Origin: Escherichia coli | GTDB taxonomy: Bacteria > Pseudomonadota > Gammaproteobacteria > Enterobacterales > Enterobacteriaceae | NCBI RefSeq assembly: GCF_011045215.1 | Contig: NZ_CP049201.1 | DNA length: 64,000 nucleotides | Strand: one strand, 5' to 3' | Shown: in pieces, positions 1 to 64,000 of the stretch | Numbering within the stretch: the stretch's first letter is position 1 | Layout of the letters: every line of letters begins with the position of its first letter | Notes under the pieces: generated by a model | The model's database searches: none | What the model was told of the DNA's origin: nothing | What the model saw: the letters and a program-made list of their open reading frames with translations, nothing else | Program-made: the position numbers and the translations under genes

Positions 1-33
1 GCGTGGCTAACGCGAATTTTCAGGAGTGCAACA

Positions 34-1386
34 ATGAGTTCTTTAAGTCAGGCTGCGAGCAGTGTGGAAAAACGCACGAATGCTCGTTACTGGATAGTGG
101 TGATGTTGTTTATCGTCACATCCTTCAACTACGGCGACCGCGCTACGCTTTCTATTGCCGGTTCGGAAATGGCCAAAGATATCGGCCTTGATCCCGTGGG
201 AATGGGCTATGTGTTCTCTGCCTTCTCATGGGCTTATGTTATCGGGCAGATCCCTGGTGGTTGGTTGCTGGATCGTTTTGGTTCAAAACGCGTCTACTTC
301 TGGTCGATCTTTATCTGGTCGATGTTTACCTTGCTGCAAGGCTTCGTCGATATCTTTAGTGGATTCGGCATTATCGTTGCCCTGTTTACGCTGCGCTTCC
401 TGGTCGGGCTTGCTGAAGCGCCATCTTTCCCCGGCAACAGTCGCATTGTTGCGGCCTGGTTTCCGGCGCAGGAAAGGGGAACGGCGGTGTCGATTTTTAA
501 CTCCGCTCAATACTTCGCAACGGTGATCTTCGCGCCGATTATGGGCTGGCTGACGCATGAAGTGGGTTGGTCACACGTCTTCTTCTTTATGGGCGGTCTG
601 GGCATTGCCATCAGCTTTATCTGGTTGAAAGTCATCCACGAGCCAAATCAACATCCGGGGGTAAATCAGAAAGAGCTGGAGTACATCGCTGCGGGTGGCG
701 CGCTGATCAATATGGATCAGCAAAACACCAAAGTTAAAGTGCCGTTCAGCGTGAAGTGGGGGCAGATCAAACAACTGCTCGGGTCACGGATGATGATCGG
801 CGTTTATATCGGTCAGTACTGTATCAACGCCCTGACTTACTTTTTCATTACCTGGTTTCCGGTTTATCTGGTGCAGGCGCGTGGGATGTCGATTCTGAAA
901 GCGGGCTTTGTGGCTTCCGTTCCGGCGGTTTGCGGTTTTATCGGCGGTGTGCTGGGTGGGATTATTTCCGACTGGCTGATGCGCCGCACGGGATCGCTGA
1001 ACATTGCGCGTAAAACACCGATCGTAATGGGCATGTTGCTGTCGATGGTGATGGTGTTCTGCAACTACGTCAACGTTGAGTGGATGATCATCGGCTTTAT
1101 GGCGCTGGCCTTCTTCGGTAAGGGCATTGGGGCGCTGGGTTGGGCAGTAATGGCAGATACCGCGCCAAAAGAGATCAGCGGTCTTTCCGGTGGCCTGTTC
1201 AACATGTTCGGTAACATTTCTGGCATCGTCACGCCAATCGCAATTGGTTATATCGTTGGCACGACTGGCTCCTTTAATGGGGCGCTGATTTATGTTGGTG
1301 TTCATGCCTTAATCGCGGTACTGAGCTACCTGGTGCTGGTGGGCGATATCAAGCGTATCGAGCTGAAACCTGTCGCGGGGCAATAA
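34..1386 (+). CDS. gudP: MFS transporter, glucarate/galactarate permease
   Basis: 450-aa ORF with multi-TM MFS profile; ATG at 34; directly upstream of the two tandem glucarate dehydratase paralogs, as in K-12. Confidence 0.9.
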
Positions 1387-1387
1387 G

Positions 1388-2728
1388 ATGACGACACAAT
1401 CCAGTCCTGTTATTACTGATATGAAAGTCATTCCGGTCGCCGGGCACGACAGCATGTTGCTTAATATTGGTGGGGCGCATAACGCATATTTCACTCGCAA
1501 TATTGTGGTACTCACCGATAACGCCGGGCATACCGGCATTGGTGAAGCGCCAGGCGGAGAGGTGATTTATCAGACATTGGTCGATGCTATTCCGATGGTG
1601 CTGGGCCAGGAAGTTGCGCGCCTGAATAAAGTGGTTCAGCAGGTGCATAAAGGTAATCAAGCAGCCGATTTTGATACCTTCGGCAAAGGTGCCTGGACTT
1701 TTGAATTGCGCGTTAATGCCGTAGCGGCGCTGGAAGCCGCCTTGCTTGACCTGTTAGGTAAGGCGCTGAATGTTCCGGTCTGCGAACTGTTAGGGCCAGG
1801 CAAGCAACGCGAGGCTATTACCGTCCTTGGTTATCTGTTTTATATCGGTGATCGGACCAAAACCGATCTTCCTTATCTGGAAAATACGCCGGGCAACCAT
1901 GAGTGGTATCAGTTGCGGCATCAGAAAGCGATGAACAGCGAAGCCGTTGTGCGTCTGGCGGAAGCCTCACAGGATCGCTACGGCTTTAAAGATTTTAAAC
2001 TTAAGGGCGGCGTGTTACCTGGCGAGCAAGAAATCGACACTGTTCGTGCATTGAAGAAACGCTTCCCGGATGCGCGGATTACCGTTGATCCCAACGGTGC
2101 ATGGCTGCTTGATGAAGCCATTTCTCTGTGCAAAGGGCTGAATGATGTTCTTACCTATGCCGAAGATCCATGCGGCGCAGAACAGGGCTTCTCCGGACGT
2201 GAAGTGATGGCGGAGTTTCGGCGGGCGACCGGCTTGCCCGTCGCGACTAATATGATCGCCACCAACTGGCGCGAAATGGGCCATGCGGTGATGCTCAATG
2301 CGGTAGATATTCCACTTGCCGATCCGCACTTCTGGACGCTTTCCGGTGCAGTCCGCGTGGCGCAGCTTTGCGACGACTGGGGGCTGACCTGGGGCTGCCA
2401 TTCCAACAACCATTTCGATATCTCTCTGGCGATGTTTACCCATGTGGGCGCGGCGGCACCGGGTAATCCTACCGCTATCGATACCCACTGGATTTGGCAG
2501 GAGGGCGATTGTCGCCTGACCCAAAATCCGCTGGAGATTAAAAACGGAAAAATTGCCGTTCCTGATGCGCCCGGTCTGGGCGTGGAACTGGACTGGGAAC
2601 AGGTACAAAAGGCACATGAGGCCTATAAACGTCTGCCTGGCGGTGCGCGTAACGACGCAGGCCCGATGCAGTACCTGATTCCCGGCTGGACCTTTGACCG
2701 TAAACGTCCCGTTTTCGGCCGTCATTGA
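1388..2728 (+). CDS. gudX: glucarate dehydratase-related protein (enolase superfamily)
   Basis: 446-aa ORF, paralogous to the next ORF (shared [11 protein letters not shown]..., [34 protein letters not shown] motifs); position between gudP and gudD. Confidence 0.9.
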
Positions 2729-2748
2729 TTCTGAAAAAGGACATAAAT

Positions 2749-4089
2749 ATGAGTTCTCAATTTACGACGCCTGTTGTTACTGAAATGCAGGTCATCCCGG
2801 TGGCGGGCCATGACAGTATGCTGATGAATCTGAGTGGTGCACACGCACCGTTCTTCACGCGTAATATTGTGATTATCAAAGATAATTCTGGTCACACTGG
2901 CGTAGGGGAAATTCCCGGCGGCGAGAAAATCCGTAAAACGCTGGAAGATGCGATTCCGCTGGTAGTGGGTAAAACGCTGGGTGAATACAAAAACGTTCTG
3001 ACGCTGGTGCGTAATACTTTTGCCGATCGTGATGCCGGCGGGCGCGGTTTGCAGACATTTGATTTGCGTACCACTATTCATGTAGTTACCGGGATAGAAG
3101 CGGCAATGCTGGATCTGCTGGGGCAGCATCTGGGGGTTAACGTGGCATCGCTGCTGGGCGATGGTCAACAGCGTAGCGAAGTCGAAATGCTCGGTTATCT
3201 GTTCTTCGTCGGTAATCGCAAAGCCACACCTCTGCCGTATCAAAGCCAGCCGGATGACTCATGCGACTGGTATCGCCTGCGTCATGAAGAAGCGATGACG
3301 CCGGATGCGGTGGTGCGCCTGGCGGAAGCGGCGTATGAAAAATATGGCTTCAACGATTTCAAACTGAAAGGCGGTGTACTGGCCGGGGAAGAAGAGGCCG
3401 AGTCTATTGTGGCACTGGCGCAACGCTTCCCGCAGGCGCGTATTACGCTCGATCCTAACGGTGCCTGGTCGCTGAACGAAGCGATTAAAATTGGTAAATA
3501 CCTGAAAGGTTCGCTGGCTTATGCAGAAGATCCGTGTGGTGCGGAGCAAGGTTTCTCCGGGCGTGAAGTGATGGCAGAGTTCCGTCGCGCGACTGGCCTG
3601 CCGACTGCAACCAATATGATCGCTACCGACTGGCGGCAGATGGGCCATACGCTCTCGTTACAATCCGTTGATATCCCGCTGGCGGATCCGCATTTCTGGA
3701 CGATGCAAGGTTCGGTACGTGTGGCGCAAATGTGCCATGAATTTGGCCTGACCTGGGGTTCACACTCTAACAACCACTTCGATATTTCCCTGGCGATGTT
3801 TACCCATGTTGCCGCCGCTGCACCGGGTAAAATTACTGCTATTGATACGCACTGGATTTGGCAGGAAGGCAATCAGCGCCTGACCAAAGAACCGTTTGAG
3901 ATCAAAGGCGGGCTGGTACAGGTGCCAGAAAAACCGGGGCTGGGTGTAGAAATCGATATGGATCAAGTGATGAAAGCCCATGAGCTGTATCAGAAACACG
4001 GGCTTGGCGCGCGTGACGATGCGATGGGAATGCAGTATCTGATTCCTGGCTGGACGTTCGATAACAAGCGCCCGTGCATGGTGCGTTAA
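2749..4089 (+). CDS. gudD: glucarate dehydratase
   Basis: ORF track gives 2725 (TTG); the ATG at 2749 ([10 protein letters not shown]...) gives the expected 446 aa; enolase-superfamily motifs. Confidence 0.9.
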
Positions 4090-4101
4090 GACAGAAAACC
4101 A

Positions 4102-4127
4102 AAACCGGCTCTATCTGGAGCCGGTTT
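4102..4127. terminator. GC hairpin between convergent gudD and barA (probably bidirectional)
   Basis: aaaccggctc/gagccggttt inverted repeat; T-rich tract follows on the minus strand. Confidence 0.5.
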
Positions 4128-4212
4128 GAGATTGATGCTAAACGCAAAATAGCCTGTTGTGCTATGTATCAGGTCTACATCATTTTTTAATTCATTGAAT
4201 TTAATTGGTTTT

Positions 4213-4247
4213 GTAGGCCGGATAAGGCGTTAACGCCGCATCCGGCA
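4213..4247. repeat. REP element
   Basis: tgtaggccggataaggcgttaacgccgcatccggca, canonical REP palindrome in an intergenic region. Confidence 0.75.
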
Positions 4248-4320
4248 TAAACACAGGCACTTTGTCACCAATCTGAAACCAGCGTCATAAAAAGCCGATT
4301 GCTACTCGACAAGACGTCCG

Positions 4321-7077
4321 TTACCCGAGAATTTTGCTGGCTTCGCGCGCGACATTATCCATCTCGTCCAACAGTTCCAGCAGCTCCGGCTCCAAATCTT
4401 CTTCTTTAGTACCGCTACGTAGCTGTTGTTCGATCAGTTGGCAGAGATTCTTCATACGCGGCACACCGCTATAGCCGCAACTGCCATGCAGTTTATGAAT
4501 CAAATCAACCAGGCCTTCCGGGTTTTCTCCAACCAGCTGTTCCTCAACTTTGTTGCGAACTTCAGGCAGGAAATCGAGTAACATTTGCAGCATATCGCGC
4601 GCTAAATCGGTTTTTCCTGCTGCCTGGCGTAGTGCCAGTTGCCAGTCGAGGGTCGCATTCGGGTTCACCACAATTTCGTTGACTTCGGGCGTCACGACGC
4701 GAGACGAAATACCGCTGCCAGGCTTGTAGCGCAACAACAAATTATGCAATCGCTCTTCTTCAATCGGTTTCGCCAGATAATCGCTCATCCCTGCGCCAAG
4801 CAGCTTCTCTTTTTGCCCGGCCATTGCATGCGCCGTTACCGCGATAACCGGCGTTTGTTGCTGATGGGGGAGCTGGTGGATGAGCTCGCAGGCCCGAATG
4901 CCATCCATGTCAGGCATTTGAATATCCATTAAGATCAAATCGAACGGCATCTGTTTCGCCCGTTCAACCGCCTGATGTCCGCTATCGCAAAGTTCCACAT
5001 GTTGCACCATATCTTCCAGCAATGCGCCGATAAGTTTCAGGTTAGCGGGGTTGTCATCAACCGCCATGACTGTCATTGCCAGCTTACTTTCATCGGTTAC
5101 AGGCAAAAGCGTGTTTTGTTTGTGATGACAAAATTCCGTCAGGGCAGGCAACAGGCGCGTAGGTGTTAATGGTTTCAGCAGACACGCGCCGATACCATCT
5201 TGCTTGAGTTTTTCAGCATTGACTTGTGCATGGCAAGGAAGTGCCAGCATCAGGAAATCGGTCATCGATACCGCTTTCGCTAATCGCTCATGTTGCATTG
5301 TTAGCGGCTCGCGGAAGGTCACCGCGATGCCTAACAACATCATGTCGTAATGCGCGGGAGGCAGCGCGGAGAACGTTGGGCTATAAACCACTTCCAGCGG
5401 CGTTTCACTTAAAATATCCAGCGTGCATTGCGCTGCTGCGGAGTTTGGTTCGACATAGGCCAGGCGCTTACCTGCGAGACACTGGGTGGATGGCCCTTCG
5501 ATAATAATGTTCGGGTTCAGATCGAGATTAATGTGGAACCAGAAAGTTGAACCGCGATTCGGCTGGCTATGGAACGAAATATCGCCGCCCATTTCATTAA
5601 CCAGTTTTTGTGTAATCACCAGCCCCAGCCCGGTGCCACCATGACGGCGGGAAATACTGGCATCAGCCTGTCGGAAGGCCTGGAATAAGCGCGATTGATC
5701 GCGTTCAGGAATACCAATGCCGGTATCCCGAATCTGCACTTCAATCTGCACTTTGGTATTACTCAGCGCACGTTTTTCTACCAGAATATCAATGTTGCCA
5801 TTCTCGGTGAATTTAATTGCATTCCCCACCAGGTTAGTGATGATTTGCTGTAATCGCAGTGGGTCGCCGATCACGTTATCAGGCACGTCGCTCTTAATAT
5901 TGAGCGTCAGTTCCAGACCTTTATCGTGAGAAGAATGTGCCAGCAGGGTAACGACTTCATCCAGCGTGCTGCGTAGTGGGAATGGAATACTTTCCAGAAT
6001 CAGCTTACCTGCTTCCAGTTTCGAGAAGTCGAGAACATCATTAATAATTGCCAGCAAATTATTTGCCGAACGTTCAATCGTATTTAGGTGATCGCGCTGC
6101 GTTGGTGTTAATTCTGTTTTCAGCGTCAGGCGGGTAAAGCCAATAACACCATTCAGTGGTGTACGCAGCTCGTGTGACATATTTGCCAGAAACTCGGATT
6201 TAATACGTGCCGCTTCCTGGGCGCGCTTTTTCGCCAGATCCAACTCAACGTTCTGAATTTCCATCTGCTCCAGCGTTTCACGCAGATCGGACGTCGCCTG
6301 GTCGATATTGTGCTGCATTTCTTCGTGATAAGCAGCCAGCGACATTGCCATCGAGTTGATACCGTTTTTCAGCATATCCAGCTCGCCGAGCATAAATCCT
6401 TCCACCCGGCTGTCGAGTTGCCCGCGACGGATGCGGTCGACGGTATTCACCATGTTGCGAATCGGACCGGTTACATCGCGCATTAAGCGCCAGCCAAAAA
6501 TAAGCGCAATACCGATACAAAACAGCATCATCACGCTGGAAATAAAGATCTCTTTATATTGCTGCAAGCGAACCGATTTAAGATCCAGCTCAAGCGCAAT
6601 ATATCCCAACATATTTTGACTATTTTTGGCATCGCTACTGGGCGATTCGTCGGGGGAGTAACTCTCAGAAATAATCGGCGTGCGGAGGATCATAATATCG
6701 CCGTCACGAGTGACAGTGAGCTGGCGAGGAAACGGCACGTTGCTGCCGAGCTGCATTGATGAGGGATCAAGATGAAAATTGGAGGTGACAAAGAGTCGGT
6801 TATTTTCATCATAAACCGAAATCGCGCGAACAATATCGGAATGGCGACGATGCAGTACGCTTATTAACTGACCGATAGATTCGCGATTTTGCAGGCTCAT
6901 GCCATATTCAGTAGAAACTGCAAGCGGCTCAATAATGCTGGCACCGGCATCTTCCAGTTGACGCTGCAAGTCGTTATAGCGATGCACGACGAAAAAGATA
7001 CTCAGCAATAAACCAATAAGGACGGTCGGTGCCAGGATCAGAATCATCATGCGTGCGCGCAGGCTGTAGTTGGTCAT
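4321..7077 (-). CDS. barA: hybrid sensor histidine kinase BarA
   Basis: 918-aa ORF with TM N-terminus, HisKA/HATPase (SHELRTPLN), receiver ([13 protein letters not shown]) and C-terminal HPt region. Confidence 0.93.
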
Positions 7078-7133
7078 GGAGTTCCGTTATGGGACAATTA
7101 AGGTCACACTGTTAAATTGAGAAAGTCTCGCCA

Positions 7134-8435
7134 ATGGCGCAATTCTACTCTGCAAAACGACGCACGACGACGCGTCAGATCATAACCGTTTCAGTCAACG
7201 ACCTCGACTCTTTTGGTCAGGGCGTGGCGCGACATAACGGCAAAACGCTATTTATCCCCGGATTATTGCCGCAGGAAAACGCGGAAGTTACTGTTACTGA
7301 AGATAAAAAACAGTATGCCCGCGCTAAAGTCGTACGCCGGTTAAGCGATAGCCCGGAACGCGAAACGCCACGCTGTCCTCATTTTGGCGTATGCGGCGGC
7401 TGTCAGCAACAACACGCCAGCGTGGATTTACAGCAGCGAAGCAAAAGTGCGGCACTCGCCCGATTAATGAAACACGAAGTCTCTGAAGTGATCGCCGATG
7501 TTCCCTGGGGCTATCGCCGTCGCGCGCGTTTAAGTCTGAACTACTTACCGAAAACACAGCAACTTCAGATGGGGTTTCGCAAAGCGGGCTCCAGTGACAT
7601 TGTCGACGTTAAACAATGCCCCATTTTAGTGCCCCAACTTGAAGCATTGCTGCCCAAAGTCAGGGCATGCCTGGGCAGCTTACAAGCTATGCGCCATCTT
7701 GGTCATGTTGAACTGGTACAGGCAACCAGCGGCACGCTGATGATTTTGCGCCATACCGCACCGCTAAGTTCGGCAGATCGCGAAAAACTGGAACGCTTTT
7801 CGCATTCTGAAGGCCTGGATCTGTATCTCGCCCCCGATAGTGAGATACTCGAAACCGTCTCTGGTGATATGCCCTGGTATGACTCAAACGGGTTGCGCTT
7901 AACTTTTAGCCCGCGCGATTTTATTCAGGTCAATGCGGGTGTGAACCAAAAAATGGTAGCGCGTGCGTTGGAATGGCTGGATGTGCAACCTGAAGATCGC
8001 GTACTGGATCTGTTCTGCGGTATGGGCAACTTTACACTGCCATTGGCGACACAAGCAGCCAGTGTGGTGGGTGTAGAAGGTGTTCCGGCGCTGGTGGAAA
8101 AAGGCCAGCAGAATGCGCGTCTTAATGGCTTACAGAATGTGACGTTTTATCATGAAAATCTTGAAGAAGATGTCACAAACCAGCCGTGGGCGAAAAACGG
8201 CTTCGATAAAGTGTTGCTGGACCCGGCGCGAGCAGGTGCCGCAGGTGTTATGCAGCAAATTATAAAACTGGAACCTATTCGTATAGTTTATGTATCCTGT
8301 AACCCTGCAACGCTGGCTCGGGATAGCGAAGCGTTATTAAAAGCAGGATATACCATTGCGCGACTGGCGATGCTGGATATGTTCCCACACACGGGACATC
8401 TGGAATCGATGGTACTTTTCTCGCGCGTTAAATAG
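7134..8435 (+). CDS. rlmD: 23S rRNA m5U1939 methyltransferase RlmD (RumA)
   Basis: 433-aa ORF with 4-Cys cluster ([11 protein letters not shown]) and SAM-MTase motifs ([12 protein letters not shown]); between barA and relA. Confidence 0.9.
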
Positions 8436-8482
8436 TTACGATTTGCCGATTTCGGCAGGTCTGGTCCCTAAAGGAGAGGACG

Positions 8483-10717
8483 ATGGTTGCGGTAAGAAGT
8501 GCACATATCAATAAGGCTGGTGAATTTGATCCGGAAAAATGGATCGCAAGTCTGGGTATTACCAGCCAGAAGTCGTGTGAGTGCTTAGCCGAAACCTGGG
8601 CGTATTGTCTGCAACAGACGCAGGGGCATCCGGATGCCAGTCTGTTATTGTGGCGTGGTGTTGAGATGGTGGAGATCCTCTCGACATTAAGTATGGACAT
8701 TGACACGCTGCGGGCGGCGCTGCTGTTCCCTCTGGCTGATGCCAACGTAGTCAGCGAAGATGTGCTGCGTGAGAGCGTCGGTAAGTCGGTCGTTAACCTT
8801 ATTCACGGCGTGCGTGATATGGCGGCGATCCGCCAGCTGAAAGCGACGCACACTGATTCTGTTTCCTCCGAACAGGTCGATAACGTTCGCCGGATGTTAT
8901 TGGCGATGGTCGATGATTTTCGCTGCGTGGTCATCAAACTGGCGGAGCGTATTGCTCATCTGCGTGAAGTAAAAGATGCGCCGGAAGATGAACGCGTACT
9001 GGCGGCAAAAGAGTGCACTAATATCTACGCGCCGCTGGCGAACCGTCTTGGGATTGGGCAACTGAAATGGGAGCTGGAAGATTACTGCTTCCGTTATCTC
9101 CACCCGACCGAATATAAACGCATCGCAAAACTGTTGCATGAACGCCGTCTCGACCGCGAACACTATATCGAAGAGTTTGTCGGCCATCTGCGCGCTGAGA
9201 TGAAAGCTGAAGGCGTTAAAGCTGAAGTGTATGGTCGTCCGAAACACATCTACAGCATCTGGCGCAAAATGCAGAAAAAGAACCTCGCCTTCGATGAGCT
9301 GTTTGATGTGCGTGCGGTACGTATTGTCGCCGAGCGTTTACAGGATTGTTATGCCGCACTGGGGATAGTGCACACTCACTATCGCCACCTGCCGGATGAG
9401 TTTGATGATTACGTCGCTAACCCGAAACCAAACGGTTATCAGTCTATTCATACCGTGGTTCTGGGGCCGGGTGGAAAAACCGTTGAGATCCAAATCCGCA
9501 CCAAACAGATGCATGAAGATGCAGAGTTGGGTGTTGCTGCGCACTGGAAATATAAAGAGGGCGCGGCTGCTGGCGGCGCACGTTCGGGACATGAAGACCG
9601 GATTGCCTGGCTGCGTAAACTGATTGCGTGGCAGGAAGAGATGGCTGATTCCGGCGAAATGCTCGACGAAGTACGTAGTCAGGTGTTTGACGACCGGGTG
9701 TATGTCTTTACGCCGAAAGGTGATGTCGTTGATTTGCCTGCGGGATCAACGCCGCTGGACTTCGCTTACCACATCCACAGTGATGTCGGACACCGCTGCA
9801 TCGGGGCAAAAATTGGCGGGCGCATTGTGCCGTTCACCTACCAGCTGCAGATGGGCGACCAGATTGAAATTATCACCCAGAAACAGCCGAACCCCAGCCG
9901 TGACTGGTTAAACCCAAACCTCGGTTACGTCACAACCAGCCGTGGGCGTTCGAAAATTCACGCCTGGTTCCGTAAACAGGACCGTGACAAAAACATTCTG
10001 GCTGGGCGGCAAATCCTTGACGACGAGCTGGAACATCTGGGGATCAGCCTGAAAGAAGCAGAAAAACATCTGCTGCCGCGTTACAACTTCAATGATGTCG
10101 ACGAGTTGCTGGCGGCGATTGGTGGCGGGGATATCCGTCTCAATCAGATGGTGAACTTCCTGCAATCGCAATTTAATAAGCCGAGTGCCGAAGAGCAGGA
10201 CGCCGCCGCGCTGAAACAGCTTCAGCAAAAAAGCTACACACCGCAAAACCGCAGTAAAGATAACGGTCGTGTGGTGGTTGAAGGTGTCGGTAACCTGATG
10301 CACCACATCGCGCGCTGCTGCCAGCCGATTCCTGGAGATGAGATTGTCGGCTTCATTACCCAGGGACGCGGTATTTCAGTACACCGCGCCGATTGCGAAC
10401 AACTGGCGGAACTGCGCTCCCATGCGCCAGAACGCATTGTTGACGCGGTATGGGGCGAGAGCTACTCCGCCGGATATTCACTGGTGGTCCGCGTGGTGGC
10501 TAATGATCGTAGTGGGTTGTTACGTGATATCACGACCATTCTCGCCAACGAGAAGGTGAACGTGCTTGGCGTTGCCAGCCGTAGCGACACCAAACAGCAA
10601 CTGGCGACCATCGACATGACCATTGAGATTTACAACCTGCAAGTGCTGGGGCGCGTGCTGGGTAAACTCAACCAGGTGCCGGATGTTATCGACGCGCGTC
10701 GGTTGCACGGGAGTTAG
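8483..10717 (+). CDS. relA: (p)ppGpp synthetase I RelA
   Basis: 744-aa ORF; RelA/SpoT synthetase, TGS and ACT regions; synteny. Confidence 0.95.
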   Translation: MVAVRSAHINKAGEFDPEKWIASLGITSQKSCECLAETWAYCLQQTQGHPDASLLLWRGVEMVEILSTLSMDIDTLRAALLFPLADANVVSEDVLRESVGKSVVNLIHGVRDMAAIRQLKATHTDSVSSEQVDNVRRMLLAMVDDFRCVVIKLAERIAHLREVKDAPEDERVLAAKECTNIYAPLANRLGIGQLKWELEDYCFRYLHPTEYKRIAKLLHERRLDREHYIEEFVGHLRAEMKAEGVKAEVYGRPKHIYSIWRKMQKKNLAFDELFDVRAVRIVAERLQDCYAALGIVHTHYRHLPDEFDDYVANPKPNGYQSIHTVVLGPGGKTVEIQIRTKQMHEDAELGVAAHWKYKEGAAAGGARSGHEDRIAWLRKLIAWQEEMADSGEMLDEVRSQVFDDRVYVFTPKGDVVDLPAGSTPLDFAYHIHSDVGHRCIGAKIGGRIVPFTYQLQMGDQIEIITQKQPNPSRDWLNPNLGYVTTSRGRSKIHAWFRKQDRDKNILAGRQILDDELEHLGISLKEAEKHLLPRYNFNDVDELLAAIGGGDIRLNQMVNFLQSQFNKPSAEEQDAAALKQLQQKSYTPQNRSKDNGRVVVEGVGNLMHHIARCCQPIPGDEIVGFITQGRGISVHRADCEQLAELRSHAPERIVDAVWGESYSAGYSLVVRVVANDRSGLLRDITTILANEKVNVLGVASRSDTKQQLATIDMTIEIYNLQVLGRVLGKLNQVPDVIDARRLHGS

Positions 10718-10729
10718 GCCGAAACTTGC

Positions 10730-10775
10730 TCGTATCTACAATGTAGATTGATATATACTGTATCTACATATGATA
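10730..10775. promoter_or_regulatory. mazEF promoter-region palindrome (autoregulatory operator)
   Basis: atctacaatgtagat and neighbouring tatctacata repeats immediately upstream of mazE. Confidence 0.6.
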
Positions 10776-10794
10776 GCGGTTTGAGGAAAGGGTT

Positions 10795-11043
10795 ATGATC
10801 CACAGTAGCGTAAAGCGTTGGGGAAATTCACCGGCGGTGCGGATCCCGGCTACGTTAATGCAGGCGCTCAATCTGAATATTGATGATGAAGTGAAGATTG
10901 ACCTGGTGGATGGCAAATTAATTATTGAGCCAGTGCGTAAAGAGCCCGTATTTACGCTTGCTGAACTGGTCAACGACATCACGCCGGAAAACCTCCACGA
11001 GAATATCGACTGGGGAGAGCCGAAAGATAAGGAAGTCTGGTAA
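10795..11043 (+). CDS. mazE: antitoxin MazE
   Basis: 82-aa [30 protein letters not shown]... (AbrB/SpoVT fold). Confidence 0.95.
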
Positions 11044-11378
11044 TGGTAAGCCGATACGTACCCGATATGGGCGATCTGATTTGGGTTGATTTTGACCCGA
11101 CAAAAGGTAGCGAGCAAGCCGGACATCGTCCGGCTGTTGTCCTGAGTCCGTTCATGTACAACAACAAAACAGGTATGTGTCTGTGTGTTCCTTGTACAAC
11201 GCAATCAAAAGGATATCCGTTCGAAGTTGTTTTATCCGGTCAGGAACGTGATGGCGTAGCGTTAGCTGATCAGGTAAAAAGTATCGCCTGGCGGGCAAGA
11301 GGAGCAACGAAGAAAGGAACAGTTGCCCCAGAGGAATTACAACTCATTAAAGCCAAAATTAACGTACTGATTGGGTAG
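11043..11378 (+). CDS. mazF: endoribonuclease toxin MazF
   Basis: 111-aa ORF overlapping the mazE stop; PemK/MazF fold. Confidence 0.95.
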   Translation: MVSRYVPDMGDLIWVDFDPTKGSEQAGHRPAVVLSPFMYNNKTGMCLCVPCTTQSKGYPFEVVLSGQERDGVALADQVKSIAWRARGATKKGTVAPEELQLIKAKINVLIG

Positions 11379-11448
11379 TGTTACTAACTCACTTCTATTC
11401 TGGTCACAGGTTTCCACCTGACGGACCCGCAATTTTCAGGACATTCTA

Positions 11449-12240
11449 ATGAATCAAATCGACCGTTTGCTCACTATTATGCAGCGCCTGCGCGACCCGG
11501 AAAACGGCTGCCCGTGGGATAAAGAGCAGACATTTGCCACCATTGCGCCTTACACCCTTGAAGAAACCTACGAAGTGCTGGACGCCATCGCCCGTGAAGA
11601 TTTTGACGATCTGCGTGGTGAACTCGGCGATCTGCTGTTCCAGGTGGTGTTTTACGCCCAAATGGCTCAGGAAGAAGGGCGCTTTGACTTTAATGATATT
11701 TGCGCTGCGATTAGCGATAAATTAGAGCGTCGCCATCCGCATGTTTTTGCTGACAGTTCTGCCGAAAACAGTAGTGAAGTGCTTGCCCGTTGGGAGCAAA
11801 TCAAAACCGAAGAGCGCGCGCAGAAAGCGCAGCATTCGGCGCTGGACGATATTCCTCGTAGTTTACCGGCTTTAATGCGGGCGCAAAAAATCCAGAAACG
11901 TTGCGCCAACGTTGGCTTCGATTGGACGACGCTTGGTCCGGTAGTCGATAAAGTCTACGAAGAGATCGACGAGGTGATGTACGAGGCACGGCAGGCTGTT
12001 GTCGACCAGGCTAAACTGGAGGAGGAAATGGGGGACCTGCTGTTTGCCACGGTCAATCTGGCTCGTCATTTAGGGACAAAAGCGGAAATCGCATTGCAAA
12101 AAGCGAACGAAAAATTCGAGCGTCGTTTTCGCGAAGTGGAGCGTATTGTTGCCGCGCGTGGACTGGAAATGACAGGTGTTGACCTCGAAACAATGGAAGA
12201 AGTCTGGCAACAGGTAAAACGGCAGGAAATTGATCTCTAA
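11449..12240 (+). CDS. mazG: nucleoside triphosphate pyrophosphohydrolase MazG
   Basis: 263-aa ORF with two MazG EExxE-type repeats; follows mazEF. Confidence 0.92.
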   Translation: MNQIDRLLTIMQRLRDPENGCPWDKEQTFATIAPYTLEETYEVLDAIAREDFDDLRGELGDLLFQVVFYAQMAQEEGRFDFNDICAAISDKLERRHPHVFADSSAENSSEVLARWEQIKTEERAQKAQHSALDDIPRSLPALMRAQKIQKRCANVGFDWTTLGPVVDKVYEEIDEVMYEARQAVVDQAKLEEEMGDLLFATVNLARHLGTKAEIALQKANEKFERRFREVERIVAARGLEMTGVDLETMEEVWQQVKRQEIDL

Positions 12241-12452
12241 GGGAATTACGCGGTCAAGCGCCATTTGTGTCATTTTTTAAATGACAAGCGCTTGATTTGC
12301 GTCAAAAACATTTACCCCAAAGGGGCTATTTTCTCACTCCTGATTTCAATAGTGCGCTGGCGAAGAGGAGGGATAATGAAAGTTTGTGGCACAGGTCATG
12401 TTCGGGTATACTGCTTTCCCGTCCTGGTTATTCCATCGTCTTTTCAACCTAA

Positions 12453-14105
<1,653 letters not shown>

Positions 14106-14177
14106 GTAAAAAAGTTAGAACGGCAACGCGTACCCTGGGTACGCGTTGTTTGTCTGGAGTTTCAGTTTAACTAGTGA

Positions 14178-15491
<1,314 letters not shown>

Positions 15492-15516
15492 GTCTGACTT
15501 TATCTGATTTAAAAAT

Positions 15517-15541
15517 GCCAGCCTTCGGGCTGGCGTTTTTT
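15517..15541. terminator. bidirectional intrinsic terminator between eno and the convergent TPM gene
   Basis: gccagcc-ttcg-ggctggc hairpin flanked by A-run and T-run. Confidence 0.75.
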
Positions 15542-15550
15542 ATGGTTGAG

Positions 15551-16444
15551 TTACCAGCGACCGGACGCGCCGCCACCGCCAGAAGAACCGCCCCCGCCGC
15601 TAAATCCGCCGCCACTTGAGCCTCCACCGGAAGAGGGTGAAGAAGAACCTTTTCTTGAAGCTCTTTCTTTACTGAGTTTTTTGTATTTGGCGCGTAGCTT
15701 TTTATTGACGATAAGCCAAAAAATAACCAGTGGTACGATCGCAAAAGGCGTTAACATACCGCAGGCAACGATTAAATTGGTCCATGGTCCTGGCTCGGCA
15801 ACATAGAGGAATACCATCCCGTAAATGGCGCCAGTGAGAGTGATCCAGGGTAAATTCGACGGATCGGTAAAAACAATAAAATATGAAAGTACCGCCAGCA
15901 ATATAATTACAGCAAGCGATAATGGAATAGGGGGATTGATACTGTAATAATCCCCCCTGTCTTCCGGTAATTCACCATTCAACAGAAGCGCGCCGATATT
16001 TTCGCTTGCCAGTGTTAATCCACCCATCAGGTCATCACTTTTGAAGGCAGGGATCAATATATCCCTGATAATTTTCGCCGCTTGCAGGTCGGTAACCACC
16101 CCTTCCAGCCCGTAGCCAACCTCAATACGAACAGCATGATCCTCCCAGGCAACCAGAAGTAAAATACCATCGTTTCTCTGCTTATCTCCCAGTTTCCAGC
16201 TATCAAAAACGCGTGTTGCATATTGTTCAATGGAATCGTCTCCGGTGGACGGCACTACTAATACAGCGACCTGCGCCCGTGTTTTATGTGTAATATCCTG
16301 CAGTTGCTGTGTCAGTGATTGTTGTTCAGAAGTGCTTAACGTACCAGTAATATCGGTCACCTGTTGGCGCAGTTCCGGCACAGCAATTTGCTGGGCAAGC
16401 CCAGGAAGGCACCACAAAGTGAATAGAATAAAGATTAAGCGCAT
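15551..16444 (-). CDS. ygcG: TPM-domain protein (YgcG family), paralog 1
   Basis: ATG at 16444 (track's 16456 is TTG); signal peptide MRLIFILFTLWCLPGLA; TPM domain; TM segment; Gly-rich tail ending GGGGASGRW. Assigned ygcG because it is eno-adjacent; the K-12 ortholog could instead be paralog 3. Confidence 0.75.
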   Translation of the reverse strand: MRLIFILFTLWCLPGLAQQIAVPELRQQVTDITGTLSTSEQQSLTQQLQDITHKTRAQVAVLVVPSTGDDSIEQYATRVFDSWKLGDKQRNDGILLLVAWEDHAVRIEVGYGLEGVVTDLQAAKIIRDILIPAFKSDDLMGGLTLASENIGALLLNGELPEDRGDYYSINPPIPLSLAVIILLAVLSYFIVFTDPSNLPWITLTGAIYGMVFLYVAEPGPWTNLIVACGMLTPFAIVPLVIFWLIVNKKLRAKYKKLSKERASRKGSSSPSSGGGSSGGGFSGGGGSSGGGGASGRW

Positions 16445-16449
16445 TACGA

Positions 16450-17598
16450 TCACCAACGGCCGGATGAACCGCCGCCTCCTGAAGAACCGCCACCACCGCG
16501 GAAAGAATTTCTCGACGAAGAGCGAGAGTGAGCATTACGATTCCCCGTTTTCCTGTTGCTTTTTTCTCCTGACCCCAGCTTAAGATTGCCAGTAAATTTG
16601 GCCACAATGATCAGCAGAACGATGCCAGCAATGGTTATTGGGCCGATAAAATGATCAATTAACCCAATAATTGTTGAGATGAATGCAATATCTTTATTAC
16701 TGGCGAACACCAGGCACCATCCCACAATAATTATCAGCATCACGACAAACAATGAATTTCGTCCTGATTCACGAACCTGCGGAGTCTTCTTTTGTTTTTT
16801 CACTTTAGAGTTTTTATTTTTTGGGGTCAGCATCATAGGAAATACGCGGCACATATTAAAAACTACCGCGAGACGCTGCTTGCAGGTTGTTGCTAACAAT
16901 AAACTAAAACAAACGACCGATACCCGCCGAATGATGACATCGTCCTGAAAGGAGAAAAACCAGACCATAGGGGTAATCATCGATATCATCCATATGCCAC
17001 GCCGTGGGCGGCTGGCAAATCGCCAGAGGACAACGATGGCAACGATCATCAGCAGTGTCCAGGCAAGACATGGCAGCGAACGTTGCGGATTAGCAAACAG
17101 ATGATTGGCTAAAGCATCCAAAGGGCTAAGGTTCGCTTTGATATGGGTAAACTGTGCGATGCTTTCAATTCCGCCCGTTAATCCAGCAAAGAGATTGTTT
17201 TTTTCGAATTCTGGCTGCATATGGTAACGAACAATTTGCGCAGCTTGTTCCGGCGGCAACATCTCTTCCAGTCCATGTCCAATCTTCATTGACGCCAGCC
17301 CTTCCGGCCATACGACGAGAATTAAGATACCTTCGCCATATCGCTTCTCTCCAACGGGTTTCCAGTGATATACCCCGTATCTCTGCGAGGCTGCAAGTTT
17401 AATGTTTTTGCCCCCTGTGGTCGGCGTAACCAACACGGCCACCTGGAAGTGGTTTTGCTGCTCGAGAGTCTGTAATTGTTGAGTTAAAGCAGTTTGTTCT
17501 TCTGTCGTTAATGTCCCGGTTAAGTCAGTTACTGAAGGCCATTGTTCAGCGAATACCTGAAAACCGCATAGCATCAGAAGTAAGAGAAAAATACGCAT
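16450..17598 (-). CDS. TPM-domain membrane protein, paralog 2 (divergent, extended multi-TM region)
   Basis: 382-aa ORF; signal peptide; TPM-like N-domain; long hydrophobic segments with a Lys-rich patch; tail GGGGSSGGGGSSGRW. Stop is 5 nt from the paralog 1 start. Confidence 0.7.
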   Translation of the reverse strand: MRIFLLLLMLCGFQVFAEQWPSVTDLTGTLTTEEQTALTQQLQTLEQQNHFQVAVLVTPTTGGKNIKLAASQRYGVYHWKPVGEKRYGEGILILVVWPEGLASMKIGHGLEEMLPPEQAAQIVRYHMQPEFEKNNLFAGLTGGIESIAQFTHIKANLSPLDALANHLFANPQRSLPCLAWTLLMIVAIVVLWRFASRPRRGIWMISMITPMVWFFSFQDDVIIRRVSVVCFSLLLATTCKQRLAVVFNMCRVFPMMLTPKNKNSKVKKQKKTPQVRESGRNSLFVVMLIIIVGWCLVFASNKDIAFISTIIGLIDHFIGPITIAGIVLLIIVAKFTGNLKLGSGEKSNRKTGNRNAHSRSSSRNSFRGGGGSSGGGGSSGRW

Positions 17599-17612
17599 AT
17601 CAATTCCTTTTG

Positions 17613-18506
17613 TTACCAGCGCCCGGAAGCGCCACCGCCACCAGATGAACCGCCACCACCGCTGAAATTGTCATTGTTGAATGAAGAGGATGACGATGAT
17701 GAATAGTGGGAGGAAGAATTGCTTCTTGTATGGCGTGATGGCTGGTTGACATCACGCATCAAATCCCGAACTTTTTTGCCGAAGGGGGTAAAAGCGATGG
17801 CGACAGCCAGGAACGGTGTGGCGAAGCAGAGTAATGTTGCGAGTACTCCCCAGCTTCCGCTGAAGCCTGCTATAGGTAAAACAAAGGCCAGTACAATAGC
17901 TGCGAAGCAAATTACTCCCAGCGTTTTGATATATCCTCTGGCAGAAATAAACGTCAGTACTATCGCCCAGACTAACAATGCCCACCAACCGCTAAAGGGC
18001 AAAGGGTGATCGGTCGGTGTTATCGTTGCTAAATTATTCCCCGTAAGACGACTTTCAATATCGCTGATCCCCTTTTGTAAACCGCCAGCCAGGTCGCCTT
18101 TTTTAAATGCAGGAATAATACTGTTGCGAATAATTTTCCCGGACTGTGCATCCGTAATAATACCTTCCAGCCCGTAACCGATTTCAATACGCACGGTATG
18201 ATCCTGCCAGGCGACTAACAGTAGAACGCCATCATCACGGTCTTTATCACCCGGTTTCCAGCTATCGAATACCCGCGTTGCGTACTGCTCGATGGTTTCA
18301 TCGCCTGTTGTATCAACCACTAACACGACCAACTGTGCGTGGTTTTTTTGCGTCAGGGCTTTAATCTGGTTGGTCAGGGTGTTTACTTCGCTGTTTGTTA
18401 ATGTGCCGGTTAAGTCATTCACATACTTGGGGGATTCAGGTACTGGAATTTGTGTGGCAAACACAGATGAACAGAAGAAAGCCATAAGGAAGATAAAATT
18501 TCGCAT
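17613..18506 (-). CDS. TPM-domain protein (YgcG family), paralog 3
   Basis: ATG at 18506 preferred (signal peptide MRNFIFLMAFFCSSVFA; avoids overlap with lemA); the TPM domain is near-identical in stretches to paralog 1; tail GGGGSSGGGGASGRW. Confidence 0.75.
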   Translation of the reverse strand: MRNFIFLMAFFCSSVFATQIPVPESPKYVNDLTGTLTNSEVNTLTNQIKALTQKNHAQLVVLVVDTTGDETIEQYATRVFDSWKPGDKDRDDGVLLLVAWQDHTVRIEIGYGLEGIITDAQSGKIIRNSIIPAFKKGDLAGGLQKGISDIESRLTGNNLATITPTDHPLPFSGWWALLVWAIVLTFISARGYIKTLGVICFAAIVLAFVLPIAGFSGSWGVLATLLCFATPFLAVAIAFTPFGKKVRDLMRDVNQPSRHTRSNSSSHYSSSSSSSFNNDNFSGGGGSSGGGGASGRW

Positions 18507-18519
18507 AGAACTTCCCCGC

Positions 18520-19122
18520 TTAATGAGCATTAGCATTCTGGCTAAAATCTATTGTTGGGGCTTTACTTACTGCGGTGACATCATCCGGCAAATAATTTTT
18601 CTTTGGTGTGTAATCCATGACCTTTGCGGTTAATACAGCGGGGAATTTGCGGATAGTGACATTATATTGTTCAATGGCTTTAATATATCTTCCTCGCGCA
18701 ACGGCAATTCTATTTTCACTTCCTTCGAGATGTACCATTAAGTTTTGATAGAGCTCTTGAGCCTTTAACTCAGGGTAACGCTCACTAATTATCGTTAACT
18801 GACCGAGAGTGCGAGTCACCTGCGCCTGGGCCTGTTGCCAGGCTTGTAATTTTTGTGCATCTCCGGGAGCTTGCTGAAGATCGCTGCTGGCGCGATTAGC
18901 CTGGCTACGAGCCAATGTTACGGCTTCCAAAACGTCTTTTTCATGGCTGGAATAACCTTTAATACTGGCGACAAGATTAGGAATAAGATCGGCGCGACGT
19001 TGATATTGATTCAATACCTCAGACCAGGAGGCGTTAACCTGCTCATCATAGGTTTGAATATCGTTATATCCACAGCCTGATAAATTGAAAATAAATATAA
19101 TTACGATGAATATTCTGAGCAT
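18520..19122 (-). CDS. lemA: LemA-family protein (probable lipoprotein)
   Basis: 200-aa ORF with lipobox-like N-terminus (IFNLSGCGYN) and LemA-like helical body; first gene of the lemA-TPM-TPM-TPM operon. Confidence 0.75.
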   Translation of the reverse strand: MLRIFIVIIFIFNLSGCGYNDIQTYDEQVNASWSEVLNQYQRRADLIPNLVASIKGYSSHEKDVLEAVTLARSQANRASSDLQQAPGDAQKLQAWQQAQAQVTRTLGQLTIISERYPELKAQELYQNLMVHLEGSENRIAVARGRYIKAIEQYNVTIRKFPAVLTAKVMDYTPKKNYLPDDVTAVSKAPTIDFSQNANAH

Positions 19123-19294
19123 GTTTAAATCCCTTTTAATTAATTCCTTAAAACATAATACTCTGCTTCATTTTATTCTTTATGATCTAATCCACTTTTT
19201 GCCATAAACCTGCCTGTAACAGAATGTTAATAAGACATGATTGTTGTGGCAGGATCTGCAATAATTAACAATTATCCACTTCACAGAGAATGCT

Positions 19295-19966
19295 ATGCAG
19301 TACCCGATTAACGAGATGTTCCAGACCCTGCAAGGTGAGGGTTACTTTACCGGCGTCCCCGCCATTTTTATTCGTTTACAGGGATGCCCGGTTGGCTGTG
19401 CCTGGTGCGACACCAAACACACCTGGGAAAAGCTTGAGGATCGGGAAGTCTCCCTTTTCAGCATTCTGGCGAAGACCAAAGAGAGTGATAAGTGGGGGGC
19501 GGCGAGCAGTGAAGATTTGCTGGCTGTCATTGGTCGCCAGGGATACACCGCGCGGCATGTGGTGATTACGGGTGGTGAGCCTTGCATTCATGATTTGCTA
19601 CCACTGACAGATCTGCTCGAAAAGAACGGTTTTAGCTGCCAGATCGAAACCAGTGGTACTCATGAGGTACGCTGCACACCGAATACCTGGGTTACCGTAT
19701 CACCAAAGCTGAACATGCGCGGCGGCTATGAAGTGTTGTCACAGGCACTGGAGCGAGCCAACGAAATCAAGCATCCAGTGGGACGCGTACGTGATATTGA
19801 AGCACTGGATGAACTTTTGGCGACGCTGACCGATGATAAACCGCGAGTCATTGCACTGCAGCCGATTAGCCAAAAGGATGATGCCACACGTTTGTGCATT
19901 GAAACCTGCATTGCGCGTAATTGGCGTTTGTCGATGCAAACCCATAAATATTTAAATATTGCCTGA
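19295..19966 (+). CDS. queE: 7-carboxy-7-deazaguanine synthase QueE (radical SAM)
   Basis: 223-aa ORF MQYPINEMFQTLQGEGYFTGVPAIFIRLQGCPVGCAWCDTK...; CxxxCxxC-type cluster. Confidence 0.92.
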   Translation: MQYPINEMFQTLQGEGYFTGVPAIFIRLQGCPVGCAWCDTKHTWEKLEDREVSLFSILAKTKESDKWGAASSEDLLAVIGRQGYTARHVVITGGEPCIHDLLPLTDLLEKNGFSCQIETSGTHEVRCTPNTWVTVSPKLNMRGGYEVLSQALERANEIKHPVGRVRDIEALDELLATLTDDKPRVIALQPISQKDDATRLCIETCIARNWRLSMQTHKYLNIA

Positions 19967-20304
19967 TTAAACATTTATAAGCGTTATAAATGGGTGGAAC
20001 CTGTAAAGACTTCTACTCATTTATATTCTTTGTCGTCTCTGAAAAACCTCCATTTTGCCCATCCTGAATTAATCATTATCATTCTCTACAAATTCTGTGG
20101 CGTTAATTTTTCGCTGGAGTGAAAATTATTGCGGTAAAGTTTGGTAGATTTTAGTTTGTATAGAGTTATTTTAAATATTTACCTTTTTAATCAATGGGTT
20201 AAGTGCTCTTTAACATGATGGATGTGTTTTTTGTGTGATACTGTAAAGTTGGTAGATTGTGACTGGCTTATAAAATCATTAATTAATAATAGGTTATGTT
20301 TAGA
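19967..20304 (+). promoter_or_regulatory. AT-rich CRISPR leader of the queE-proximal array
   Basis: Very AT-rich non-coding stretch immediately upstream of the first repeat; the degenerate repeat is at the far end of the array. Confidence 0.5.
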
Positions 20305-20577
20305 GAGTTCCCCGCGCCAGCGGGGATAAACCGTCGTCGAGAATCAGCACGAATGCCGCAACTGCGAGTTCCCCGCGCCAGCGGGGATAAACCGTGTGTA
20401 CGTCAGGCCCGTACCAGCATACCCCTGAGTTCCCCGCGCCAGCGGGGATAAACCGCCTACTCTCCTATTGCAGCAATTGCTGCGTCAGTGTTCCCCGCGC
20501 CAGCGGGGATAAACCGGGTACAAAAGAGGCCCCATTCTGGCAGGGCTCGAGTTCCCCGCGCCAGTGGGGATAAACCA
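20305..20577 (+). CRISPR. CRISPR array, type I-E repeats, 5 repeats / 4 spacers
   Basis: 29-bp repeat GAGTTCCCCGCGCCAGCGGGGATAAACCG at 20305, 20366, 20427, 20488 (GTG variant), 20549 (degenerate terminal). 32-bp spacers: tcgtcgagaatcagcacgaatgccgcaactgc; tgtgtacgtcaggcccgtaccagcatacccct; cctactctcctattgcagcaattgctgcgtca; ggtacaaaagaggccccattctggcagggctc. Confidence 0.97.
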
Positions 20578-21046
20578 CCATATAACCCGTTATCTCTTTC
20601 TCAAGTTTTTATATTAGCTGTACTTGTAATAAGCAACATATCCACGTAACACCTCATGTTCAAAATAGTTCCCCATGCTAGATAAGTTCACAATTATCGA
20701 TACAAAAAATTAAATTTAATCAAAGTGTTATTTGTATAATTCTTAAGCCGTTAAGAAATTTTAATCTATTATTTTTTTAATATTAATTAATGCCTGTTAA
20801 TTTTTTCTTTAGTATAACAGTGTATTTTTTAAGCTTGTTATTCATTGATTAAGTAATAAATCTGGAAATTTGTCTTTGTTTTGAGGCTAATGAGTGGTTT
20901 TACATAACCGCCTCTATACGCTGTTGATGAATAGTTCTTATGAATAAAGATATCCAGTTCATACTTTAAGTGAAAATTGATAAAGTGCGATTCGTATTGT
21001 CTTTTATTCTAAAGACATCGAGTGTAGTTAATATTCCTTGTAAAAA

Positions 21047-21168
21047 CAGGGATAAACCGAACTAGTTAAAGTTTTTATTATGTTCCCTGCATCAGCGGGG
21101 ATAAACCGGACTTGTTATCATTTTTTAAGTTGTCGAACTTATGTTCCCCGCGCCAGCGGGGATAACCA
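21047..21168 (+). CRISPR. degenerate CRISPR remnant (one partial and two mutated repeats)
   Basis: cagggataaaccg (21047-21059); atgttccctgcatcagcggggataaaccg (21080-21108); atgttccccgcgccagcggggataacca (21141-21168); one 32-bp and one 20-bp spacer-like segment; abuts the ygcE 3' end. Confidence 0.8.
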
Positions 21169-21214
21169 TTCAGGTATGTTCAGGCCGGGCAGTTTCCCGC
21201 CCGGTCTTCCTCAC

Positions 21215-22693
21215 TTACGCATTCGACCAGCTCTGGATCGAATCCGCATTTCCCAATTCCCCATGCATCACTTCATACGATTTTTTCAGAATCACATCAG
21301 TATGTTTGGTTAGGTCTTTGAAAATGCCTTTATTCATCGCGTCGTAGCGTTTGGCATTGCTCTCAATCGGTATAAAGATATCTTTCACGCGAACCATTTT
21401 ATCGACAGCCGTTGCGTAATCCGGGTATAGCCCCAGACCTACCGCGGTATTAATCGCTGCCCCCAGACTTGCACAACCGTTAATGGCGTTACGGCGTGCC
21501 GGAAGGTTGAACACGTCGGCAAAAATTTGCATAAACAGATCGCTGTTCGAACCGCCGCCAGTAATGATCACATGCTTTGCAAAGTGATTCATTTCATTAC
21601 ACATATTGTCGTAATTGTTCTTCAGCGTCAGCGCCACGCTTTCCAGTATCGAACGATATATCCATGCGTAATCCATGCTGGAATCAAAGCCGATCATAAT
21701 CCCACGTTTGTAGGGTTCCCACGGGTTGGTCAGCCAGTCCAGCACCGTCATCAGACCATTACAGCCAGGCGGCACACAAGAAGCTTTTTTGTTGAGCAAA
21801 TCTTCCGGTGAAAGATCCTGTGCTTTGGCATCCTGAATTAACGACTCGCCTAACATGTCGCGCAGCCAGCTCACCGTCCACATGCCTTTGCGAATACCGT
21901 AACCTTCATACAGCAATGTTTGCGGAATAGAAGACATAATCGGCCAGTACGCCACCGGATCTTTCGGCAAGGCTTTGCCATTCATCATCAGCGCGATATA
22001 AGTACCGAGTGAAATCACCGCCGTTTCATCATCCAGTAATCCGGCCCCCAGAGCTTCTACCGGTTTATCACTGGTGGTACAAACAACCGGCAGCCCTGCC
22101 GGGAAATGTGTCGCCAGCGCGGCTTGAGGTGTGATCTGTCCAAGAACAGTGCCTGGCATTTGCACATCAAACAGCATATGACGGGGGATATTAAACTTCT
22201 CCATGACTGCGGCATCTTCACTCCATGCCCAGCTCTTATAATCCACCGGCCACTGACCAAAATAGTTGGCGATATTGTCTTTAAACTCGCCGGTTAAGCG
22301 ATGCGTCAGATAACCCGAAAAAGAGGTGACATATGCCACGTCAGGATTAGTGTGTTCGTAGGGACGCGTTACGCGTGCATCCTGCCAGCTAATCAATGGC
22401 GCAGCTGGCGTGCCATCGGCTTTCAATAACGCACGGCAGCAACGGATGGATCCCAGACCAATACCGACAATATCTTCTTTATTCCCGGCAAACTGACTCA
22501 TCAAATCGTGACCGGCAAAACATAATGATGCCCATAAATCGTCGTCAGGATGTTCTGCAGTATCGGCATCTGGCGTGTGCATCGGCTGCAATAAGCCTTT
22601 ACCTTCGCAAACCACATTACCTTCCAGATCGTACATCACCACTTTTGTGCTCTGACTTCCGCCATCAATCCCTATGATGTATTTTTTCGACAT
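21215..22693 (-). CDS. ygcE: FGGY-family carbohydrate kinase
   Basis: 492-aa ORF with MSKKYIIGIDGGSQSTKVVMYD N-terminus typical of FGGY kinases. Confidence 0.85.
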   Translation of the reverse strand: MSKKYIIGIDGGSQSTKVVMYDLEGNVVCEGKGLLQPMHTPDADTAEHPDDDLWASLCFAGHDLMSQFAGNKEDIVGIGLGSIRCCRALLKADGTPAAPLISWQDARVTRPYEHTNPDVAYVTSFSGYLTHRLTGEFKDNIANYFGQWPVDYKSWAWSEDAAVMEKFNIPRHMLFDVQMPGTVLGQITPQAALATHFPAGLPVVCTTSDKPVEALGAGLLDDETAVISLGTYIALMMNGKALPKDPVAYWPIMSSIPQTLLYEGYGIRKGMWTVSWLRDMLGESLIQDAKAQDLSPEDLLNKKASCVPPGCNGLMTVLDWLTNPWEPYKRGIMIGFDSSMDYAWIYRSILESVALTLKNNYDNMCNEMNHFAKHVIITGGGSNSDLFMQIFADVFNLPARRNAINGCASLGAAINTAVGLGLYPDYATAVDKMVRVKDIFIPIESNAKRYDAMNKGIFKDLTKHTDVILKKSYEVMHGELGNADSIQSWSNA

Positions 22694-22719
22694 GATTTTT
22701 CTCCTGTAATTTTCCTGGC

Positions 22720-23997
22720 TTACTTGCTGCTAGCCATTGCGGGGGCGCTATCAGCAGTACGAATTTTTTGGAACAGCAAAAAGGTAAAGACAATCACCAT
22801 GGCAAGCGCCGCCATGCCCATCAGCCACATATTGCGGTAGGCTTCTGCTGCGGGCAGGGTGTCTTGCCAGTGGCCGATAATTGGGTAAACGAAGACATCC
22901 GGCAGGAATCCTATCACCGAACAAATACCTACCGTGGTGCCCATAATGTAAGACGGTGTTCTCGCTTCGCCAGGGCAGGCCCAGTACAGCCCGCGTGAGG
23001 CGTAACATGTGAATCCCAGCAGTAAAATCAGGCCAATCCCCATCGCGACCGATTGCGGGTTAGAGTTCGTGACGAGCAGGGCAGTTAACGCCAGCAGGCC
23101 GAGTACGGAAAGGATTTGGATCACGCGGGTAGGGGATTTCACTTTGCTGTAGGTGGTGATTATGCCGCCAAGTGGGCCGCACAGCGCGCGGAAGATTTTG
23201 TTGATCACAATCCCCATGTAGCTCGCCGCCACCAGCGACATGCCGTACATTTCGGTCAGATAGTTGGTGGAGTAACTCAGAATGGCGTAGATGGTGAAGA
23301 CACCAAAAATCACCATGCTGCAATACCAGGTGGTACTGATACGCAAAACGGCCAGGATATCGCTAAGCTGGAATGACTGTTTTTCTTCGTTATTGGCACT
23401 GCGCAGGTTGTTGTTATCGCTAACAAAAAACCAGCACAGAAGCCCCAACAAGATGTAAACCACACTGTAGATGATAATGACCGTTTTCAGGCTGGCGCTG
23501 TCATCCGGTGCAAAGCGAGAAAAGACCCACATGGTAAACACCGCCAGCGACATTACACCGACGCCGCGCAGCCCTTCCATCCAGCCCATAATTTTCCCTT
23601 GCTCGCTATGATCGCCAAGCAACGATGCGGCTTTAATCGACACCGACCACAGCATTAAAATCGTTGTTATCGCAAAGGCGACCTGAATACAGAGCATTAC
23701 CCACAGCGGTGGATACGTTGCCATTAACAGACCCAGTAATCCGGTAATGATCATCGCGGAAGTAATCATTTTGCGGTGTGAAAATTTATCGGCAATAACG
23801 CCGCTGGGGGCATAAAGAATAATAGCCGCAATACCAAAGGTACTCATTATTAAACCTATCTCGGTATTGCTGAATCCCATAAATTTCGCCATGGGAATTT
23901 GATAAATATAACGTAAATAAGCCAGGTCGAAACTAACGCCGCCGCTAAAACTAATTATCGCGAGGGTTATCCAACGGCGATATGAGTTGTGTTGCAT
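22720..23997 (-). CDS. yqcE: MFS transporter
   Basis: 425-aa multi-TM ORF; position between ygcE and ygcW. Confidence 0.85.
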   Translation of the reverse strand: MQHNSYRRWITLAIISFSGGVSFDLAYLRYIYQIPMAKFMGFSNTEIGLIMSTFGIAAIILYAPSGVIADKFSHRKMITSAMIITGLLGLLMATYPPLWVMLCIQVAFAITTILMLWSVSIKAASLLGDHSEQGKIMGWMEGLRGVGVMSLAVFTMWVFSRFAPDDSASLKTVIIIYSVVYILLGLLCWFFVSDNNNLRSANNEEKQSFQLSDILAVLRISTTWYCSMVIFGVFTIYAILSYSTNYLTEMYGMSLVAASYMGIVINKIFRALCGPLGGIITTYSKVKSPTRVIQILSVLGLLALTALLVTNSNPQSVAMGIGLILLLGFTCYASRGLYWACPGEARTPSYIMGTTVGICSVIGFLPDVFVYPIIGHWQDTLPAAEAYRNMWLMGMAALAMVIVFTFLLFQKIRTADSAPAMASSK

Positions 23998-24021
23998 ATC
24001 GTATTCCCATTTGTAATAGAC

Positions 24022-24069
24022 AAAAAAAAGAGAAAAGTAAGCCGCCCTTTCAGGTGGATTACTTTTCTC
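24022..24069 (-). terminator. leader hairpin plus U-run just upstream of the yqcE start (candidate attenuator)
   Basis: Minus-strand RNA reads GAGAAAAGUAA - 18-nt loop - UUACUUUUCUC - UUUUUUUU, ending about 25 nt before the yqcE ATG. Confidence 0.45.
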
Positions 24070-24172
24070 AGGTCTCTAGTAATTGAAATAATAAATAACA
24101 TGGAAAGCAGAGGTGTTGTGTGAGAGTAATCACGCTTCTGCTTTTTAAAACTATTTGATAATGCGAATATCA

Positions 24173-24194
24173 CACTGTGATTACGATCACATTA
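24173..24194. promoter_or_regulatory. CRP-binding site, perfect consensus core
   Basis: TGTGA-ttacga-TCACA at 24176-24191, central in the yqcE/ygcW divergent region. Confidence 0.6.
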
Positions 24195-24243
24195 GCAGTT
24201 ATGTCCTTATGCTAAAAATTATCTCCAGTTACCAGAGATAATG

Positions 24244-24292
24244 AGAAAGGTAACTTCCCTCTCGCGGGGGAAGTTACCTTTCTTTTTTTTTT
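24244..24292 (+). terminator. strong intrinsic terminator in the ygcW leader (candidate attenuator)
   Basis: 16-bp perfect stem agaaaggtaacttccc / gggaagttacctttct, 7-nt loop, 9-10 T run; ends 25 nt before the ygcW ATG; no upstream plus-strand gene to terminate. Confidence 0.6.
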
Positions 24293-24316
24293 GCCTTACG
24301 GAAATTGGAGCTAACT

Positions 24317-25102
24317 ATGTCAATCGAATCTCTCAATGCGTTCTCAATGGATTTTTTCTCCCTGAAAGGTAAAACCGCAATTGTTACCGGCGGGAATAGC
24401 GGTTTAGGCCAGGCATTTGCCATGGCGTTGGCCAAAGCAGGCGCAAATGTCTTTATTCCAAGTTTTGTCAAAGATAACGGCGAAACAAAGGAAATGATTG
24501 AAAAACAGGGTGTTGAGGTGGACTTCATGCAGGTGGATATCACCGCAGAAGGCGCGCCGCAGAAGATAATCGCCGCCTGTTGCGAACGTTTCGGTACCGT
24601 CGATATTCTGGTTAACAATGCCGGTATTTGTAAGCTGAATAAGGTGCTGGACTTCGGTCGTGCCGACTGGGACCCGATGATTGATGTGAACCTGACCGCC
24701 GCATTCGAGTTAAGCTATGAAGCGGCAAAAATTATGATCCCGCAGAAAAGCGGTAAAATCATTAATATCTGTTCATTATTCTCTTACTTAGGTGGACAAT
24801 GGTCACCTGCATATTCTGCCACTAAACATGCTCTTGCCGGATTCACCAAAGCTTATTGTGATGAACTAGGTCAATATAATATTCAGGTAAATGGTATTGC
24901 CCCTGGCTATTATGCAACAGATATTACGCTGGCGACACGCAGTAATCCAGAAACCAATCAGCGCGTTCTTGATCATATTCCAGCAAACCGTTGGGGCGAT
25001 ACTCAGGATTTAATGGGCGCAGCCGTATTCCTCGCAAGTCAGGCATCGAATTATGTCAACGGGCATTTATTAGTGGTCGATGGCGGTTATTTAGTGCGCT
25101 AA
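24317..25102 (+). CDS. ygcW: short-chain dehydrogenase/reductase
   Basis: ATG at 24317 (track's 24305 is TTG); TGGNSGLG Rossmann motif and YSATK catalytic motif. Confidence 0.85.
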   Translation: MSIESLNAFSMDFFSLKGKTAIVTGGNSGLGQAFAMALAKAGANVFIPSFVKDNGETKEMIEKQGVEVDFMQVDITAEGAPQKIIAACCERFGTVDILVNNAGICKLNKVLDFGRADWDPMIDVNLTAAFELSYEAAKIMIPQKSGKIINICSLFSYLGGQWSPAYSATKHALAGFTKAYCDELGQYNIQVNGIAPGYYATDITLATRSNPETNQRVLDHIPANRWGDTQDLMGAAVFLASQASNYVNGHLLVVDGGYLVR

Positions 25103-25171
25103 TCCATAACGGCGGTTTCTGTTTTCTCTTATTAATGATTATTCCATTTTTATTATCAGGAAGGAATTACT

Positions 25172-26626
25172 ATGTCTTTATCTCGCGCAGCGATTGTCGA
25201 CCAGCTAAAGGAAATTGTTGGTGCAGATCGCGTAATTACCGATGAAACAGTATTAAAGAAGAACAGTATTGACCGTTTTCGTAAATTTCCGGATATTCAT
25301 GGTATTTATACTTTGCCGATTCCGGCTGCGGTCGTAAAACTCGGTTCCACAGAACAAGTCTCCCGTGTGCTGAATTTTATGAATGCGCACAAAATTAACG
25401 GTGTGCCGCGTACCGGTGCTTCCGCCACCGAAGGTGGGCTGGAAACTGTTGTAGAAAACTCGGTGGTGCTCGACGGTTCCGCCATGAATCAAATCATTAA
25501 TATTGATATTGAGAATATGCAGGCGACGGCGCAATGTGGCGTTCCGCTGGAGGTGCTGGAAAACGCGTTGCGTGAAAAAGGTTACACCACGGGGCATTCT
25601 CCGCAGTCAAAGCCGCTGGCGCAGATGGGCGGCCTGGTAGCAACCCGCAGTATCGGGCAGTTCTCCACACTCTACGGCGCAATCGAAGATATGGTCGTTG
25701 GTCTGGAAGCCGTATTGGCTGATGGCACCGTCACACGTATTAAAAACGTGCCACGCCGCGCGGCTGGCCCGGACATTCGTCACATCATCATCGGCAACGA
25801 AGGTGCATTGTGCTATATCACTGAAGTAACAGTGAAAATCTTTAAATTCACCCCGGAAAACAACCTCTTCTACGGCTATATCCTGGAAGACATGAAAACC
25901 GGCTTCAACATCCTGCGTGAAATCATGGTGGAAGGGTATCGTCCGTCGATCGCTCGTTTGTATGACGCTGAAGATGGCACCCAACACTTCACCCATTTTG
26001 CCGACGGAAAATGCGTGCTGATCTTTATGGCTGAAGGTAACCCTCGCATTGCGAAGGCGACGGGCGAAGGGATTGCGGAAATCGTTGCCCGCTACCCGCA
26101 ATGCCAGCGCGTGGACAGCAAGCTGATCGAAACCTGGTTTAACAACCTGAACTGGGGACCGGATAAAGTGGCTGCCGAACGTGTGCAGATCCTCAAAACC
26201 GGCAACATGGGCTTTACTACCGAAGTGTCCGGCTGCTGGAGCTGCATCCACGAAATCTACGAAAGCGTTATTAACCGTATTCGTACCGAGTTCCCGCACG
26301 CCGACGACATCACTATGCTGGGCGGTCACTCCTCTCATAGCTATCAGAACGGCACCAACATGTACTTCGTCTACGACTACAACGTTGTCAACTGTAAGCC
26401 GGAAGAGGAAATCGACAAGTACCACAATCCGCTCAACAAAATCATTTGCGAAGAAACCATTCGCCTCGGTGGTTCGATGGTGCACCACCACGGTATCGGT
26501 AAACATCGCGTTCACTGGAGCAAGCTGGAACACGGCAGCGCGTGGGCGTTGCTGGAAGGGCTGAAAAAGCAGTTCGATCCTAACGGCATTATGAATACGG
26601 GTACTATCTATCCGATTGAAAAATAA
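25172..26626 (+). CDS. ygcU: FAD-linked oxidase (GlcD / alkyl-DHAP synthase-like)
   Basis: 484-aa ORF with FAD-binding PCMH-type N-domain (PRTGASATEGG). Confidence 0.85.
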   Translation: MSLSRAAIVDQLKEIVGADRVITDETVLKKNSIDRFRKFPDIHGIYTLPIPAAVVKLGSTEQVSRVLNFMNAHKINGVPRTGASATEGGLETVVENSVVLDGSAMNQIINIDIENMQATAQCGVPLEVLENALREKGYTTGHSPQSKPLAQMGGLVATRSIGQFSTLYGAIEDMVVGLEAVLADGTVTRIKNVPRRAAGPDIRHIIIGNEGALCYITEVTVKIFKFTPENNLFYGYILEDMKTGFNILREIMVEGYRPSIARLYDAEDGTQHFTHFADGKCVLIFMAEGNPRIAKATGEGIAEIVARYPQCQRVDSKLIETWFNNLNWGPDKVAAERVQILKTGNMGFTTEVSGCWSCIHEIYESVINRIRTEFPHADDITMLGGHSSHSYQNGTNMYFVYDYNVVNCKPEEEIDKYHNPLNKIICEETIRLGGSMVHHHGIGKHRVHWSKLEHGSAWALLEGLKKQFDPNGIMNTGTIYPIEK

Positions 26627-26719
26627 TGTGTCAGGCAGCGTTCCGCGATGATGGGGCGTTGCCTTTTCGGCTTCTCAGGCGAGAAGCCGTTCTTATTACC
26701 GGACAATGAAGGGGTAAAG

Positions 26720-28057
26720 ATGAACACTTCACCGGTGCGAATGGATGATTTACCGCTTAACCGTTTTCACTGTCGAATTGCTGCGCTCACTTTCGGCGCA
26801 CACCTGACCGACGGTTATGTTCTCGGCGTCATTGGTTACGCCATTATTCAACTTACGCCCGCCATGCAACTGACGCCGTTTATGGCGGGAATGATCGGCG
26901 GCTCGGCGCTCCTTGGTTTGTTTCTTGGCAGCCTGGTTCTTGGGTGGATCTCCGACCATATTGGTCGGCAAAAAATCTTCACCTTCAGCTTTTTGCTGAT
27001 TACGCTCGCTTCGTTCCTGCAATTTTTTGCCACCACGCCAGAGCATCTTATTGGACTGCGCATTTTGATCGGCATTGGTCTGGGAGGCGATTACTCAGTA
27101 GGTCACACCTTGCTGGCTGAATTTTCCCCGCGCCGCCATCGCGGTGTTTTGCTGGGCGCATTCAGCGTGGTGTGGACCGTAGGCTATGTGTTAGCAAGTA
27201 TTGCCGGACATCACTTTATTTCCGAAAACCCGGAGGCCTGGCGCTGGCTGCTGGCATCGGCAGCTCTGCCCGCGTTGTTGATTACGTTATTACGCTGGGG
27301 AACGCCAGAATCGCCACGCTGGCTACTGCGCCAGGGGCGTTTTGCAGAAGCTCACGCTATCGTGCATCGCTATTTTGGTCCCCATGTTTTACTGGGCGAT
27401 GAAGTGGAAACGGCGACCCATAAACACATCAAAACCTTGTTCTCTTCGCGCTACTGGCGGCGCACGGCGTTTAACAGCGTCTTCTTTGTCTGCCTCGTAA
27501 TCCCATGGTTTGTGATTTATACCTGGCTGCCAACTATCGCCCAGACTATTGGTCTGGAAGATGCGCTGACTGCCAGCCTGATGCTTAATGCGTTGTTAAT
27601 TGTGGGCGCGCTGCTGGGATTAGTTCTGACGCACCTGCTGGCACATCGCAAGTTTTTGCTGGGAAGTTTTTTGCTGCTGGCGGCAACGCTGGTAGTAATG
27701 GCCTGTTTGCCTTCCGGCAGTTCATTAACGCTGCTGCTTTTTGTTCTCTTCAGCACCACCATTTCGGCAGTCAGTAATCTGGTGGGCATTTTGCCTGCGG
27801 AAAGTTTTCCTACTGACATTCGCTCGCTGGGCGTCGGTTTTGCCACCGCCATGAGTCGACTTGGCGCGGCGGTAAGTACTGGCCTGCTGCCGTGGGTGCT
27901 GGCGCAGTGGGGAATGCAAGTTACCTTATTGATCCTGGCGGCAGTGTTGTTAGTTGGTTTTGTCGTGACCTGGCTATGGGCACCAGAAACCAAAGCACTC
28001 CCGCTGGTGGCGGCGGGAAATGTAGGAGGTGCGAATGAACATTCTGTTAGCGTTTAA
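26720..28057 (+). CDS. ygcS: MFS sugar-type transporter
   Basis: ATG at 26720 gives 445 aa; 12-TM profile; sugar-porter-like motifs. Confidence 0.85.
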   Translation: MNTSPVRMDDLPLNRFHCRIAALTFGAHLTDGYVLGVIGYAIIQLTPAMQLTPFMAGMIGGSALLGLFLGSLVLGWISDHIGRQKIFTFSFLLITLASFLQFFATTPEHLIGLRILIGIGLGGDYSVGHTLLAEFSPRRHRGVLLGAFSVVWTVGYVLASIAGHHFISENPEAWRWLLASAALPALLITLLRWGTPESPRWLLRQGRFAEAHAIVHRYFGPHVLLGDEVETATHKHIKTLFSSRYWRRTAFNSVFFVCLVIPWFVIYTWLPTIAQTIGLEDALTASLMLNALLIVGALLGLVLTHLLAHRKFLLGSFLLLAATLVVMACLPSGSSLTLLLFVLFSTTISAVSNLVGILPAESFPTDIRSLGVGFATAMSRLGAAVSTGLLPWVLAQWGMQVTLLILAAVLLVGFVVTWLWAPETKALPLVAAGNVGGANEHSVSV

Positions 28058-28814
28058 AGCCGAACCGGATGCCGGAATGCTGGCGGAAAAAGAGTGGCAG
28101 GCGGCGGCTCAGGGTAATAGCGGACCGGATGTTTCGCTACTGCGAAGTTTACTCGGTGCTGATGAACAGGCCGCTGCCGCGCTGCTGTTGGCGCAGAGAA
28201 AAAACGGTACGCCGATGTCTTTAACCGCGTTGAGCATGGGGGATGAACGGGCGTTGCACTGGCTGCGCTATCTCATGGCTCTTGGGTTTGAGGAAGCTGT
28301 ATTGCTGGAGACGGCGGCAGATCTGCGCTTTGCGCCGGAATTTGTCGCTCGCCATATTGCCGAATGGCAGCGTCAGAATCCGCTGGATCTGATAATTACT
28401 GGCTGCCAAAGCAGCGAAGGGCAGAATGGGCAAACGCCATTTTTGCTGGCGGAAATGCTGGGCTGGCCTTGCTTCACCCAGGTGGAGCGTTTCACTCTCG
28501 ACGCGCCGTTTATCACCCTCGAACAGCGTACTGAATATGGGCTGCGCTGTTGCCGGGTTCGCTTGCCTGCGGTGATTGCCGTGCGTCAGAGTGGTGAAGT
28601 GGCCTTGCCAGTACCGGGAATGCGCCAGCGAATGGCTGCGGGGAAAGCAGCCATTATCCGCAAAACTGTTGCTGTCGAATTGCCAGCGATGCAGTGTCTG
28701 CAACTGGCAAGAGCAGAGCAACGACGCGGAGCGACGCTGATTGATGGGCAAACGGTAGCAGAAAAAGCGCAAAAGCTATGGCAGGACTATTTACGCCAAA
28801 GGATGCAGCCATGA
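28035..28814 (+). CDS. ygcR: electron transfer flavoprotein beta-subunit-like protein
   Basis: ATG at 28035 (track's 28029 is GTG); 259 aa; overlaps the ygcS end and the ygcQ start. Confidence 0.8.
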   Translation: MNILLAFKAEPDAGMLAEKEWQAAAQGNSGPDVSLLRSLLGADEQAAAALLLAQRKNGTPMSLTALSMGDERALHWLRYLMALGFEEAVLLETAADLRFAPEFVARHIAEWQRQNPLDLIITGCQSSEGQNGQTPFLLAEMLGWPCFTQVERFTLDAPFITLEQRTEYGLRCCRVRLPAVIAVRQSGEVALPVPGMRQRMAAGKAAIIRKTVAVELPAMQCLQLARAEQRRGATLIDGQTVAEKAQKLWQDYLRQRMQP

Positions 28815-29671
28815 ATATCGCAATTGTGACAATAAATCAGGAGAATGCCGCAATAGCAAGCTGGCTGGCGGCGCAGGATTTCAGCGGTTGTACCCTGGCG
28901 CACTGGCAGATTGAACCTCAGCCCGTAGTGGCGGAACAGGTGCTGGATGCGCTGGTGGAACAGTGGCAGCGAACGCCTGCGGACGTTGTTCTCTTTCCGC
29001 CGGGAACGTTTGGCGATGAACTGTCGACCCGGCTGGCCTGGCGTTTACATGGTGCAAGCATCTGCCAGGTGACTTCGTTAGATATTCCAACCGTAAGCGT
29101 GCGCAAATCCCACTGGGGAAATGCGCTAACGGCGACGCTGCAAACAGAAAAACGCCCGCTATGCCTTTCCCTGGCGCGTCAGGCGGGAGCAGCGAAAAAC
29201 GCCACGTTGCCCTCTGGAATGCAACAACTGAACATTGTCCCGGGTGCGCTTCCGGACTGGCTGGTTAGCACAGAGGATCTGAAAAATGTTACTCGCGACC
29301 CATTAGCTGAGGCCAGACGGGTGCTGGTGGTGGGGCAGGGCGGAGAGGCAGATAACCAGGAAATCGCTATGCTGGCAGAAAAGCTGGGAGCCGAAGTGGG
29401 CTACAGTCGGGCGCGAGTGATGAACGGTGGCGTTGATGCTGAAAAAGTGATTGGTATTTCCGGACATCTGCTGGCACCTGAGGTGTGTATTGTTGTTGGC
29501 GCTTCTGGCGCAGCAGCGTTAATGGCGGGCGTACGCAATAGCAAGTTTGTGGTGGCGATTAATCATGACGCCAGCGCAGCGGTATTTTCACAGGCAGATG
29601 TTGGCGTGGTTGATGACTGGAAAGTGGTGCTGGAGGCACTGGTGACAAACATTGACGCAGAATGCCAATAA
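28811..29671 (+). CDS. ygcQ: electron transfer flavoprotein alpha-subunit-like protein
   Basis: ATG at 28811 gives 286 aa; C-terminal ETF-alpha FAD-binding region. Confidence 0.8.
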   Translation: MNIAIVTINQENAAIASWLAAQDFSGCTLAHWQIEPQPVVAEQVLDALVEQWQRTPADVVLFPPGTFGDELSTRLAWRLHGASICQVTSLDIPTVSVRKSHWGNALTATLQTEKRPLCLSLARQAGAAKNATLPSGMQQLNIVPGALPDWLVSTEDLKNVTRDPLAEARRVLVVGQGGEADNQEIAMLAEKLGAEVGYSRARVMNGGVDAEKVIGISGHLLAPEVCIVVGASGAAALMAGVRNSKFVVAINHDASAAVFSQADVGVVDDWKVVLEALVTNIDAECQ

Positions 29672-29714
29672 CGTGCTGCCGGATGATCCTGCCTACGGTT
29701 CTGGACTGGGGACC

Positions 29715-29783
29715 TGTAGGCCTGATAAGACGCGTCAAGCGTCGCATCAGGCGCTGAATGTCGGATGTGGCGTGCAGCCTACA
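29715..29783. repeat. REP pair (BIME-like) between convergent ygcQ and ygcP
   Basis: tgtaggcctgataagacgcgtcaagcgtcgcatcaggcg followed by an inverted partial copy ending gcagcctaca. Confidence 0.7.
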
Positions 29784-29817
29784 AATCACACAAATTCAAT
29801 TGGTTACGATTATCCCG

Positions 29818-30393
29818 TCAAAGCAATTTTTTCGCTAACGTCCAGACTCCGGTATTCGTGGTGGAAAGCGCCACGACACCCGCGTTAATCGCATTACGCG
29901 CATCTTCTTCATCGCATACCAGCCCGCCAGCAATCAGCGGTTGGCGGATTTTTTCCGTCACCCAGCCCAGCACTTTGGGCATGCAGCCTGGCAGGATCTC
30001 AATACAATCCGGATTCGATTGCGCAACTTGCTTATCAATGTTGTGAAACGAAATCGAATCAACAATAAACAGGCGATGAATACAGAAAAAACCTTCCGCT
30101 CTTGCCGCTTTCAACATTGAGGCTTTGGTACTGATAATGCCGTCCGCCTCGGTCACCAGTTTCAAAAACTGAATAACGACTTCTTTATTTGACGCGCCTT
30201 CCAGCAAATCAACATGAATAAAAGCATATTTCCCGGCGTTCTTAATCTTTTTAACGATATTACTGATGGTGCAGATATTGCCGTACAACACGGAAATAAA
30301 CTGGCATTCAGAATCGATTGCCAGTTGCAGGCTGGCATTATCTTTAACGGCAGCAATCACCGGATTCTGGCGGAGCAGGTGTAAGAGGGGCAT
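29818..30393 (-). CDS. ygcP: GlpP-family (glycerol-3-phosphate-responsive-type) antiterminator-like protein
   Basis: 191-aa ORF; position after ygcO in the ygcNOP operon; family assignment recalled from K-12 annotation. Confidence 0.75.
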   Translation of the reverse strand: MPLLHLLRQNPVIAAVKDNASLQLAIDSECQFISVLYGNICTISNIVKKIKNAGKYAFIHVDLLEGASNKEVVIQFLKLVTEADGIISTKASMLKAARAEGFFCIHRLFIVDSISFHNIDKQVAQSNPDCIEILPGCMPKVLGWVTEKIRQPLIAGGLVCDEEDARNAINAGVVALSTTNTGVWTLAKKLL

Positions 30394-30409
30394 AAATTAT
30401 CCTTATTAT

Positions 30410-30670
30410 TTATCCAAAGCGGTAGGTGATGCCGAATCCGGAAGGCGGATAGCGCCACTGTTGTAGTGTTGATTCGTCGCACAGCAAACGGCAGGTGCCA
30501 CACTCCAGGCAACTGCGATAGTCAATACGTAAGTCACCTTCCGGTGTGAGCGAAAAAAGACCTGCCGGACAGGCGTTAATCAACCGTTCTGCCGTCTGGC
30601 GCTCAACGGAGTCAGCCGGAACAATGTGCGGCGCATCAGCAACGCGCCAGAGATTACGGGCTACAGACAT
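30410..30670 (-). CDS. ygcO: ferredoxin-like protein (FixX-like)
   Basis: ATG at 30670 gives 86 aa; Cys cluster CLECGTCRLLCDES. Confidence 0.8.
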   Translation of the reverse strand: MSVARNLWRVADAPHIVPADSVERQTAERLINACPAGLFSLTPEGDLRIDYRSCLECGTCRLLCDESTLQQWRYPPSGFGITYRFG

Positions 30671-31932
30671 CGCAGACTCCTGATAACATCGCCCGCCAGA
30701 TGCCACAGGCCGTGACGACGTAAATGACGCCAGAATAACTGGCGCAGCGGTGGAACAGGTTTATCACCCTGATCCCATAAATCGCGGGAAATATCCTGCA
30801 TTAACGCAGGCCACGCCCGATACCAGCCAGGGCGTTGCAAAAGCGCCGGAACATGCTGATAACGTTGTAGAACATCCCACAGCAGGCTGCGCTCGACGTT
30901 GTGATGATAAAGCGCAAACAGATTTTGCGGCTCGCGGTGCTGGCAGGCGCTTATCAGCGTTTGTGCCGCCGCCTGTGCGCCAGTCAGCGCCATATCCATG
31001 CCGCGCACGGAAATTCCGGTATTGACGCAACTGCGTAACGCATCGCCCACCAGCAGCCAGCCGTTACCGGCGTATTGTACCGGCATACTGTGCAAGCCAC
31101 CTTCTGGCACCAGATGCGCACCATACTCCAGTGATTCCGTGTTTTTGATAAGCGGGCGAACTGCCGGATGCGTTTTAAAGCGAGCCAGCAGCTCGCTTGC
31201 CGGAACACGACTTTGCGTAAGGGAAGAGAGCGGGCAAACAATCCCTAACGAGAGCGTTTGTTGATTAGTATAAAGAAATGCGCCGCCGGGTAAGTCATCA
31301 CAGATCCCGCCGCTGAACAGCAACGCTGCGCCTTCGTTATTCTCCAGATGAAAACGTTCTTCAATAGCGGATGTTTCCAGCGACAGCACTTCTTTGATCC
31401 CCAACGCCATCGCTTCGCCAGCAGGACGAGTCACTAACCCGTGACGTTCAGCCAGGACGCTGTTGGCACCTTCTGCCAGCACCACATAACGGGCGCGGAG
31501 AATATCGTCACCACAAATGACACCACACACCCTGCCGTTTTCTTCATACAGTGCATCCACCGTCGCACCAGGGATGCATTCGACACCTTCTTTTTCGGCT
31601 TCGGCAACCAGCCACGGATCGAACCGTGCACGTAATACACTCCAGGATTCACCGCCGGGCTGTAAGCTGGAAAACGTCGTTGCGCCATTCGGCGTTAACA
31701 GGGAAAGGCTTTCGTGAGTGATGCGTCGTTCAAGAGGCGCGGTCAGATGAAATTGCGGGAGGAGTTCCGCGAGTGCATGGGTATATAACCGCCCGCCGGA
31801 AAGATTTTTGCTGCCGGGGATTTCAGCTCGTTCCAGTAACAAAACGGATAAACCCGCTCGCGCGCAGCGTAACGCGCAAGCGGTGCCTGCAATACCGGCA
31901 CCAATAATAATAATGTCGCAGTCGTCTTCCAT
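30661..31932 (-). CDS. ygcN: FAD-dependent oxidoreductase (FixC / ETF-QO-like)
   Basis: ATG at 31932 gives 423 aa; N-terminal DIIIIGAGIAG dinucleotide-binding motif. Confidence 0.85.
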   Translation of the reverse strand: MEDDCDIIIIGAGIAGTACALRCARAGLSVLLLERAEIPGSKNLSGGRLYTHALAELLPQFHLTAPLERRITHESLSLLTPNGATTFSSLQPGGESWSVLRARFDPWLVAEAEKEGVECIPGATVDALYEENGRVCGVICGDDILRARYVVLAEGANSVLAERHGLVTRPAGEAMALGIKEVLSLETSAIEERFHLENNEGAALLFSGGICDDLPGGAFLYTNQQTLSLGIVCPLSSLTQSRVPASELLARFKTHPAVRPLIKNTESLEYGAHLVPEGGLHSMPVQYAGNGWLLVGDALRSCVNTGISVRGMDMALTGAQAAAQTLISACQHREPQNLFALYHHNVERSLLWDVLQRYQHVPALLQRPGWYRAWPALMQDISRDLWDQGDKPVPPLRQLFWRHLRRHGLWHLAGDVIRSLRCL

Positions 31933-32009
31933 GTCATGCCCCAGATATCCTGAACACAACACCCTAACATAGCGTTACTTAAGGGAAATTGACCGCCGAC
32001 ACACTCTTA

Positions 32010-32375
32010 TCATTCGCCGCGATAGATACAACCAGCGGTGCAGGTTTCTTTTACCATCACCGCACTTAACAGCGGCACAACGGGTTTAACCTGATCCCAA
32101 ATCCATTTTGCTAAAACTTCGCTAGTTGGGTTTTCCAGACCTGGAATATCATTGAGATAATGGTGATCGAGGCGCTCATAAGTTGGCTTAAACGCCGCTT
32201 TTAGTTCAGCGAAATCGATAATCCAGCCCGTATGCGGATCGACTTCCCCGGTAATTTCCAGTCGCACCATAAAGGAATGCCCGTGCAGGCGACCACATTT
32301 ATGCCCTTCCGGGACGTGTGGTAAGCGGTGAGCGGCTTCGAAGGTGAAATCTTTAAATAACGTGGTGGACATCAT
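32010..32375 (-). CDS. queD: 6-carboxy-5,6,7,8-tetrahydropterin synthase QueD
   Basis: ATG at 32375 ([19 protein letters not shown]...) gives 121 aa; the track ORF carries a 28-codon upstream extension; Cx(5)HGH zinc motif. Confidence 0.9.
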
Positions 32376-32690
32376 AATTTCTCTACAGGACGATAAAACC
32401 GCCGTAGAGTACCGGAAAGGCTGTTTTTTCGCATTATCTAAAACGACTTTGTTGCGCACAATCGCTGATTTATCTTAATGATTGGCTAAATTCATTTGTT
32501 TTTCATTAGGTTGGTTAATCTATTTTGTTGTTAAAGACTATTGCTAAAACAGGTTAGTCGATTTGGTTATTAGTTATCGCTATCCCGTCTTTAATCCACA
32601 CCGTTCACCCCGTTAACCTTACCTTCTCTTCTGTTTTATGGGCGCTGACAGGGCGCAGAAACAGCTTTGCTTACTGGAACATAACGACGC

Positions 32691-34490
32691 ATGACGACAC
32701 AGGTCCCACCTTCCGCGTTGCTTCCGTTGAACCCGGAGCAACTGGCACGCCTTCAGGCGGCCACGACCGATTTAACTCCCACCCAGCTTGCCTGGGTTTC
32801 TGGCTATTTCTGGGGCGTGCTCAATCAGCAGCCTGCTGCGCTTGCAGCGACGCCAGCGCCAGCCGCAGAAATGCCGGGTATAACTATTATCTCCGCCTCG
32901 CAAACCGGCAATGCGCGCCGGGTTGCTGAAGCATTACGCGATGATTTATTGACGGCAAAACTGAACGTTAAGCTGGTGAACGCGGGCGACTATAAATTCA
33001 AACAAATCGCCAGCGAAAAACTGCTTATCGTGGTGACGTCAACGCAAGGAGAAGGGGAACCGCCGGAAGAAGCCGTCGCGCTGCATAAGTTCCTGTTCTC
33101 CAAAAAAGCGCCGAAGCTGGAAAACACCGCATTTGCCGTGTTTAGCCTCGGCGATAGCTCTTATGAATTTTTCTGTCAGTCCGGGAAAGATTTTGACAGC
33201 AAGCTGGCGGAACTGGGCGGTGAACGCCTGCTCGACCGTGTCGATGCCGACGTTGAATACCAGACCGCTGCCAGCGAGTGGCGCGCTCGCGTGGTTGATG
33301 CGCTTAAATCGCGTGCGCCTGTCGCGGCACCTTCGCAATCCGTCGCTACTGGCGTGGTAAATGAAATCCACACCAGCCCGTACAGCAAAGACTCGCCGCT
33401 GGTGGCGAGCCTCTCTGTTAACCAGAAAATTACCGGGCGTAACTCTGAAAAAGACGTTCGCCATATCGAAATTGACTTAGGTGACTCGGGCCTGCGTTAC
33501 CAGCCGGGTGACGCGCTGGGTGTCTGGTATCAGAACGATCCGGCACTGGTGAAAGAACTTGTCGAACTGCTGTGGCTGAAAGGCGATGAACCTGTCACCG
33601 TCGAGGGCAAAACGTTGCCTCTGAACGAAGCGCTACAGTGGCACTTCGAACTGACCGTCAACACCGCCAACATTGTTGAGAATTACGCCACGCTTACCCG
33701 CAGCGAAACACTGCTGCCGCTGGTGGGCGATAAAGCGAAGTTACAGCATTACGCCGCGACGACGCCGATTGTTGACATGGTGCGTTTCTCCCCGGCACAG
33801 CTTGATGCCGAAGCGCTAATTAATCTGCTGCGCCCGCTGACGCCGCGTCTCTATTCCATTGCCTCCTCGCAGGCGGAAGTCGAGAACGAAGTACACGTCA
33901 CCGTTGGTGTGGTGCGTTACGACGTGGAAGGCCGCGCCCGTGCCGGTGGTGCCTCCAGCTTCCTCGCTGACCGCGTGGAAGAAGAGGGCGAAGTCCGCGT
34001 ATTTATCGAACATAACGATAACTTCCGCCTACCAGCCAATCCAGAAACCCCGGTGATTATGATTGGCCCAGGCACCGGTATCGCGCCGTTCCGCGCCTTT
34101 ATGCAGCAACGTGCTGCCGATGAAGCACCGGGTAAAAACTGGCTGTTCTTTGGCAACCCGCATTTTACGGAAGATTTCCTCTACCAGGTGGAGTGGCAGC
34201 GCTACGTCAAAGAGGGCGTGCTGACACGTATCGATCTCGCCTGGTCGCGCGATCAAAAAGAAAAAGTTTACGTACAAGACAAACTACGCGAACAGGGCGC
34301 GGAGCTGTGGCGCTGGATCAATGACGGTGCCCACATTTATGTCTGCGGCGACGCTAATCGCATGGCGAAAGACGTTGAGCAGGCACTTCTGGAAGTGATT
34401 GCCGAATTTGGTGGCATGGACACCGAAGCGGCGGATGAATTTTTAAGTGAGCTGCGCGTAGAGCGCCGTTATCAGCGAGATGTCTACTAA
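32691..34490 (+). CDS. cysJ: sulfite reductase [NADPH] flavoprotein alpha component
   Basis: 599-aa ORF with flavodoxin-like and FAD/NADPH-binding domains; overlaps the cysI start. Confidence 0.95.
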
Positions 34491-36202
34491 TGAGCGAAAA
34501 ACATCCAGGGCCTTTAGTGGTCGAAGGAAAACTGACAGACGCCGAGCGCATGAAGCTTGAAAGCAACTACCTGCGCGGCACCATTGCGGAAGATTTAAAC
34601 GACGGTCTGACCGGCGGCTTTAAGGGCGACAACTTCCTGCTGATCCGCTTCCACGGCATGTATCAGCAGGATGACCGCGACATCCGCGCCGAACGTGCTG
34701 AACAGAAGCTGGAGCCGCGCCATGCGATGCTGTTGCGCTGCCGTCTGCCGGGTGGAGTTATCACCACCAAACAGTGGCAGGCGATCGATAAATTTGCCGG
34801 TGAAAACACCATCTATGGCAGCATTCGCCTGACCAACCGCCAGACATTCCAGTTCCACGGCATTCTGAAAAAGAACGTCAAACCGGTGCACCAGATGCTG
34901 CACTCGGTCGGTCTTGATGCGCTGGCGACCGCTAACGACATGAACCGTAACGTACTCTGCACCTCGAACCCTTACGAGTCGCAGCTGCACGCAGAAGCGT
35001 ACGAGTGGGCGAAGAAAATCTCTGAACATCTGCTGCCTCGTACCCGCGCGTATGCGGAGATCTGGCTCGATCAGGAAAAAGTCGCCACCACTGATGAAGA
35101 ACCGATCCTCGGCCAGACCTACCTGCCGCGTAAATTCAAAACCACGGTAGTGATCCCGCCACAGAACGATATCGATCTGCACGCCAACGACATGAACTTC
35201 GTGGCGATCGCCGAAAACGGCAAGCTGGTGGGCTTTAACCTGTTGGTGGGCGGTGGGCTTTCCATCGAACACGGCAACAAGAAAACCTACGCCCGCACCG
35301 CGAGTGAGTTTGGCTATCTGCCGCTAGAGCATACGCTAGCGGTGGCGGAAGCCGTCGTGACAACTCAGCGTGACTGGGGTAACCGAACCGATCGTAAAAA
35401 TGCTAAAACCAAATACACGCTGGAGCGCGTGGGGGTTGAGACGTTTAAAGCGGAAGTGGAGCGTCGCGCGGGGATCAAATTTGAACCGATCCGTCCGTAT
35501 GAGTTCACCGGACGCGGAGATCGTATTGGCTGGGTTAAGGGCATTGATGATAACTGGCACCTGACGCTGTTTATCGAAAATGGTCGCATCCTTGATTATC
35601 CGGGGCGTCCGTTGAAAACCGGCCTGCTGGAGATCGCGAAGATCCACAAAGGTGATTTCCGCATTACGGCGAACCAGAATCTGATCATCGCCGGTGTGCC
35701 GGAAAGCGAGAAAGCGAAGATCGAGAAGATCGCCAAAGAGAGCGGGTTAATGAATGCCGTCACGCCGCAGCGTGAAAACTCAATGGCCTGCGTCTCGTTC
35801 CCGACTTGCCCGCTGGCGATGGCGGAAGCGGAGCGTTTCCTACCGTCTTTTATCGACAACATCGATAATTTAATGGCGAAACATGGTGTTAGCGATGAGC
35901 ATATCGTGATGCGTGTAACAGGCTGCCCGAACGGTTGTGGTCGCGCGATGCTGGCGGAAGTGGGCCTGGTGGGTAAAGCGCCGGGTCGCTACAACCTGCA
36001 TCTTGGCGGCAACCGTATTGGGACACGTATCCCACGGATGTATAAAGAAAACATCACCGAGCCGGAAATCCTGGCGTCGCTTGATGAACTGATAGGGCGC
36101 TGGGCGAAAGAGCGCGAAGCGGGTGAAGGCTTCGGCGACTTTACGGTGCGTGCGGGCATCATTCGCCCGGTGCTCGATCCGGCGCGCGATTTGTGGGATT
36201 AA
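34490..36202 (+). CDS. cysI: sulfite reductase [NADPH] hemoprotein beta component
   Basis: 570-aa ORF; siroheme/4Fe-4S ligand cysteines ([10 protein letters not shown] ... TGCPNGCGR). Confidence 0.95.
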
Positions 36203-36217
36203 CCATCAGCCCGGTCT

Positions 36218-36255
36218 TGTAGGCCTGATAAGACGCGTGAGCGTCGCATCAGGCA
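36218..36255. repeat. REP element between cysI and cysH
   Basis: tgtaggcctgataagacgcgtgagcgtcgcatcaggca. Confidence 0.75.
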
Positions 36256-36275
36256 AGGCAAACAGTGAGGAATCT

Positions 36276-37010
36276 ATGCCCAAACTCGATCTAAACGCCC
36301 TGAACGAACTGCCGAAGGTAGATCGCATTCTGGCGCTGGCAGAAACTAACGCCCAACTGGAAAAACTGGACGCTGAAGGCCGCGTAGCCTGGGCGCTGGA
36401 TAATCTGCCCGGTGAATATGTGCTTTCTTCCAGCTTCGGCATTCAGGCGGCGGTGAGCCTGCATCTGGTGAATCAGATTCGCCCGGATATTCCAGTGATC
36501 CTCACCGATACCGGTTACTTGTTCCCGGAAACCTACCGCTTTATTGACGAGTTAACGGACAAACTCAAGCTCAACCTGAAAGTGTACCGTGCTACCGAAA
36601 GCGCAGCCTGGCAGGAAGCACGCTACGGAAAACTGTGGGAGCAGGGCGTTGAAGGCATTGAAAAGTACAATGACATCAACAAAGTCGAACCGATGAACCG
36701 GGCGCTGAAAGAACTTAACGCGCAAACGTGGTTTGCTGGCCTGCGCCGTGAACAATCCGGCAGCCGCGCCAATTTACCGGTGCTGGCAATTCAGCGTGGC
36801 GTATTTAAAGTGCTGCCGATTATCGACTGGGATAACCGAACTATTTATCAGTACCTGCAAAAACATGGCCTGAAATATCACCCATTATGGGACGAAGGAT
36901 ATTTATCGGTGGGCGATACCCATACAACTCGTAAATGGGAACCCGGCATGGCGGAAGAAGAAACGCGTTTCTTTGGCTTAAAAAGGGAATGTGGGTTACA
37001 CGAAGGGTAA
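36276..37010 (+). CDS. cysH: phosphoadenosine phosphosulfate (PAPS) reductase
   Basis: ATG at 36276 ([14 protein letters not shown]...) gives 244 aa; the track ORF extends upstream through the REP; C-terminal ECGLH motif. Confidence 0.95.
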
Positions 37011-37274
37011 TTAATGCCGGATAAATTAAACGCCTCTGTCAGAAATGATGGGGGCGTTTTTATTTTGCGAGCAGCATTCCTGATTTTAAACGTGAACGCC
37101 GCTGGAAGAATTATCAGGTATAGAATGGCGTCGGGTGCTTGAGGCTGTCTGGCGTTAAGCATTCGCGAGGTTCCAGATGGACAAAAGCCCCAGGCGATAT
37201 TTCTATCAACCTGAGGCCAGCGTTCGAACCTAAGCAATTCGAATGTTAGTCTCTTCTTTGCAGGGAGGCAAGAC

Positions 37275-37427
37275 ATGCTGACAAAATATGCCCTTGTGGC
37301 AATCATCGTACTGTGTTGTACAGTACTGGGATTCACGCTGATGGTAGGCGACTCGTTGTGTGAGTTGAGTATCAGAGAACGTGGTATGGAGTTTAAGGCT
37401 GTTCTCGCTTACGAATCGAAGAAGTAG
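37275..37427 (+). CDS. Hok/Gef-family type I toxin (50 aa)
   Basis: Not in the ORF track. ATG at 37275 preceded by GGGAGG; [50 protein letters not shown] has one TM helix and the Hok signature (CE..IR...E..A.LAYES). Same intergenic position as the K-12 hokX/sokX locus, as far as I recall. Confidence 0.75.
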
Positions 37428-37619
37428 CCACCACGCGGGGGTAAAACCCCGCGTATTGAATTGTGATGGTTTGGTCTCCTGCACCCTTTTTTAAATTTAT
37501 ATTTTTTATGTGAATATATTGTCTCTATTTATTATTATGAATTTCAAATGAAAATCATAAATTTATTCACAATATAAATGTTTTATTGGCTGATATATAT
37601 CACAGATAATTTTTAAAAT

Positions 37620-40319
37620 ATGCGTAAATATCCTTTAAGTTTACTGAAGGATAAAAATATTGTGACTTTCTTTGATTTCTGGGGAAAAACCCGACGCGAC
37701 GAGAAAGAAGGGGGTGACGACTATCACCTTCTTTGCTGGCATTCGCTGGATGTGGCCGCGATGGGCTATTTAATGGTTAAAAGAAATTGCTTCGGGCTGG
37801 CTGATTATTTTCGTCAATTAGGGATTTCTGACAAGGAACAGGCGGCTCAATTTTTCGCCTGGTTGTTGTGCTGGCACGATATTGGAAAATTTGCCCGCTC
37901 ATTTCAGCAACTTTACCTGCACCCACAACTCAAGGTTCCGGAAGGCGCAAGAAAGAATTACGAAAAGATCTCTCATTCAACGCTGGGCTACTGGTTGTGG
38001 CATCATTATTTAAGTGAATGCGAAGAATTGCTTCCTGCCTCTTCACTCTCTACTCGCAAACTTAAACGTGTAATAGCGATGTGGATGCCCATGACTACCG
38101 GGCATCATGGTCGGCCCCCTGACCGTATTGATGAACTGGATAATTTTCTGCCTGAAGACAAAGTTGCCGCGCGAGATTTTCTCCTTGAAATCAAGGCACT
38201 GTGTCCGCTCATAGAGATTCCCACATTCTGGGATAATGACGAGGGAGTTGAACTTTTAAAACAACTTTCCTGGTATATCTCTGCAACAGTCGTACTTGCA
38301 GACTGGACGGGTTCGTCAACGCGATTTTTTCCACGCGTCGCACACCCAATGGATATTAAAGATTACTGGCAGAAAACTTTAGTTCAGGCTCAAAACGCCT
38401 TAACCGTCTTTCCTCCAAAAGCAGAAACCGCACCTTTCACCGGAATTAATACGCTGTTTCCTTTTATTGAGCACCCGACACCATTACAGCAAAAGGTGCT
38501 GGATCTGGATATCAGCCAGCCAGGGCCACAGTTATTTATTCTGGAAGACGTGACTGGCGCAGGTAAAACAGAAGCGGCGCTTATCCTGGCGCACAGGTTG
38601 ATGGCTGCGAGGAAAGCACAGGGTTTGTTTTTTGGCCTGCCAACAATGGCAACGGCCAATGCCATGTACGATCGGCTGGTCAAAACCTGGCTTGCTTTCT
38701 TTTCGCCAGAATCCCGCCCCAGCCTGGTGCTGGCACACAGCGCCCGTACATTAATGGAACGCTTTAATGAATCACTCTGGTCCGGTGATTTAGTCGGGTC
38801 AGAAGAACCGGATGAACAAGCGTTCAGTCAAGGATGTGCAGCCTGGTTTGCCGACAGTAACAAGAAGGCTTTACTGGCTGAAATTGGCGTCGGCACGCTG
38901 GATCAGGCGATGATGGCAGTGATGCCGTTTAAACATAATAATCTGCGGCTTCTGGGGTTGAGTAACAAAATCCTGCTGGCTGATGAGATCCACGCCTGTG
39001 ACGCTTACATGTCGTACATTCTTGAAGGGTTGATTGAGCGACAGGTGCGTGGCGGAAACAGCGTCATTTTGCTTTCTGCTACGTTATCTCAACAGCAGCG
39101 CGACAAACTTGTCGCCGCCTTTGCGCGTGGCACAGAGGGCCAGCAAGAAGCTCCGTTCCTGGAAAAGGATGATTACCCCTGGCTGACGCATGTCACGAAA
39201 TCCGATGTGCATTCGCACCGGGTAGCGACGCGCAAAGACGTTGAGCGTAGCGTGAGCGTGGGTTGGCTTCATAGCGAACAAGAATGTATTGCGCGTATCG
39301 AATCAGCGGTAAGTCAGGGGAAATGCATCGCCTGGATCCGGAATTCTGTCGATGACGCTATTAAGGTTTATCGTCAGTTACTTGCCCGCGGCGTCATTCC
39401 TGCTTCCAGCCTTTCACTTTTTCATAGCCGCTTTGCTTTTAGCGATCGCCAGCGAATTGAAACGGAAACGCTGGCACGCTTTGGTAAAAATTGTAGTTTA
39501 AAAAGATCATCTCAAGTCATTGTTTGTACACAAGTAATTGAGCAAAGTGTGGATATTGACCTGGACGAAATGATCTCCGACCTGGCCCCCATTGATTTGC
39601 TGATCCAGCGAGCGGGGCGATTACAACGGCATATTCGCGATATTAATGGTCAGTTAAAGCGTGATGGAAAAGACGAGCGTTCCCCTCCTGAATTGCTGAT
39701 TCTGGCCCCCGTCTGGGACGACTCTCCGGGTGACGAATGGTTTGGCAGTGCGATGCGTAACAGCGCATATGTCTACCCCGATCATGGGCGAATCTGGCTG
39801 ACGCAGCGAGTATTGCGTGAGCAAGGCGCTATTCAGATGCCACACGCAGCCCGGCTTCTTATTGAATCCGTCTACGGTGAGGACGTGGTAATGCCGGAAG
39901 GATTTGCCCGCAGCGAGCAGGAGCAAGTGGGCAAATATTACTGCGATCGCGCAATGGCTAAAAAGTTTATGCTGAACTTCAGGCCCGGCTATGCCGCCAA
40001 TATCAACGATTACCTCCCGGAAAAGCTGTCGACACGTCTGGCTGAAGAGTCTGTTTCCCTGTGGCTGGCTACCTGTATTGACGGTGTGGTGAAGCCTTAT
40101 GCCAGCGGTGCTCACGCATGGGAAATGAGCGTTGCCAGAGTGCGTCGAAGCTGGTGGAAAAAACATCGGGATGAATTTTCTTTACTGGAAGGGGAAGCGT
40201 TCAGGCAGTGGTGTGTTGAACAACGGCAAGATCCGGAGATGGCAAACGTGATTTTAGTCACTGATGACGAAAGTTGCGGGTATTCGGCCAGGGAGGGATT
40301 GATTGGCAAGGTTGATTGA
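37620..40319 (+). CDS. cas3: type I-E CRISPR-associated helicase/nuclease Cas3
   Basis: 899-aa ORF; HD domain (HSLDVAAMG...WHDIGKF), Walker A-like (TGAGKTEA), DEAH-like (LADEIHACD), C-terminal domain; first gene of the cas operon. Confidence 0.93.
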   Translation: MRKYPLSLLKDKNIVTFFDFWGKTRRDEKEGGDDYHLLCWHSLDVAAMGYLMVKRNCFGLADYFRQLGISDKEQAAQFFAWLLCWHDIGKFARSFQQLYLHPQLKVPEGARKNYEKISHSTLGYWLWHHYLSECEELLPASSLSTRKLKRVIAMWMPMTTGHHGRPPDRIDELDNFLPEDKVAARDFLLEIKALCPLIEIPTFWDNDEGVELLKQLSWYISATVVLADWTGSSTRFFPRVAHPMDIKDYWQKTLVQAQNALTVFPPKAETAPFTGINTLFPFIEHPTPLQQKVLDLDISQPGPQLFILEDVTGAGKTEAALILAHRLMAARKAQGLFFGLPTMATANAMYDRLVKTWLAFFSPESRPSLVLAHSARTLMERFNESLWSGDLVGSEEPDEQAFSQGCAAWFADSNKKALLAEIGVGTLDQAMMAVMPFKHNNLRLLGLSNKILLADEIHACDAYMSYILEGLIERQVRGGNSVILLSATLSQQQRDKLVAAFARGTEGQQEAPFLEKDDYPWLTHVTKSDVHSHRVATRKDVERSVSVGWLHSEQECIARIESAVSQGKCIAWIRNSVDDAIKVYRQLLARGVIPASSLSLFHSRFAFSDRQRIETETLARFGKNCSLKRSSQVIVCTQVIEQSVDIDLDEMISDLAPIDLLIQRAGRLQRHIRDINGQLKRDGKDERSPPELLILAPVWDDSPGDEWFGSAMRNSAYVYPDHGRIWLTQRVLREQGAIQMPHAARLLIESVYGEDVVMPEGFARSEQEQVGKYYCDRAMAKKFMLNFRPGYAANINDYLPEKLSTRLAEESVSLWLATCIDGVVKPYASGAHAWEMSVARVRRSWWKKHRDEFSLLEGEAFRQWCVEQRQDPEMANVILVTDDESCGYSAREGLIGKVD

Positions 40320-40408
40320 GATGCCTGCGACAGAGACTCTCTGAATAGTTGATACACCGAAAAGGATGGATAACCGACCTGGATGGTCTTTTTTACGAGA
40401 GGATGCGT

Positions 40409-41971
40409 ATGAACTTGTTTTCACTTCTGACAACCCCGTGGTTGCCCGTTCGTTTTAAAGACGGAACGACAGGCAAACTGGCGCCAGTCGATCTGGCTGA
40501 TGAAAATGTTGTCGATATCGCCGCGCCGCGAGCAGATTTACAAGGTGCGGCATGGCAGTTTTTGCTGGGGCTACTACAAACCAGCTTTGCGCCAAAAGAT
40601 CATCGTCGTTGGGATGATATCTGGGAAGACGGACTGGAAGCTGAAAAGCTAAGGGAAGCATTGCTGTCATTAGAACATGCTTTCCAGTTTGGCCCAGATT
40701 CCCCTTCATTTATGCAGGATTTTGAGGCGCTCACGGGAGATAAAGTTCAGGTCGCTTCGCTACTGCCTGATGTTCCCGGCGCTCAAACGACGAAGTTTAA
40801 TAAAGACCATTTTATCAAGCGTGGTGTAACGGAATATCTGTGCCCCCATTGTTTAGCATTGGCCTTGTTCTCTTTACAGTTGAATGCACCAGCGGGTGGC
40901 AAAGGCTATCGCACCGGTTTGCGCGGCGGTGGGCCGATGACCACTCTGATTGAATTACAGGAATATCAGGGCAATCAACAAACACCCTTATGGCGCAAAC
41001 TGTGGCTCAACGTGATGCCGCAGGATGAAGCCGACTTACCGCTACCCCAAAAATTTGACGATCTGGTTTTCCCCTGGCTTGGCCCGACGCGTACCAGCGA
41101 ACTGGCCGGTGCGGTGGTAACCGATGATCAGGTTAATAAACTCCAGGCGTACTGGGGAATGCCACGGCGTATTCGTATTGATTTTAATACCACCACAGTC
41201 GGCAACTGCGATATTTGCGGTGAGCAGAGCGACGCGCTTCTGAGCCTGATGACGACCAAAAATTACGGCGCTAACTATGCCATGTGGCAGCATCCCTTAA
41301 CGCCTTACCGTGTACCACTTAAAGAGGGCGGCGAGTTTTACTCAGTTAAACCACAACCGGGCGGTTTAATCTGGCGCGACTGGTTAGGCCTTATCGAAAC
41401 GGGGAAATCAGAAAACAATACGGAACTTCCCGCGCTGGTGGTGAAACTCTTTAATGCCAGCAGTCTGAAACAGGCAAAAGTGGGCCTGTGGGGATTTGGT
41501 TATGATTTTGACAACATGAAAGCGCGCTGTTGGTACGAGCACCATTTCCCGCTTCTGCTCAATAAAAAAGAAGGCCAGATACCGAAACTGCGGCTGGCTG
41601 CGCAAACGGCTTCACGGATTCTGAGTCTGTTACGGAGTGCATTGAAAGAAGCGTGGTTCTCCGATCCAAAAGGTGCACGGGGTGATTTCAGTTTTGTGGA
41701 TATCGACTTCTGGAACAAAACTCAGCATCGCTTCCTGAGGTTAGTGCGCCAAATTGAAGAAGGTCAGGATGCGGATGAATTACTCGGCAAATGGCAAAAG
41801 GAAATTTGGTTATTCGCACGTCAGGATTTTGACGAGCGTGTATTCACCAATCCTTATGAGCCCGTTGATTTGGAACGCGTCATGACCGCGCGCAAGAAAT
41901 ATTTTACAACATCGGCGGAGAAGCAAAGTGCTAAAGCCGCCAGGGAGAAAAAGCAGGAGGCTGCTGAATGA
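40409..41971 (+). CDS. casA: Cascade large subunit Cse1 (CasA)
   Basis: ATG at 40409 (MNLFSLLTTPWLPVRF...; alternative ATG at 40403; track TTG 40349); about 520 aa; position and size match Cse1; clearly divergent from the K-12 CasA sequence as I recall it. Confidence 0.88.
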   Translation: MNLFSLLTTPWLPVRFKDGTTGKLAPVDLADENVVDIAAPRADLQGAAWQFLLGLLQTSFAPKDHRRWDDIWEDGLEAEKLREALLSLEHAFQFGPDSPSFMQDFEALTGDKVQVASLLPDVPGAQTTKFNKDHFIKRGVTEYLCPHCLALALFSLQLNAPAGGKGYRTGLRGGGPMTTLIELQEYQGNQQTPLWRKLWLNVMPQDEADLPLPQKFDDLVFPWLGPTRTSELAGAVVTDDQVNKLQAYWGMPRRIRIDFNTTTVGNCDICGEQSDALLSLMTTKNYGANYAMWQHPLTPYRVPLKEGGEFYSVKPQPGGLIWRDWLGLIETGKSENNTELPALVVKLFNASSLKQAKVGLWGFGYDFDNMKARCWYEHHFPLLLNKKEGQIPKLRLAAQTASRILSLLRSALKEAWFSDPKGARGDFSFVDIDFWNKTQHRFLRLVRQIEEGQDADELLGKWQKEIWLFARQDFDERVFTNPYEPVDLERVMTARKKYFTTSAEKQSAKAAREKKQEAAE

Positions 41972-42504
41972 GTATTGTAAAAGAGGAGCACAAAGCCACG
42001 CTGCGCAAATGGCATGAGGAATTGCAGGAGAAACGCGGCGAACGTGCCAGTCTGCGGCGTAGTACGACGGTTAATGATGTTTGTCTGACGGATGGATTTC
42101 GCCTGTTTCTGAAGAACAGACAAATAAAGTGGCAGGATGAACCTGAATGGCGTATTACCGCACTGGCGCTGATAGCCGCACTTAGCGCTAATGTTAAAGC
42201 CATTGATGAACGGCTGCCTTTTGCTGCGCAGCTGGCGGCGGTAATGTCAAAGGGGCGTTTTACTCGCCTGTCGGCAGTAAAAACACCGGATGAATTACTG
42301 CGCCAGTTACGCCGCGCAGTCAGATTATTAAACGGTTCCGTTAATCTTGACTCTCTGGCAGAGGGTGTCTTCCGCTGGTGCCAGGAGAGCGACGATCTGC
42401 TCAATCATCACCGCCGTCATCAGCGGCCAACCGAATTTATCCGTATCCGCTGGGCGCTGGAATATTACCAGGCTGGCGACGCCGATAACGAACAAAATCA
42501 ATAA
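41968..42504 (+). CDS. casB: Cascade small subunit Cse2 (CasB)
   Basis: 178-aa helical, basic ORF overlapping the casA stop. Confidence 0.88.
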   Translation: MSIVKEEHKATLRKWHEELQEKRGERASLRRSTTVNDVCLTDGFRLFLKNRQIKWQDEPEWRITALALIAALSANVKAIDERLPFAAQLAAVMSKGRFTRLSAVKTPDELLRQLRRAVRLLNGSVNLDSLAEGVFRWCQESDDLLNHHRRHQRPTEFIRIRWALEYYQAGDADNEQNQ

Positions 42505-42515
42505 AGGACTATCTC

Positions 42516-43571
42516 ATGACGACATTTATTCAGCTTCATTTGTTAACCGCTTACCCTGCAGCCAACCTTAACCGTGATGACACCGGAGCGCCGAAAACCG
42601 TGGTCCTGGGTGGAGCAACGCGACTGCGCGTTTCCTCGCAAAGTCTGAAACGTGCGTGGCGCACTTCTGCACTTTTTGAACAGGCACTGGCGGGCCATAT
42701 TGGTATTCGCAGTGGGCGTATTGCGCGTGAGGCGGCAACGATCCTGATTGAGAAAGGCATCGAAGAGAAAAAAGCCATCGAATGGGCGGCAAAAATTGCG
42801 GATTATCTTGGGAAAGCTAAAAACGACAAAAAACCAAAAGATCCGCTCACTAACGCCGAAACTGAACAATTAGTCCATATCAGCCCGGCAGAATTTGACG
42901 CCGTAAAAGCGCTGGCCCATCAACTGGCCGAAGAAAAGCGCGCGCCAAAAGAGGAAGATCTCGCTTTGTTACGTAAAGATCGCATGGCGGTAGATATCGC
43001 TATGTTTGGTCGTATGCTGGCGAATAAACCCGAATTTAATGTTGAAGCCGCCTGCCAGGTCGCGCATGCATTTGGTGTCAGTGAAACGATTGTCGAAGAT
43101 GATTTTTTCACCGCCGTTGATGATTTGCGCCAGGCTTCTGAAGATGCCGGTGCCGGGCATCTTGGTGAAACCGGATTCGGTTCTGCGCTGTTCTACACCT
43201 ATATCTGCATCGATAAAGATCTGCTGGTCGAAAACCTCGGCGGTGACGAAGCGTTAGCTAATCAGACCTTGCGCGCCTTTACGGAAGCCGCACTTAAAGT
43301 CTCCCCAACCGGCAAACAGAACAGCTTTGCCAGCCGTGCCTACGCCTCCTGGGCGCTGGCAGAAAAAGGGACTGAACAACCACGCTCTCTGGCGGCGGCT
43401 TTCTATGAACCCATTAATGGCACCCGGCAGTTAGATGTGGCGGTGCAGCGTATTACAACGCTTCGCGAAAATATGAATACGGTCTATGAACAGAAGACCG
43501 AATGCGCAAGCTTTGACGTGATGAACAAACAGGGAAGCATGAAGGACGTGCTGGACTTTATCTGCGCGTAA
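42516..43571 (+). CDS. casC: Cascade backbone subunit Cas7 (CasC)
   Basis: 351-aa ORF MTTFIQLHLLTAYPAANLNRDDTGAPK... (conserved Cas7e N-terminus). Confidence 0.92.
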   Translation: MTTFIQLHLLTAYPAANLNRDDTGAPKTVVLGGATRLRVSSQSLKRAWRTSALFEQALAGHIGIRSGRIAREAATILIEKGIEEKKAIEWAAKIADYLGKAKNDKKPKDPLTNAETEQLVHISPAEFDAVKALAHQLAEEKRAPKEEDLALLRKDRMAVDIAMFGRMLANKPEFNVEAACQVAHAFGVSETIVEDDFFTAVDDLRQASEDAGAGHLGETGFGSALFYTYICIDKDLLVENLGGDEALANQTLRAFTEAALKVSPTGKQNSFASRAYASWALAEKGTEQPRSLAAAFYEPINGTRQLDVAVQRITTLRENMNTVYEQKTECASFDVMNKQGSMKDVLDFICA

Positions 43572-43581
43572 GGGGCGGCTA

Positions 43582-44328
43582 ATGAGCCAATATTTGATTT
43601 TTCAGCTTCATGGGCCAATGGCATCCTGGGGCGTCGATGCCCCCGGCGAAGTGCGTCATACCCATGAACTGCCTTCGCGCTCAGCATTGCTGGGGCTGCT
43701 GGCTGCCGGGGTAGGGATTCGGCGTGATGATACCGAACGATTAAACGCGTTTAACCGCCACTATTCACTGGTGGTTTGCGCCAGCCGTAACCCGCGCTGG
43801 GCACGGGATTATCACACGATCCAGATGCCAAAAGAGGTGCGTAAAGCGCGTTATTTCAGCCGTCGCGAAGAGTTGAGCGACCCTGATCTTCTGAGCGCGA
43901 TTATCTCCCGGCGCGACTACTACACCGACGCCTGGTGGATGGTGGCGGTGGCAACAACAGCCGATGCGCCTTACAGCCTCGAACAGTTGCAGGGCGGTTT
44001 ACGCCATCCAGTTTTTCCTCTTTATCTGGGGCGAAAAAGTCATCCGCTGGCATTACCACTTGCGCCGTTACTGCTCGAAGGCAACGCGTCTGATGTTTTA
44101 CGTAACGCATATCACCAGTATCAGGAGCATTTCCACGACCTGAAAATCGCACTCCCGAAACTTCAGGATGAATGCTGGTGGGAAGGGGAGCACGACGGCC
44201 TGGTCGCGAGCAAAATATTGCGCCGCCGGGATGTTCCTTTAAATCGTCAGCAATGGCTGTTTGGGGAACGCACCGTCAATCAGGGGCCGTGGCTCAGCAA
44301 GGAGGAACCATGTACCTCTCAAGAATAA
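43582..44328 (+). CDS. casD: Cascade subunit Cas5 (CasD)
   Basis: 248-aa ORF MSQYLIFQLHGPMASWG... (Cas5e N-terminus). Confidence 0.9.
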   Translation: MSQYLIFQLHGPMASWGVDAPGEVRHTHELPSRSALLGLLAAGVGIRRDDTERLNAFNRHYSLVVCASRNPRWARDYHTIQMPKEVRKARYFSRREELSDPDLLSAIISRRDYYTDAWWMVAVATTADAPYSLEQLQGGLRHPVFPLYLGRKSHPLALPLAPLLLEGNASDVLRNAYHQYQEHFHDLKIALPKLQDECWWEGEHDGLVASKILRRRDVPLNRQQWLFGERTVNQGPWLSKEEPCTSQE

Positions 44329-44956
44329 CCTTACATACCGGCCAGCTTTCGCCTGCGCAGTTGCTGCATCTGGTGGAGCGCGGGGAATATGTGATGCATC
44401 AGTGGCTGTGGGATCTCTTCCCTGGCGGCAAAGAAAGGCAATTTCTTTATCGTCGGGAAGAACTCCAGGGCGCGTTTCGCTTTTTTGTACTGTCGCAGGA
44501 ACGCCCGGCGGAAAGTGAAACGTTCACCATCGAATGCCGGTCATTTGTGCCCGAGCTGCGTACCGGACAACAACTTTGTTTCAACCTGCGGGCGAATCCA
44601 ACAATCTGTAAAGCGGGCAAGCGCCACGATCTGCTGATGGAGGCGAAACGGCAGGTGAGGGGGCAGGCGGAAGGAAGTGATGTCTGGTTGCATCAACAAC
44701 AGGCGGCGCTGGACTGGCTGGCAGCGCAGGGGGAGAGAAGCGGTTTTACACTGCTGGATACCTCGGTTGATGCCTACCGACAACAGCAACTGCGGCGGGA
44801 AAACTCCCGGCAACTGATCCAGTTCAGTAGCGTGGATTATACGGGGATGCTTACGGTCACCGATCCCGGGTTATTTCTGCAACGTCTCAGTCAGGGGTAT
44901 GGCAAAAGCCGCGCGTTCGGCTGTGGTCTGATGCTGATCAAACCCGGAGCAGAGGC

Positions 44957-44960
<4 letters not shown>
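44310..44960 (+). CDS. casE: crRNA endoribonuclease Cas6e (CasE)
   Basis: ATG at 44310 after AGGAGG (MYLSRITLHTGQL...), 216 aa; the track ORF begins upstream inside casD. Confidence 0.9.
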
Positions 44961-46170
<1,210 letters not shown>

Positions 46171-46266
46171 GTTATGTGTTCTTTAAAAATAAGGAAATGT
46201 TTGAATTTAGTTGGTAGATTGTTGATGTGGAATAAATTTGTTTAAAAACAGATATGTATGCTTAGT
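46171..46266 (+). promoter_or_regulatory. AT-rich CRISPR leader (cas2-proximal array)
   Basis: About 95 bp of AT-rich sequence between the cas2 stop and the first repeat. Confidence 0.6.
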
Positions 46267-46477
46267 GTGTTCCCCGCGCCAGCGGGGATAAACCGGTGCA
46301 TAAAAAATGATACCCCAGCGTTTCGTTGTGTTCCCCGCGCCAGCGGGGATAAACCGATTGAAATAGATCTCCCCGACATTAACGAACAGTGTTCCCCGCG
46401 CCAGCGGGGATAAACCGGGCGCACTGGATGCGATGATGGATATCACTTAGAATTCCCCGCCCCTGCGGTAGAACTCC
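46267..46477 (+). CRISPR. CRISPR array, type I-E repeats, 4 repeats / 3 spacers
   Basis: GTGTTCCCCGCGCCAGCGGGGATAAACCG at 46267, 46328, 46389, and a degenerate terminal repeat (gaattccccgcccctgcggtagaactcc) at 46450. Spacers: gtgcataaaaaatgataccccagcgtttcgtt; attgaaatagatctccccgacattaacgaaca; ggcgcactggatgcgatgatggatatcactta. Confidence 0.97.
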
Positions 46478-46498
46478 CAGCTCCCATTTTCAAACCCA

Positions 46499-47536
46499 TC
46501 AAGACGCCTTCGCCAGCTCCTTCACCAGTGGTAGCATTATCCGCATAACATCACGGCAGCGACGTTCTATTCTTCCAGGAAGTGCCTTATCAATATGCTG
46601 TTGATTATCAAGCCTTACATCATGCCAGCTATTTCCCGCAGGGAATGCGGCTGTTTTTGCGCGTTGCTGATAACCATCTTTATTCCCAAGATTCCAGTTA
46701 GTCGCTTCCACCGAAAGTACAGCAATGCCCGCTTTGTCGAATATTTCTGCGTCATTACAACACCCAGTGCCTTTCGGATAATTTTTATTCAAACCCGGAT
46801 TGGTCGTTGCGGCTATTCCGTGACTGCGCGCAATTGCCAGCGCCCTGTCGCGCGTTAATTTCCTTACTGCTTCAGGGGTTTTTACACCGCTGTTGAAATA
46901 CAATTTATCGCCAACAATTAAGTTATCGAGATTAATCACCAGCAGCGTATTTTTCTTTTCGGTGTCACTCATCCGCTTGAGTAAATTCTCAGCGCCTAAT
47001 TTCCCTTCCTCTTCGCCGCTGGTCGCCACAAATCGAATACCATACTCGGTAGGCGTATTTTTCAGGCGTTCTGCCAATTCCAGCATGACACCTAAACCTG
47101 CGGCGTTATCATCCATTCCTTGTAACGTCAGCCCGCCGAGATTGGCATCGGCGTCAGCATCGCTCAGCGGGGCGTAAGTATCCAGATGCGCCATAATGAT
47201 GATCTGCTGCGGCGCTTTGCCTTCATGAGCGGCAATCACCGTACTTCCCGTCACGTTATGCCAGCTCTTGCGATTATCGCGGGCGGTATAAATATACCGA
47301 CTATTAAATGTCCGAATATCACTGCGATAACCCATTTGCTGAAACTGTTGGCGAATATAATCGGCAGATAACATTTCTGCAGGAGTTCCGGTCATGCGTC
47401 CCGGAAAGAAAGTAGCAATATGTCGTGCCTGGGTATTAGCAAAATCGCCAGGTTTAGGTGACGAGGCGTGTACGGGGAGAATAAAGCATACGCCGAGCGC
47501 CAGGGCAGCGGTACGGTGGCGCAATGCGGAAAACAT
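46499..47536 (-). CDS. iap: alkaline phosphatase isozyme conversion aminopeptidase
   Basis: 345-aa ORF with signal peptide and M28-type peptidase body; classical neighbour of the E. coli CRISPR array. Confidence 0.9.
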   Translation of the reverse strand: MFSALRHRTAALALGVCFILPVHASSPKPGDFANTQARHIATFFPGRMTGTPAEMLSADYIRQQFQQMGYRSDIRTFNSRYIYTARDNRKSWHNVTGSTVIAAHEGKAPQQIIIMAHLDTYAPLSDADADANLGGLTLQGMDDNAAGLGVMLELAERLKNTPTEYGIRFVATSGEEEGKLGAENLLKRMSDTEKKNTLLVINLDNLIVGDKLYFNSGVKTPEAVRKLTRDRALAIARSHGIAATTNPGLNKNYPKGTGCCNDAEIFDKAGIAVLSVEATNWNLGNKDGYQQRAKTAAFPAGNSWHDVRLDNQQHIDKALPGRIERRCRDVMRIMLPLVKELAKAS

Positions 47537-47787
47537 AGTGAGTCCTTAAATACCATGCAAATTTTTTTACCGCCATAGTATGAAACTGCCGCTGCGCTAA
47601 AACAATTTCAAATCTTCCTAAACGCCCGAAATCCGGTGCCTTAAGCACTTTTTGATATTAGCTTTGCCAAATCGTTATTCCGTTAAGGAACTACTCATTC
47701 TAATTGGTAATTTCATTCGTTCTCTTACGCTCCCTATAGTCGAAACATCTGATGGCAAGAAAATAGCGGTATTGCAAAGGAACGGTT

Positions 47788-48696
47788 ATGGATCAAAAAC
47801 GACTTACCCACCTACGACAGCTGGAGGCGGAAAGCATCCACATCATTCGCGAGGTGGCGGCAGAATTCTCAAATCCGGTGATGCTCTACTCTATCGGTAA
47901 AGATTCCAGCGTCATGCTGCATCTGGCGCGCAAGGCGTTTTATCCAGGTACGCTGCCTTTCCCGTTGCTGCATGTCGATACCGGCTGGAAATTCCGCGAG
48001 ATGTATGAGTTCCGCGATCGTACTGCTAAAGCCTACGGCTGCGAGCTGCTGGTGCATAAAAACCCGGAAGGCGTGGCGATGGGGATTAATCCATTCATAC
48101 ACGGCAGCGCGAAACATACCGATATTATGAAAACTGAAGGCCTGAAACAGGCCCTGAATAAATACGGTTTTGATGCCGCCTTCGGTGGTGCGCGCCGTGA
48201 CGAAGAGAAATCCCGCGCTAAAGAGCGAATCTATTCTTTCCGTGACCGCTTCCATCGCTGGGATCCGAAAAATCAGCGCCCGGAGCTGTGGCACAACTAC
48301 AACGGGCAAATTAACAAAGGTGAAAGCATCCGCGTCTTCCCGCTCTCTAACTGGACCGAGCAGGATATCTGGCAATACATCTGGCTGGAAAATATCGACA
48401 TTGTGCCGCTGTATCTCGCTGCGGAACGTCCGGTTCTGGAACGCGACGGTATGTTGATGATGATTGATGACAACCGTATCGACCTGCAACCGGGCGAAGT
48501 GATTAAAAAACGGATGGTGCGTTTCCGTACGCTGGGCTGCTGGCCGCTGACCGGTGCGGTGGAGTCAAATGCACAAACACTGCCGGAGATCATCGAAGAG
48601 ATGCTGGTTTCTACCACCAGTGAACGTCAGGGCCGCGTGATTGACCGCGACCAGGCGGGGTCTATGGAGCTGAAAAAACGTCAGGGGTATTTTTAA
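47788..48696 (+). CDS. cysD: sulfate adenylyltransferase subunit 2
   Basis: 302-aa ORF (PAPS-reductase-like fold); cysDNC operon. Confidence 0.95.
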
Positions 48697-48697
48697 G

Positions 48698-50125
48698 ATG
48701 AACACCGCACTTGCACAACAAATCGCCAATGAAGGCGGCGTCGAAGCCTGGATGATTGCGCAACAACATAAAAGCCTGCTGCGTTTTCTGACCTGTGGTA
48801 GCGTCGATGACGGCAAAAGTACCCTGATTGGTCGCCTGCTGCACGATACCCGCCAAATCTACGAAGATCAGCTCTCATCGCTGCATAACGACAGTAAGCG
48901 TCACGGCACCCAGGGCGAAAAGCTGGATCTGGCACTGCTGGTGGACGGCCTGCAAGCTGAGCGCGAACAGGGCATCACCATTGACGTGGCTTACCGTTAT
49001 TTCTCTACCGAGAAGCGTAAATTTATTATCGCCGACACCCCAGGGCACGAGCAGTACACTCGCAATATGGCGACTGGCGCATCGACATGTGAACTGGCGA
49101 TCTTACTGATCGATGCCCGTAAAGGCGTGCTCGATCAAACCCGTCGTCACAGTTTTATCTCCACATTGTTGGGGATCAAACATTTGGTCGTGGCGATCAA
49201 CAAAATGGATCTGGTGGATTACAGTGAAGAGACGTTCACCCGTATTCGTGAAGATTATCTGACTTTTGCCGGGCAGCTGCCGGGTAATCTGGATATCCGC
49301 TTTGTGCCGCTCTCCGCACTGGAAGGTGACAACGTGGCTTCGCAAAGTGAAAGTATGCCGTGGTACAGCGGTCCGACACTGCTCGAAGTGCTGGAAACCG
49401 TGGAGATCCAGCGAGTGGTGGATGCTCAGCCAATGCGCTTCCCGGTGCAGTACGTTAATCGCCCGAATCTCGATTTTCGTGGCTACGCCGGAACGCTGGC
49501 ATCCGGTCGCGTGGAAGTCGGGCAACGTGTAAAAGTTCTGCCCTCTGGTGTGGAATCAAACGTCGCGCGGATCGTGACTTTTGATGGTGATCGCGAAGAA
49601 GCCTTTGCCGGAGAAGCGATCACCCTGGTGCTGACGGATGAAATCGACATCAGCCGTGGCGATCTGCTGCTGGCGGCAGACGAAGCGTTACCAGCTGTGC
49701 AGAGCGCGTCGGTGGATGTGGTATGGATGGCGGAACAGCCGCTTTCCCCGGGCCAGAGTTACGACATCAAAATTGCCGGTAAGAAGACGCGTGCTCGTGT
49801 TGATGGCATTCGTTATCAGGTTGATATTAATAACCTTACCCAACGCGAAGTTGAAAACCTGCCGCTGAACGGCATCGGCCTGGTGGATCTCACTTTTGAC
49901 GAGCCACTGGTGTTAGATCGTTATCAGCAAAACCCGGTTACCGGTGGGCTGATTTTTATCGATCGCCTGAGCAATGTGACCGTAGGTGCCGGTATGGTGC
50001 ATGAGCCAGTTAGCCAGGCAACTGCTGCGCCATCTGAATTTAGTGCATTCGAACTGGAATTGAATGCCCTGGTTCGCCGCCACTTTCCACACTGGGGCGC
50101 GCGCGATTTGCTGGGGGATAAATAA
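48698..50125 (+). CDS. cysN: sulfate adenylyltransferase subunit 1 (GTPase)
   Basis: 475-aa ORF; GTP-binding motifs ([21 protein letters not shown]). Confidence 0.95.
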
Positions 50126-50730
50126 TGGCGCTGCATGACGAAAACGTCGTCTGGCATAGCCATCCGGTCACTGTGCAACAACGCGAGCTACACCACGGTC
50201 ATCGTGGTGTAGTGCTGTGGTTTACCGGCCTCTCCGGGTCCGGTAAATCAACGGTCGCCGGGGCGCTGGAGGAGGCGTTACATAAACTCGGCGTCAGTAC
50301 GTATCTGCTGGATGGCGACAATGTTCGCCACGGATTATGCAGCGATCTCGGTTTTAGCGATGCCGATCGTAAAGAGAATATCCGTCGCGTCGGTGAAGTG
50401 GCGAATTTGATGGTTGAAGCCGGACTGGTGGTGCTGACCGCATTTATCTCGCCACACCGCGCCGAACGCCAGATGGTTCGTGAACGCGTAGGAGAAGGGC
50501 GCTTTATCGAAGTGTTTGTCGATACGCCGCTGGCGATTTGCGAAGCCCGCGATCCAAAAGGCTTATATAAGAAAGCGCGTGCCGGTGAACTGCGCAACTT
50601 TACGGGAATAGATTCCGTTTACGAAGCGCCTGAATCGGCAGAAATTCATCTCAATGGTGAACAATTAGTAACAAATTTGGTACAGCAATTATTAGATCTG
50701 TTGAGACAGAACGATATTATCAGATCCTGA
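50125..50730 (+). CDS. cysC: adenylyl-sulfate kinase
   Basis: 201-aa ORF; P-loop GLSGSGKST. Confidence 0.95.
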
Positions 50731-50779
50731 GACACCACCGGGTTTCCATGCCCGGTTCGTCAAAGTAACAGGATCAAAT

Positions 50780-51103
50780 ATGCGTAATAGCCATAACATT
50801 ACACTAACAAATAACGACAGCCTTACTGAGGATGAAGAAACCACATGGTCACTGCCTGGTGCCGTGGTCGGTTTTATCTCCTGGTTATTTGCGCTGGCGA
50901 TGCCGATGTTGATTTATGGCTCTAACACGCTGTTCTTCTTTATCTACACCTGGCCTTTCTTTCTGGCACTGATGCCTGTCGCGGTAGTGGTGGGGATTGC
51001 GCTGCATTCATTGATGGACGGAAAGCTACGCTACAGTATTGTTTTCACCCTGATGACAGTAGGCATTATGTTTGGCGCACTGTTTATGTGGCTACTGGGC
51101 TAA
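50780..51103 (+). CDS. ygbE: small inner-membrane protein
   Basis: 107-aa hydrophobic ORF between cysC and ftsB. Confidence 0.75.
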   Translation: MRNSHNITLTNNDSLTEDEETTWSLPGAVVGFISWLFALAMPMLIYGSNTLFFFIYTWPFFLALMPVAVVVGIALHSLMDGKLRYSIVFTLMTVGIMFGALFMWLLG

Positions 51104-51296
51104 TTTGTACTTTCCCGTCTCCTCTGTTCATAATTCAAACCGTAACTAATAATGAGATTATGTTCTGCACGCCCTGGGTATACGTAACAATGGACAAATG
51201 TGGTACATTTGCCCGCGTTGTCGCGGTATCCCCAACAGAGGATGTAGAGTCGTCTTCGGATGCATGGGATGATGATGCCGTTTTTCAGGGGGCAGG

Positions 51297-51608
51297 ATGG
51301 GTAAACTAACGCTGCTGTTGCTGGCTATTCTGGTCTGGCTACAGTATTCGCTGTGGTTCGGTAAGAACGGTATACATGACTATACCCGCGTCAATGATGA
51401 TGTGGCGGCACAGCAAGCTACAAACGCGAAACTTAAAGCGCGAAACGATCAACTTTTTGCCGAAATTGACGATCTCAATGGCGGCCAGGAGGCGCTCGAA
51501 GAGCGTGCGCGTAATGAACTCAGCATGACCAGGCCGGGCGAAACTTTTTATCGTCTGGTGCCTGACGCGTCGAAGCGCGCACAGTCTGCGGGGCAAAACA
51601 ATCGATAA
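51297..51608 (+). CDS. ftsB: cell division protein FtsB
   Basis: 103-aa ORF; TM segment plus coiled coil. Confidence 0.9.
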
Positions 51609-51626
51609 ATCAGCCCGGGAATTAAC

Positions 51627-52337
51627 ATGGCAACCACTCATTTGGATGTTTGCGCCGTGGTTCCGGCGGCCGGATTTGGCCGTCGAATGCAAACGGAATG
51701 TCCTAAGCAATATCTCTCAATCGGTAATCAAACCATTCTTGAACACTCGGTGTATGCGCTGCTGGCGCATCCCCGGGTGAAACGTGTCGTCATTGCCATA
51801 AGTCCTGGCGATAGCCGTTTTGCACAACTTCCTCTGGCGAATCATCCGCAAATCACCGTTGTAGATGGCGGTGATGAGCGTGCCGATTCCGTGCTGGCAG
51901 GTTTGAAAGCCGCTGGCGACGCGCAGTGGGTATTGGTGCATGACGCCGCTCGTCCTTGTCTGCATCAGGATGACCTCGCGCGATTGTTGGCGTTGAGCGA
52001 AACCAGCCGCACGGGAGGGATCCTAGCCGCACCAGTGCGCGATACTATGAAACGTGCCGAACCGGGCAAAAATGCCATTGCTCATACTGTTGATCGCAAC
52101 GGCTTATGGCACGCGCTGACGCCGCAATTTTTCCCTCGTGAGCTGTTACATGACTGTCTGACGCGCGCTCTAAATGAAGGCGCGACTATTACTGACGAAG
52201 CCTCGGCGCTGGAATATTGCGGATTTCATCCGCAGTTGGTCGAAGGCCGCGCGGATAACATTAAAGTCACGCGCCCGGAAGATTTGGCACTGGCCGAGTT
52301 TTACCTCACCCGAACCATCCATCAGGAGAATACATAA
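51627..52337 (+). CDS. ispD: 2-C-methyl-D-erythritol 4-phosphate cytidylyltransferase
   Basis: 236-aa ORF; [13 protein letters not shown]-terminal motif. Confidence 0.93.
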
Positions 52338-52816
52338 TGCGAATTGGACACGGTTTTGACGTACACGCCTTTGGCGGTGAAGGCCCAATTATCATTGGTG
52401 GCGTACGCATTCCTTACGAAAAAGGATTGCTGGCGCATTCTGATGGCGACGTGGCGCTCCATGCGTTGACCGATGCATTGCTTGGCGCGGCGGCGCTGGG
52501 GGATATCGGCAAACTGTTCCCGGATACCGATCCGGCATTTAAAGGTGCCGACAGCCGCGAGCTGCTACGCGAAGCCTGGCGTCGTATTCAGGCGAAGGGT
52601 TATACCCTTGGCAACGTCGATGTCACTATCATCGCTCAGGCACCGAAGATGTTGCCGCACATTCCACAAATGCGCGTGTTTATTGCCGAAGATCTCGGCT
52701 GTCATATGGATGATGTTAACGTGAAAGCCACTACTACGGAAAAACTTGGATTTACCGGGCGTGGGGAAGGGATTGCCTGTGAAGCGGTGGCGCTACTCAT
52801 TAAGGCAATAAAATGA
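52337..52816 (+). CDS. ispF: 2-C-methyl-D-erythritol 2,4-cyclodiphosphate synthase
   Basis: 159-aa [15 protein letters not shown]...HSDGDV... Confidence 0.95.
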
Positions 52817-53842
52817 TTGAGTTTGATAATCTCACTTACCTCCACGGTAAACCGCAAGGCACCGGGCTGCTGAAAGCCAATCCGGAAGACTTTGTGGTGG
52901 TGGAAGATTTGGGCTTTGAGCCTGATGGTGAAGGTGAGCATATTCTGGTTAGAATCCTCAAAAACGGCTGCAATACCCGTTTTGTGGCGGATGCACTGGC
53001 GAAATTCCTGAAAATTCATTCCCGTGAAGTCAGCTTCGCTGGGCAAAAAGACAAACATGCTGTAACGGAACAGTGGTTATGTGCTCGCGTGCCGGGCAAG
53101 GAAATGCCCGATCTGAGCGCCTTTCAACTGGAAGGCTGCCAGGTGCTGGAGTATGCGCGGCACAAGCGCAAGCTGCGTTTAGGGGCGCTGAAAGGTAACG
53201 CCTTTACCCTGGTTCTGCGCGAAGTGAGCAATCGCGATGACGTTGAACAACGTCTGATCGATATTTGCGTAAAAGGTGTACCGAACTACTTCGGTGCCCA
53301 ACGTTTTGGGATTGGCGGTAGCAACTTGCAGGGCGCGCTGCGCTGGGCGCAAACCAATACTCCGGTGCGCGATCGCAATAAACGGAGTTTTTGGTTGTCG
53401 GCAGCCCGCAGTGCGTTGTTTAATCAGATTGTTGCTGAGCGCCTCAAAAAAGCAGACGTTAATCAAGTTGTTGACGGCGATGCGCTACAATTAGCCGGAC
53501 GTGGTAGCTGGTTTGTAGCAACCACCGAAGAACTGGCGGAATTACAGCGTCGCGTCAACGATAAAGAGCTGATGATAACCGCCGCATTGCCGGGCAGTGG
53601 CGAATGGGGAACTCAGCGTGAAGCGCTGGCATTCGAACAAGCAGCTGTCGCCGCAGAAACTGAATTACAAGCTTTACTGGTGCGCGAAAAAGTTGAAGCC
53701 GCGCGCAGAGCGATGCTGCTGTATCCGCAACAATTAAGCTGGAATTGGTGGGATGACGTCACCGTAGAGATCCGTTTCTGGCTTCCGGCGGGTAGTTTTG
53801 CAACCAGCGTTGTCAGGGAACTTATCAACACAACAGGTGATT

Positions 53843-53862
<20 letters not shown>
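52813..53862 (+). CDS. truD: tRNA pseudouridine(13) synthase TruD
   Basis: 349-aa ORF overlapping the ispF stop. Confidence 0.9.
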
Positions 53863-55224
<1,362 letters not shown>

Positions 55225-55363
55225 AACGTGAGGAAATACCTGGATTTTTCCTGGTTATTTTGCCGCAGGTCAGCGTATCGTGAACATCTTTTCCAGTGTT
55301 CAGTATGGTGCCTTGCACGGTAATTATGTCACTGGTTATTAACCAATTTTTCCTGGGGGATAA

Positions 55364-56551
55364 ATGAGCGCGGGAAGCCCAAAATTCACCGTTCGCCGCA
55401 TTGCGGCTTTGTCACTGGTTTCGCTATGGCTGGCAGGCTGTTCTGACACTTCAAATCCACCGGCACCGGTCAGCTCCGTTAATGGCAATGCGCCTGCAAA
55501 TACCAATTCTGGTATGTTGATTACGCCGCCGCCGAAAATGGGGACGACGTCTACAGCGCAGCAACCGCAAATTCAGCCGGTGCAGCAGCCACAAATTCAG
55601 GCCACTCAACAACCGCAAATTCAGCCGGTGCAGCAGCCACAAATTCAGGCCACTCAACAACCGCAAATCCAGCCAGTGCAGCCAGTAGCTCAGCAGCCGG
55701 TACAGATGGAAAACGGACGCATCGTCTATAACCGTCAGTATGGGAACATTCCGAAAGGCAGTTATAGCGGCAGTACCTATACCGTGAAAAAAGGCGACAC
55801 ACTTTTCTATATCGCCTGGATTACTGGCAACGATTTCCGTGACCTTGCTCAGCGCAACAATATTCAGGCGCCCTACGCGCTGAACGTTGGTCAGACCTTG
55901 CAGGTGGGTAATGCTTCCGGTACGCCAATCACTGGCGGAAATGCCATTACCCAGGCCGATGCAGCAGAGCAAGGAGTTGTGATCAAGCCTGCACAAAATT
56001 CCACCGTTGCTGTTGCGTCGCAACCGACAATTACGTATTCTGAGTCTTCGGGTGAACAGAGTGCTAACAAAATGTTGCCGAACAACAAGCCAACTGCGAC
56101 CACGGTCACAGCGCCTGTAACGGTACCAACAGCAAGCACAACCGAGCCGACTGTCAGCAGTACATCAACCAGTACGCCTATCTCCACCTGGCGCTGGCCG
56201 ACTGAGGGCAAAGTGATCGAAACCTTTGGCGCTTCTGAGGGGGGCAACAAGGGGATTGATATCGCAGGCAGCAAAGGACAGGCAATTATCGCGACCGCAG
56301 ATGGCCGCGTTGTTTATGCCGGTAACGCGCTGCGCGGCTACGGTAATCTGATTATCATCAAACATAATGATGATTACCTGAGTGCCTACGCCCATAACGA
56401 CACAATGCTGGTCCGGGAACAACAAGAAGTGAAGGCGGGGCAAAAAATAGCAACCATGGGTAGCACCGGAACCAGTTCAACACGCTTGCATTTTGAAATT
56501 CGTTACAAGGGGAAATCCGTAAACCCGCTGCGTTATTTGCCGCAGCGATAA
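55364..56551 (+). CDS. nlpD: murein hydrolase activator lipoprotein NlpD
   Basis: 395-aa ORF; lipobox LAGCS; LysM; Q/P-rich repeats; C-terminal M23 LytM domain. Confidence 0.93.
55562..55681 (+). repeat. 48-bp in-frame tandem repeat inside nlpD (about 2.5 copies)
   Basis: Two identical 48-bp units at 55562-55609 and 55610-55657 (encoding [16 protein letters not shown]) plus a partial third copy. Confidence 0.85.
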
Positions 56552-56613
56552 ATCGGCGGAACCAGGCTTTTGCTTGAATGTTCCGTCAAGGGATCACGGG
56601 TAGGAGCCACCTT

Positions 56614-57606
56614 ATGAGTCAGAATACGCTGAAAGTTCATGATTTAAATGAAGATGCGGAATTTGATGAGAACGGAGTTGAGGTTTTTGACGAAAAGGCC
56701 TTAGTAGAAGAGGAACCCAGTGATAACGATTTGGCCGAAGAGGAACTGTTATCGCAGGGAGCCACACAGCGTGTGTTGGACGCGACTCAGCTTTACCTTG
56801 GTGAGATTGGTTATTCACCACTGTTAACGGCCGAAGAAGAAGTTTATTTTGCGCGTCGCGCACTGCGTGGAGATGTCGCCTCTCGCCGCCGGATGATCGA
56901 GAGTAACTTGCGTCTGGTGGTAAAAATTGCCCGCCGTTATGGCAATCGTGGTCTGGCGTTGCTGGACCTTATCGAAGAGGGCAACCTGGGGCTGATCCGC
57001 GCGGTAGAGAAGTTTGACCCGGAACGTGGTTTCCGCTTCTCAACATACGCAACCTGGTGGATTCGCCAGACGATTGAACGGGCGATTATGAACCAAACCC
57101 GTACTATTCGTTTGCCGATTCACATCGTAAAGGAGCTGAACGTTTACCTGCGAACCGCACGTGAGTTGTCCCATAAGCTGGACCATGAACCAAGTGCGGA
57201 AGAGATCGCAGAGCAACTGGATAAGCCAGTTGATGACGTCAGCCGTATGCTTCGTCTTAACGAGCGCATTACCTCGGTAGACACCCCGCTGGGTGGTGAT
57301 TCCGAAAAAGCGTTGCTGGACATCCTGGCCGATGAAAAAGAGAACGGTCCGGAAGATACCACGCAAGATGACGATATGAAGCAGAGCATCGTCAAATGGC
57401 TGTTCGAACTGAACGCCAAACAGCGTGAAGTACTGGCACGTCGATTCGGTTTGCTGGGGTACGAAGCGGCAACACTGGAAGATGTAGGTCGTGAAATTGG
57501 CCTCACCCGTGAACGTGTTCGCCAGATTCAGGTTGAAGGCCTGCGCCGTTTGCGCGAAATCCTGCAAACGCAGGGGCTGAATATCGAAGCGCTGTTCCGC
57601 GAATAA
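56614..57606 (+). CDS. rpoS: RNA polymerase sigma factor RpoS (sigma-38)
   Basis: ATG at 56614 after TAGGAG gives 330 aa ([20 protein letters not shown]...); the track ORF has an N-terminal extension; codon 33 is GAG (Glu), no amber. Confidence 0.96.
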
Positions 57607-57626
57607 GTAAGCATCTGTCAGAAAGA

Positions 57627-57660
57627 CCAGTCTCAAGCGAGGCTGGCCTTTTTCTTTTGT
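57627..57660 (+). terminator. rpoS intrinsic terminator
   Basis: 8-bp stem ccagtctc / gaggctgg with aagc loop, followed by cctttttctttt. Confidence 0.65.
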
Positions 57661-57725
57661 TTGGGAAGCTTGTGTTTTTGTCGCCTGGATAAGACACGTC
57701 AGCGTCCTACCCGGCAATTTGCATC

Positions 57726-58133
57726 CTATGTGTTCATCATCTTGCGCACCAGCTGCACAAACAGCTCCTGCTCTTCTGCACTCAAACGCCCCAAAAATTC
57801 CTCATCCACGCTGTCACCAATCGGTATCGCCGCAGCAAGTATCTTTTCTCCTTCGGCAGTCAGCCAGACAAAGCGACGCCGCTTGTCAGCGGCATCATGT
57901 TCACGTCTGACTAAGCCACGATTCTCCATTCTTGCCAACATTTCTGCCAACGTTGCTTTGGTGCTGACTGCTGCTTCTATCAGTGCCACCTGTTCGATAC
58001 CAGGCTTATCAGCAATGGCGCGCATCACCGCATACTGTGGTTTGGTCAGGTCAGGTAACTCGTGCTGCCAGCGAGCCGTGTGCTGCTGAAAAAGCTGTCG
58101 TAACTGATGGAACGCTTTATTTCGTAACGCCAT
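57726..58133 (-). CDS. MarR/SlyA-family transcriptional regulator
   Basis: 135-aa ORF with a winged-helix MarR-like profile; divergent from ecdB. Confidence 0.8.
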   Translation of the reverse strand: MALRNKAFHQLRQLFQQHTARWQHELPDLTKPQYAVMRAIADKPGIEQVALIEAAVSTKATLAEMLARMENRGLVRREHDAADKRRRFVWLTAEGEKILAAAIPIGDSVDEEFLGRLSAEEQELFVQLVRKMMNT

Positions 58134-58279
58134 GTAAACTCCGGGCTAATTCTCTGTCGCTATCATAGCGGTTTTTTAGTGACGAAGAAGATGTTGTTAC
58201 TTTTCAATCCTTGCCGCTGTGGAAATGAAGGAGTATGTTAATAATAACGTTCGTATACGAACAATTAAGAGAATAAGCA

Positions 58280-58873
58280 ATGAAACTGATCGTCGGGATG
58301 ACAGGGGCTACCGGTGCGCCTCTTGGTGTGGCATTACTGCAAGCGCTGCGGGAGATGCCGAATGTCGAGACTCATCTGGTGATGTCGAAGTGGGCGAAAA
58401 CCACCATTGAACTGGAAACGCCTTACAGCGCTCGCGATGTTGCTGCCCTCGCAGACTTCTGCCATAACCCGGCGGATCAGGCGGCGACCATCTCCTCAGG
58501 TTCCTTTCGTACCGACGGCATGATCGTTATTCCGTGCAGTATGAAAACGCTCGCCGGTATCCGCGCTGGTTACGCCGATGGCTTGGTAGGGCGCGCGGCG
58601 GACGTCGTGCTCAAAGAAGGCCGCAAACTGGTGCTGGTGCCGCGTGAAATGCCGCTTAGCACCATCCATCTCGAAAATATGCTCGCACTTTCACGCATGG
58701 GCGTGGCGATGGTGCCGCCGATGCCTGCCTTTTATAACCATCCCGAAACGGTAGATGACATTGTCCACCATGTGGTAGCCCGCGTGCTGGATCAATTTGG
58801 CCTCGAACATCCCCACGCCAGGCGCTGGCAAGGATTGCCGCAGGCCCGGAATTTTTCTCAGGAGAATGAATAA
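58280..58873 (+). CDS. ecdB: UbiX-like flavin prenyltransferase
   Basis: 197-aa ORF MKLIVGMTGATGAPLGVALLQAL... (flavoprotein fold, UbiX/Pad1 family). Confidence 0.88.
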   Translation: MKLIVGMTGATGAPLGVALLQALREMPNVETHLVMSKWAKTTIELETPYSARDVAALADFCHNPADQAATISSGSFRTDGMIVIPCSMKTLAGIRAGYADGLVGRAADVVLKEGRKLVLVPREMPLSTIHLENMLALSRMGVAMVPPMPAFYNHPETVDDIVHHVVARVLDQFGLEHPHARRWQGLPQARNFSQENE

Positions 58874-60300
58874 TGGCATTTGATGATTTACGCAGCTTTT
58901 TACAGGCGCTTGATGACCACGGCCAGTTACTGAAAATCAGCGAAGAAATGAACGCTGAACCGGATCTGGCTGCCGCTGCCAACGCCACCGGGCGTATCGG
59001 CGATGGTGCACCGGCGCTGTGGTTTGATAATATTCGCGGCTTTACCGATGCCCGCGTGGCGATGAATACCATCGGTTCCTGGCAGAACCACGCGATTTCC
59101 CTGGGCCTGCCGCCAAACACCCCGGTTAAAAAACAGATTGATGAATTCATCCGCCGCTGGGATAACTTCCCGATTGTCCCGGAACGCCGCGCCAATCCTG
59201 CCTGGGCGCAGAACACCGTCGATGGCGACGAGATTAATTTGTTCGATATCCTGCCACTGTTTCGTTTAAACGATGGCGATGGCGGTTTCTATCTCGACAA
59301 AGCCTGCGTGGTTTCCCGCGATCCGCTCGACCCAGATAACTTCGGCAAGCAGAACGTCGGCATCTACCGCATGGAAGTGAAGGGCAAGCGTAAGCTCGGC
59401 CTGCAACCGGTGCCGATGCACGATATCGCCCTGCATCTGCATAAAGCAGAAGAGCGCGGTGAAGATCTGCCGATTGCGATCACGCTCGGTAACGATCCGA
59501 TCATCACGCTGATGGGGGCCACGCCGCTGAAATACGATCAGTCTGAGTATGAAATGGCAGGCGCGCTGCGTGAAAGCCCGTACCCGATCGCCACCGCCCC
59601 GCTGACCGGTTTTGATGTGCCGTGGGGTTCAGAAGTGATCCTCGAAGGGGTCATCGAAAGCCGTAAGCGCGAAATCGAAGGGCCGTTCGGTGAGTTTACC
59701 GGACACTACTCCGGCGGGCGTAACATGACCGTGGTGCGCATCGATAAAGTCTCTTACCGCACCAGGCCGATTTTCGAATCGCTGTACCTCGGCATGCCGT
59801 GGACCGAAATCGACTACCTGATGGGGCCAGCCACCTGCGTACCGCTATATCAACAACTGAAAGCCGAGTTCCCGGAAGTGCAGGCGGTAAACGCCATGTA
59901 CACCCACGGCCTGCTGGCGATTATCTCCACCAAAAAACGCTACGGCGGCTTTGCCCGCGCGGTGGGCCTGCGCGCGATGACCACGCCGCACGGTCTGGGC
60001 TACGTGAAGATGGTGATTATGGTCGATGAAGACGTTGATCCGTTCAACCTGCCGCAGGTGATGTGGGCGCTCTCCTCGAAAGTGAACCCGGCAGGGGATT
60101 TGGTGCAGTTGCCGAATATGTCCGTGCTGGAACTCGACCCAGGCTCAAGCCCGGCGGGGATCACCGACAAGCTGATTATCGACGCCACCACGCCTGTTGC
60201 CCCGGACAACCGTGGTCACTACAGCCAGCCGGTGGTGGATTTACCGGAAACCAAAGCCTGGGCTGAAAAACTGACCGCTATGCTGGCTGCACGTAAATAA
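58873..60300 (+). CDS. ecdC: UbiD-family (prenyl-FMN-dependent) decarboxylase
   Basis: 475-aa ORF; start overlaps the ecdB stop (taATGg); UbiD-like architecture. Confidence 0.88.
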   Translation: MAFDDLRSFLQALDDHGQLLKISEEMNAEPDLAAAANATGRIGDGAPALWFDNIRGFTDARVAMNTIGSWQNHAISLGLPPNTPVKKQIDEFIRRWDNFPIVPERRANPAWAQNTVDGDEINLFDILPLFRLNDGDGGFYLDKACVVSRDPLDPDNFGKQNVGIYRMEVKGKRKLGLQPVPMHDIALHLHKAEERGEDLPIAITLGNDPIITLMGATPLKYDQSEYEMAGALRESPYPIATAPLTGFDVPWGSEVILEGVIESRKREIEGPFGEFTGHYSGGRNMTVVRIDKVSYRTRPIFESLYLGMPWTEIDYLMGPATCVPLYQQLKAEFPEVQAVNAMYTHGLLAIISTKKRYGGFARAVGLRAMTTPHGLGYVKMVIMVDEDVDPFNLPQVMWALSSKVNPAGDLVQLPNMSVLELDPGSSPAGITDKLIIDATTPVAPDNRGHYSQPVVDLPETKAWAEKLTAMLAARK

Positions 60301-60310
60301 GGAGAAGAAG

Positions 60311-60547
60311 ATGATTTGTCCACGTTGTGCCGATGAACAGATTGAAGTGATGGCGAAATCGCCGGTGAAAGATGTCTGGACGGTATATCAGTGCCAGCAT
60401 TGCCTTTATACCTGGCGCGATACCGAACCGCTACGCCGCACCAGCCGCGAACATTATCCCGAAGCGTTCCGCATGACGCAGAAAGATATTGATGACGCGC
60501 CAATGGTGCCGAGCATCCCGCCGCTGCTGGCGGAAGGTAAGCGCTAA
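60311..60547 (+). CDS. ecdD: small Zn-ribbon subunit of the phenolic-acid decarboxylase-type complex
   Basis: 78-aa ORF with CPRC...CQHC zinc-ribbon pattern; third gene of the operon. Confidence 0.8.
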   Translation: MICPRCADEQIEVMAKSPVKDVWTVYQCQHCLYTWRDTEPLRRTSREHYPEAFRMTQKDIDDAPMVPSIPPLLAEGKR

Positions 60548-60555
60548 TAAAAAGT

Positions 60556-60583
60556 GCCGGGTAGTGGCTTTGCTTTACCCGGC
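60556..60583. terminator. bidirectional terminator between convergent ecdD and pphB
   Basis: gccgggta - 12-nt loop - tacccggc with T-rich flanks on both strands. Confidence 0.65.
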
Positions 60584-60587
60584 CTCA

Positions 60588-61243
60588 TTACTTTATTTTA
60601 TAAAATGACAGCCGCCCGCTGTTCGGCGATCCGGTATCAATATAAATCTGGTTAGCGAACGTCTGAATGTTATCAAACATCATATGTCCAAATATAAAAT
60701 AATCAGCGCCGTTTATTTGTTGTAACTCGCCATTAAGCGATTTCTGCACACGATCAACAGGCCAGAGTAATTCGCTCTCCGCTATTTCTTTACCAAAGAG
60801 ATATTCACTCCCCGGATAATCTGCATGTGCGATGACATATTTTATGTTGTCGTTAGTGATTTAATAATATGTGGAAGGTGATGGAATTTCAGCAACAGAT
60901 CTATTGCCTCTTGTTGCTCTGAATCATTTAAATCGAAAAACCAGTCACCACCGCTGGCAAGCCACATATTTCCATCGCCAGTTTCGAATGCCTCAAGGGC
61001 CATCGCTTCGTGGTTGCCTTTAGCCGATGTAAACCAGGACTGGTTTAACAGGCGCAGCACGTTAAGACTCTCCGGCCCACGATCGATGTTATCGCCTGTG
61101 GAAATAAGTAAGTCGGTTTCAGGGCAAAAAGAGAGTTGATGTAAACGGGATTGTAATAACTGATATTCACCATGAATATCACCAACGACCCATATATGGC
61201 GATAATGATGGGCATTGACTTTTTGATAGCGTGTAGATGGCAT
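60588..61243 (-). pseudogene. pphB: serine/threonine protein phosphatase 2 (PphB/PrpB), frameshifted
   Basis: N-terminal 133 codons (61243 to 60842, GDIHG...GDNIDRG...GNHE) stop at TAA; the C-terminal part (KYVIAHADYPGSEY...FIFGHMMFDN...) continues in another frame to a stop at 60588. The pattern fits a 1-nt loss in an A-run near 60860-60863. Confidence 0.7.
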
Positions 61244-61348
61244 GGTTTTACCCTGTAAAATAAGCTTTCCTATTATACAGGGTATTTTTATTTGATTCGT
61301 CAGCTGTAGATAATATTCCCGATAGTATTTTTCTACCGGGAATTATAA

Positions 61349-63910
61349 TTACACCAGACTCTTCAAGCGATAAATCCACTCCAGCGCCTGACGCGGGGTG
61401 AGTGAATCCGGATCGAGGTTTTCCAGTGCCTCGACCGCAGGCGAAGTTTCTTCCGGTACTGACAGCAAAGACATTTGCGTACCATCCACTTGCGTAGCGG
61501 CGGCGTTCGGCGAAATGCTTTCCAGCTCACGCAGTTTTTGCCGTGCGCGCTTAATAACCTCTTTTGGCACGCCGGCCAGAGCTGCAACCGCCAGGCCGTA
61601 GCTTTTGCTCGCCGCGCCATCCTGCACGCTATGCATAAAGGCAATGGTGTCGCCGTGCTCCAGTGCATCGAGATGCACGTTGGCGACGCCTTCCATTTTC
61701 TCCGGTAACTGGGTCAGCTCAAAATAGTGGGTAGCAAACAGCGTCAATGCCTTAATCTTATTCGCCAGATTTTCCGCGCACGCCCATGCCAGTGACAGAC
61801 CATCGTAAGTGGACGTTCCACGCCCGATCTCATCCATTAACACCAGACTGTATTCGGTGGCGTTATGTAAAATATTGGCGGTTTCAGTCATCTCCACCAT
61901 AAAGGTTGAGCGCCCGGAAGCCAGGTCATCTGCCGCGCCTACGCGGGTAAAGATACGGTCAATCGGTCCAATCTCGACTTTTTGTGCCGGTACATAGCTG
62001 CCGATGTAGGCCATCAGCGCAATCAGTGCGGTCTGGCGCATATAGGTACTTTTACCACCCATGTTCGGACCGGTGATGATCAACATGCGGCGCTGCGGCG
62101 ACAGATTCAGCGGGTTAGCGATAAATGGCTCATTCAGTACTTGTTCAACTACCGGATGGCGACCTTCGGTAATGCGAATGCCCGGTTTATCAATAAAGGT
62201 CGGGCAGGTGTAATTCAGGGTATAGGCCCGTTCCGCCAGGTTCACCAGCACGTCGAGTTCCGCCAGCGCGCTCGCGCTCTGTTGCAACGCTTCCAGATGC
62301 GGCAACAGCAGGTCGAACAACTCTTCATAAAGCTGTTTTTCCAGTGCCAGTGCTTTGCCTTTTGAGGTGAGAACTTTATCTTCGTACTCTTTTAGCTCTG
62401 GAATGATGTAGCGCTCGGCGTTTTTCAGCGTCTGGCGACGCATGTAGTTGATGGGTGCCAGATGGCTTTGCCCACGGCTGATTTGAATGTAGTAGCCGTG
62501 CACCGCATTAAAGCCAACTTTCAGCGTGTCCAGGCCGGTACGTTCACGCTCGCGGACTTCCAGACGCTCCAGATAATCGGTCGCGCCGTCAGCCAGCGCG
62601 CGCCACTCATCCAGCTCTTCGTTATAGCCCGATGCGATAACACCACCGTCGCGTACCAGCACCGGCGGTGCGTCGATGATTGCTCGCTCCAGCAGATCGC
62701 GCAGCTCGGCAAACTCGCCCATCTTCTCACGTAGCGCCTGTACCGGTGCACTATCAACAGGTTCTAACTGCGCACGCAGCTCCGGCAGTTGCTGGAAAGC
62801 GTGACGCATACGGGCCAGATCGCGTGGGCGAGCGGTACGCAACGCCAGACGCGCCAGAATACGTTCCAGGTCGCCAACCTGACGTAGTACCGGCTGTAGC
62901 CCGGCGGTGAAATCCTGCAATGCGCCAATAGTTTGCTGGCGCTCAAGCAACACGCGGGTATCGCGCACTGGCATATGCAGCCAGCGTTTCAGCATACGGC
63001 TGCCCATCGGCGTGACGGTGCAGTCGAGTACAGAAGCCAGCGTGTTTTCCGCACTGCCCGCCAGGTTCTGGGTAATTTCCAGGTTACGACGCGTCGCGGC
63101 ATCCATAATGATGCTGTCCTGCTCACGTTCCATGGTGATGGAACGAATATGCGGCAGAGTCGTACGTTGGGTATCTTTCGCATACTGCAACAGACAACCG
63201 GCAGCACAAAGTCCGCGCGGCGCGTTCTCGACGCCAAAACCGACCAGATCGCGAGTGCCAAATTGTAGATTCAACTGCTGGCGCGCGGTGTCGATTTCAA
63301 ACTCCCACAGCGGGCGACGGCGCAGGCCGCGACGGCCTTCAATTAACGACATTTCAGCAAAATCTTCTGCATACAGCAGTTCCGCAGGATTAGTGCGTTG
63401 CAGTTCTGCCGCCATCGTTTCCCGGTCAGCCGGTTCGCTCAGGCGAAAACGACCGGAACTGATATCCAGCGTCGCGTAGCCGAAACCTTTGCTGTCCTGC
63501 CAGATAGCCGCCAGCAGGTTGTCCTGACGCTCCTGCAACAGGGCTTCATCGCTGATGGTGCCTGGCGTAACGATACGCACAACTTTGCGCTCAACCGGAC
63601 CTTTGCTGGTCGCCGGATCGCCAATTTGTTCGCAGATGGCAACGGACTCGCCCTGATTCACCAGTTTGGCGAGGTAGTTTTCCACCGCATGGTAGGGAAT
63701 CCCCGCCATCGGGATCGGCTCTCCCGCCGAAGCACCGCGTTTGGTCAGTGAAATATCCAGCAGTTGCGATGCGCGTTTTGCGTCGTCATAAAACAGTTCA
63801 TAAAAATCACCCATCCGGTAAAACAGCAGGATCTCGGGATGCTGGGCTTTCAGCTTGAGATACTGCTGCATCATGGGCGTATGGGCGTCGAAATTTTCTA
63901 TTGCACTCAT
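61349..63910 (-). CDS. mutS: DNA mismatch repair protein MutS
   Basis: 853-aa [43 protein letters not shown]...; Walker [10 protein letters not shown]. Confidence 0.97.
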
Positions 63911-64000
63911 GGGGTTATGTCCGGTTCCCTGATATTAAATGGGGTGTGATGGTTTTTATTTTCGTTGTAATCACATAAGGCGCACATGATACCGGAGTTA

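Follow-up and report, generated by a model that had tools for sequence, protein, structure and literature searches.

Two variants of type I-E CRISPR-Cas, cas-EK and cas-EO, have been described in Escherichia coli (Díez-Villaseñor 2013, PMC3737337), and the same work described the linkage of cas-EO with leader-A and CRISPR-A. The reported acquisition motif of cas-EO is CWT, which reads AWG on the opposite strand and covers CAT/ATG, compared with CTT in K-12, and the Cas1-Cas2 of the O157:H7 cas-EO set has been shown experimentally to integrate spacers (PMC3737337). A 2025 paper names the variant 'var. B-8552' (PMC12736100). Under laboratory conditions, the I-E systems of E. coli have generally been described as silent (PMC10011333).

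We analyzed a stretch of 64,000 nucleotides of the E. coli chromosome (GCF_011045215.1, NZ_CP049201.1), hereafter the window, which carries cas genes between cysH/hok on one side and iap on the other. We conclude, with a probability of about 0.93, that these genes form a complete type I-E locus on the chromosome, that they belong to the cas-EO (O157:H7-type, non-K-12) kind of E. coli, and that they sit in the usual place, with cysH-hok on the left and iap on the right. The intact operon is real but ordinary, as the O157-type I-E set is already known and well described. The features are as follows:

20305..20577, plus strand: second I-E array, at the ygcE-queE locus (array 2); five repeats (four GAGTT, one GTGTT), four spacers, own leader on the 5' side
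21080..21169, plus strand: degenerate remnant array; two decayed repeats, one spacer
37133..37427, plus strand: hok/sok type I toxin-antitoxin, intact; bounds the variable cassette on the left (Rfam RF01794, 111.7 bits)
37429..37619, plus strand: AT-rich stretch 5' of cas3 (hok-cas3 spacer), 27.2% GC
37620..40319, plus strand: cas3 (899 aa), fused HD nuclease and SF2 helicase (TIGR01587 227 bits, TIGR01596 88 bits, both above cutoff)
40320..40408, plus strand: cas3-casA intergenic spacer, 89 nt, 47.2% GC
40409..41971, plus strand: casA/cse1/cas8e (520 aa), Cascade large subunit (TIGR02547 613 bits)
41968..42504, plus strand: casB/cse2/cas11e (178 aa), ATGA overlap with casA (TIGR02548 99 bits)
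42516..43571, plus strand: cas7e/casC (351 aa; TIGR01869 448 bits)
43582..44328, plus strand: cas5e/casD (248 aa; TIGR01868 158 bits)
44310..44960, plus strand: cas6e/casE (216 aa), pre-crRNA endonuclease (TIGR01907 292 bits)
44957..45880, plus strand: cas1e (307 aa, GTG start), integrase (TIGR03638 379 bits)
45877..46170, plus strand: cas2e (97 aa; TIGR01873 134 bits)
46171..46266, plus strand: leader of the cas-adjacent array, 'leader-A' type, 96 nt, 25% GC
46267..46478, plus strand: CRISPR array (array 1); three 32-nt spacers, three perfect repeats of 29 nt (GTGTTCCCCGCGCCAGCGGGGATAAACCG) and a terminal repeat that is degenerate

The subtype assignment is carried by gene content and order. 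From 37620 to 46478 the genes run cas3-casA-casB-cas7-cas5-cas6e-cas1-cas2, followed by the leader and the four-repeat, three-spacer array, and curated cutoffs of the NCBIfam type I-E models were exceeded by all eight Cas proteins. These include the signature proteins Cse1/Cas8e and Cse2/Cas11e (cutoffs 70 and 28.5 bits, respectively) as well as the TIGR01869, TIGR01868 and TIGR01907 members, which stand in canonical order between cas3 and cas2. A single Cas3 fuses the HD nuclease to the SF2 helicase, with its catalytic motifs intact (HDIGK at residue 86, Walker A GAGKT at 313, DEIH at 455, SAT at 486). Cas6e has a histidine aligned to K-12 H20, and Cas1 conserves E141, H208 and D221. The adaptation pair Cas1e/Cas2e comes without cas4, and the eight genes fill 37620-46170, leaving no space for another gene. 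In the adjacent array the repeats are palindromic, of 'type 2' and 29 nt long, the spacers measure 32 nt, and the leader is AT-rich.

An initial sequence-only reading had described eight intact, tightly coupled genes with a leader and array downstream of cas2, and had named frameshifts or stops as what would overturn it. The co-oriented reading frames contain no internal stop or frameshift, and the description is confirmed. Junctions measure -4, +11, +10, -19, -4 and -4 nt; the one larger gap, of 89 nt, separates cas3 from casA. The true starts of casA (ATG 40409) and cas6e (ATG 44310, preceded by an AGGAGG ribosome-binding site) lie inside the longest open reading frames and agree with the RefSeq annotation of O55:H7, as do the protein lengths. 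The same reading had pointed to two divergent cas I-E sets at this locus in E. coli, in agreement with the literature (PMC3737337, PMC2886076, PMC12736100).

Among known systems, the locus most resembles cas-EO of O157:H7 and O55:H7, with which it shares the site between cysH-hok and iap, eight genes of equal lengths, leader-A, the GTGTT repeat and the trailer spacer. Amino acid identity is 94.8-100% to O55:H7 (100% for Cas7), against 24-86% to K-12, and the GTGTT repeats occur together with a leader identical to that of O55:H7, which fits the linkage published for cas-EO (PMC3737337). The gene lengths (2700/1563/537/1056/747/651/924/294) and K-12 identities in Table 1 of PMC12736100 equal those of the window. 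The K-12-specific models PRK09694 and PRK09693 scored below their own cutoffs, which places the locus outside cas-EK. The best match to the whole operon, at 96.5% nucleotide identity over its full length, is that of E. coli O55:H7 DEC5B. Among 5,426 complete E. coli genomes, 2,419 (~45%) contain at least 80% of the operon, always on the chromosome, and K-12-type Cascade genes are found in 1,121 (~21%).

The locus nevertheless differs from known cas-EO loci in its mosaic of alleles. Its exact combination occurs in no single complete E. coli genome, although each segment is found somewhere at 98.7-100%: cas3 is 99.4% identical in nucleotides to E. coli OZ197100, and the best E. coli casA allele reaches 98.7%. 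The cas3 allele is a minority one (at least 95% identical in only 80 of 2,785 genomes), casA segment 40600-41050 is only 88% identical to three references, and the leader-proximal spacers are unique. Outside Escherichia, the nearest relatives of every gene are in Klebsiella, Citrobacter and Intestinirhabdus (such as K. spallanzanii and C. youngae), whose I-E systems belong to other genera, show 84-88% identity for Cas7, 67-74% for Cas3 and 92-95% for Cas1, and share a clade with the window in the trees of all three proteins (100% bootstrap).

Ten repeat copies were found in the window, against zero expected by chance. In array 1, repeats begin at 46267, 46328 and 46389, and the last one, at 46450-46478, is degenerate. 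All three intact repeats are of the GTGTT type, and the CRISPR-A repeat …GGGGAACAC corresponds to GTGTTCCCC… on the leader strand. The repeat had been taken for the canonical E. coli I-E repeat, which is imprecise for array 1: its GTGTTCCCC… is one base apart from the K-12 consensus GAGTTCCCC…. The leader is partly conserved relative to that of K-12 but differs from it in type. The spacer counts of three and four given earlier for two short arrays agree with ours; the third, degenerate array at 21080-21169 had gone unmentioned, and its spacer is unchanged in other E. coli chromosomes. The trailer spacer of array 1 (46418-46449) is common to O55:H7, OZ197100 and K-12 with at most one mismatch. 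Because the terminal repeat is degenerate, processing of this last spacer is improbable.

Protospacers were found for only two spacers, both in the distal array. Spacer 4 of array 2 (20517-20548) matches traD of ~1,500 IncF plasmids at 29 of 32 positions; the PAM is ATG (ATG + GGTACAAAAGAGGACCCGTTCTGGCAGGGTTC) and the seed is perfect. Positions 18 and 30 account for two of the three mismatches, and two of the three leave the traD product unchanged. Spacer 1 of array 2 (20334-20365) matches a prophage tail-region gene at 31 of 32 positions, with a PAM of AAA rather than AWG. The traD and prophage tail genes are plausible targets of these spacers. No phage target was found for any of the eight spacers in 50,697 phage records searched in sensitive mode, and no self-target within the 64-kb window at up to five substitutions. 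Four spacers had no exact match of at least 28 nt in the 5,426 complete E. coli genomes, namely the two leader-proximal spacers of array 1 (46296-46327 and 46357-46388) and two of array 2 (20334-20365, seen only as the prophage protospacer, and 20395-20426), suggesting lineage-specific acquisition.

The sequence shows the gene content, intact genes and catalytic motifs, a matching repeat and leader type and two plausible mobile-element targets. Going by established type I-E biology, any interference and adaptation would proceed as follows. The leader would drive transcription of the array, and Cas6e would cut the pre-crRNA in the repeat hairpins. A Cascade of CasA1-CasB2-Cas7(6)-Cas5-Cas6e carrying a 61-nt crRNA would locate protospacers with a 5'-AWG PAM and recruit the HD-helicase Cas3, which would degrade the target, while Cas1-Cas2 would add further spacers of 32/33 nt next to the repeat nearest the leader.

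The stretch at 37429-37619, whose last 130 nt before cas3 (37490-37619) are only 14.6% GC, is likely to hold the cas3 promoter region and is a possible H-NS target, and cas expression is probably low and H-NS-repressed from it. AT-rich regions consistent with H-NS silencing had been proposed upstream of both cas3 and casA. A cas operon silenced by H-NS as in K-12 would have AT-rich, curved promoter DNA before cas3, before casA and in the leader. In the window, AT-rich DNA precedes cas3 (14.6-27% GC) and forms the leader (25% GC), whereas the 89 nt before casA are 47% GC; sequence support for H-NS is thus limited to the cas3 upstream region and the leader. In K-12, by contrast, the cas3-casA spacer is 414 nt long, 29.5% GC, and carries Pcas. 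Since the spacer in the window is just 89 nt, cas3 may possibly be co-transcribed with casA. A consensus promoter scan gave only weak sigma-70-like matches 5' of cas3, no promoter-like site in the cas3-casA spacer (40320-40408) and no consensus match in the leader of the cas-adjacent array; as the promoter and terminator scans were weak or empty in these three places, we claim no promoter. The 450-nt cas3-casA spacer of CP083585 was considered as a homologue of K-12 Pcas and rejected, there being no BLAST match. That long spacer holds a solitary inverted CRISPR repeat, absent from the window. At the left edge, the Rfam sok match spans 37133-37290 and the hok frame 37275-37427 (50 aa), with a translation identical to the O55:H7 Hok/Gef protein; an Rfam scan of 36900-47700 found no RNA family besides sok.

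The strongest competing account is that the operon is intact yet H-NS-repressed and takes no part in natural acquisition or interference, either serving a non-immune role or not having decayed yet; we give it somewhat less than an even chance. The small number of spacers (3 + 4, plus 1), the ancient trailer spacers common to both cas variants, the AT-rich cas3 upstream region and leader, and the empty search of phage records all favor such a silent state, as do the slow spacer turnover (PMC2886076) and H-NS silencing (PMC10011333) reported for E. coli. On the other hand, eight intact genes with catalytic motifs imply ongoing purifying selection, the four spacers unmatched in E. coli genomes suggest acquisition within the lineage, a gene of conjugative plasmids and a prophage are each matched by a spacer, and spacer integration has been demonstrated for the O157:H7 proteins (PMC3737337).

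A second account addresses the relation to K-12. The window shares with K-12 cas-EK the subtype, gene order, site, catalytic residues, trailer spacer and degenerate last repeat. Amino acid identity is 31.4% for Cas3, 24.9% for CasA, ~24% for CasB, 32.6% for Cas7, 35.0% for Cas5 and 31.2% for Cas6e, compared with 83.9% for Cas1, 86.2% for Cas2 and 99-100% for the flanking genes. The sequence-only reading had put Cas3 and Cse1 as very unlike their K-12 counterparts and Cas1 at about 85% identity, and both estimates are borne out; the uniform K-12 identity across the cas genes that would have spoken against it is absent (24-35% versus 84-86%). Its label of a K-12-like cas1 is accurate for the protein but fails for the DNA, where cas1 and cas2 are only 70.3% and 73.8% identical and synonymous sites have reached saturation (pS, the fraction of these sites that differ, is 0.83 and 0.73, against 0.06-0.12 in cysI, cysH, iap, cysD and cysN). 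Likewise, the divergence boundary it sought gene by gene lies at cas6e/cas1 in the proteins, whereas in the DNA the whole cassette is divergent: homology to K-12 stops at 37277, with no similarity from cas3 to cas6e, and is back only in the array. The divergent unit is the whole cassette, from the ATG (37277) of hok, which is intact in the window whereas K-12 retains only sokX, to the array.

A recent recombination at cas6e/cas1 that joined a K-12-type cas1-cas2-leader to a foreign cas3-Cascade module would explain why protein identity jumps from 31% in Cas6e to 84% in Cas1 exactly at that junction, and why DNA similarity to K-12 begins at the cas1 start codon. This reading is already largely refuted, and we regard it as very improbable. 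Recent exchange with K-12 was rejected because the cas1 and cas2 synonymous sites are saturated, with 70-74% DNA identity against 97-98% in the truly shared flanks. The Cas1 of the window is as close to those of Pectobacterium, Brenneria and Dickeya (84-85%) as to that of K-12, and neighbor-joining (NJ) trees of Cas1, Cas7 and Cas3 all place the window in one clade with E. albertii, Escherichia sp., Klebsiella and Citrobacter (100% bootstrap), so the operon is internally congruent. Any incongruence would lie rather with the K-12 operon, which has 95% identity in Cas1 but 30% in Cas7 to one and the same locus. We instead attribute the contrast between Cas1/Cas2 and Cas3/Cascade to the whole cassette being an anciently diverged alternative in which purifying selection acts far more strongly on the adaptation proteins; Cas1e/Cas2e identity is 75-95% in 80 loci from many genera, and this range applies to Cas1e across Gammaproteobacteria, whatever the effector type.

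Least probable of all is that the cassette arrived recently as cargo of a plasmid, ICE or phage and is no resident allele of the chromosome, since, despite the plasmid-typical hok/sok addiction module at the left flank, the incongruence of cas and flank alleles (best identity 96.5% for the operon, 99.3% for the flank) and the repeated whole-cas-locus replacement proposed previously (PMC2886076), each of the 7,347 places matched in E. coli genomes lies on the chromosome and none on a plasmid, O55:H7, OZ197100 and CP083585 have the identical site and gene order, the borders lack an integrase, transposase or tRNA as far as the ORF list shows, and the GC content of 49-56% is near that of the E. 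coli backbone.

We tentatively propose, as a possibility we hold to be doubtful, that the cas-EK/cas-EO split represents one case of an old, multi-genus dimorphism affecting the effector module of I-E systems (cas3 to cas6e), in which two clades ~30% identical were re-assorted several times at the cas6e/cas1 junction onto a slowly evolving Cas1-Cas2, leader and repeat backbone usable by both. In NJ trees with bootstrap over 42 loci, Cas7 and Cas3 separate K-type from O-type clades with 100% support, whereas in the Cas1 tree the K-type loci are monophyletic in 0 of 300 bootstraps and pair with O-type loci, from the same genus in three of four pairs. Identities for Cas1 and Cas7 are 94% versus 31% in Marinomonas, 91% versus 31% in Methylophaga and 92% versus 29% in Citrobacter, and the fourth pair joins K-12 to an unclassified Enterobacteriaceae MAG (UBA5654; 95% versus 30%). 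Because cas1-cas2 DNA identity in the same-genus pairs is only 71-77%, any re-assortment would be ancient rather than recent. Escape from anti-CRISPRs that target Cascade or Cas3 is a speculative driver. General module shuffling has already been published (PMC6452270), and the specific recurrent I-E pattern is the only part that might be undescribed; it bears on K-12-type operons more than on the congruent operon of the window.

As a discovery, the locus matters little. The cas-EO set is the commoner of the two documented E. coli I-E sets (~45% against ~21% for the K-12 type), while mechanistic knowledge has been gained almost entirely with the K-12 set; the Cas3 and Cascade proteins of that set share only 24-35% identity with the versions of most E. 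coli strains. Given this low identity and the different cas3-casA layout, K-12 regulation, and possibly its PAM rules, should not be transferred uncritically. With the spacer matching traD, I-E interference against IncF plasmids could be tested in a simple case provided by nature.

The window is E. coli chromosome, in which the cysJIH and iap-cysDNC flanks encode proteins with 99-100% identity to those of K-12 and show up to 99.3% DNA identity to complete E. coli genomes. The interval from cysH to iap contains, all on the + strand, an intact hok/sok type I toxin-antitoxin locus (37133-37427) directly 5' of cas3, then an AT-rich spacer, eight cas genes, a leader and a CRISPR array. In total, 10 copies of the I-E repeat were found in the window versus 0 expected by chance, those outside array 1 making up array 2 and a decayed remnant.

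CRISPR-Cas features, with amino acid identity of each Cas protein to K-12 in brackets
37133-37290, + strand, sok, Rfam match
37275-37427, + strand, hok ORF, product identical to the O55:H7 Hok/Gef protein
191 nt upstream of cas3, + strand, spacer, GC 27% overall and 14.6% in the last 130 nt
37620-40319, + strand, cas3 (31.4%)
40409-41971, + strand, casA (24.9%)
41968-42504, + strand, casB (~24%)
42516-43571, + strand, cas7 (32.6%)
43582-44328, + strand, cas5 (35.0%)
44310-44960, + strand, cas6e (31.2%)
44957-45880, + strand, cas1 (83.9%)
45877-46170, + strand, cas2 (86.2%)
96 nt directly 3' of cas2, + strand, leader of array 1
46267-46478, + strand, array 1, three perfect repeats and one degenerate
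20305-20577, array 2, 5 repeats and 4 spacers
21080-21169, decayed remnant, two degenerate repeats (ATGTTCCCTGCATCAGCGGGGATAAACCG and ATGTTCCCCGCGCCAGCGGGGATAACCAT) and one 32-nt spacer

All eight Cas proteins exceeded the curated cutoffs of the type I-E NCBIfam models, while Cas3 and CasA scored under the cutoffs of the K-12-specific models PRK09694 and PRK09693, respectively. No internal stops were found in the eight cas genes, and the junctions from casA to cas2 are short (-4, +11, +10, -19, -4 and -4 nt, with a cas3-casA gap of 89 nt), bearing out the sequence-only reading of eight intact, tightly coupled genes with a leader and array downstream of cas2. Cas3 carries the HD (HDIGK at 86), Walker A (GAGKT at 313), DEIH (455) and SAT (486) motifs, Cas1 retains the catalytic residues E141, H208 and D221, and a His of Cas6e aligns with K-12 H20. 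The starts of the longest ORFs of casA (TTG 40349) and cas6e (ATG 44172) were rejected, as the RefSeq-annotated 520 and 216 aa fit ATG 40409 and ATG 44310, each with a good ribosome-binding site.

The per-gene alignment showed that the identities to K-12 given in the sequence-only reading, low for Cas3 and Cse1 and about 85% for Cas1, were correct (31.4, 24.9 and 83.9%). The divergence boundary implied by its K-12-like cas1 held for the jump in protein identity; at the DNA level, however, the divergent unit is the entire hok-to-array cassette, since cas1 and cas2 share only 70.3% and 73.8% DNA identity with K-12, their synonymous sites are saturated (proportion differing, pS, 0.83 and 0.73, versus 0.06-0.12 in cysI, cysH, iap, cysD and cysN), and K-12 DNA homology stops at 37277, the hok start codon, and returns only within array 1. 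The divergence of cas1 and cas2, together with their saturated synonymous sites, rules out a recent recombination junction between cas6e and cas1. Because homology ends at the hok ATG and K-12 has kept the sokX remnant alone, whereas hok/sok is intact in the window, the left junction of the cassette replacement lies inside the hok/sok locus. The array 1 trailer spacer (46418-46449) matches K-12 at 31/32 positions, is identical in O55:H7 and OZ197100, and is common to strains of either cas variant with at most one mismatch; the right junction must therefore be within array 1. A divergent unit of this extent is in line with Touchon and Rocha, who proposed replacement of the complete cas locus through recombination between conserved flanking sequences, the CRISPR itself among them (PMC2886076).

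[quoted passage not shown] The array 1 repeats (GTGTTCCCC...) are of the A type, which corrects their earlier designation as the canonical E. coli I-E repeat, and the leaders of array 1 and O55:H7 are identical. The gene lengths are exactly those of 'var. B-8552' in a 2025 survey (2700, 1563, 537, 1056, 747, 651, 924 and 294 bp), and the identities to K-12 are essentially equal to those given there from cas3 to cas2 (29, 23, none, 31, 32, 29, 84 and 86%; PMC12736100). The feature is thus already known as the cas-EO variant, and its assignment to one of two divergent E. coli sets is supported by PMC3737337, leader-A and the A-type repeat. Of 5,426 complete E. coli genomes, 2,419 contained at least 80% of the window operon, chromosomal every time, and 1,121 contained K-12-type Cascade genes, making the window-type set the commoner of the two.

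This combination of alleles occurs in none of the complete E. coli genomes; O55:H7 DEC5B comes closest over the full operon, at 96.5% DNA identity. The cas3 allele is 99.4% identical to that of OZ197100, one environmental isolate, and is rare (80/2,785 genomes reach 95% identity); casA is 98.7% identical to that of ET350, with a segment (40600-41050) at 88% to three references; and casB through cas2 are 99-100% identical to O55:H7. The mixture is ordinary homologous-recombination mosaicism inside the cas-EO variant. K-12-type Cascade genes (all at least 95%) are much more homogeneous between genomes.

The AT-rich upstream regions reported earlier were confirmed for cas3 (27%/14.6% GC), where H-NS silencing is plausible, but not for casA: the cas3-casA spacer comprises 89 nt at 47% GC, in which no promoter-like site was found, whereas the K-12 counterpart, 414 nt long with a GC content of 29.5%, contains Pcas (PMC10011333). 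The cas3 and Cascade genes may share a common promoter upstream of cas3. The array 1 leader is AT-rich. In some relatives, such as E. coli CP083585 (L004 11701-12150) and Klebsiella spallanzanii (L010, ~2167-2216), the cas3-casA spacer is 450 nt long, and its first elements, right behind the stop codon of cas3, are a hairpin and a single CRISPR repeat in reverse orientation, CTTATCCCCGCTGACGCGGGGAACA; the window lacks this.

The spacer search proposed in the sequence-only reading matched a plasmid traD and a prophage gene, with no match in 50,697 phage records or elsewhere in the 64-kb window. The array 2 trailer spacer (20517-20548), also present in about 85 other complete E. coli genomes (e.g. 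O145:H28, O55:H7), matches traD of ~1,500 conjugative IncF-type plasmids, including F and R100-like, over its full length at 29/32 positions. The protospacer has a 5'-ATG PAM directly upstream and a perfect seed, the mismatches fall at positions 14, 18 and 30 (every sixth position is without base pairing in Cascade), and 2/3 differences are synonymous in traD, a pattern consistent with a genuine protospacer on an F-like plasmid that has diverged. The leader-proximal spacer of array 2 (20334-20365) matches a prophage of E. coli STEC379 at 31/32 positions, with the mismatch at position 30 (NZ_CP091024.1 2697102-2697133; a 483-aa hypothetical gene in a tail/baseplate module), and is flanked there by AAA where AWG would be expected. 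The two leader-proximal spacers of array 1 (46296-46327 and 46357-46388) and spacer 20395-20426 had no exact match of at least 28 nt in 5,426 genomes, consistent with lineage-specific acquisition. Little of the hairpin is left in the degenerate terminal repeat of array 1 (46450-46478), so the last, ancestral spacer is probably not matured. The decayed remnant has an extra repeat fragment (21049-21059), adjoins a 492-aa minus-strand ORF (21215-22693) and shares its conserved spacer with other E. coli chromosomes.

With window Cas1, 80 loci from other species were fetched (L006-L085), against which the 16 window and K-12 proteins were scored. Cas1e/Cas2e identity was 75-95% throughout the Gammaproteobacteria sampled, with Pectobacterium, Marinomonas, Gilliamella, Methylophaga and Shewanella among the genera covered, and even in Parasutterella; window Cas1 is no closer to K-12 (84%) than to Brenneria or Pectobacterium (84-85%), so its resemblance to K-12 Cas1 reflects very slow evolution of I-E adaptation proteins and no special relation. 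Two short contigs, L006 (JAEWTL010000035.1, 'Bacillota MAG') and L085 (JAIJJM010000114.1, 'Collinsella MAG'), carry cas genes with 94-100% identity to those of the window, for which contaminating E. coli DNA in the MAG bins is the most likely source. The cas7-cas2 proteins of Pseudocitrobacter vendiensis (L009, NZ_CALSBS010000035.1) are 95-98% identical to the window's, far closer than expected between genera, which may indicate recent transfer or mis-assignment.

Across the 80 loci, Cas3 and Cascade form two clades with ~30% identity between them. Neighbour-joining places window Cas1, Cas7 and Cas3 alike in one clade (bootstrap 100%) with E. albertii, an Escherichia sp., Klebsiella spallanzanii, K. 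indica, K. grimontii, Citrobacter youngae, C. sedlakii and Intestinirhabdus, so the window operon is internally congruent. The Cas7 and Cas3 trees (42 loci) separate a K-12-type clade from a superclade of window-like (O-type) effectors with bootstrap 100%, whereas K-type loci grouped in 0/300 bootstraps of the Cas1 tree and instead pair with O-type loci, of the same genus in 3/4 pairs: Marinomonas (Cas1 94%, Cas7 31%, Cas1 bootstrap 100), Methylophaga (91%, 31%, 82), Citrobacter (92%, 29%, 89), and K-12 with an Enterobacteriaceae MAG (95%, 30%, 79). By these trees, the incongruent operon appears to be that of K-12, not the window's. Since cas1-cas2 DNA identity inside such pairs is only 71-77%, the re-assortment events would be old. 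Module shuffling in general, including effector exchange as possible anti-CRISPR evasion, has been published (PMC6452270). Because the Cas1 tree is incongruent with those of Cas7 and Cas3, the I-E adaptation and effector modules appear to have partly separate histories, a tentative reading that concerns I-E loci and not the window itself.

Follow-up and report, generated by a model that had tools for sequence, protein, structure and literature searches.

In Escherichia coli, duplications and deletions between short tandem direct repeats reportedly arise independently of RecA, through replication slippage or sister-strand exchange. The locus described here, an in-frame repeat array in nlpD, resembles such rearrangements in three respects: imperfect repeats of 24–28 nt with a spacing of 48 bp flank the repeated unit in the ancestral allele, both of the reciprocal products (NlpD proteins of 363 and 395 aa) are found in nature, and each junction variant can be assigned to its own crossover point in the repeat. 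It differs from them in that the mechanism at nlpD is deduced from its products alone.

The role of NlpD in AmiC activation and daughter-cell separation is established for the K-12 protein (PMC5533458). The lipobox and the acylated cysteine of NlpD have been described, its LysM domain is the determinant of septal localisation, and its degenerate LytM/M23 domain is the part that activates AmiC (PMC5533458). Both of the NlpD linkers, including the N-terminal one, are predicted by DISOPRED to be disordered (Tsang, Yakhnina and Bernhardt 2017, PMC5533458). Anchoring of NlpD in the outer membrane is needed for efficient, regulated AmiC activation, and it has been argued that the two long linkers make it unlikely that anchoring alone limits the reach of the protein (PMC5533458).

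Disordered linkers of outer-membrane lipoproteins have been studied more widely (El Rayes et al., bioRxiv 10.1101/2021.01.05.425367), including the linker of Pal (PMC12826056) and that of RcsF in relation to the size of the periplasm (PMC5736177). When aa 29-64 are deleted from the NlpD linker, about 60% of NlpD stays in the inner membrane and complementation is impaired (bioRxiv 10.1101/2021.01.05.425367), and shortening of the Pal linker has graded effects (PMC12826056). No lengthening of the NlpD tether is among the changes made in these NlpD and Pal linker studies (PMC5533458, bioRxiv 10.1101/2021.01.05.425367, PMC12826056). The array that we describe is comparable to the length-dependent linkers of RcsF, Pal and NlpD in that it sits in the disordered segment right after the lipid anchor. 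In contrast to the deletion of aa 29-64, it is a natural lengthening by 16 residues and affects the Q/P-rich part from aa 67 onward, outside the deleted segment.

A natural in-frame indel in nlpD has also been described in Salmonella Typhimurium UK-1, where a 12-bp deletion was judged by its authors to be unlikely to affect rpoS (PMC3391293). Like the expansion reported here, that deletion keeps the reading frame and falls outside the rpoS promoter, on its upstream side; the two differ in species, size and direction.

The nlpD gene carries an in-frame 48-bp tandem array

We analyzed a 64-kb stretch of DNA, which we refer to as the window. Its nlpD coding sequence, encoding the murein hydrolase activator NlpD, an outer-membrane lipoprotein, lies on the + strand at 55364..56551 (395 aa plus stop) and was assigned from the open reading frame, Pfam matches, identity to K-12 and synteny. 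The gene matched annotated nlpD in 5,421 of 5,426 complete E. coli genomes, and its neighbors are pcm upstream and rpoS downstream, the pcm-nlpD-rpoS order of K-12. From the sequence and the published description (PMC5533458), the lipobox L-A-G-C was placed at aa 23-26 (55430..55441, + strand); it ends in Cys26 (codon 55439-55441), the acylated anchor residue, which was invariant in a 35-sequence NlpD alignment. The N-terminal tether follows at aa 27-138 (55442..55777, + strand) and comprises 112 residues, of which 25 are Q and 18 are P. It leads into the LysM peptidoglycan-binding domain at aa 139-181 (55778..55906, + strand; Pfam PF01476, E = 2.9e-12). A second linker at aa 182-294 (55907..56245, + strand; limits from Pfam and PMC5533458) is free of the repeat and connects LysM to the Peptidase_M23 (degenerate LytM) domain at aa 295-388 (56246..56527, + strand; Pfam PF01551, E = 5e-33). 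Both domain matches exceeded the curated Pfam cut-offs. We conclude from the lipobox cysteine, the order of LysM followed by M23, the identity to K-12 and the synteny that the window open reading frame is NlpD. An AlphaFold2 model built on the 35-sequence alignment had a mean pLDDT of 32, with even the M23 domain below 50, and held no information specific to the tether, for whose disorder we draw on its composition and on the published DISOPRED prediction (PMC5533458). At the level of the surrounding DNA, the window was only 97.2-98.2% identical over 19-24 kb to the best-matching complete E. coli genomes, and about 99.1-99.6% identical to K-12 across truD-rpoS.

Tandem Repeats Finder identified a repeat at 55562-55682 with a period of 48 bp, 2.5 copies, 97% matches and no indels (score 228), which is the top-scoring tandem repeat of the whole window. 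A 24-bp period is nested within it (5.4 copies, 72% matches). The longest run of matches at a lag of 48 was 59 nt; in 50 shuffled sequences such runs averaged 7.5 nt and never exceeded 9 nt. The first 48-bp unit (55562..55609, + strand) encodes 16 residues, aa 67-82, and is built from two 24-bp subunits, A and B. The second unit (55610..55657, + strand; aa 83-98) is identical to the first and represents the extra copy relative to K-12. It is followed by a partial third copy of 24-25 nt, subunit A2 (55658..55681, + strand), which encodes QPQIQPVQ (aa 99-106) and agrees with subunit A at 22 of 24 nt; in the ancestral allele A2 and A form an imperfect direct repeat. A degenerate fourth 24-bp subunit (55682..55705, + strand) encodes PVAQQPVQ (aa 107-114). 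The array is in frame within the 395-aa open reading frame, reading as the same 16-residue peptide twice and then QPQIQPVQ, and has the head-to-tail copies and the unit length divisible by three that characterize an in-frame variable-number tandem repeat (VNTR). An Rfam scan of the window returned no RNA family at the array locus.

NlpD of K-12 MG1655 is 379 aa long and holds 1.5 units, whereas the window protein is 395 aa long and holds one further 16-residue unit, giving a tether of 112 residues compared with 96. Removal of one unit from the window protein yielded the exact K-12 protein with zero other amino-acid differences, and the 8 nucleotide differences between the two genes outside the extra unit were all synonymous. 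The lipobox, LysM, the degenerate LytM/M23 domain and the pcm-nlpD-rpoS arrangement are common to both. A first-pass annotation of this DNA had described two perfect 48-bp units with a partial third, their encoded peptide and a gain of exactly one unit over K-12, and all of these were confirmed, the repeat structure and peptide by Tandem Repeats Finder and translation and the gain by the unit deletion. It had also placed the array between the LysM and M23 domains, which is wrong, as aa 67-106 fall between Cys26 and LysM.

Expanded alleles are rare in E. coli

Copy number was called using queries that included the flanks of the array, with an E-value limit of 1e-80, such that a single contiguous match was required; a positive control passed. 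Plain BLAST with the array or the whole gene is blind to copy number because two overlapping 1.5-copy pieces are joined to give 100% coverage. We found that 5,335 of the 5,426 complete E. coli genomes (98.3%) carry 1.5 copies, the 379-aa form of K-12, and that 61 (1.1%) carry 0.5 copies, a contraction by one unit that leaves 363 aa. Alleles with 2.5 or more copies were found in 0 of 5,426 at the same E-value threshold, as was the 121-bp array at ≥99% identity. The contractions are present on several backgrounds, and their carriers include an O157:H7 subgroup (EC4115, TW14359, SS17 and SS52).

Protein lengths were also counted by exact-sequence look-up in a much larger collection, with each count given in contigs. 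The 379-aa protein was present in at least 1,000 contigs, the 363-aa protein in 160, two variants of 371 aa in 25 contigs and 1 contig, the 387-aa protein in 3, and the 395-aa protein of the window in only 6. Exact-sequence look-up for proteins of 411 and 427 aa showed both to be absent from this larger collection. Length changes of other kinds occur nearby. Strain Rb-50 carries a 9-bp duplication encoding PVQ astride the boundary between A2 and the fourth subunit, giving an NlpD of 382 aa; E. coli P0017 carries a 72-bp in-frame duplication in a different register in the same segment of nlpD; and a related Escherichia lineage, with flanks about 89% identical, has a 72-bp unit at 2.5 copies.

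The number of copies in nlpD therefore differs among E. coli strains, as in a VNTR. The expectation that the site changes length recurrently holds, given alleles of 363, 371, 382, 387, 395 and about 403 aa in addition to 379 aa, and the count of repeat units across E. coli that had been proposed as a check shows that most strains hold the K-12 copy number (5,335/5,426) and that the window differs. Our literature searches on an nlpD tandem repeat or VNTR did not find this polymorphism described in E. coli. Proteins representing the NlpD length variants are already deposited in public databases.

The expansion has probably arisen more than once

Five other NCBI assemblies (L002 to L006), which supply five of the 6 contigs counted above, encode an NlpD identical to the 395-aa protein of the window. 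We compared the units and flanks of these six expanded genomes. Four unit haplotypes were present (GTG/GCC, GTG/GCT, GTA/GCT and GTA/GCC), and within each genome the full units share their synonymous variants. The two units are identical in the window, L002, L004, L005 and L006. L003 has a different hybrid junction, its second unit bearing the beginning of the partial copy, which points to a different crossover point, so that two junction types exist overall. All flank haplotypes are distinct, with 17-49 pairwise mismatches over 5.1 kb of flanks, and two different gene arrangements occur downstream of rpoS. Taken together, six flank haplotypes, four unit haplotypes and two junction types suggest recurrent, recent duplications on unrelated backgrounds. 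This haplotype comparison indicates that the 395-aa alleles probably arose several times by recent duplication, and recurrent independent change of this sort is a further feature of a VNTR. Recombination or gene conversion within the array may partly confound the assignment of independent origins.

The K-12 gene contains a family of direct repeats, D1, with members of 28 nt, 89% identity and a 48-bp spacing. About 98% of E. coli have the ancestral allele, which can be written A-B-A′, where A and A′ are direct repeats of 24-28 nt with about 90% identity. If A mispaired with A′ while the DNA was being replicated, or if sister strands exchanged unequally, the A-B-A-B-A′ arrangement of the window (395 aa) would result, and the reciprocal event would leave a single A (363 aa). 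Judged from the sequences, the extra unit most likely arose at the imperfect repeats by one of these two routes, slipped-strand mispairing or unequal sister-strand exchange. Single-strand DNA folding of the array showed no unusual structure or hairpin potential (z = 0.78), and slippage driven by a hairpin was dropped as a cause on these grounds. A defect in mismatch repair was also rejected, as mutS is full-length in the window (an 853-aa open reading frame at 61349-63910); mismatch repair is not expected to act on 48-bp slippage.

The expanded array offers 59 bp of exact and ~73 bp of near-perfect (71/73) tandem homology, and should therefore be more prone than the ancestral allele to reversion or further change. 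Ready reversion would account for the finding of expansions only as scattered singletons with identical units. We attribute the excess of contractions over expansions to the same asymmetry: a contraction would lose the repeat, become stable and be inherited clonally, and an expansion would be readily lost. Selection against long tethers is an alternative to faster reversion as a reason for the rarity of expansions relative to contractions. On the basis of its structure, position, rarity and spread over haplotypes, we are largely confident that the feature is a recent in-frame 48-bp tandem duplication, which would have originated by slippage and would be both nearly neutral and unstable.

The extra unit lengthens the tether between the lipid anchor and LysM

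The extra unit lengthens the Q/P-rich tether between Cys26 and LysM. It alters neither of the two folded domains, LysM and M23, and leaves both the reading frame and the promoter of rpoS as they are. We asked how this length compares with that of relatives. The distance from the cysteine to LysM in 119 related Enterobacteriaceae NlpD proteins was 79-102 residues and mostly 90-97, and the window tether of 112 residues is outside this usual range, together with a few other singletons at 120-122 residues. The Q/P-rich sequence of the tether drifts among Enterobacteriaceae, and it is mainly in Escherichia that a regular QPQIQxxQ pattern can be clearly recognized. By this comparison, the length of the NlpD tether appears to be conserved more than its sequence. 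The narrow range of lengths and the single length held by 98.3% of E. coli fit stabilizing selection, in which case an addition of 16 residues could carry a cost or a benefit. The natural tethers form a series of 80, 88, 96, 99, 104, 112 and 120 residues in E. coli, with 122 residues in the related Escherichia lineage.

A random-coil estimate of end-to-end distance, based on the scaling law of Kohn et al. 2004, gave 6.5 nm for 80 residues, 7.2 nm for 96 and 7.9 nm for 112, so that the predicted gain in reach from 96 to 112 residues is about 0.7 nm, or about 10%. We infer that the effect of the extra unit on NlpD function is most likely small or nil, and a measurable functional shift from the longer tether seems doubtful.

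The array lies upstream of the intragenic rpoS promoter

The rpoS coding sequence downstream of nlpD is intact (56614..57606, + strand; 330 aa), as judged by its open reading frame and its annotation in matching genomes. The main rpoS start site is 567 nt upstream of the rpoS ATG and inside nlpD (PMC10948607). Using this distance to place the start site and reading the hexamers by eye (a strict consensus scan found none), we assigned a putative intragenic promoter to 56013..56047 on the + strand, with TTGCGT at 56013-56018, a 17-nt spacer, TATTCT at 56036-56041 and a start near 56047. With its end at 55682, about 365 nt before this start site, the array is outside both the promoter and the 567-nt 5′ untranslated region of rpoS, and belongs to neither a promoter nor a leader element. 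That the repeat is upstream of rpoS, and that the main rpoS promoter is inside nlpD, had been stated in the first-pass annotation and is borne out (PMC10948607). The link to rpoS hinted at there is unsupported, given the distance of about 365 nt from the array end to the inferred start site and the lack of new local sequence in the array.

Alternative explanations

We considered whether the extra unit could be an assembly artefact, in which mis-assembly or a consensus error added a unit to a genome that in truth holds 1.5 copies. The count of 0 expansions in 5,426 complete genomes would fit such an error, and the copy number is that given by the assembly. However, at 121 bp the array is shorter than ordinary short reads, which makes collapse or expansion unlikely; five independent NCBI assemblies, differing in DNA haplotype, encode this 395-aa protein too; and the added 48 bp repeat the unit perfectly and keep the frame, unlike a typical long-read error. 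We therefore regard an artefact as very improbable. A different reading takes the array for a contingency locus, that is, a hypermutable repeat through which a surface-exposed protein undergoes phase or antigenic variation, and it draws on the variation of copy number in both directions and the several in-frame variants. Such a function is exceedingly hard to reconcile with a 48-bp unit that keeps the frame and so allows no on/off switching, with the low copy numbers seen (only 1.5-2.5), with one allele in 98.3% of genomes and with the strong purifying selection that otherwise acts on NlpD, 8 of 8 nucleotide differences from K-12 being synonymous. A recent duplication remains our preferred account of the feature.

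The duplication could also matter through what it does in cis or to the protein. An effect in cis on rpoS might run through the bicistronic nlpD-rpoS transcript or the intragenic promoter; the two genes form an operon, transcription from the upstream promoter yields a bicistronic RNA at a low level (PMC10948607), and the array is inside that transcript. Against this stand the position of the array, about 365 nt upstream of the rpoS start site and outside the 567-nt leader, and its content. Hybrid A/A′ variant positions aside, every local sequence of the expanded array, including the junction, already exists in the 1.5-copy allele, and the duplication therefore brings no new motif. A consensus scan of 55200-56650 for promoters and terminators found no site within the array, and an analogous argument was made for the 12-bp nlpD deletion of Salmonella UK-1 (PMC3391293). 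We consider an effect of the duplication on rpoS unlikely, and the chance that it acts through either of these cis routes to be very slight. For the protein, the tether length may instead be under adaptive tuning, whereby a longer tether alters reach to septal peptidoglycan or AmiC, or Lol sorting, and has been selected in some backgrounds, with 363 aa as the opposite setting. Several observations would be in keeping with tuning: the tether length is tightly kept across species despite sequence drift; NlpD needs its anchor for proper function and regulation, and a reach model is discussed in that work (PMC5533458); loss of aa 29-64 mis-sorts NlpD and makes it complement poorly (bioRxiv 10.1101/2021.01.05.425367); Pal is sensitive to the length of its linker (PMC12826056); and a successful subgroup of O157:H7 is fixed for the 363-aa allele. 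The expansions, however, show no clonal spread, each occurring singly on an unrelated haplotype; reach is predicted to change by about 10%; and with two linkers of such length, reach has been argued to be an unlikely limit (PMC5533458). Our literature searches also found no paper on natural NlpD length variants, which counts against tuning as well. On balance we view adaptive tuning as unlikely, and favor a recent duplication of little or no consequence for the protein.

Implications

The expansion is rare, recurrent and probably short-lived; it changes the length of a low-complexity tether encoded by a well-known gene, and is as such an ordinary polymorphism. Taken alone it matters little, being a rare allele in a well-studied gene whose likely mutational process is well understood, and it has no apparent relevance to the regulation of rpoS. 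Two modest uses can be named. Because an O157:H7 subgroup, among other clones, can be told by its 48-bp contraction, the locus is usable as a simple PCR-size marker. The alleles of 363, 371, 382, 387 and about 403 aa, together with that of 395 aa, also constitute a natural tether-length series, which could be used to test whether an outer-membrane lipoprotein that must act on peptidoglycan depends on the length of its disordered linker, a question that is under current study for Pal, RcsF and the Lol pathway. The value of the 395-aa allele is mainly that of one member of this series. We think it improbable that this series is functional, with the tether acting as a molecular ruler for reach to septal peptidoglycan and AmiC or for the efficiency of Lol sorting. 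If the tether did serve as such a ruler, the 112-residue allele and the 80-residue allele fixed in the O157:H7 subgroup would have a measurable influence on when the septal wall is cleaved or on how its cleavage is regulated.

Length variants of NlpD in Escherichia

Database lengths of NlpD depend on the annotated start codon. In the RefSeq record of MG1655 (NZ_CP010443.1, comparison locus 1546-2640), the annotated nlpD start is an internal codon that yields 364 aa, and the same gene encodes 379 aa when counted from the upstream ATG. The use of an internal start in RefSeq annotation therefore results in 15-aa length differences for a single allele, as between the 364- and 379-aa clusters or between 388 and ~403 aa.

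The glutamine- and proline-rich segment of nlpD also carries other length variants. At the site homologous to the window array, a related Escherichia lineage that is ~89% identical upstream (GCA_026283405.1, positions 3188-3364 of its comparison locus) has a 72-bp unit at 2.5 copies, resulting in a 405-aa NlpD with a tether of 122 residues. This array is a parallel expansion, and its unit length is unlike the 48 bp of the window array. E. coli Rb-50 carries a 9-bp duplication, CCAGTGCAG, which encodes PVQ at aa 93-95 and gives a 382-aa protein, and the draft genome of another E. coli (NlpD P0017) carries a 72-bp duplication in another register within this Q/P-rich segment. These two duplications are further in-frame slippage variants.

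Genomic setting of the window

With mutS present as a full-length 853-aa open reading frame (61349-63910, minus strand) and rpoS intact with E at residue 33 (56614-57606), inspection of both reading frames in the window gave no sign of a mismatch-repair-defective or rpoS-null background. The segment between these genes is variable. At 57726-60300 the window has a MarR-family gene on the minus strand (57726-58133), followed by one gene for a flavoprotein resembling UbiX (58280-58873) and another for a decarboxylase of the UbiD type (58873-60300); ygbN occupies the corresponding position in K-12. Both arrangements are found among genomes carrying the 395-aa nlpD allele.

From truD through pcm and nlpD to rpoS, the window is about 99.1-99.6% identical to K-12. 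Across 20000-64000, identity over 19-24 kb reaches only 97.2-98.2% in the best matches among 5,426 complete E. coli genomes. Either the complete genomes in RefSeq cover the source lineage poorly, or that lineage is mosaic in this region. The window also holds a very short CRISPR array (20305-20455; 61-bp period, 2.5 copies, repeat GAGTTCCCCGCGCCAGCGGGGATAAACCG), which type I-E cas genes adjoin. The plus strand at 37133-37290 matches the Rfam family of the sok antitoxin RNA (RF01794) with 111.7 bits, where the gathering score is 59; this suggests that a toxin-antitoxin locus of the hok/sok type lies here on the chromosome.

Reciprocal contraction of nlpD

The reciprocal 48-bp contraction, which leaves a 363-aa NlpD with an 80-residue tether, occurs in 61 of the complete E. 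coli genomes, as exemplified at nlpD nt 187-330 in O157:H7 TW14359 and strain AMSHJX01. O157:H7 carriers include EC4115, TW14359, SS17, SS52 and JEONG-1266, and other O157:H7 strains keep 1.5 copies. The contraction could serve as a clade marker.

Follow-up and report, generated by a model that had tools for sequence, protein, structure and literature searches.

Gene content and borders of the segment

The window, i.e. the whole 64-kb stretch of Escherichia coli DNA that was analysed, carries a 2.9-kb segment between rpoS and mutS that is absent from K-12. Its limits were set at 57653–60588 because the BLAST homology to K-12 stops at 57652 and resumes at 60589; the bounds proposed earlier (57661–60587) lie near these breakpoints, being off by 8 bp on the left and 1 bp on the right. 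The segment contains four intact genes, hosA and the divergently oriented ecdB, ecdC and ecdD (Table 1), which match base-for-base the RefSeq CDS calls in E. coli PS10-3 and O157:H7 FRIK804. The DNA on the rpoS side (56000–57652) is 99.5% identical to that of K-12, and the DNA from 60589 to 64000 is 97.3% identical.

Table 1. Coordinates of genes and sequence features in and around the non-K-12 segment (positions in the window)
Feature	Position	Strand	Description
rpoS	56614–57606	+	Left flank, 330 aa, intact; protein end ALFRE
rpoS intrinsic terminator	57627–57660	+	Terminator scan, fold and junction alignment
hosA	57726–58133	-	MarR-family, 4-hydroxybenzoate-sensing repressor, 135 aa; near-identity to PDB 8AGA
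Second palindrome	58158–58170	.	CGCTAT-C-ATAGCG, in the divergent promoter region
HosA operator	58249–58262	.	GTTCGTATACGAAC, 14-bp perfect palindrome, exact match to the published site
ecdB (vdcB/pad1)	58280–58873	+	UbiX-type flavin prenyltransferase, 197 aa; NCBIfam and PDB 1SBZ
ecdC (vdcC)	58873–60300	+	UbiD-type prFMN-dependent decarboxylase, 475 aa
ecdD (vdcD)	60311–60547	+	Small zinc-ribbon activator subunit, 78 aa
ecdD–pphB hairpin	60556–60583	.	Inverted repeat GCCGGGTA...TACCCGGC between convergent ecdD and pphB
pphB	60588–61243	-	Right flank, frameshifted by a 1-bp deletion
mutS	61349–63910	-	Right flank, 853 aa, intact ORF

According to the junction alignment with K-12, the left breakpoint (57652/57653) falls inside the T-run of the rpoS terminator. 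The existence of this terminator, claimed at the position given in Table 1, was borne out by the terminator scan, which recovers a hairpin (57627–57646) followed by a T-run (-17.3 kcal/mol, z = -2.35). On the right, K-12 homology restarts at the stop codon of pphB, which is TAA here and TAG in K-12. The inverted repeat announced between ecdD and pphB was recovered as well; either strand can form the hairpin (-18.4 and -19.9 kcal/mol, z about -3), which plausibly acts as a bidirectional terminator. It is found as a single copy in the window, and its interpretation as a dispersed, REP-like repeat was rejected.

The adjoining pphB gene measures 656 bp, one less than the 657 bp of four references, the lost base being a G between 60862 and 60863; a stop follows codon 133 and the two resulting ORF fragments match positions 1–128 and 166–218 of PRK09968. 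Judging from its reading frame, pphB is thus inactivated by a 1-bp deletion, which indicates some gene decay in the lineage, the ORFs of the cassette being all full length.

A tRNA scan found no tRNA gene in the window and therefore no tRNA-type integration site. The search of Rfam over the whole window gave no match inside the segment or close to it. The sole Rfam match in the window is the sok antitoxin (37133–37290).

The ecdBCD genes encode a VdcBCD-type decarboxylase system

The original prediction had assigned the three products to the UbiX, UbiD and EcdD families, and the profile and structure searches place each of them there. EcdB exceeds the cut-offs of the NCBIfam model VdcB NF041206 (312.6, cut-off 290) and of the UbiX family TIGR00421 (247.8, cut-off 108.9), and Pfam PF02441 (Flavoprotein) is recorded on an identical locus. 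It shares 195 of its 197 residues with Pad1 of O157:H7, for which an FMN-binding dodecameric structure is available (PDB 1SBZ).

EcdC scores 786.9 with VdcC NF041204 (cut-off 650) and 415.2 with TIGR00148 (cut-off 244.85), and the Pfam domains UbiD_N, UbiD and UbiD_C are recorded on an identical locus. Its similarity to ShVdcC (PDB 7AE4) is strong and full-length (E = 6.5e-160), but the UbiD equivalog PRK10922 gives only 172.9 for a cut-off of 788. The motifs NVGIYR (N161, R166) and EGPFGE (E269-x4-E274) as well as H183 and E225 were found in EcdC, and the six residues N161/R166/H183/E225/E269/E274 are spaced as N168/R173/H191/E233/E277/E282 of Fdc1. From this motif spacing, they would be the counterparts of the Fdc1 residues, among which R173, E277 and E282 are listed as kept by VdcC, and would cover the catalytic Glu-Arg-Glu triad and the ligands of the metal and of the prFMN phosphate. 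Four other contigs encode an EcdC of identical sequence.

EcdD largely exceeds the cut-off of VdcD NF041205 (121.2, cut-off 30), corresponds to Pfam PF26358 and aligns to ShdD (PDB 7AE4 chain a), from which it is more diverged (E = 3e-11, with a 6-residue insertion). Its cysteines 3, 6, 28 and 31 form two CXXC zinc knuckles and are the same as the Zn ligands of ShVdcD (PMC8379154). The stop codon of ecdB and the start codon of ecdC overlap by 1 nt (TAATG), and ecdD is preceded by a 10-nt spacer containing AGGAG.

The VdcCD systems of Sedimentibacter hydroxybenzoicus and Bacillus subtilis (ShdCD, BsdCD) share with EcdCD the association of a UbiD-type C protein with a zinc-ribbon D protein carrying two CXXC, the catalytic E-R-E motif and the presence of a B (UbiX) gene in the operon. 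However, the related loci of the Bacillus type have neither a HosA homologue nor a HosA operator. In Bacillus, the regulator of the BsdCD-type genes is the LysR-type protein BsdA.

HosA and its operator

The regulator had been described as SlyA-like. Its MarR type is correct, as Pfam MarR is recorded on an identical hosA locus and RefSeq labels it as a MarR family protein, but it is not a SlyA orthologue, since the SlyA equivalog model NF002926 scores 30.2 for a cut-off of 120; the SlyA entries of the PDB match with E values of only about 5e-8. The protein is HosA: it is identical to PDB 8AGA ('Transcriptional regulator HosA') at 133 of 135 positions, the two differences being V98I and M126V. 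F15 (interface) and D110 (ligand contact), which the HosA structure preprint names, are both kept in the alignment to 8AGA. The gene was formerly annotated slyA (PMC4209514).

HosA is described as a repressor of the operon and of its own gene, with 4-hydroxybenzoate (4-HBA) as inducer (Roy & Ranjan 2016, as quoted second-hand). A 38-fold response to 4-HBA in vivo and a KD of about 4.7 µM have been published for HosA. In EPEC, HosA is reported to affect motility and flagellin, and for this reason the HosA regulon may exceed the ecdBCD operon.

The best NCBIfam relative of HosA is BagL/FevM, a MarR protein encoded beside UbiX/UbiD genes. The Streptomyces bagremycin/ferroverdin clusters (BagL/FevM-BagM/FevK-BagN/FevL) likewise associate a MarR regulator with UbiX- and UbiD-family genes, and their models rank first or high among the NCBIfam relatives of HosA and EcdB. 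However, all scores remain below the cut-offs (88 vs 230, 342 vs 420 and 113 vs 1000), and these clusters are biosynthetic pathways, unlike the hosA-ecdBCD operon.

The operator GTTCGTATACGAAC ends 17 bp before the ATG of ecdB and has a single exact match in the 64-kb window. It appears with the same flanks in published HosA-binding oligonucleotides (PMC6261655 supplement), and the literature search found no main-text mention of its sequence. It is conserved across the E. coli alleles compared and strictly accompanies hosA homologues: outside E. coli, each of the 37 hosA-ecdB loci evaluated has it with 0–2 mismatches. In the 1.04 Mb scanned, its 40 occurrences are all located upstream of ecdB/ecdC and none elsewhere. 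It lies 13–30 bp before ecdB in enterobacteria, in Vibrio and in high-G+C Actinobacteria (Nocardia, Amycolatopsis, Pseudonocardia and Saccharopolyspora), in which HosA identity falls to 42–53%, and it is absent from lineages devoid of a HosA homologue. We tentatively propose from these sequence comparisons that HosA, its 14-bp operator and the BCD decarboxylase genes might travel as one unit across phyla.

The second palindrome of the divergent promoter region is invariant in six E. coli alleles, whereas about 15% of the other intergenic columns vary, and it is only partly conserved in other genera. It is possibly a hosA promoter or autoregulation site.

Distribution of the cassette and relation to ygbI-ygbN

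The flanks of the K-12 rpoS–mutS region are the same as those of the window (rpoS and its terminator, pphB and mutS). K-12 lacks hosA-ecdBCD and carries 6.1 kb of ygbI-N (tetronate/threonate genes), whereas the reverse is observed here, no ygbI-ygbN DNA of K-12 being found anywhere in the 64 kb. The earlier wording, according to which the cassette stands 'instead of ygbI-ygbN', is therefore accurate for this window but does not hold in the sense of alleles. Indeed, the cassette is present in 2,417 of the 5,426 complete E. coli genomes compared; 1,593 have cassette and ygbI-N side by side, versus 804 (about 15%) with the exact ecdD–pphB junction of the window; the K-12 junction is present in 1,944. 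As so many genomes hold both segments, they are not alleles.

The hairpin located between ecdD and pphB is specific to the arrangement devoid of ygb genes, being missing from K-12 and from both junctions of the arrangement with both segments. The derivation of the window arrangement from the latter by one clean deletion was considered and rejected, as such an event does not account for the 29–33 bp hairpin, which is at neither of these junctions.

The rpoS–mutS interval had been presented as a known polymorphic region with an O157:H7-like, non-K-12 arrangement in this strain. Both points agree with published data and with the comparisons made here, the window being an ordinary, already described variant whose gene order is that of O157:H7 FRIK804 and differs from K-12. 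'Pattern I' (O157:H7-type) was defined as rpoS-hosA-ecdBCD-pphB-mutS without ygbN (o454) and other ygb genes (PMC4209514). With its O157:H7 gene order, its lack of ygb genes and a junction common to the 804 genomes, the window belongs to this pattern, and for typing the strain falls into the O157:H7-type class of the region.

The hosA-HAD operon of O157:H7, EPEC and UPEC UMN026 occupies this chromosomal site too and consists of these four genes, arranged and oriented alike; its operator is identical, and HosA and EcdB of the window closely match the crystallised proteins, as given above. The differences from the O157:H7-type operon are only allelic, except that the adjoining pphB is frameshifted in the strain studied here. 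The 2.9 kb of cassette DNA are 97.2% identical to O157:H7 and 98.6% identical to the best complete genome, and the best complete E. coli genomes show 97.8–98.9% identity to each third of the window. Run SRR11014969 contains a Logan contig with 100% identity across 8.4 kb, and GCA_910665095.1 reaches 99.96%.

Origin of the cassette

The rpoS-hosA-ecdBCD-mutS synteny is also found in Citrobacter, Kluyvera, Pseudocitrobacter, Cedecea, Kosakonia, Klebsiella indica and Phytobacter, as well as, with a spacer of about 2.6 kb, in Enterobacter, Leclercia and Lelliottia. Because other genera share this synteny, the cassette is most likely ancestral and was lost by K-12-like lineages. Early papers and a 2024 preprint call it an 'insert', which would have been acquired from Shigella. 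A recent genomic island, horizontally acquired by non-K-12 or pathogenic lineages, would fit with its absence from K-12, with its presence in just 2,417 of the 5,426 complete genomes and with a G+C content of 0.57–0.60 inside ecdC versus about 0.50–0.53 around rpoS and 0.43–0.46 in pphB; this origin is moreover asserted by the preprint. However, neither integrase, IS element, tRNA nor direct repeats are found at the segment borders. Furthermore, the ecdD–ygbN terminator sequence is kept directly after the rpoS terminator at the K-12 junction, as a deletion predicts, and the shared synteny across genera points to a cassette that was present ancestrally and disappeared from K-12-type lineages. 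Recent acquisition therefore appears unlikely, and the synteny across genera corrects the common description of the cassette as an 'insert' of pathogenic strains.

Function of the cassette

The segment very probably corresponds to the hosA-ecdBCD cassette (also named kpdR-kpdBCD, slyA-pad1-yclC-yclD or 'HAD operon'), a self-contained, inducible detoxification/catabolic module. The polymorphism of the region, the response of HosA to 4-HBA and the VdcCD mechanism are all published, and the genes are already in the RefSeq annotation.

Taken together, the functioning of the module can be viewed as follows. In the absence of inducer, a dimer of HosA would sit on GTTCGTATACGAAC upstream of ecdB and shut off both the operon and the divergently transcribed hosA; binding of 4-HBA would free HosA from the operator. 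EcdB is predicted to prenylate FMN, giving prFMN. With this cofactor, EcdC would convert 4-HBA-type phenolic acids to phenols by a reversible, non-oxidative reaction, while the zinc ribbon of EcdD would bind EcdC and keep its catalytic Glu-Arg-Glu loops positioned. VdcC requires VdcD, uses 4-HBA and vanillate as substrates and forms with VdcD an oxygen-sensitive enzyme (PMC8379154). By analogy, the enzyme of this strain is presumed to have the same substrates and to be expressed. The original prediction had implied a capacity for non-oxidative decarboxylation of phenolic acids, naming hydroxybenzoates or hydroxycinnamates for assays. 4-HBA-type acids are likely, by extrapolation from the Sedimentibacter/Bacillus VdcCD and from the ligand of HosA; no evidence was found for hydroxycinnamates.

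Other readings of the genes were weighed. The membership of EcdB and EcdC in the UbiX/UbiD families and PDB matches including E. coli UbiD (2IDB, E = 1.5e-46) would be compatible with spare ubiquinone genes, i.e. UbiX/UbiD paralogues acting on 3-polyprenyl-4-hydroxybenzoate. This role is very improbable, as EcdC stays far below the PRK10922 cut-off (172.9 vs 788), whereas it passes that of VdcC, as a VdcD subunit gene is present and as the regulator answers to free 4-HBA; moreover, half of the E. coli genomes lack the cassette, which is therefore not essential for ubiquinone synthesis. Decay of the cassette into a non-functional state, like pphB, is likewise very improbable. The frameshift in pphB and the lack of a close relative of the lineage among complete genomes (best match 98.3%) could point to it, but none of the four ORFs is truncated and all are collinear with the RefSeq CDSs, the residues for catalysis, Zn and ligand binding are preserved, the operator palindrome is perfect and the identical EcdC occurs in four other contigs.

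It is less improbable, though still unlikely, that HosA is mainly a global regulator of virulence and motility of the SlyA type, its linkage to the decarboxylase genes being incidental. The old slyA annotation and the flagellin/motility effect reported in EPEC would be in line with such a role. However, the SlyA equivalog score is low (30.2 vs 120), the operator occurs just once in the 64-kb window and the best NCBIfam relative of HosA, BagL/FevM, adjoins UbiX/UbiD genes. The hosA-ecdB pair and the operator are conserved together from Enterobacteriaceae through Vibrio to Actinobacteria, a pattern in favour of a local regulator dedicated to these genes.

Biological implications

From its hosA-ecdBCD module, this strain is predicted to be able to form phenol from 4-HBA, hydrolysed parabens and plant- or tyrosine-derived phenolics included, probably when oxygen is low. 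Such a reaction bears on the production of phenol and phenyl sulfate in the gut. If the association of HosA, operator and decarboxylase genes across phyla is true and unreported, it would make an unusually clear example of a full sensor-operator-enzyme module conserved, or transferred, between phyla and would also supply a set of orthogonal 4-HBA biosensors ready for use.

Gene order and boundaries of the rpoS-mutS region

Between 54000 and 64000, the ORF listing gives the order surE, pcm, nlpD, rpoS, the four genes of a hosA-ecdBCD cassette, two pphB fragments and mutS. The ecdBCD genes are closely packed, with a 1-nt overlap between ecdB and ecdC (TAATG) and a 10-nt spacer carrying AGGAG 5' of ecdD. 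All four cassette ORFs are exact RefSeq CDSs in E. coli PS10-3 and O157:H7 FRIK804, where hosA is labelled 'MarR family winged helix-turn-helix transcriptional regulator' and ecdB, ecdC and ecdD are labelled 'non-oxidative hydroxyarylic acid decarboxylases subunit' B, C and D, respectively.

Genes between rpoS and mutS (window positions)
Gene	ORF	Position	Strand	Source
rpoS		56614-57606		ORF listing
hosA	135 aa	57726-58133	minus	ORF listing
ecdB	197 aa	58280-58873	plus	ORF listing
ecdC	475 aa	58873-60300	plus	ORF listing
ecdD	78 aa	60311-60547	plus	ORF listing
pphB	two fragments	60588-61243	minus	ORF listing
mutS		61349-63910	minus	ORF listing

In a BLAST search with 56000-64000, homology to K-12 MG1655 extends to 57652 (99.5% identity) and restarts from 60589 (97.3%). 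The left breakpoint lies within the T-run of the rpoS terminator, whose hairpin (57627-57646) folds at -17.3 kcal/mol. The right one is the pphB stop codon (TAA in the window versus TAG in K-12), and both strands of an inverted repeat at 60556-60583 fold (z ~ -3). As the breakpoints and the hairpin folds agree, the limits 57661-60587 and both terminator borders put forward in the original prediction are essentially right. Placing the strain outside the K-12 lineage is correct but trivial, as K-12 is devoid of the segment and only 97.3% identical on the mutS side.

The pphB gene (protein phosphatase 2) is a pseudogene: relative to K-12, O157:H7, PS10-3 and L006 (one of the loci retrieved from other genomes, numbered with L), one G is missing between 60862 and 60863, leading to a frame shift after codon 127 and a stop after codon 133. 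A truncated product of 133 aa is likewise called in L005 and L007, but pphB is intact in L006, whose EcdC is identical to that of the window. In E. coli EECO1006, a gene encoding a TPR protein lies between pphB and mutS (L009, 6611-7474).

The closest complete E. coli genomes share 97.8-98.9% identity with any third of the window, and none of them is a close relative. A Logan contig from SRR11014969 matches the window at 100% identity over 8,362 bp, and GCA_910665095.1 reaches 99.96% (L005 and L007). In the latter, the gene after mutS, beyond the window end, encodes a phage-type integrase, and MutS is called at 855 aa. Within nlpD, a 48-bp tandem repeat (55562-55682, 2.5 copies) encodes QQPQIQ-type units; NlpD has 395 aa in the window versus 379 aa in K-12, i.e. 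one more repeat unit, and nlpD length also varies in other E. coli loci retrieved. The segment 22001-44000 aligns to the E. coli cysJIH / type I-E cas3-casA region (97.6-97.8% in the best complete genomes). A chromosomal hok/sok-type sok antitoxin RNA (37133-37290, plus strand; RF01794, 111.7 bits) is the sole match at Rfam gathering score in the 64 kb, no CRISPR RNA family reaching this threshold in the whole window.

Distribution and origin of the cassette

The hosA-ecdBCD arrangement was read correctly in the original prediction; it is a textbook polymorphism and therefore already known. The 2.9-kb cassette is present in 2,417 of 5,426 complete E. coli genomes (94.5-98.6% identity), always on the chromosome. 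The ecdD-pphB junction, found in the window and O157:H7, occurs in 804 of these 5,426 genomes, the ecdD-ygbN junction, with both segments side by side (e.g. PapM-32-1), in 1,593 and the K-12-type rpoS-ygbN junction in 1,944; the remaining ~1,085 presumably belong to the B2 'pattern III' type of Ewers et al. In PMC4209514, where the genes are named kpdB, kpdC, kpdD and slyA, the equivalents of these junction classes are patterns I-IV. Since 1,593 genomes carry both segments, the cassette and ygbI-N are adjacent modules and not alternative alleles. Thus, the proposal that the cassette stands instead of ygbI-ygbN holds for this strain, no ygbI-ygbN DNA being found in the entire 64-kb window, but not for the species. 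A simple one-step deletion from the arrangement with both segments does not account for the ygb-less state, because the ecdD-pphB spacer of the window (60548-60588) and its hairpin are found at neither junction of L004 (16573-16600 and 22620-22651), which has that arrangement.

With a degenerate DNA pattern based on the EcdC motif EGPFGEFTGHY, 120 loci were collected from species-representative genomes, and their synteny was assessed by tblastn with flank proteins. The order rpoS-hosA-ecdBCD-mutS is found in Citrobacter, Kluyvera, Pseudocitrobacter, Cedecea, Kosakonia, Klebsiella indica and Phytobacter, the cassette being inverted in Phytobacter. Enterobacter, Leclercia and Lelliottia share the synteny with ~2.6 kb extra between rpoS and hosA (L034, L041, L072). 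In Pseudocitrobacter (L069), pphB also adjoins ecdD; in Entomohabitans (L093), ygbKLMN do. ORF listing and tRNA scan revealed neither mobility genes nor tRNAs at the cassette borders, and the K-12 junction keeps the ecdD-ygbN terminator immediately 3' of the rpoS terminator. Taken together, these data indicate that the cassette is most likely ancestral at the rpoS-mutS site, its absence from K-12-like lineages being due to deletion. The work of Herbelin et al. (2000) and that of Kotewicz et al. (2003) reportedly agree with such an ancestral cassette lost in K-12-like lineages. The synteny, the borders and the terminator kept in K-12 argue against the description of the cassette as an 'insert' of pathogens in a 2024 preprint.

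One retrieved contig, assigned to a 'Collinsella sp.' MAG (L113; JAIJJM010000891.1, 1,158 bp), codes for parts of EcdC (100% identity to the window protein) and EcdD (99%), and is almost certainly an Escherichia contamination of that MAG.

Decarboxylase subunits

Curated HMMs assign EcdB to VdcB (312.6, cut-off 290) and to the UbiX family (247.8, cut-off 108.9), EcdC to VdcC (786.9, cut-off 650) and EcdD to VdcD (121.2, cut-off 30). EcdB is identical to O157:H7 Pad1 (PDB 1SBZ) at 195 of 197 positions. EcdC matches ShVdcC of PDB 7AE4 over its full length (E = 6.5e-160), keeps N161, R166, H183, E225, E269 and E274, and its motif spacing matches R173, E277 and E282 of Fdc1, stated as conserved in the VdcCD paper. 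It is not the ubiquinone enzyme UbiD (PRK10922 equivalog, 172.9 versus a cut-off of 788). EcdD can be aligned to ShdD of PDB 7AE4, and its C3, C6, C28 and C31 are the four zinc ligands of ShVdcD. According to the VdcCD paper, VdcC is inactive without VdcD, which stabilises the loops bearing the E-R-E triad, the enzyme acts on 4-hydroxybenzoate (4-HBA) and vanillate, and its prFMN cofactor is sensitive to oxygen. Of the substrates originally proposed, hydroxybenzoates are thus expected for EcdBCD, but hydroxycinnamates are not.

HosA and its operator

HosA scores below every equivalog cut-off; its best NCBIfam relative is BagL/FevM, a MarR protein whose gene adjoins UbiX/UbiD genes in Streptomyces. 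It is identical at 133 of 135 positions to the 'Transcriptional regulator HosA' of PDB 8AGA and six further entries, and retains F15 and D110, highlighted for ligand binding in the HosA structure preprint. The 'SlyA-like' gene is therefore indeed a MarR-type regulator gene, but its product is HosA and not a SlyA orthologue (30.2 versus a cut-off of 120). According to a published summary of Roy and Ranjan (2016), HosA of UPEC UMN026 represses its own gene as well as the hydroxyarylic acid decarboxylase operon; it binds a palindrome situated 3' of the transcription start, from which 4-hydroxybenzoate releases it. The binding site is a 14-bp palindrome and the KD for 4-HBA is ~4.7 uM; in a reporter circuit, the O157:H7 regulator gave 4-HBA-specific induction of up to 38-fold.

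The published HosA oligonucleotides carry ...TAATAATAAC-GTTCGTATACGAAC-AATTAAGAGAATAA..., which is the window sequence around 58249-58262. This operator has one exact match in the 64 kb, 17 bp 5' of the ecdB ATG, and is kept in six E. coli alleles despite their many intergenic differences, one allele showing a single A-to-G change. Among loci that combine a divergent hosA homologue with a usable intergenic region, which include Vibrio and Actinobacteria (HosA identity 42-55%), the palindrome is present in 37/37 (0-2 mismatches; 0 or 1 in 35), mostly 13-30 bp before the first decarboxylase gene. The E. coli operator GTTCGTATACGAAC itself, with 0-1 mismatches, lies in the hosA-ecdB intergenic region of Vibrio and high-G+C Actinobacteria (L024, L051, L057, L059, L064, L083, L105, L107). 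In the 120 loci, which total 1.04 Mb, there are 40 occurrences of the motif (<=1 mismatch), every one of them 5' of ecdB/ecdC. Where no HosA homologue is present (Streptomyces, Bacillus, Paenibacillus), the motif is missing, apart from two loci that are cut off shortly before ecdB. A full-text literature search gave no main-text mention of the operator sequence, which is not proof of novelty, and its conservation across taxa is the one mildly new observation.

Between hosA and ecdB there is another palindrome, CGCTAT-C-ATAGCG (58158-58170), with a T-run after it, 25 bp before the start of hosA on the opposite strand. Six E. coli alleles with otherwise variable intergenic regions share it unchanged, and its conservation in other genera is only partial. 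It may serve as a promoter of hosA or in hosA autoregulation.

The co-conservation of the operator with HosA homologues supports HosA as a dedicated local regulator. Combined with the operator match in the window, the published biology of HosA and VdcCD would provide a complete mechanism, including a sensor, an operator, a cofactor synthase, a decarboxylase and an activator subunit.

Follow-up and report, generated by a model that had tools for sequence, protein, structure and literature searches.

The pphB (prpB) gene encodes protein phosphatase 2, a lambda-phosphatase-like Ser/Thr/Tyr protein phosphatase of the PPP family. The link of PrpA and PrpB to the response that involves protein misfolding, Cpx and htrA reportedly goes back to Missiakas and Raina in 1997 and Shi et al. 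in 2001. In E. coli K-12, PphB/PrpB (b2734, phosphoprotein phosphatase 2) is encoded immediately downstream of mutS, which is the same locus as that of the gene described here. The lambda Ser/Thr phosphatase (1G5B) is a homologous and intact phage enzyme, whose residues His139 and His186 are metal ligands of the dinuclear centre. PphB (PrpB), together with PphA (PrpA), is described as a lambda-phosphatase-like PPP-family enzyme tied to the protein-misfolding, Cpx and htrA response (PMC6610125). The mutS-rpoS region in which pphB lies has been described as a recombinational mosaic (PMC4209514).

We analyzed a stretch of 64,000 nt of E. coli DNA, referred to as the window hereafter, in which pphB is interrupted. 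Annotated pphB matching the 741-nt region is present in 5,231 of 5,426 complete E. coli genomes, the highest identity being 96.4%, and the alignment to annotated intact E. coli pphB at this identity shows one gap only. The parts of the locus are as follows.

60588..61243, minus strand: probable pphB pseudogene, spanning all of the former coding region (656 nt, one fewer than the intact 657)
60842..61243, minus strand: 5′ fragment open reading frame of 133 codons, with 127 native PphB residues followed by KSLTTT and then TAA
60860..60865, minus strand: lesion site, ATT^AAA, with a G absent between 60863 and 60862, in codon 128 (GAA in intact alleles)
60588..60859, minus strand: 3′ remnant, PphB residues 129-218, out of frame with the start

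The 133-codon frame reads MPSTRYQK...HHLPHIIKSLTTT*, with the tail ...HLPHIIKSLTTT. An earlier sequence-only reading of this DNA had claimed that the N-terminal 133 codons stop at 60842-60844 on the minus strand, and this frame (61243-60842) was found as described. The same reading had the C-terminal half continue in another frame to a stop at 60588. The frame anchored at 60860 bears this out, as it reads ITNDNIKYVIAHADYP...FGHMMF...SFYKIK* (in a longer quotation, ITNDNIKYVIAHADYPGSEY...GRLSFYKIK*) and ends with the stop codon at 60588-60590. The junction that it had quoted, CATATTATTAAATCACTAAC, is present in the window letter for letter. The earliest start codon in the downstream frame is a GTG at 60749, which yields 53 aa only, and the 3′ remnant would remain untranslated as part of the 133-aa product.

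Insertion of one base gave a 218-aa protein which scored 466.6 bits over positions 1-218 of 218 against the NCBIfam PphB equivalog NF007425 (PRK09968), a profile of 218 positions with a cutoff of 332 bits. The repaired protein scored 234.7 bits against the model of the paralogous PphA, below its cutoff of 326. The 133-aa product as encoded reached 270.9 bits against NF007425, below the cutoff, and covered profile positions 1-128 only. Both halves are PphB, as matches of this strength lie far beyond chance. Since the product as encoded falls below the cutoff while the repaired one exceeds it, the locus is by these scores pphB by descent but does not encode a member of the PphB family. Its place immediately downstream of mutS is the orthologous position of pphB in E. 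coli. Compared with K-12 PphB, only a few residues of the repaired protein differ (25 of 657 nt), but the window product has 133 aa and not 218, as the G of codon 128 is missing. The assignment to pphB and the inactivation by a 1-nt frameshift, both proposed before from the sequence alone, were thus confirmed, the former by the end-to-end score and the mutS-adjacent position and the latter by the single gap and the restoration of 218 aa by one base.

The repaired protein aligned with lambda phosphatase over residues 6-216 against 4-215 (E=2.4e-56). Both conserve GDxHG, GDxxDRG and GNHE, the two C-terminal histidines, and the Glu at the lesion codon. When aligned to 1G5B, the 133-aa frame was found to keep the N-terminal motifs of lambda-phosphatase-like PPP enzymes as GDIHG (21-25), GDNIDRG (50-56) and GNHE (76-79). 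However, His140 and His187, which align to His139 and His186 of 1G5B, lie downstream of the frameshift and out of frame, so that, unlike the phage enzyme, the window gene does not carry them in the same polypeptide. Because these C-terminal metal-ligand histidines and half of the fold are missing, the 133-aa product would be catalytically dead, and no active phosphatase is expected to be made from this locus.

Alignment to intact E. coli pphB revealed exactly one gap in 742 columns. At the lesion, the alleles of K-12, O157:H7 PV15-279, SCU-316 and NCTC10444, which are intact there, read ATTATTGAAATC (PHIIEITNDN), and the alignment sets their ATTATTGAAATCAC against ATTATT-AAATCAC of the window. 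Since the intact alleles read G at this site, the lost base is the G of GAA and not an A. This is the first base of codon 128 (Glu128), which stands beside an A3 run: ATTATT[G]AAATC. Glu stands at the lesion codon (PHIIEIT) in six additional PphB fragments of other alleles too, and lambda phosphatase likewise has Glu (IIE) at the homologous position. The exact 30-mer with G was found in 4,171 of the 5,426 complete E. coli genomes. Neither the exact A4 30-mer nor the deletion 30-mer (CATCACCTTCCACATATTATTAAATCACTA) was found in any of these 5,426 genomes. The ancestral G is deduced from other alleles, while the exact allele was not found intact: both the Glu-repaired and the Lys-repaired 218-aa proteins are absent from a collection of 15 billion proteins.

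The comparison with related pphB genes, which had been proposed earlier as a check, thus upheld the 1-nt frameshift and overturned the homopolymer mechanism. The lesion had been explained by loss of one A from an A4 run, with the restored reading ...PHIIKITNDN.... This does not hold, because intact alleles carry G there and the A4 30-mer occurs in no complete genome, and the ancestral reading was ...PHIIEITNDN... according to intact alleles and lambda phosphatase. By these alignments, the pphB lesion is best described as a non-homopolymer single-base deletion, ordinary in kind. As for the A4 candidate itself, which we rejected, a 72-nt query restored with A4 reached 98.6% identity at best, with no perfect match.

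The genes around pphB in the window, together with one putative RNA element, are listed below.

61349..63910, minus strand: mutS, intact, 853 aa, upstream neighbour (from the open reading frame list and synteny)
60311..60547, plus strand: ecdD, non-oxidative hydroxyarylic acid decarboxylase subunit D, convergent and downstream (from RefSeq synteny and Pfam EcdD_BsdD_detox)
58873-60300, plus strand: ecdC, convergent and downstream of pphB
60550..60583, minus strand: terminator-like hairpin with a U-run, lying between pphB and ecdD, whose stop codons converge

Beyond ecdC are ecdB, a gene for a MarR-family regulator, rpoS and nlpD. The order mutS-pphB is common to the window, K-12, O157:H7, SCU-316 and NCTC10444. 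The downstream neighbours differ, as the window has the ecdDCB/marR arrangement of the O157:H7 type whereas K-12 has ygbI-N there. With mutS upstream, ecdD and ecdC downstream and rpoS beyond, the earlier placement of the gene in the polymorphic mutS-rpoS region proved right. The RNA of 60550-60583 had a predicted folding energy of −19.9 kcal/mol (z = −4.6), and none of 200 shuffled sequences folded as well. By this folding model, the hairpin is probably a bidirectional terminator. A promoter scan gave three promoter-like sites against 2.4 expected from shuffles, and none of them is claimed here.

The protein collection already contains a truncated product identical to these 133 aa. Three other contigs encode it: GCA_910665095.1, ERR3329057 and SRR11014969, the latter two being Logan assemblies built from raw runs. 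All three have a junction identical to that of the window. Over 8,362 nt the SRR11014969 contig shows no difference from the window (100% identity), and the two may come from the same isolate. The independent support therefore rests on GCA_910665095.1 and ERR3329057.

GCA_910665095.1 differed from the window by two SNPs in 8,275 nt and five in 4,841 nt. It contains three tyrosine-recombinase genes and small open reading frames upstream of mutS (L003:1-7168), where SRR11014969 has ygbA-hyp directly upstream of mutS. In ERR3329057 the island upstream of mutS (L004:800-7222) is a different one again, and encodes an integrase, an ATPase (AAA_15/AAA_21) and a reverse transcriptase of the RVT_1 type. 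This contig is identical to the window over 60308-63880 (mutS-pphB′-ecdD), but 57 sites differ to the left of 60307, and 33 of 4,840 positions differ further on. Given these SNPs, the differing islands and the breakpoint in ERR3329057 at 60307/60308, GCA_910665095.1 and ERR3329057 are strains distinct from that of the window. The deletion is therefore present in at least three distinct strains, which were sequenced and assembled separately. The same lesion was thus found in independent assemblies of different strains, as expected of an inherited pseudogene. No match to the deletion junction pattern was found in JGI metagenome contigs or GTDB representative genomes.

The islands of GCA_910665095.1 and ERR3329057 correspond to DNA beyond the right end of the window, and the one in ERR3329057, with its integrase, reverse transcriptase and ATPase, resembles a defence system. 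In both island-bearing contigs mutS was called two codons longer (855 against 853 aa). The breakpoint in ERR3329057 is sharp and lies at the ecdC-ecdD junction, from which this contig is about 1.7% divergent leftwards through ecdC, ecdB, marR and rpoS. From this pattern we read 60307/60308 as a recombination breakpoint between strains which have the pseudogene in common. The mutS-pphB-ecdD segment of ERR3329057 may accordingly be common to it and the window by recent recombination and not by clonal descent, although either route needs a real allele.

No second disabling lesion was found in the window pphB in comparison with intact alleles, and dN/dS against these alleles was 0.15-0.18. This low ratio and the single lesion suggest that the divergence mostly arose under constraint and that the gene lost its G comparatively recently. 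The window pphB has 17 private positions against K-12, O157:H7 and SCU-316, and all of them fall in CDS nt 25-246 (window 60998-61219). This tract of about 220 nt shows about 7.7% divergence and is absent from K-12, O157 and SCU-316. Elsewhere the gene has no private change except the G deletion, and its remainder is K-12-like. The pattern suggests that recombination brought CDS nt 25-246 in from a divergent source as a short tract, and such a mosaic allele fits the known mosaicism of the mutS-rpoS region (PMC4209514). Allele-specific DNA patterns had no match in JGI metagenome contigs or GTDB species-representative genomes. The best identity to the 5,426 complete RefSeq E. coli genomes was 98.7% over window 1-24000 (barA-relA-pyrG), 97.8% over 30001-55000 (the cysJ-cas-cysN region) and 98.9% for mutS. 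By these identities, the window stems from an E. coli lineage without a closely related complete genome.

Taken together, we consider with a probability of about 0.93 that this is a genuine pphB pseudogene, inherited vertically or by recombination, which arose via the loss of a single G. The alternative already named in the sequence-only reading is a sequencing or assembly error, in a genome which truly has the G, or four As, and an intact pphB. Single-base indels are a frequent assembly artefact, a T-run of pphB in the long-read assembly of NCTC10444 is short of one nucleotide, a different change that is possibly such an error, and the complete identity of the SRR11014969 contig to the window could mean that it is only the same isolate once more. 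However, the base lost here is a G outside any homopolymer, and the junction occurs in three other assemblies from different pipelines and read sets, two of which are of clearly different strains. The same context assembles with G in 4,171 complete genomes and with the deletion in none, therefore no context-specific artefact is at work. An error at this site is thus extremely unlikely, and of the two options, pseudogene or sequencing error, that had been left side by side, the recurrence of the junction in other assemblies, including those of different strains, speaks for the first and against the second.

A real deletion could still leave a functional gene if programmed recoding, by −1 ribosomal frameshifting or by transcriptional slippage at the AAA, restored a full-length and regulated PphB. 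The shift needed is indeed −1, there is an AAA at the site, and both halves are otherwise undamaged. But the downstream frame opens at 60860, straight after the TAA created by the junction, so that the two frames overlap by 19 nt only, and this overlap contains no X XXY YYZ heptamer. Homopolymers of five bases or longer are absent from the site, and the A-run of 3 nt is far below what transcriptional slippage requires. The split is also absent from the 5,426 genomes; more than 4,000 genomes encode PphB in a single frame, and there is therefore no conserved recoding. We find this explanation scarcely conceivable. It is very doubtful, too, that the 133-aa fragment, possibly with a separate C-terminal piece, keeps or has gained a function and that the allele is under selection. 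GDxHG, GDxxDRG and GNHE are kept in the fragment, the allele is common to at least three strains and dN/dS is low. The ratio, however, is explained by divergence before the deletion, the private substitutions all being in the imported CDS nt 25-246; the fragment is without two metal ligands and half of the fold, and a C-terminal piece begun at the first start in its frame would have only 53 aa. The breakage of pphB at different places elsewhere fits simple dispensability.

The pseudogene would thus have formed when the G of codon 128 was deleted, which left 127 native residues, shifted the frame and added KSLTTT before a stop. The loss of pphB would be evolutionarily recent and would extend over several strains, all from a rare lineage of E. 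coli. It reflects the dispensability of the gene, which has been broken independently in other E. coli and in Shigella. A stronger reading is that the G deletion was fixed and spread by recombination because this rare lineage benefits from the loss of PphB or from making the N-terminal fragment of 127 residues. An identical mutS-pphB′-ecdD segment does occur in strains that are about 0.7-1.7% different in the flanking DNA, and if the reading were true, the allele would be an adaptive loss of function that moves together with the mutS segment of this mosaic region (mutS-rpoS); we regard this as highly improbable. Our preferred reading is that of a pseudogene of an ordinary kind, specific to its lineage and situated in the mosaic region between mutS and rpoS. 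The appropriate annotation is a frameshifted pphB pseudogene, which should not be "corrected" as a homopolymer error; the locus has little import beyond annotation. As a marker, the G deletion could also help to recognise a rare E. coli lineage to which no complete RefSeq genome is closer than about 98.7%.

Other disrupted alleles of pphB offer the closest comparison. The pphB of NCTC10444 is annotated as "frameshifted" and lacks one T of a T-run at column 171 of the alignment, which could be a long-read homopolymer error; the rpoS of this strain is annotated with an internal stop. In strain 98203, pphB is interrupted by an IS1 insertion, and S. flexneri SFJ17B is among further strains whose PphB is truncated in other ways. 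These alleles are broken at other places, namely by the T-run change at column 171, by a frameshift near codon 107 and by the IS1 insertion; the lesion of the window is at codon 128. The window would add a further case in which the gene of this dispensable phosphatase was inactivated independently, in a region (mutS-rpoS) prone to recombination. In the window as in the other E. coli and Shigella alleles, it is the same gene, within one and the same mosaic region, that small lesions or IS elements have inactivated.
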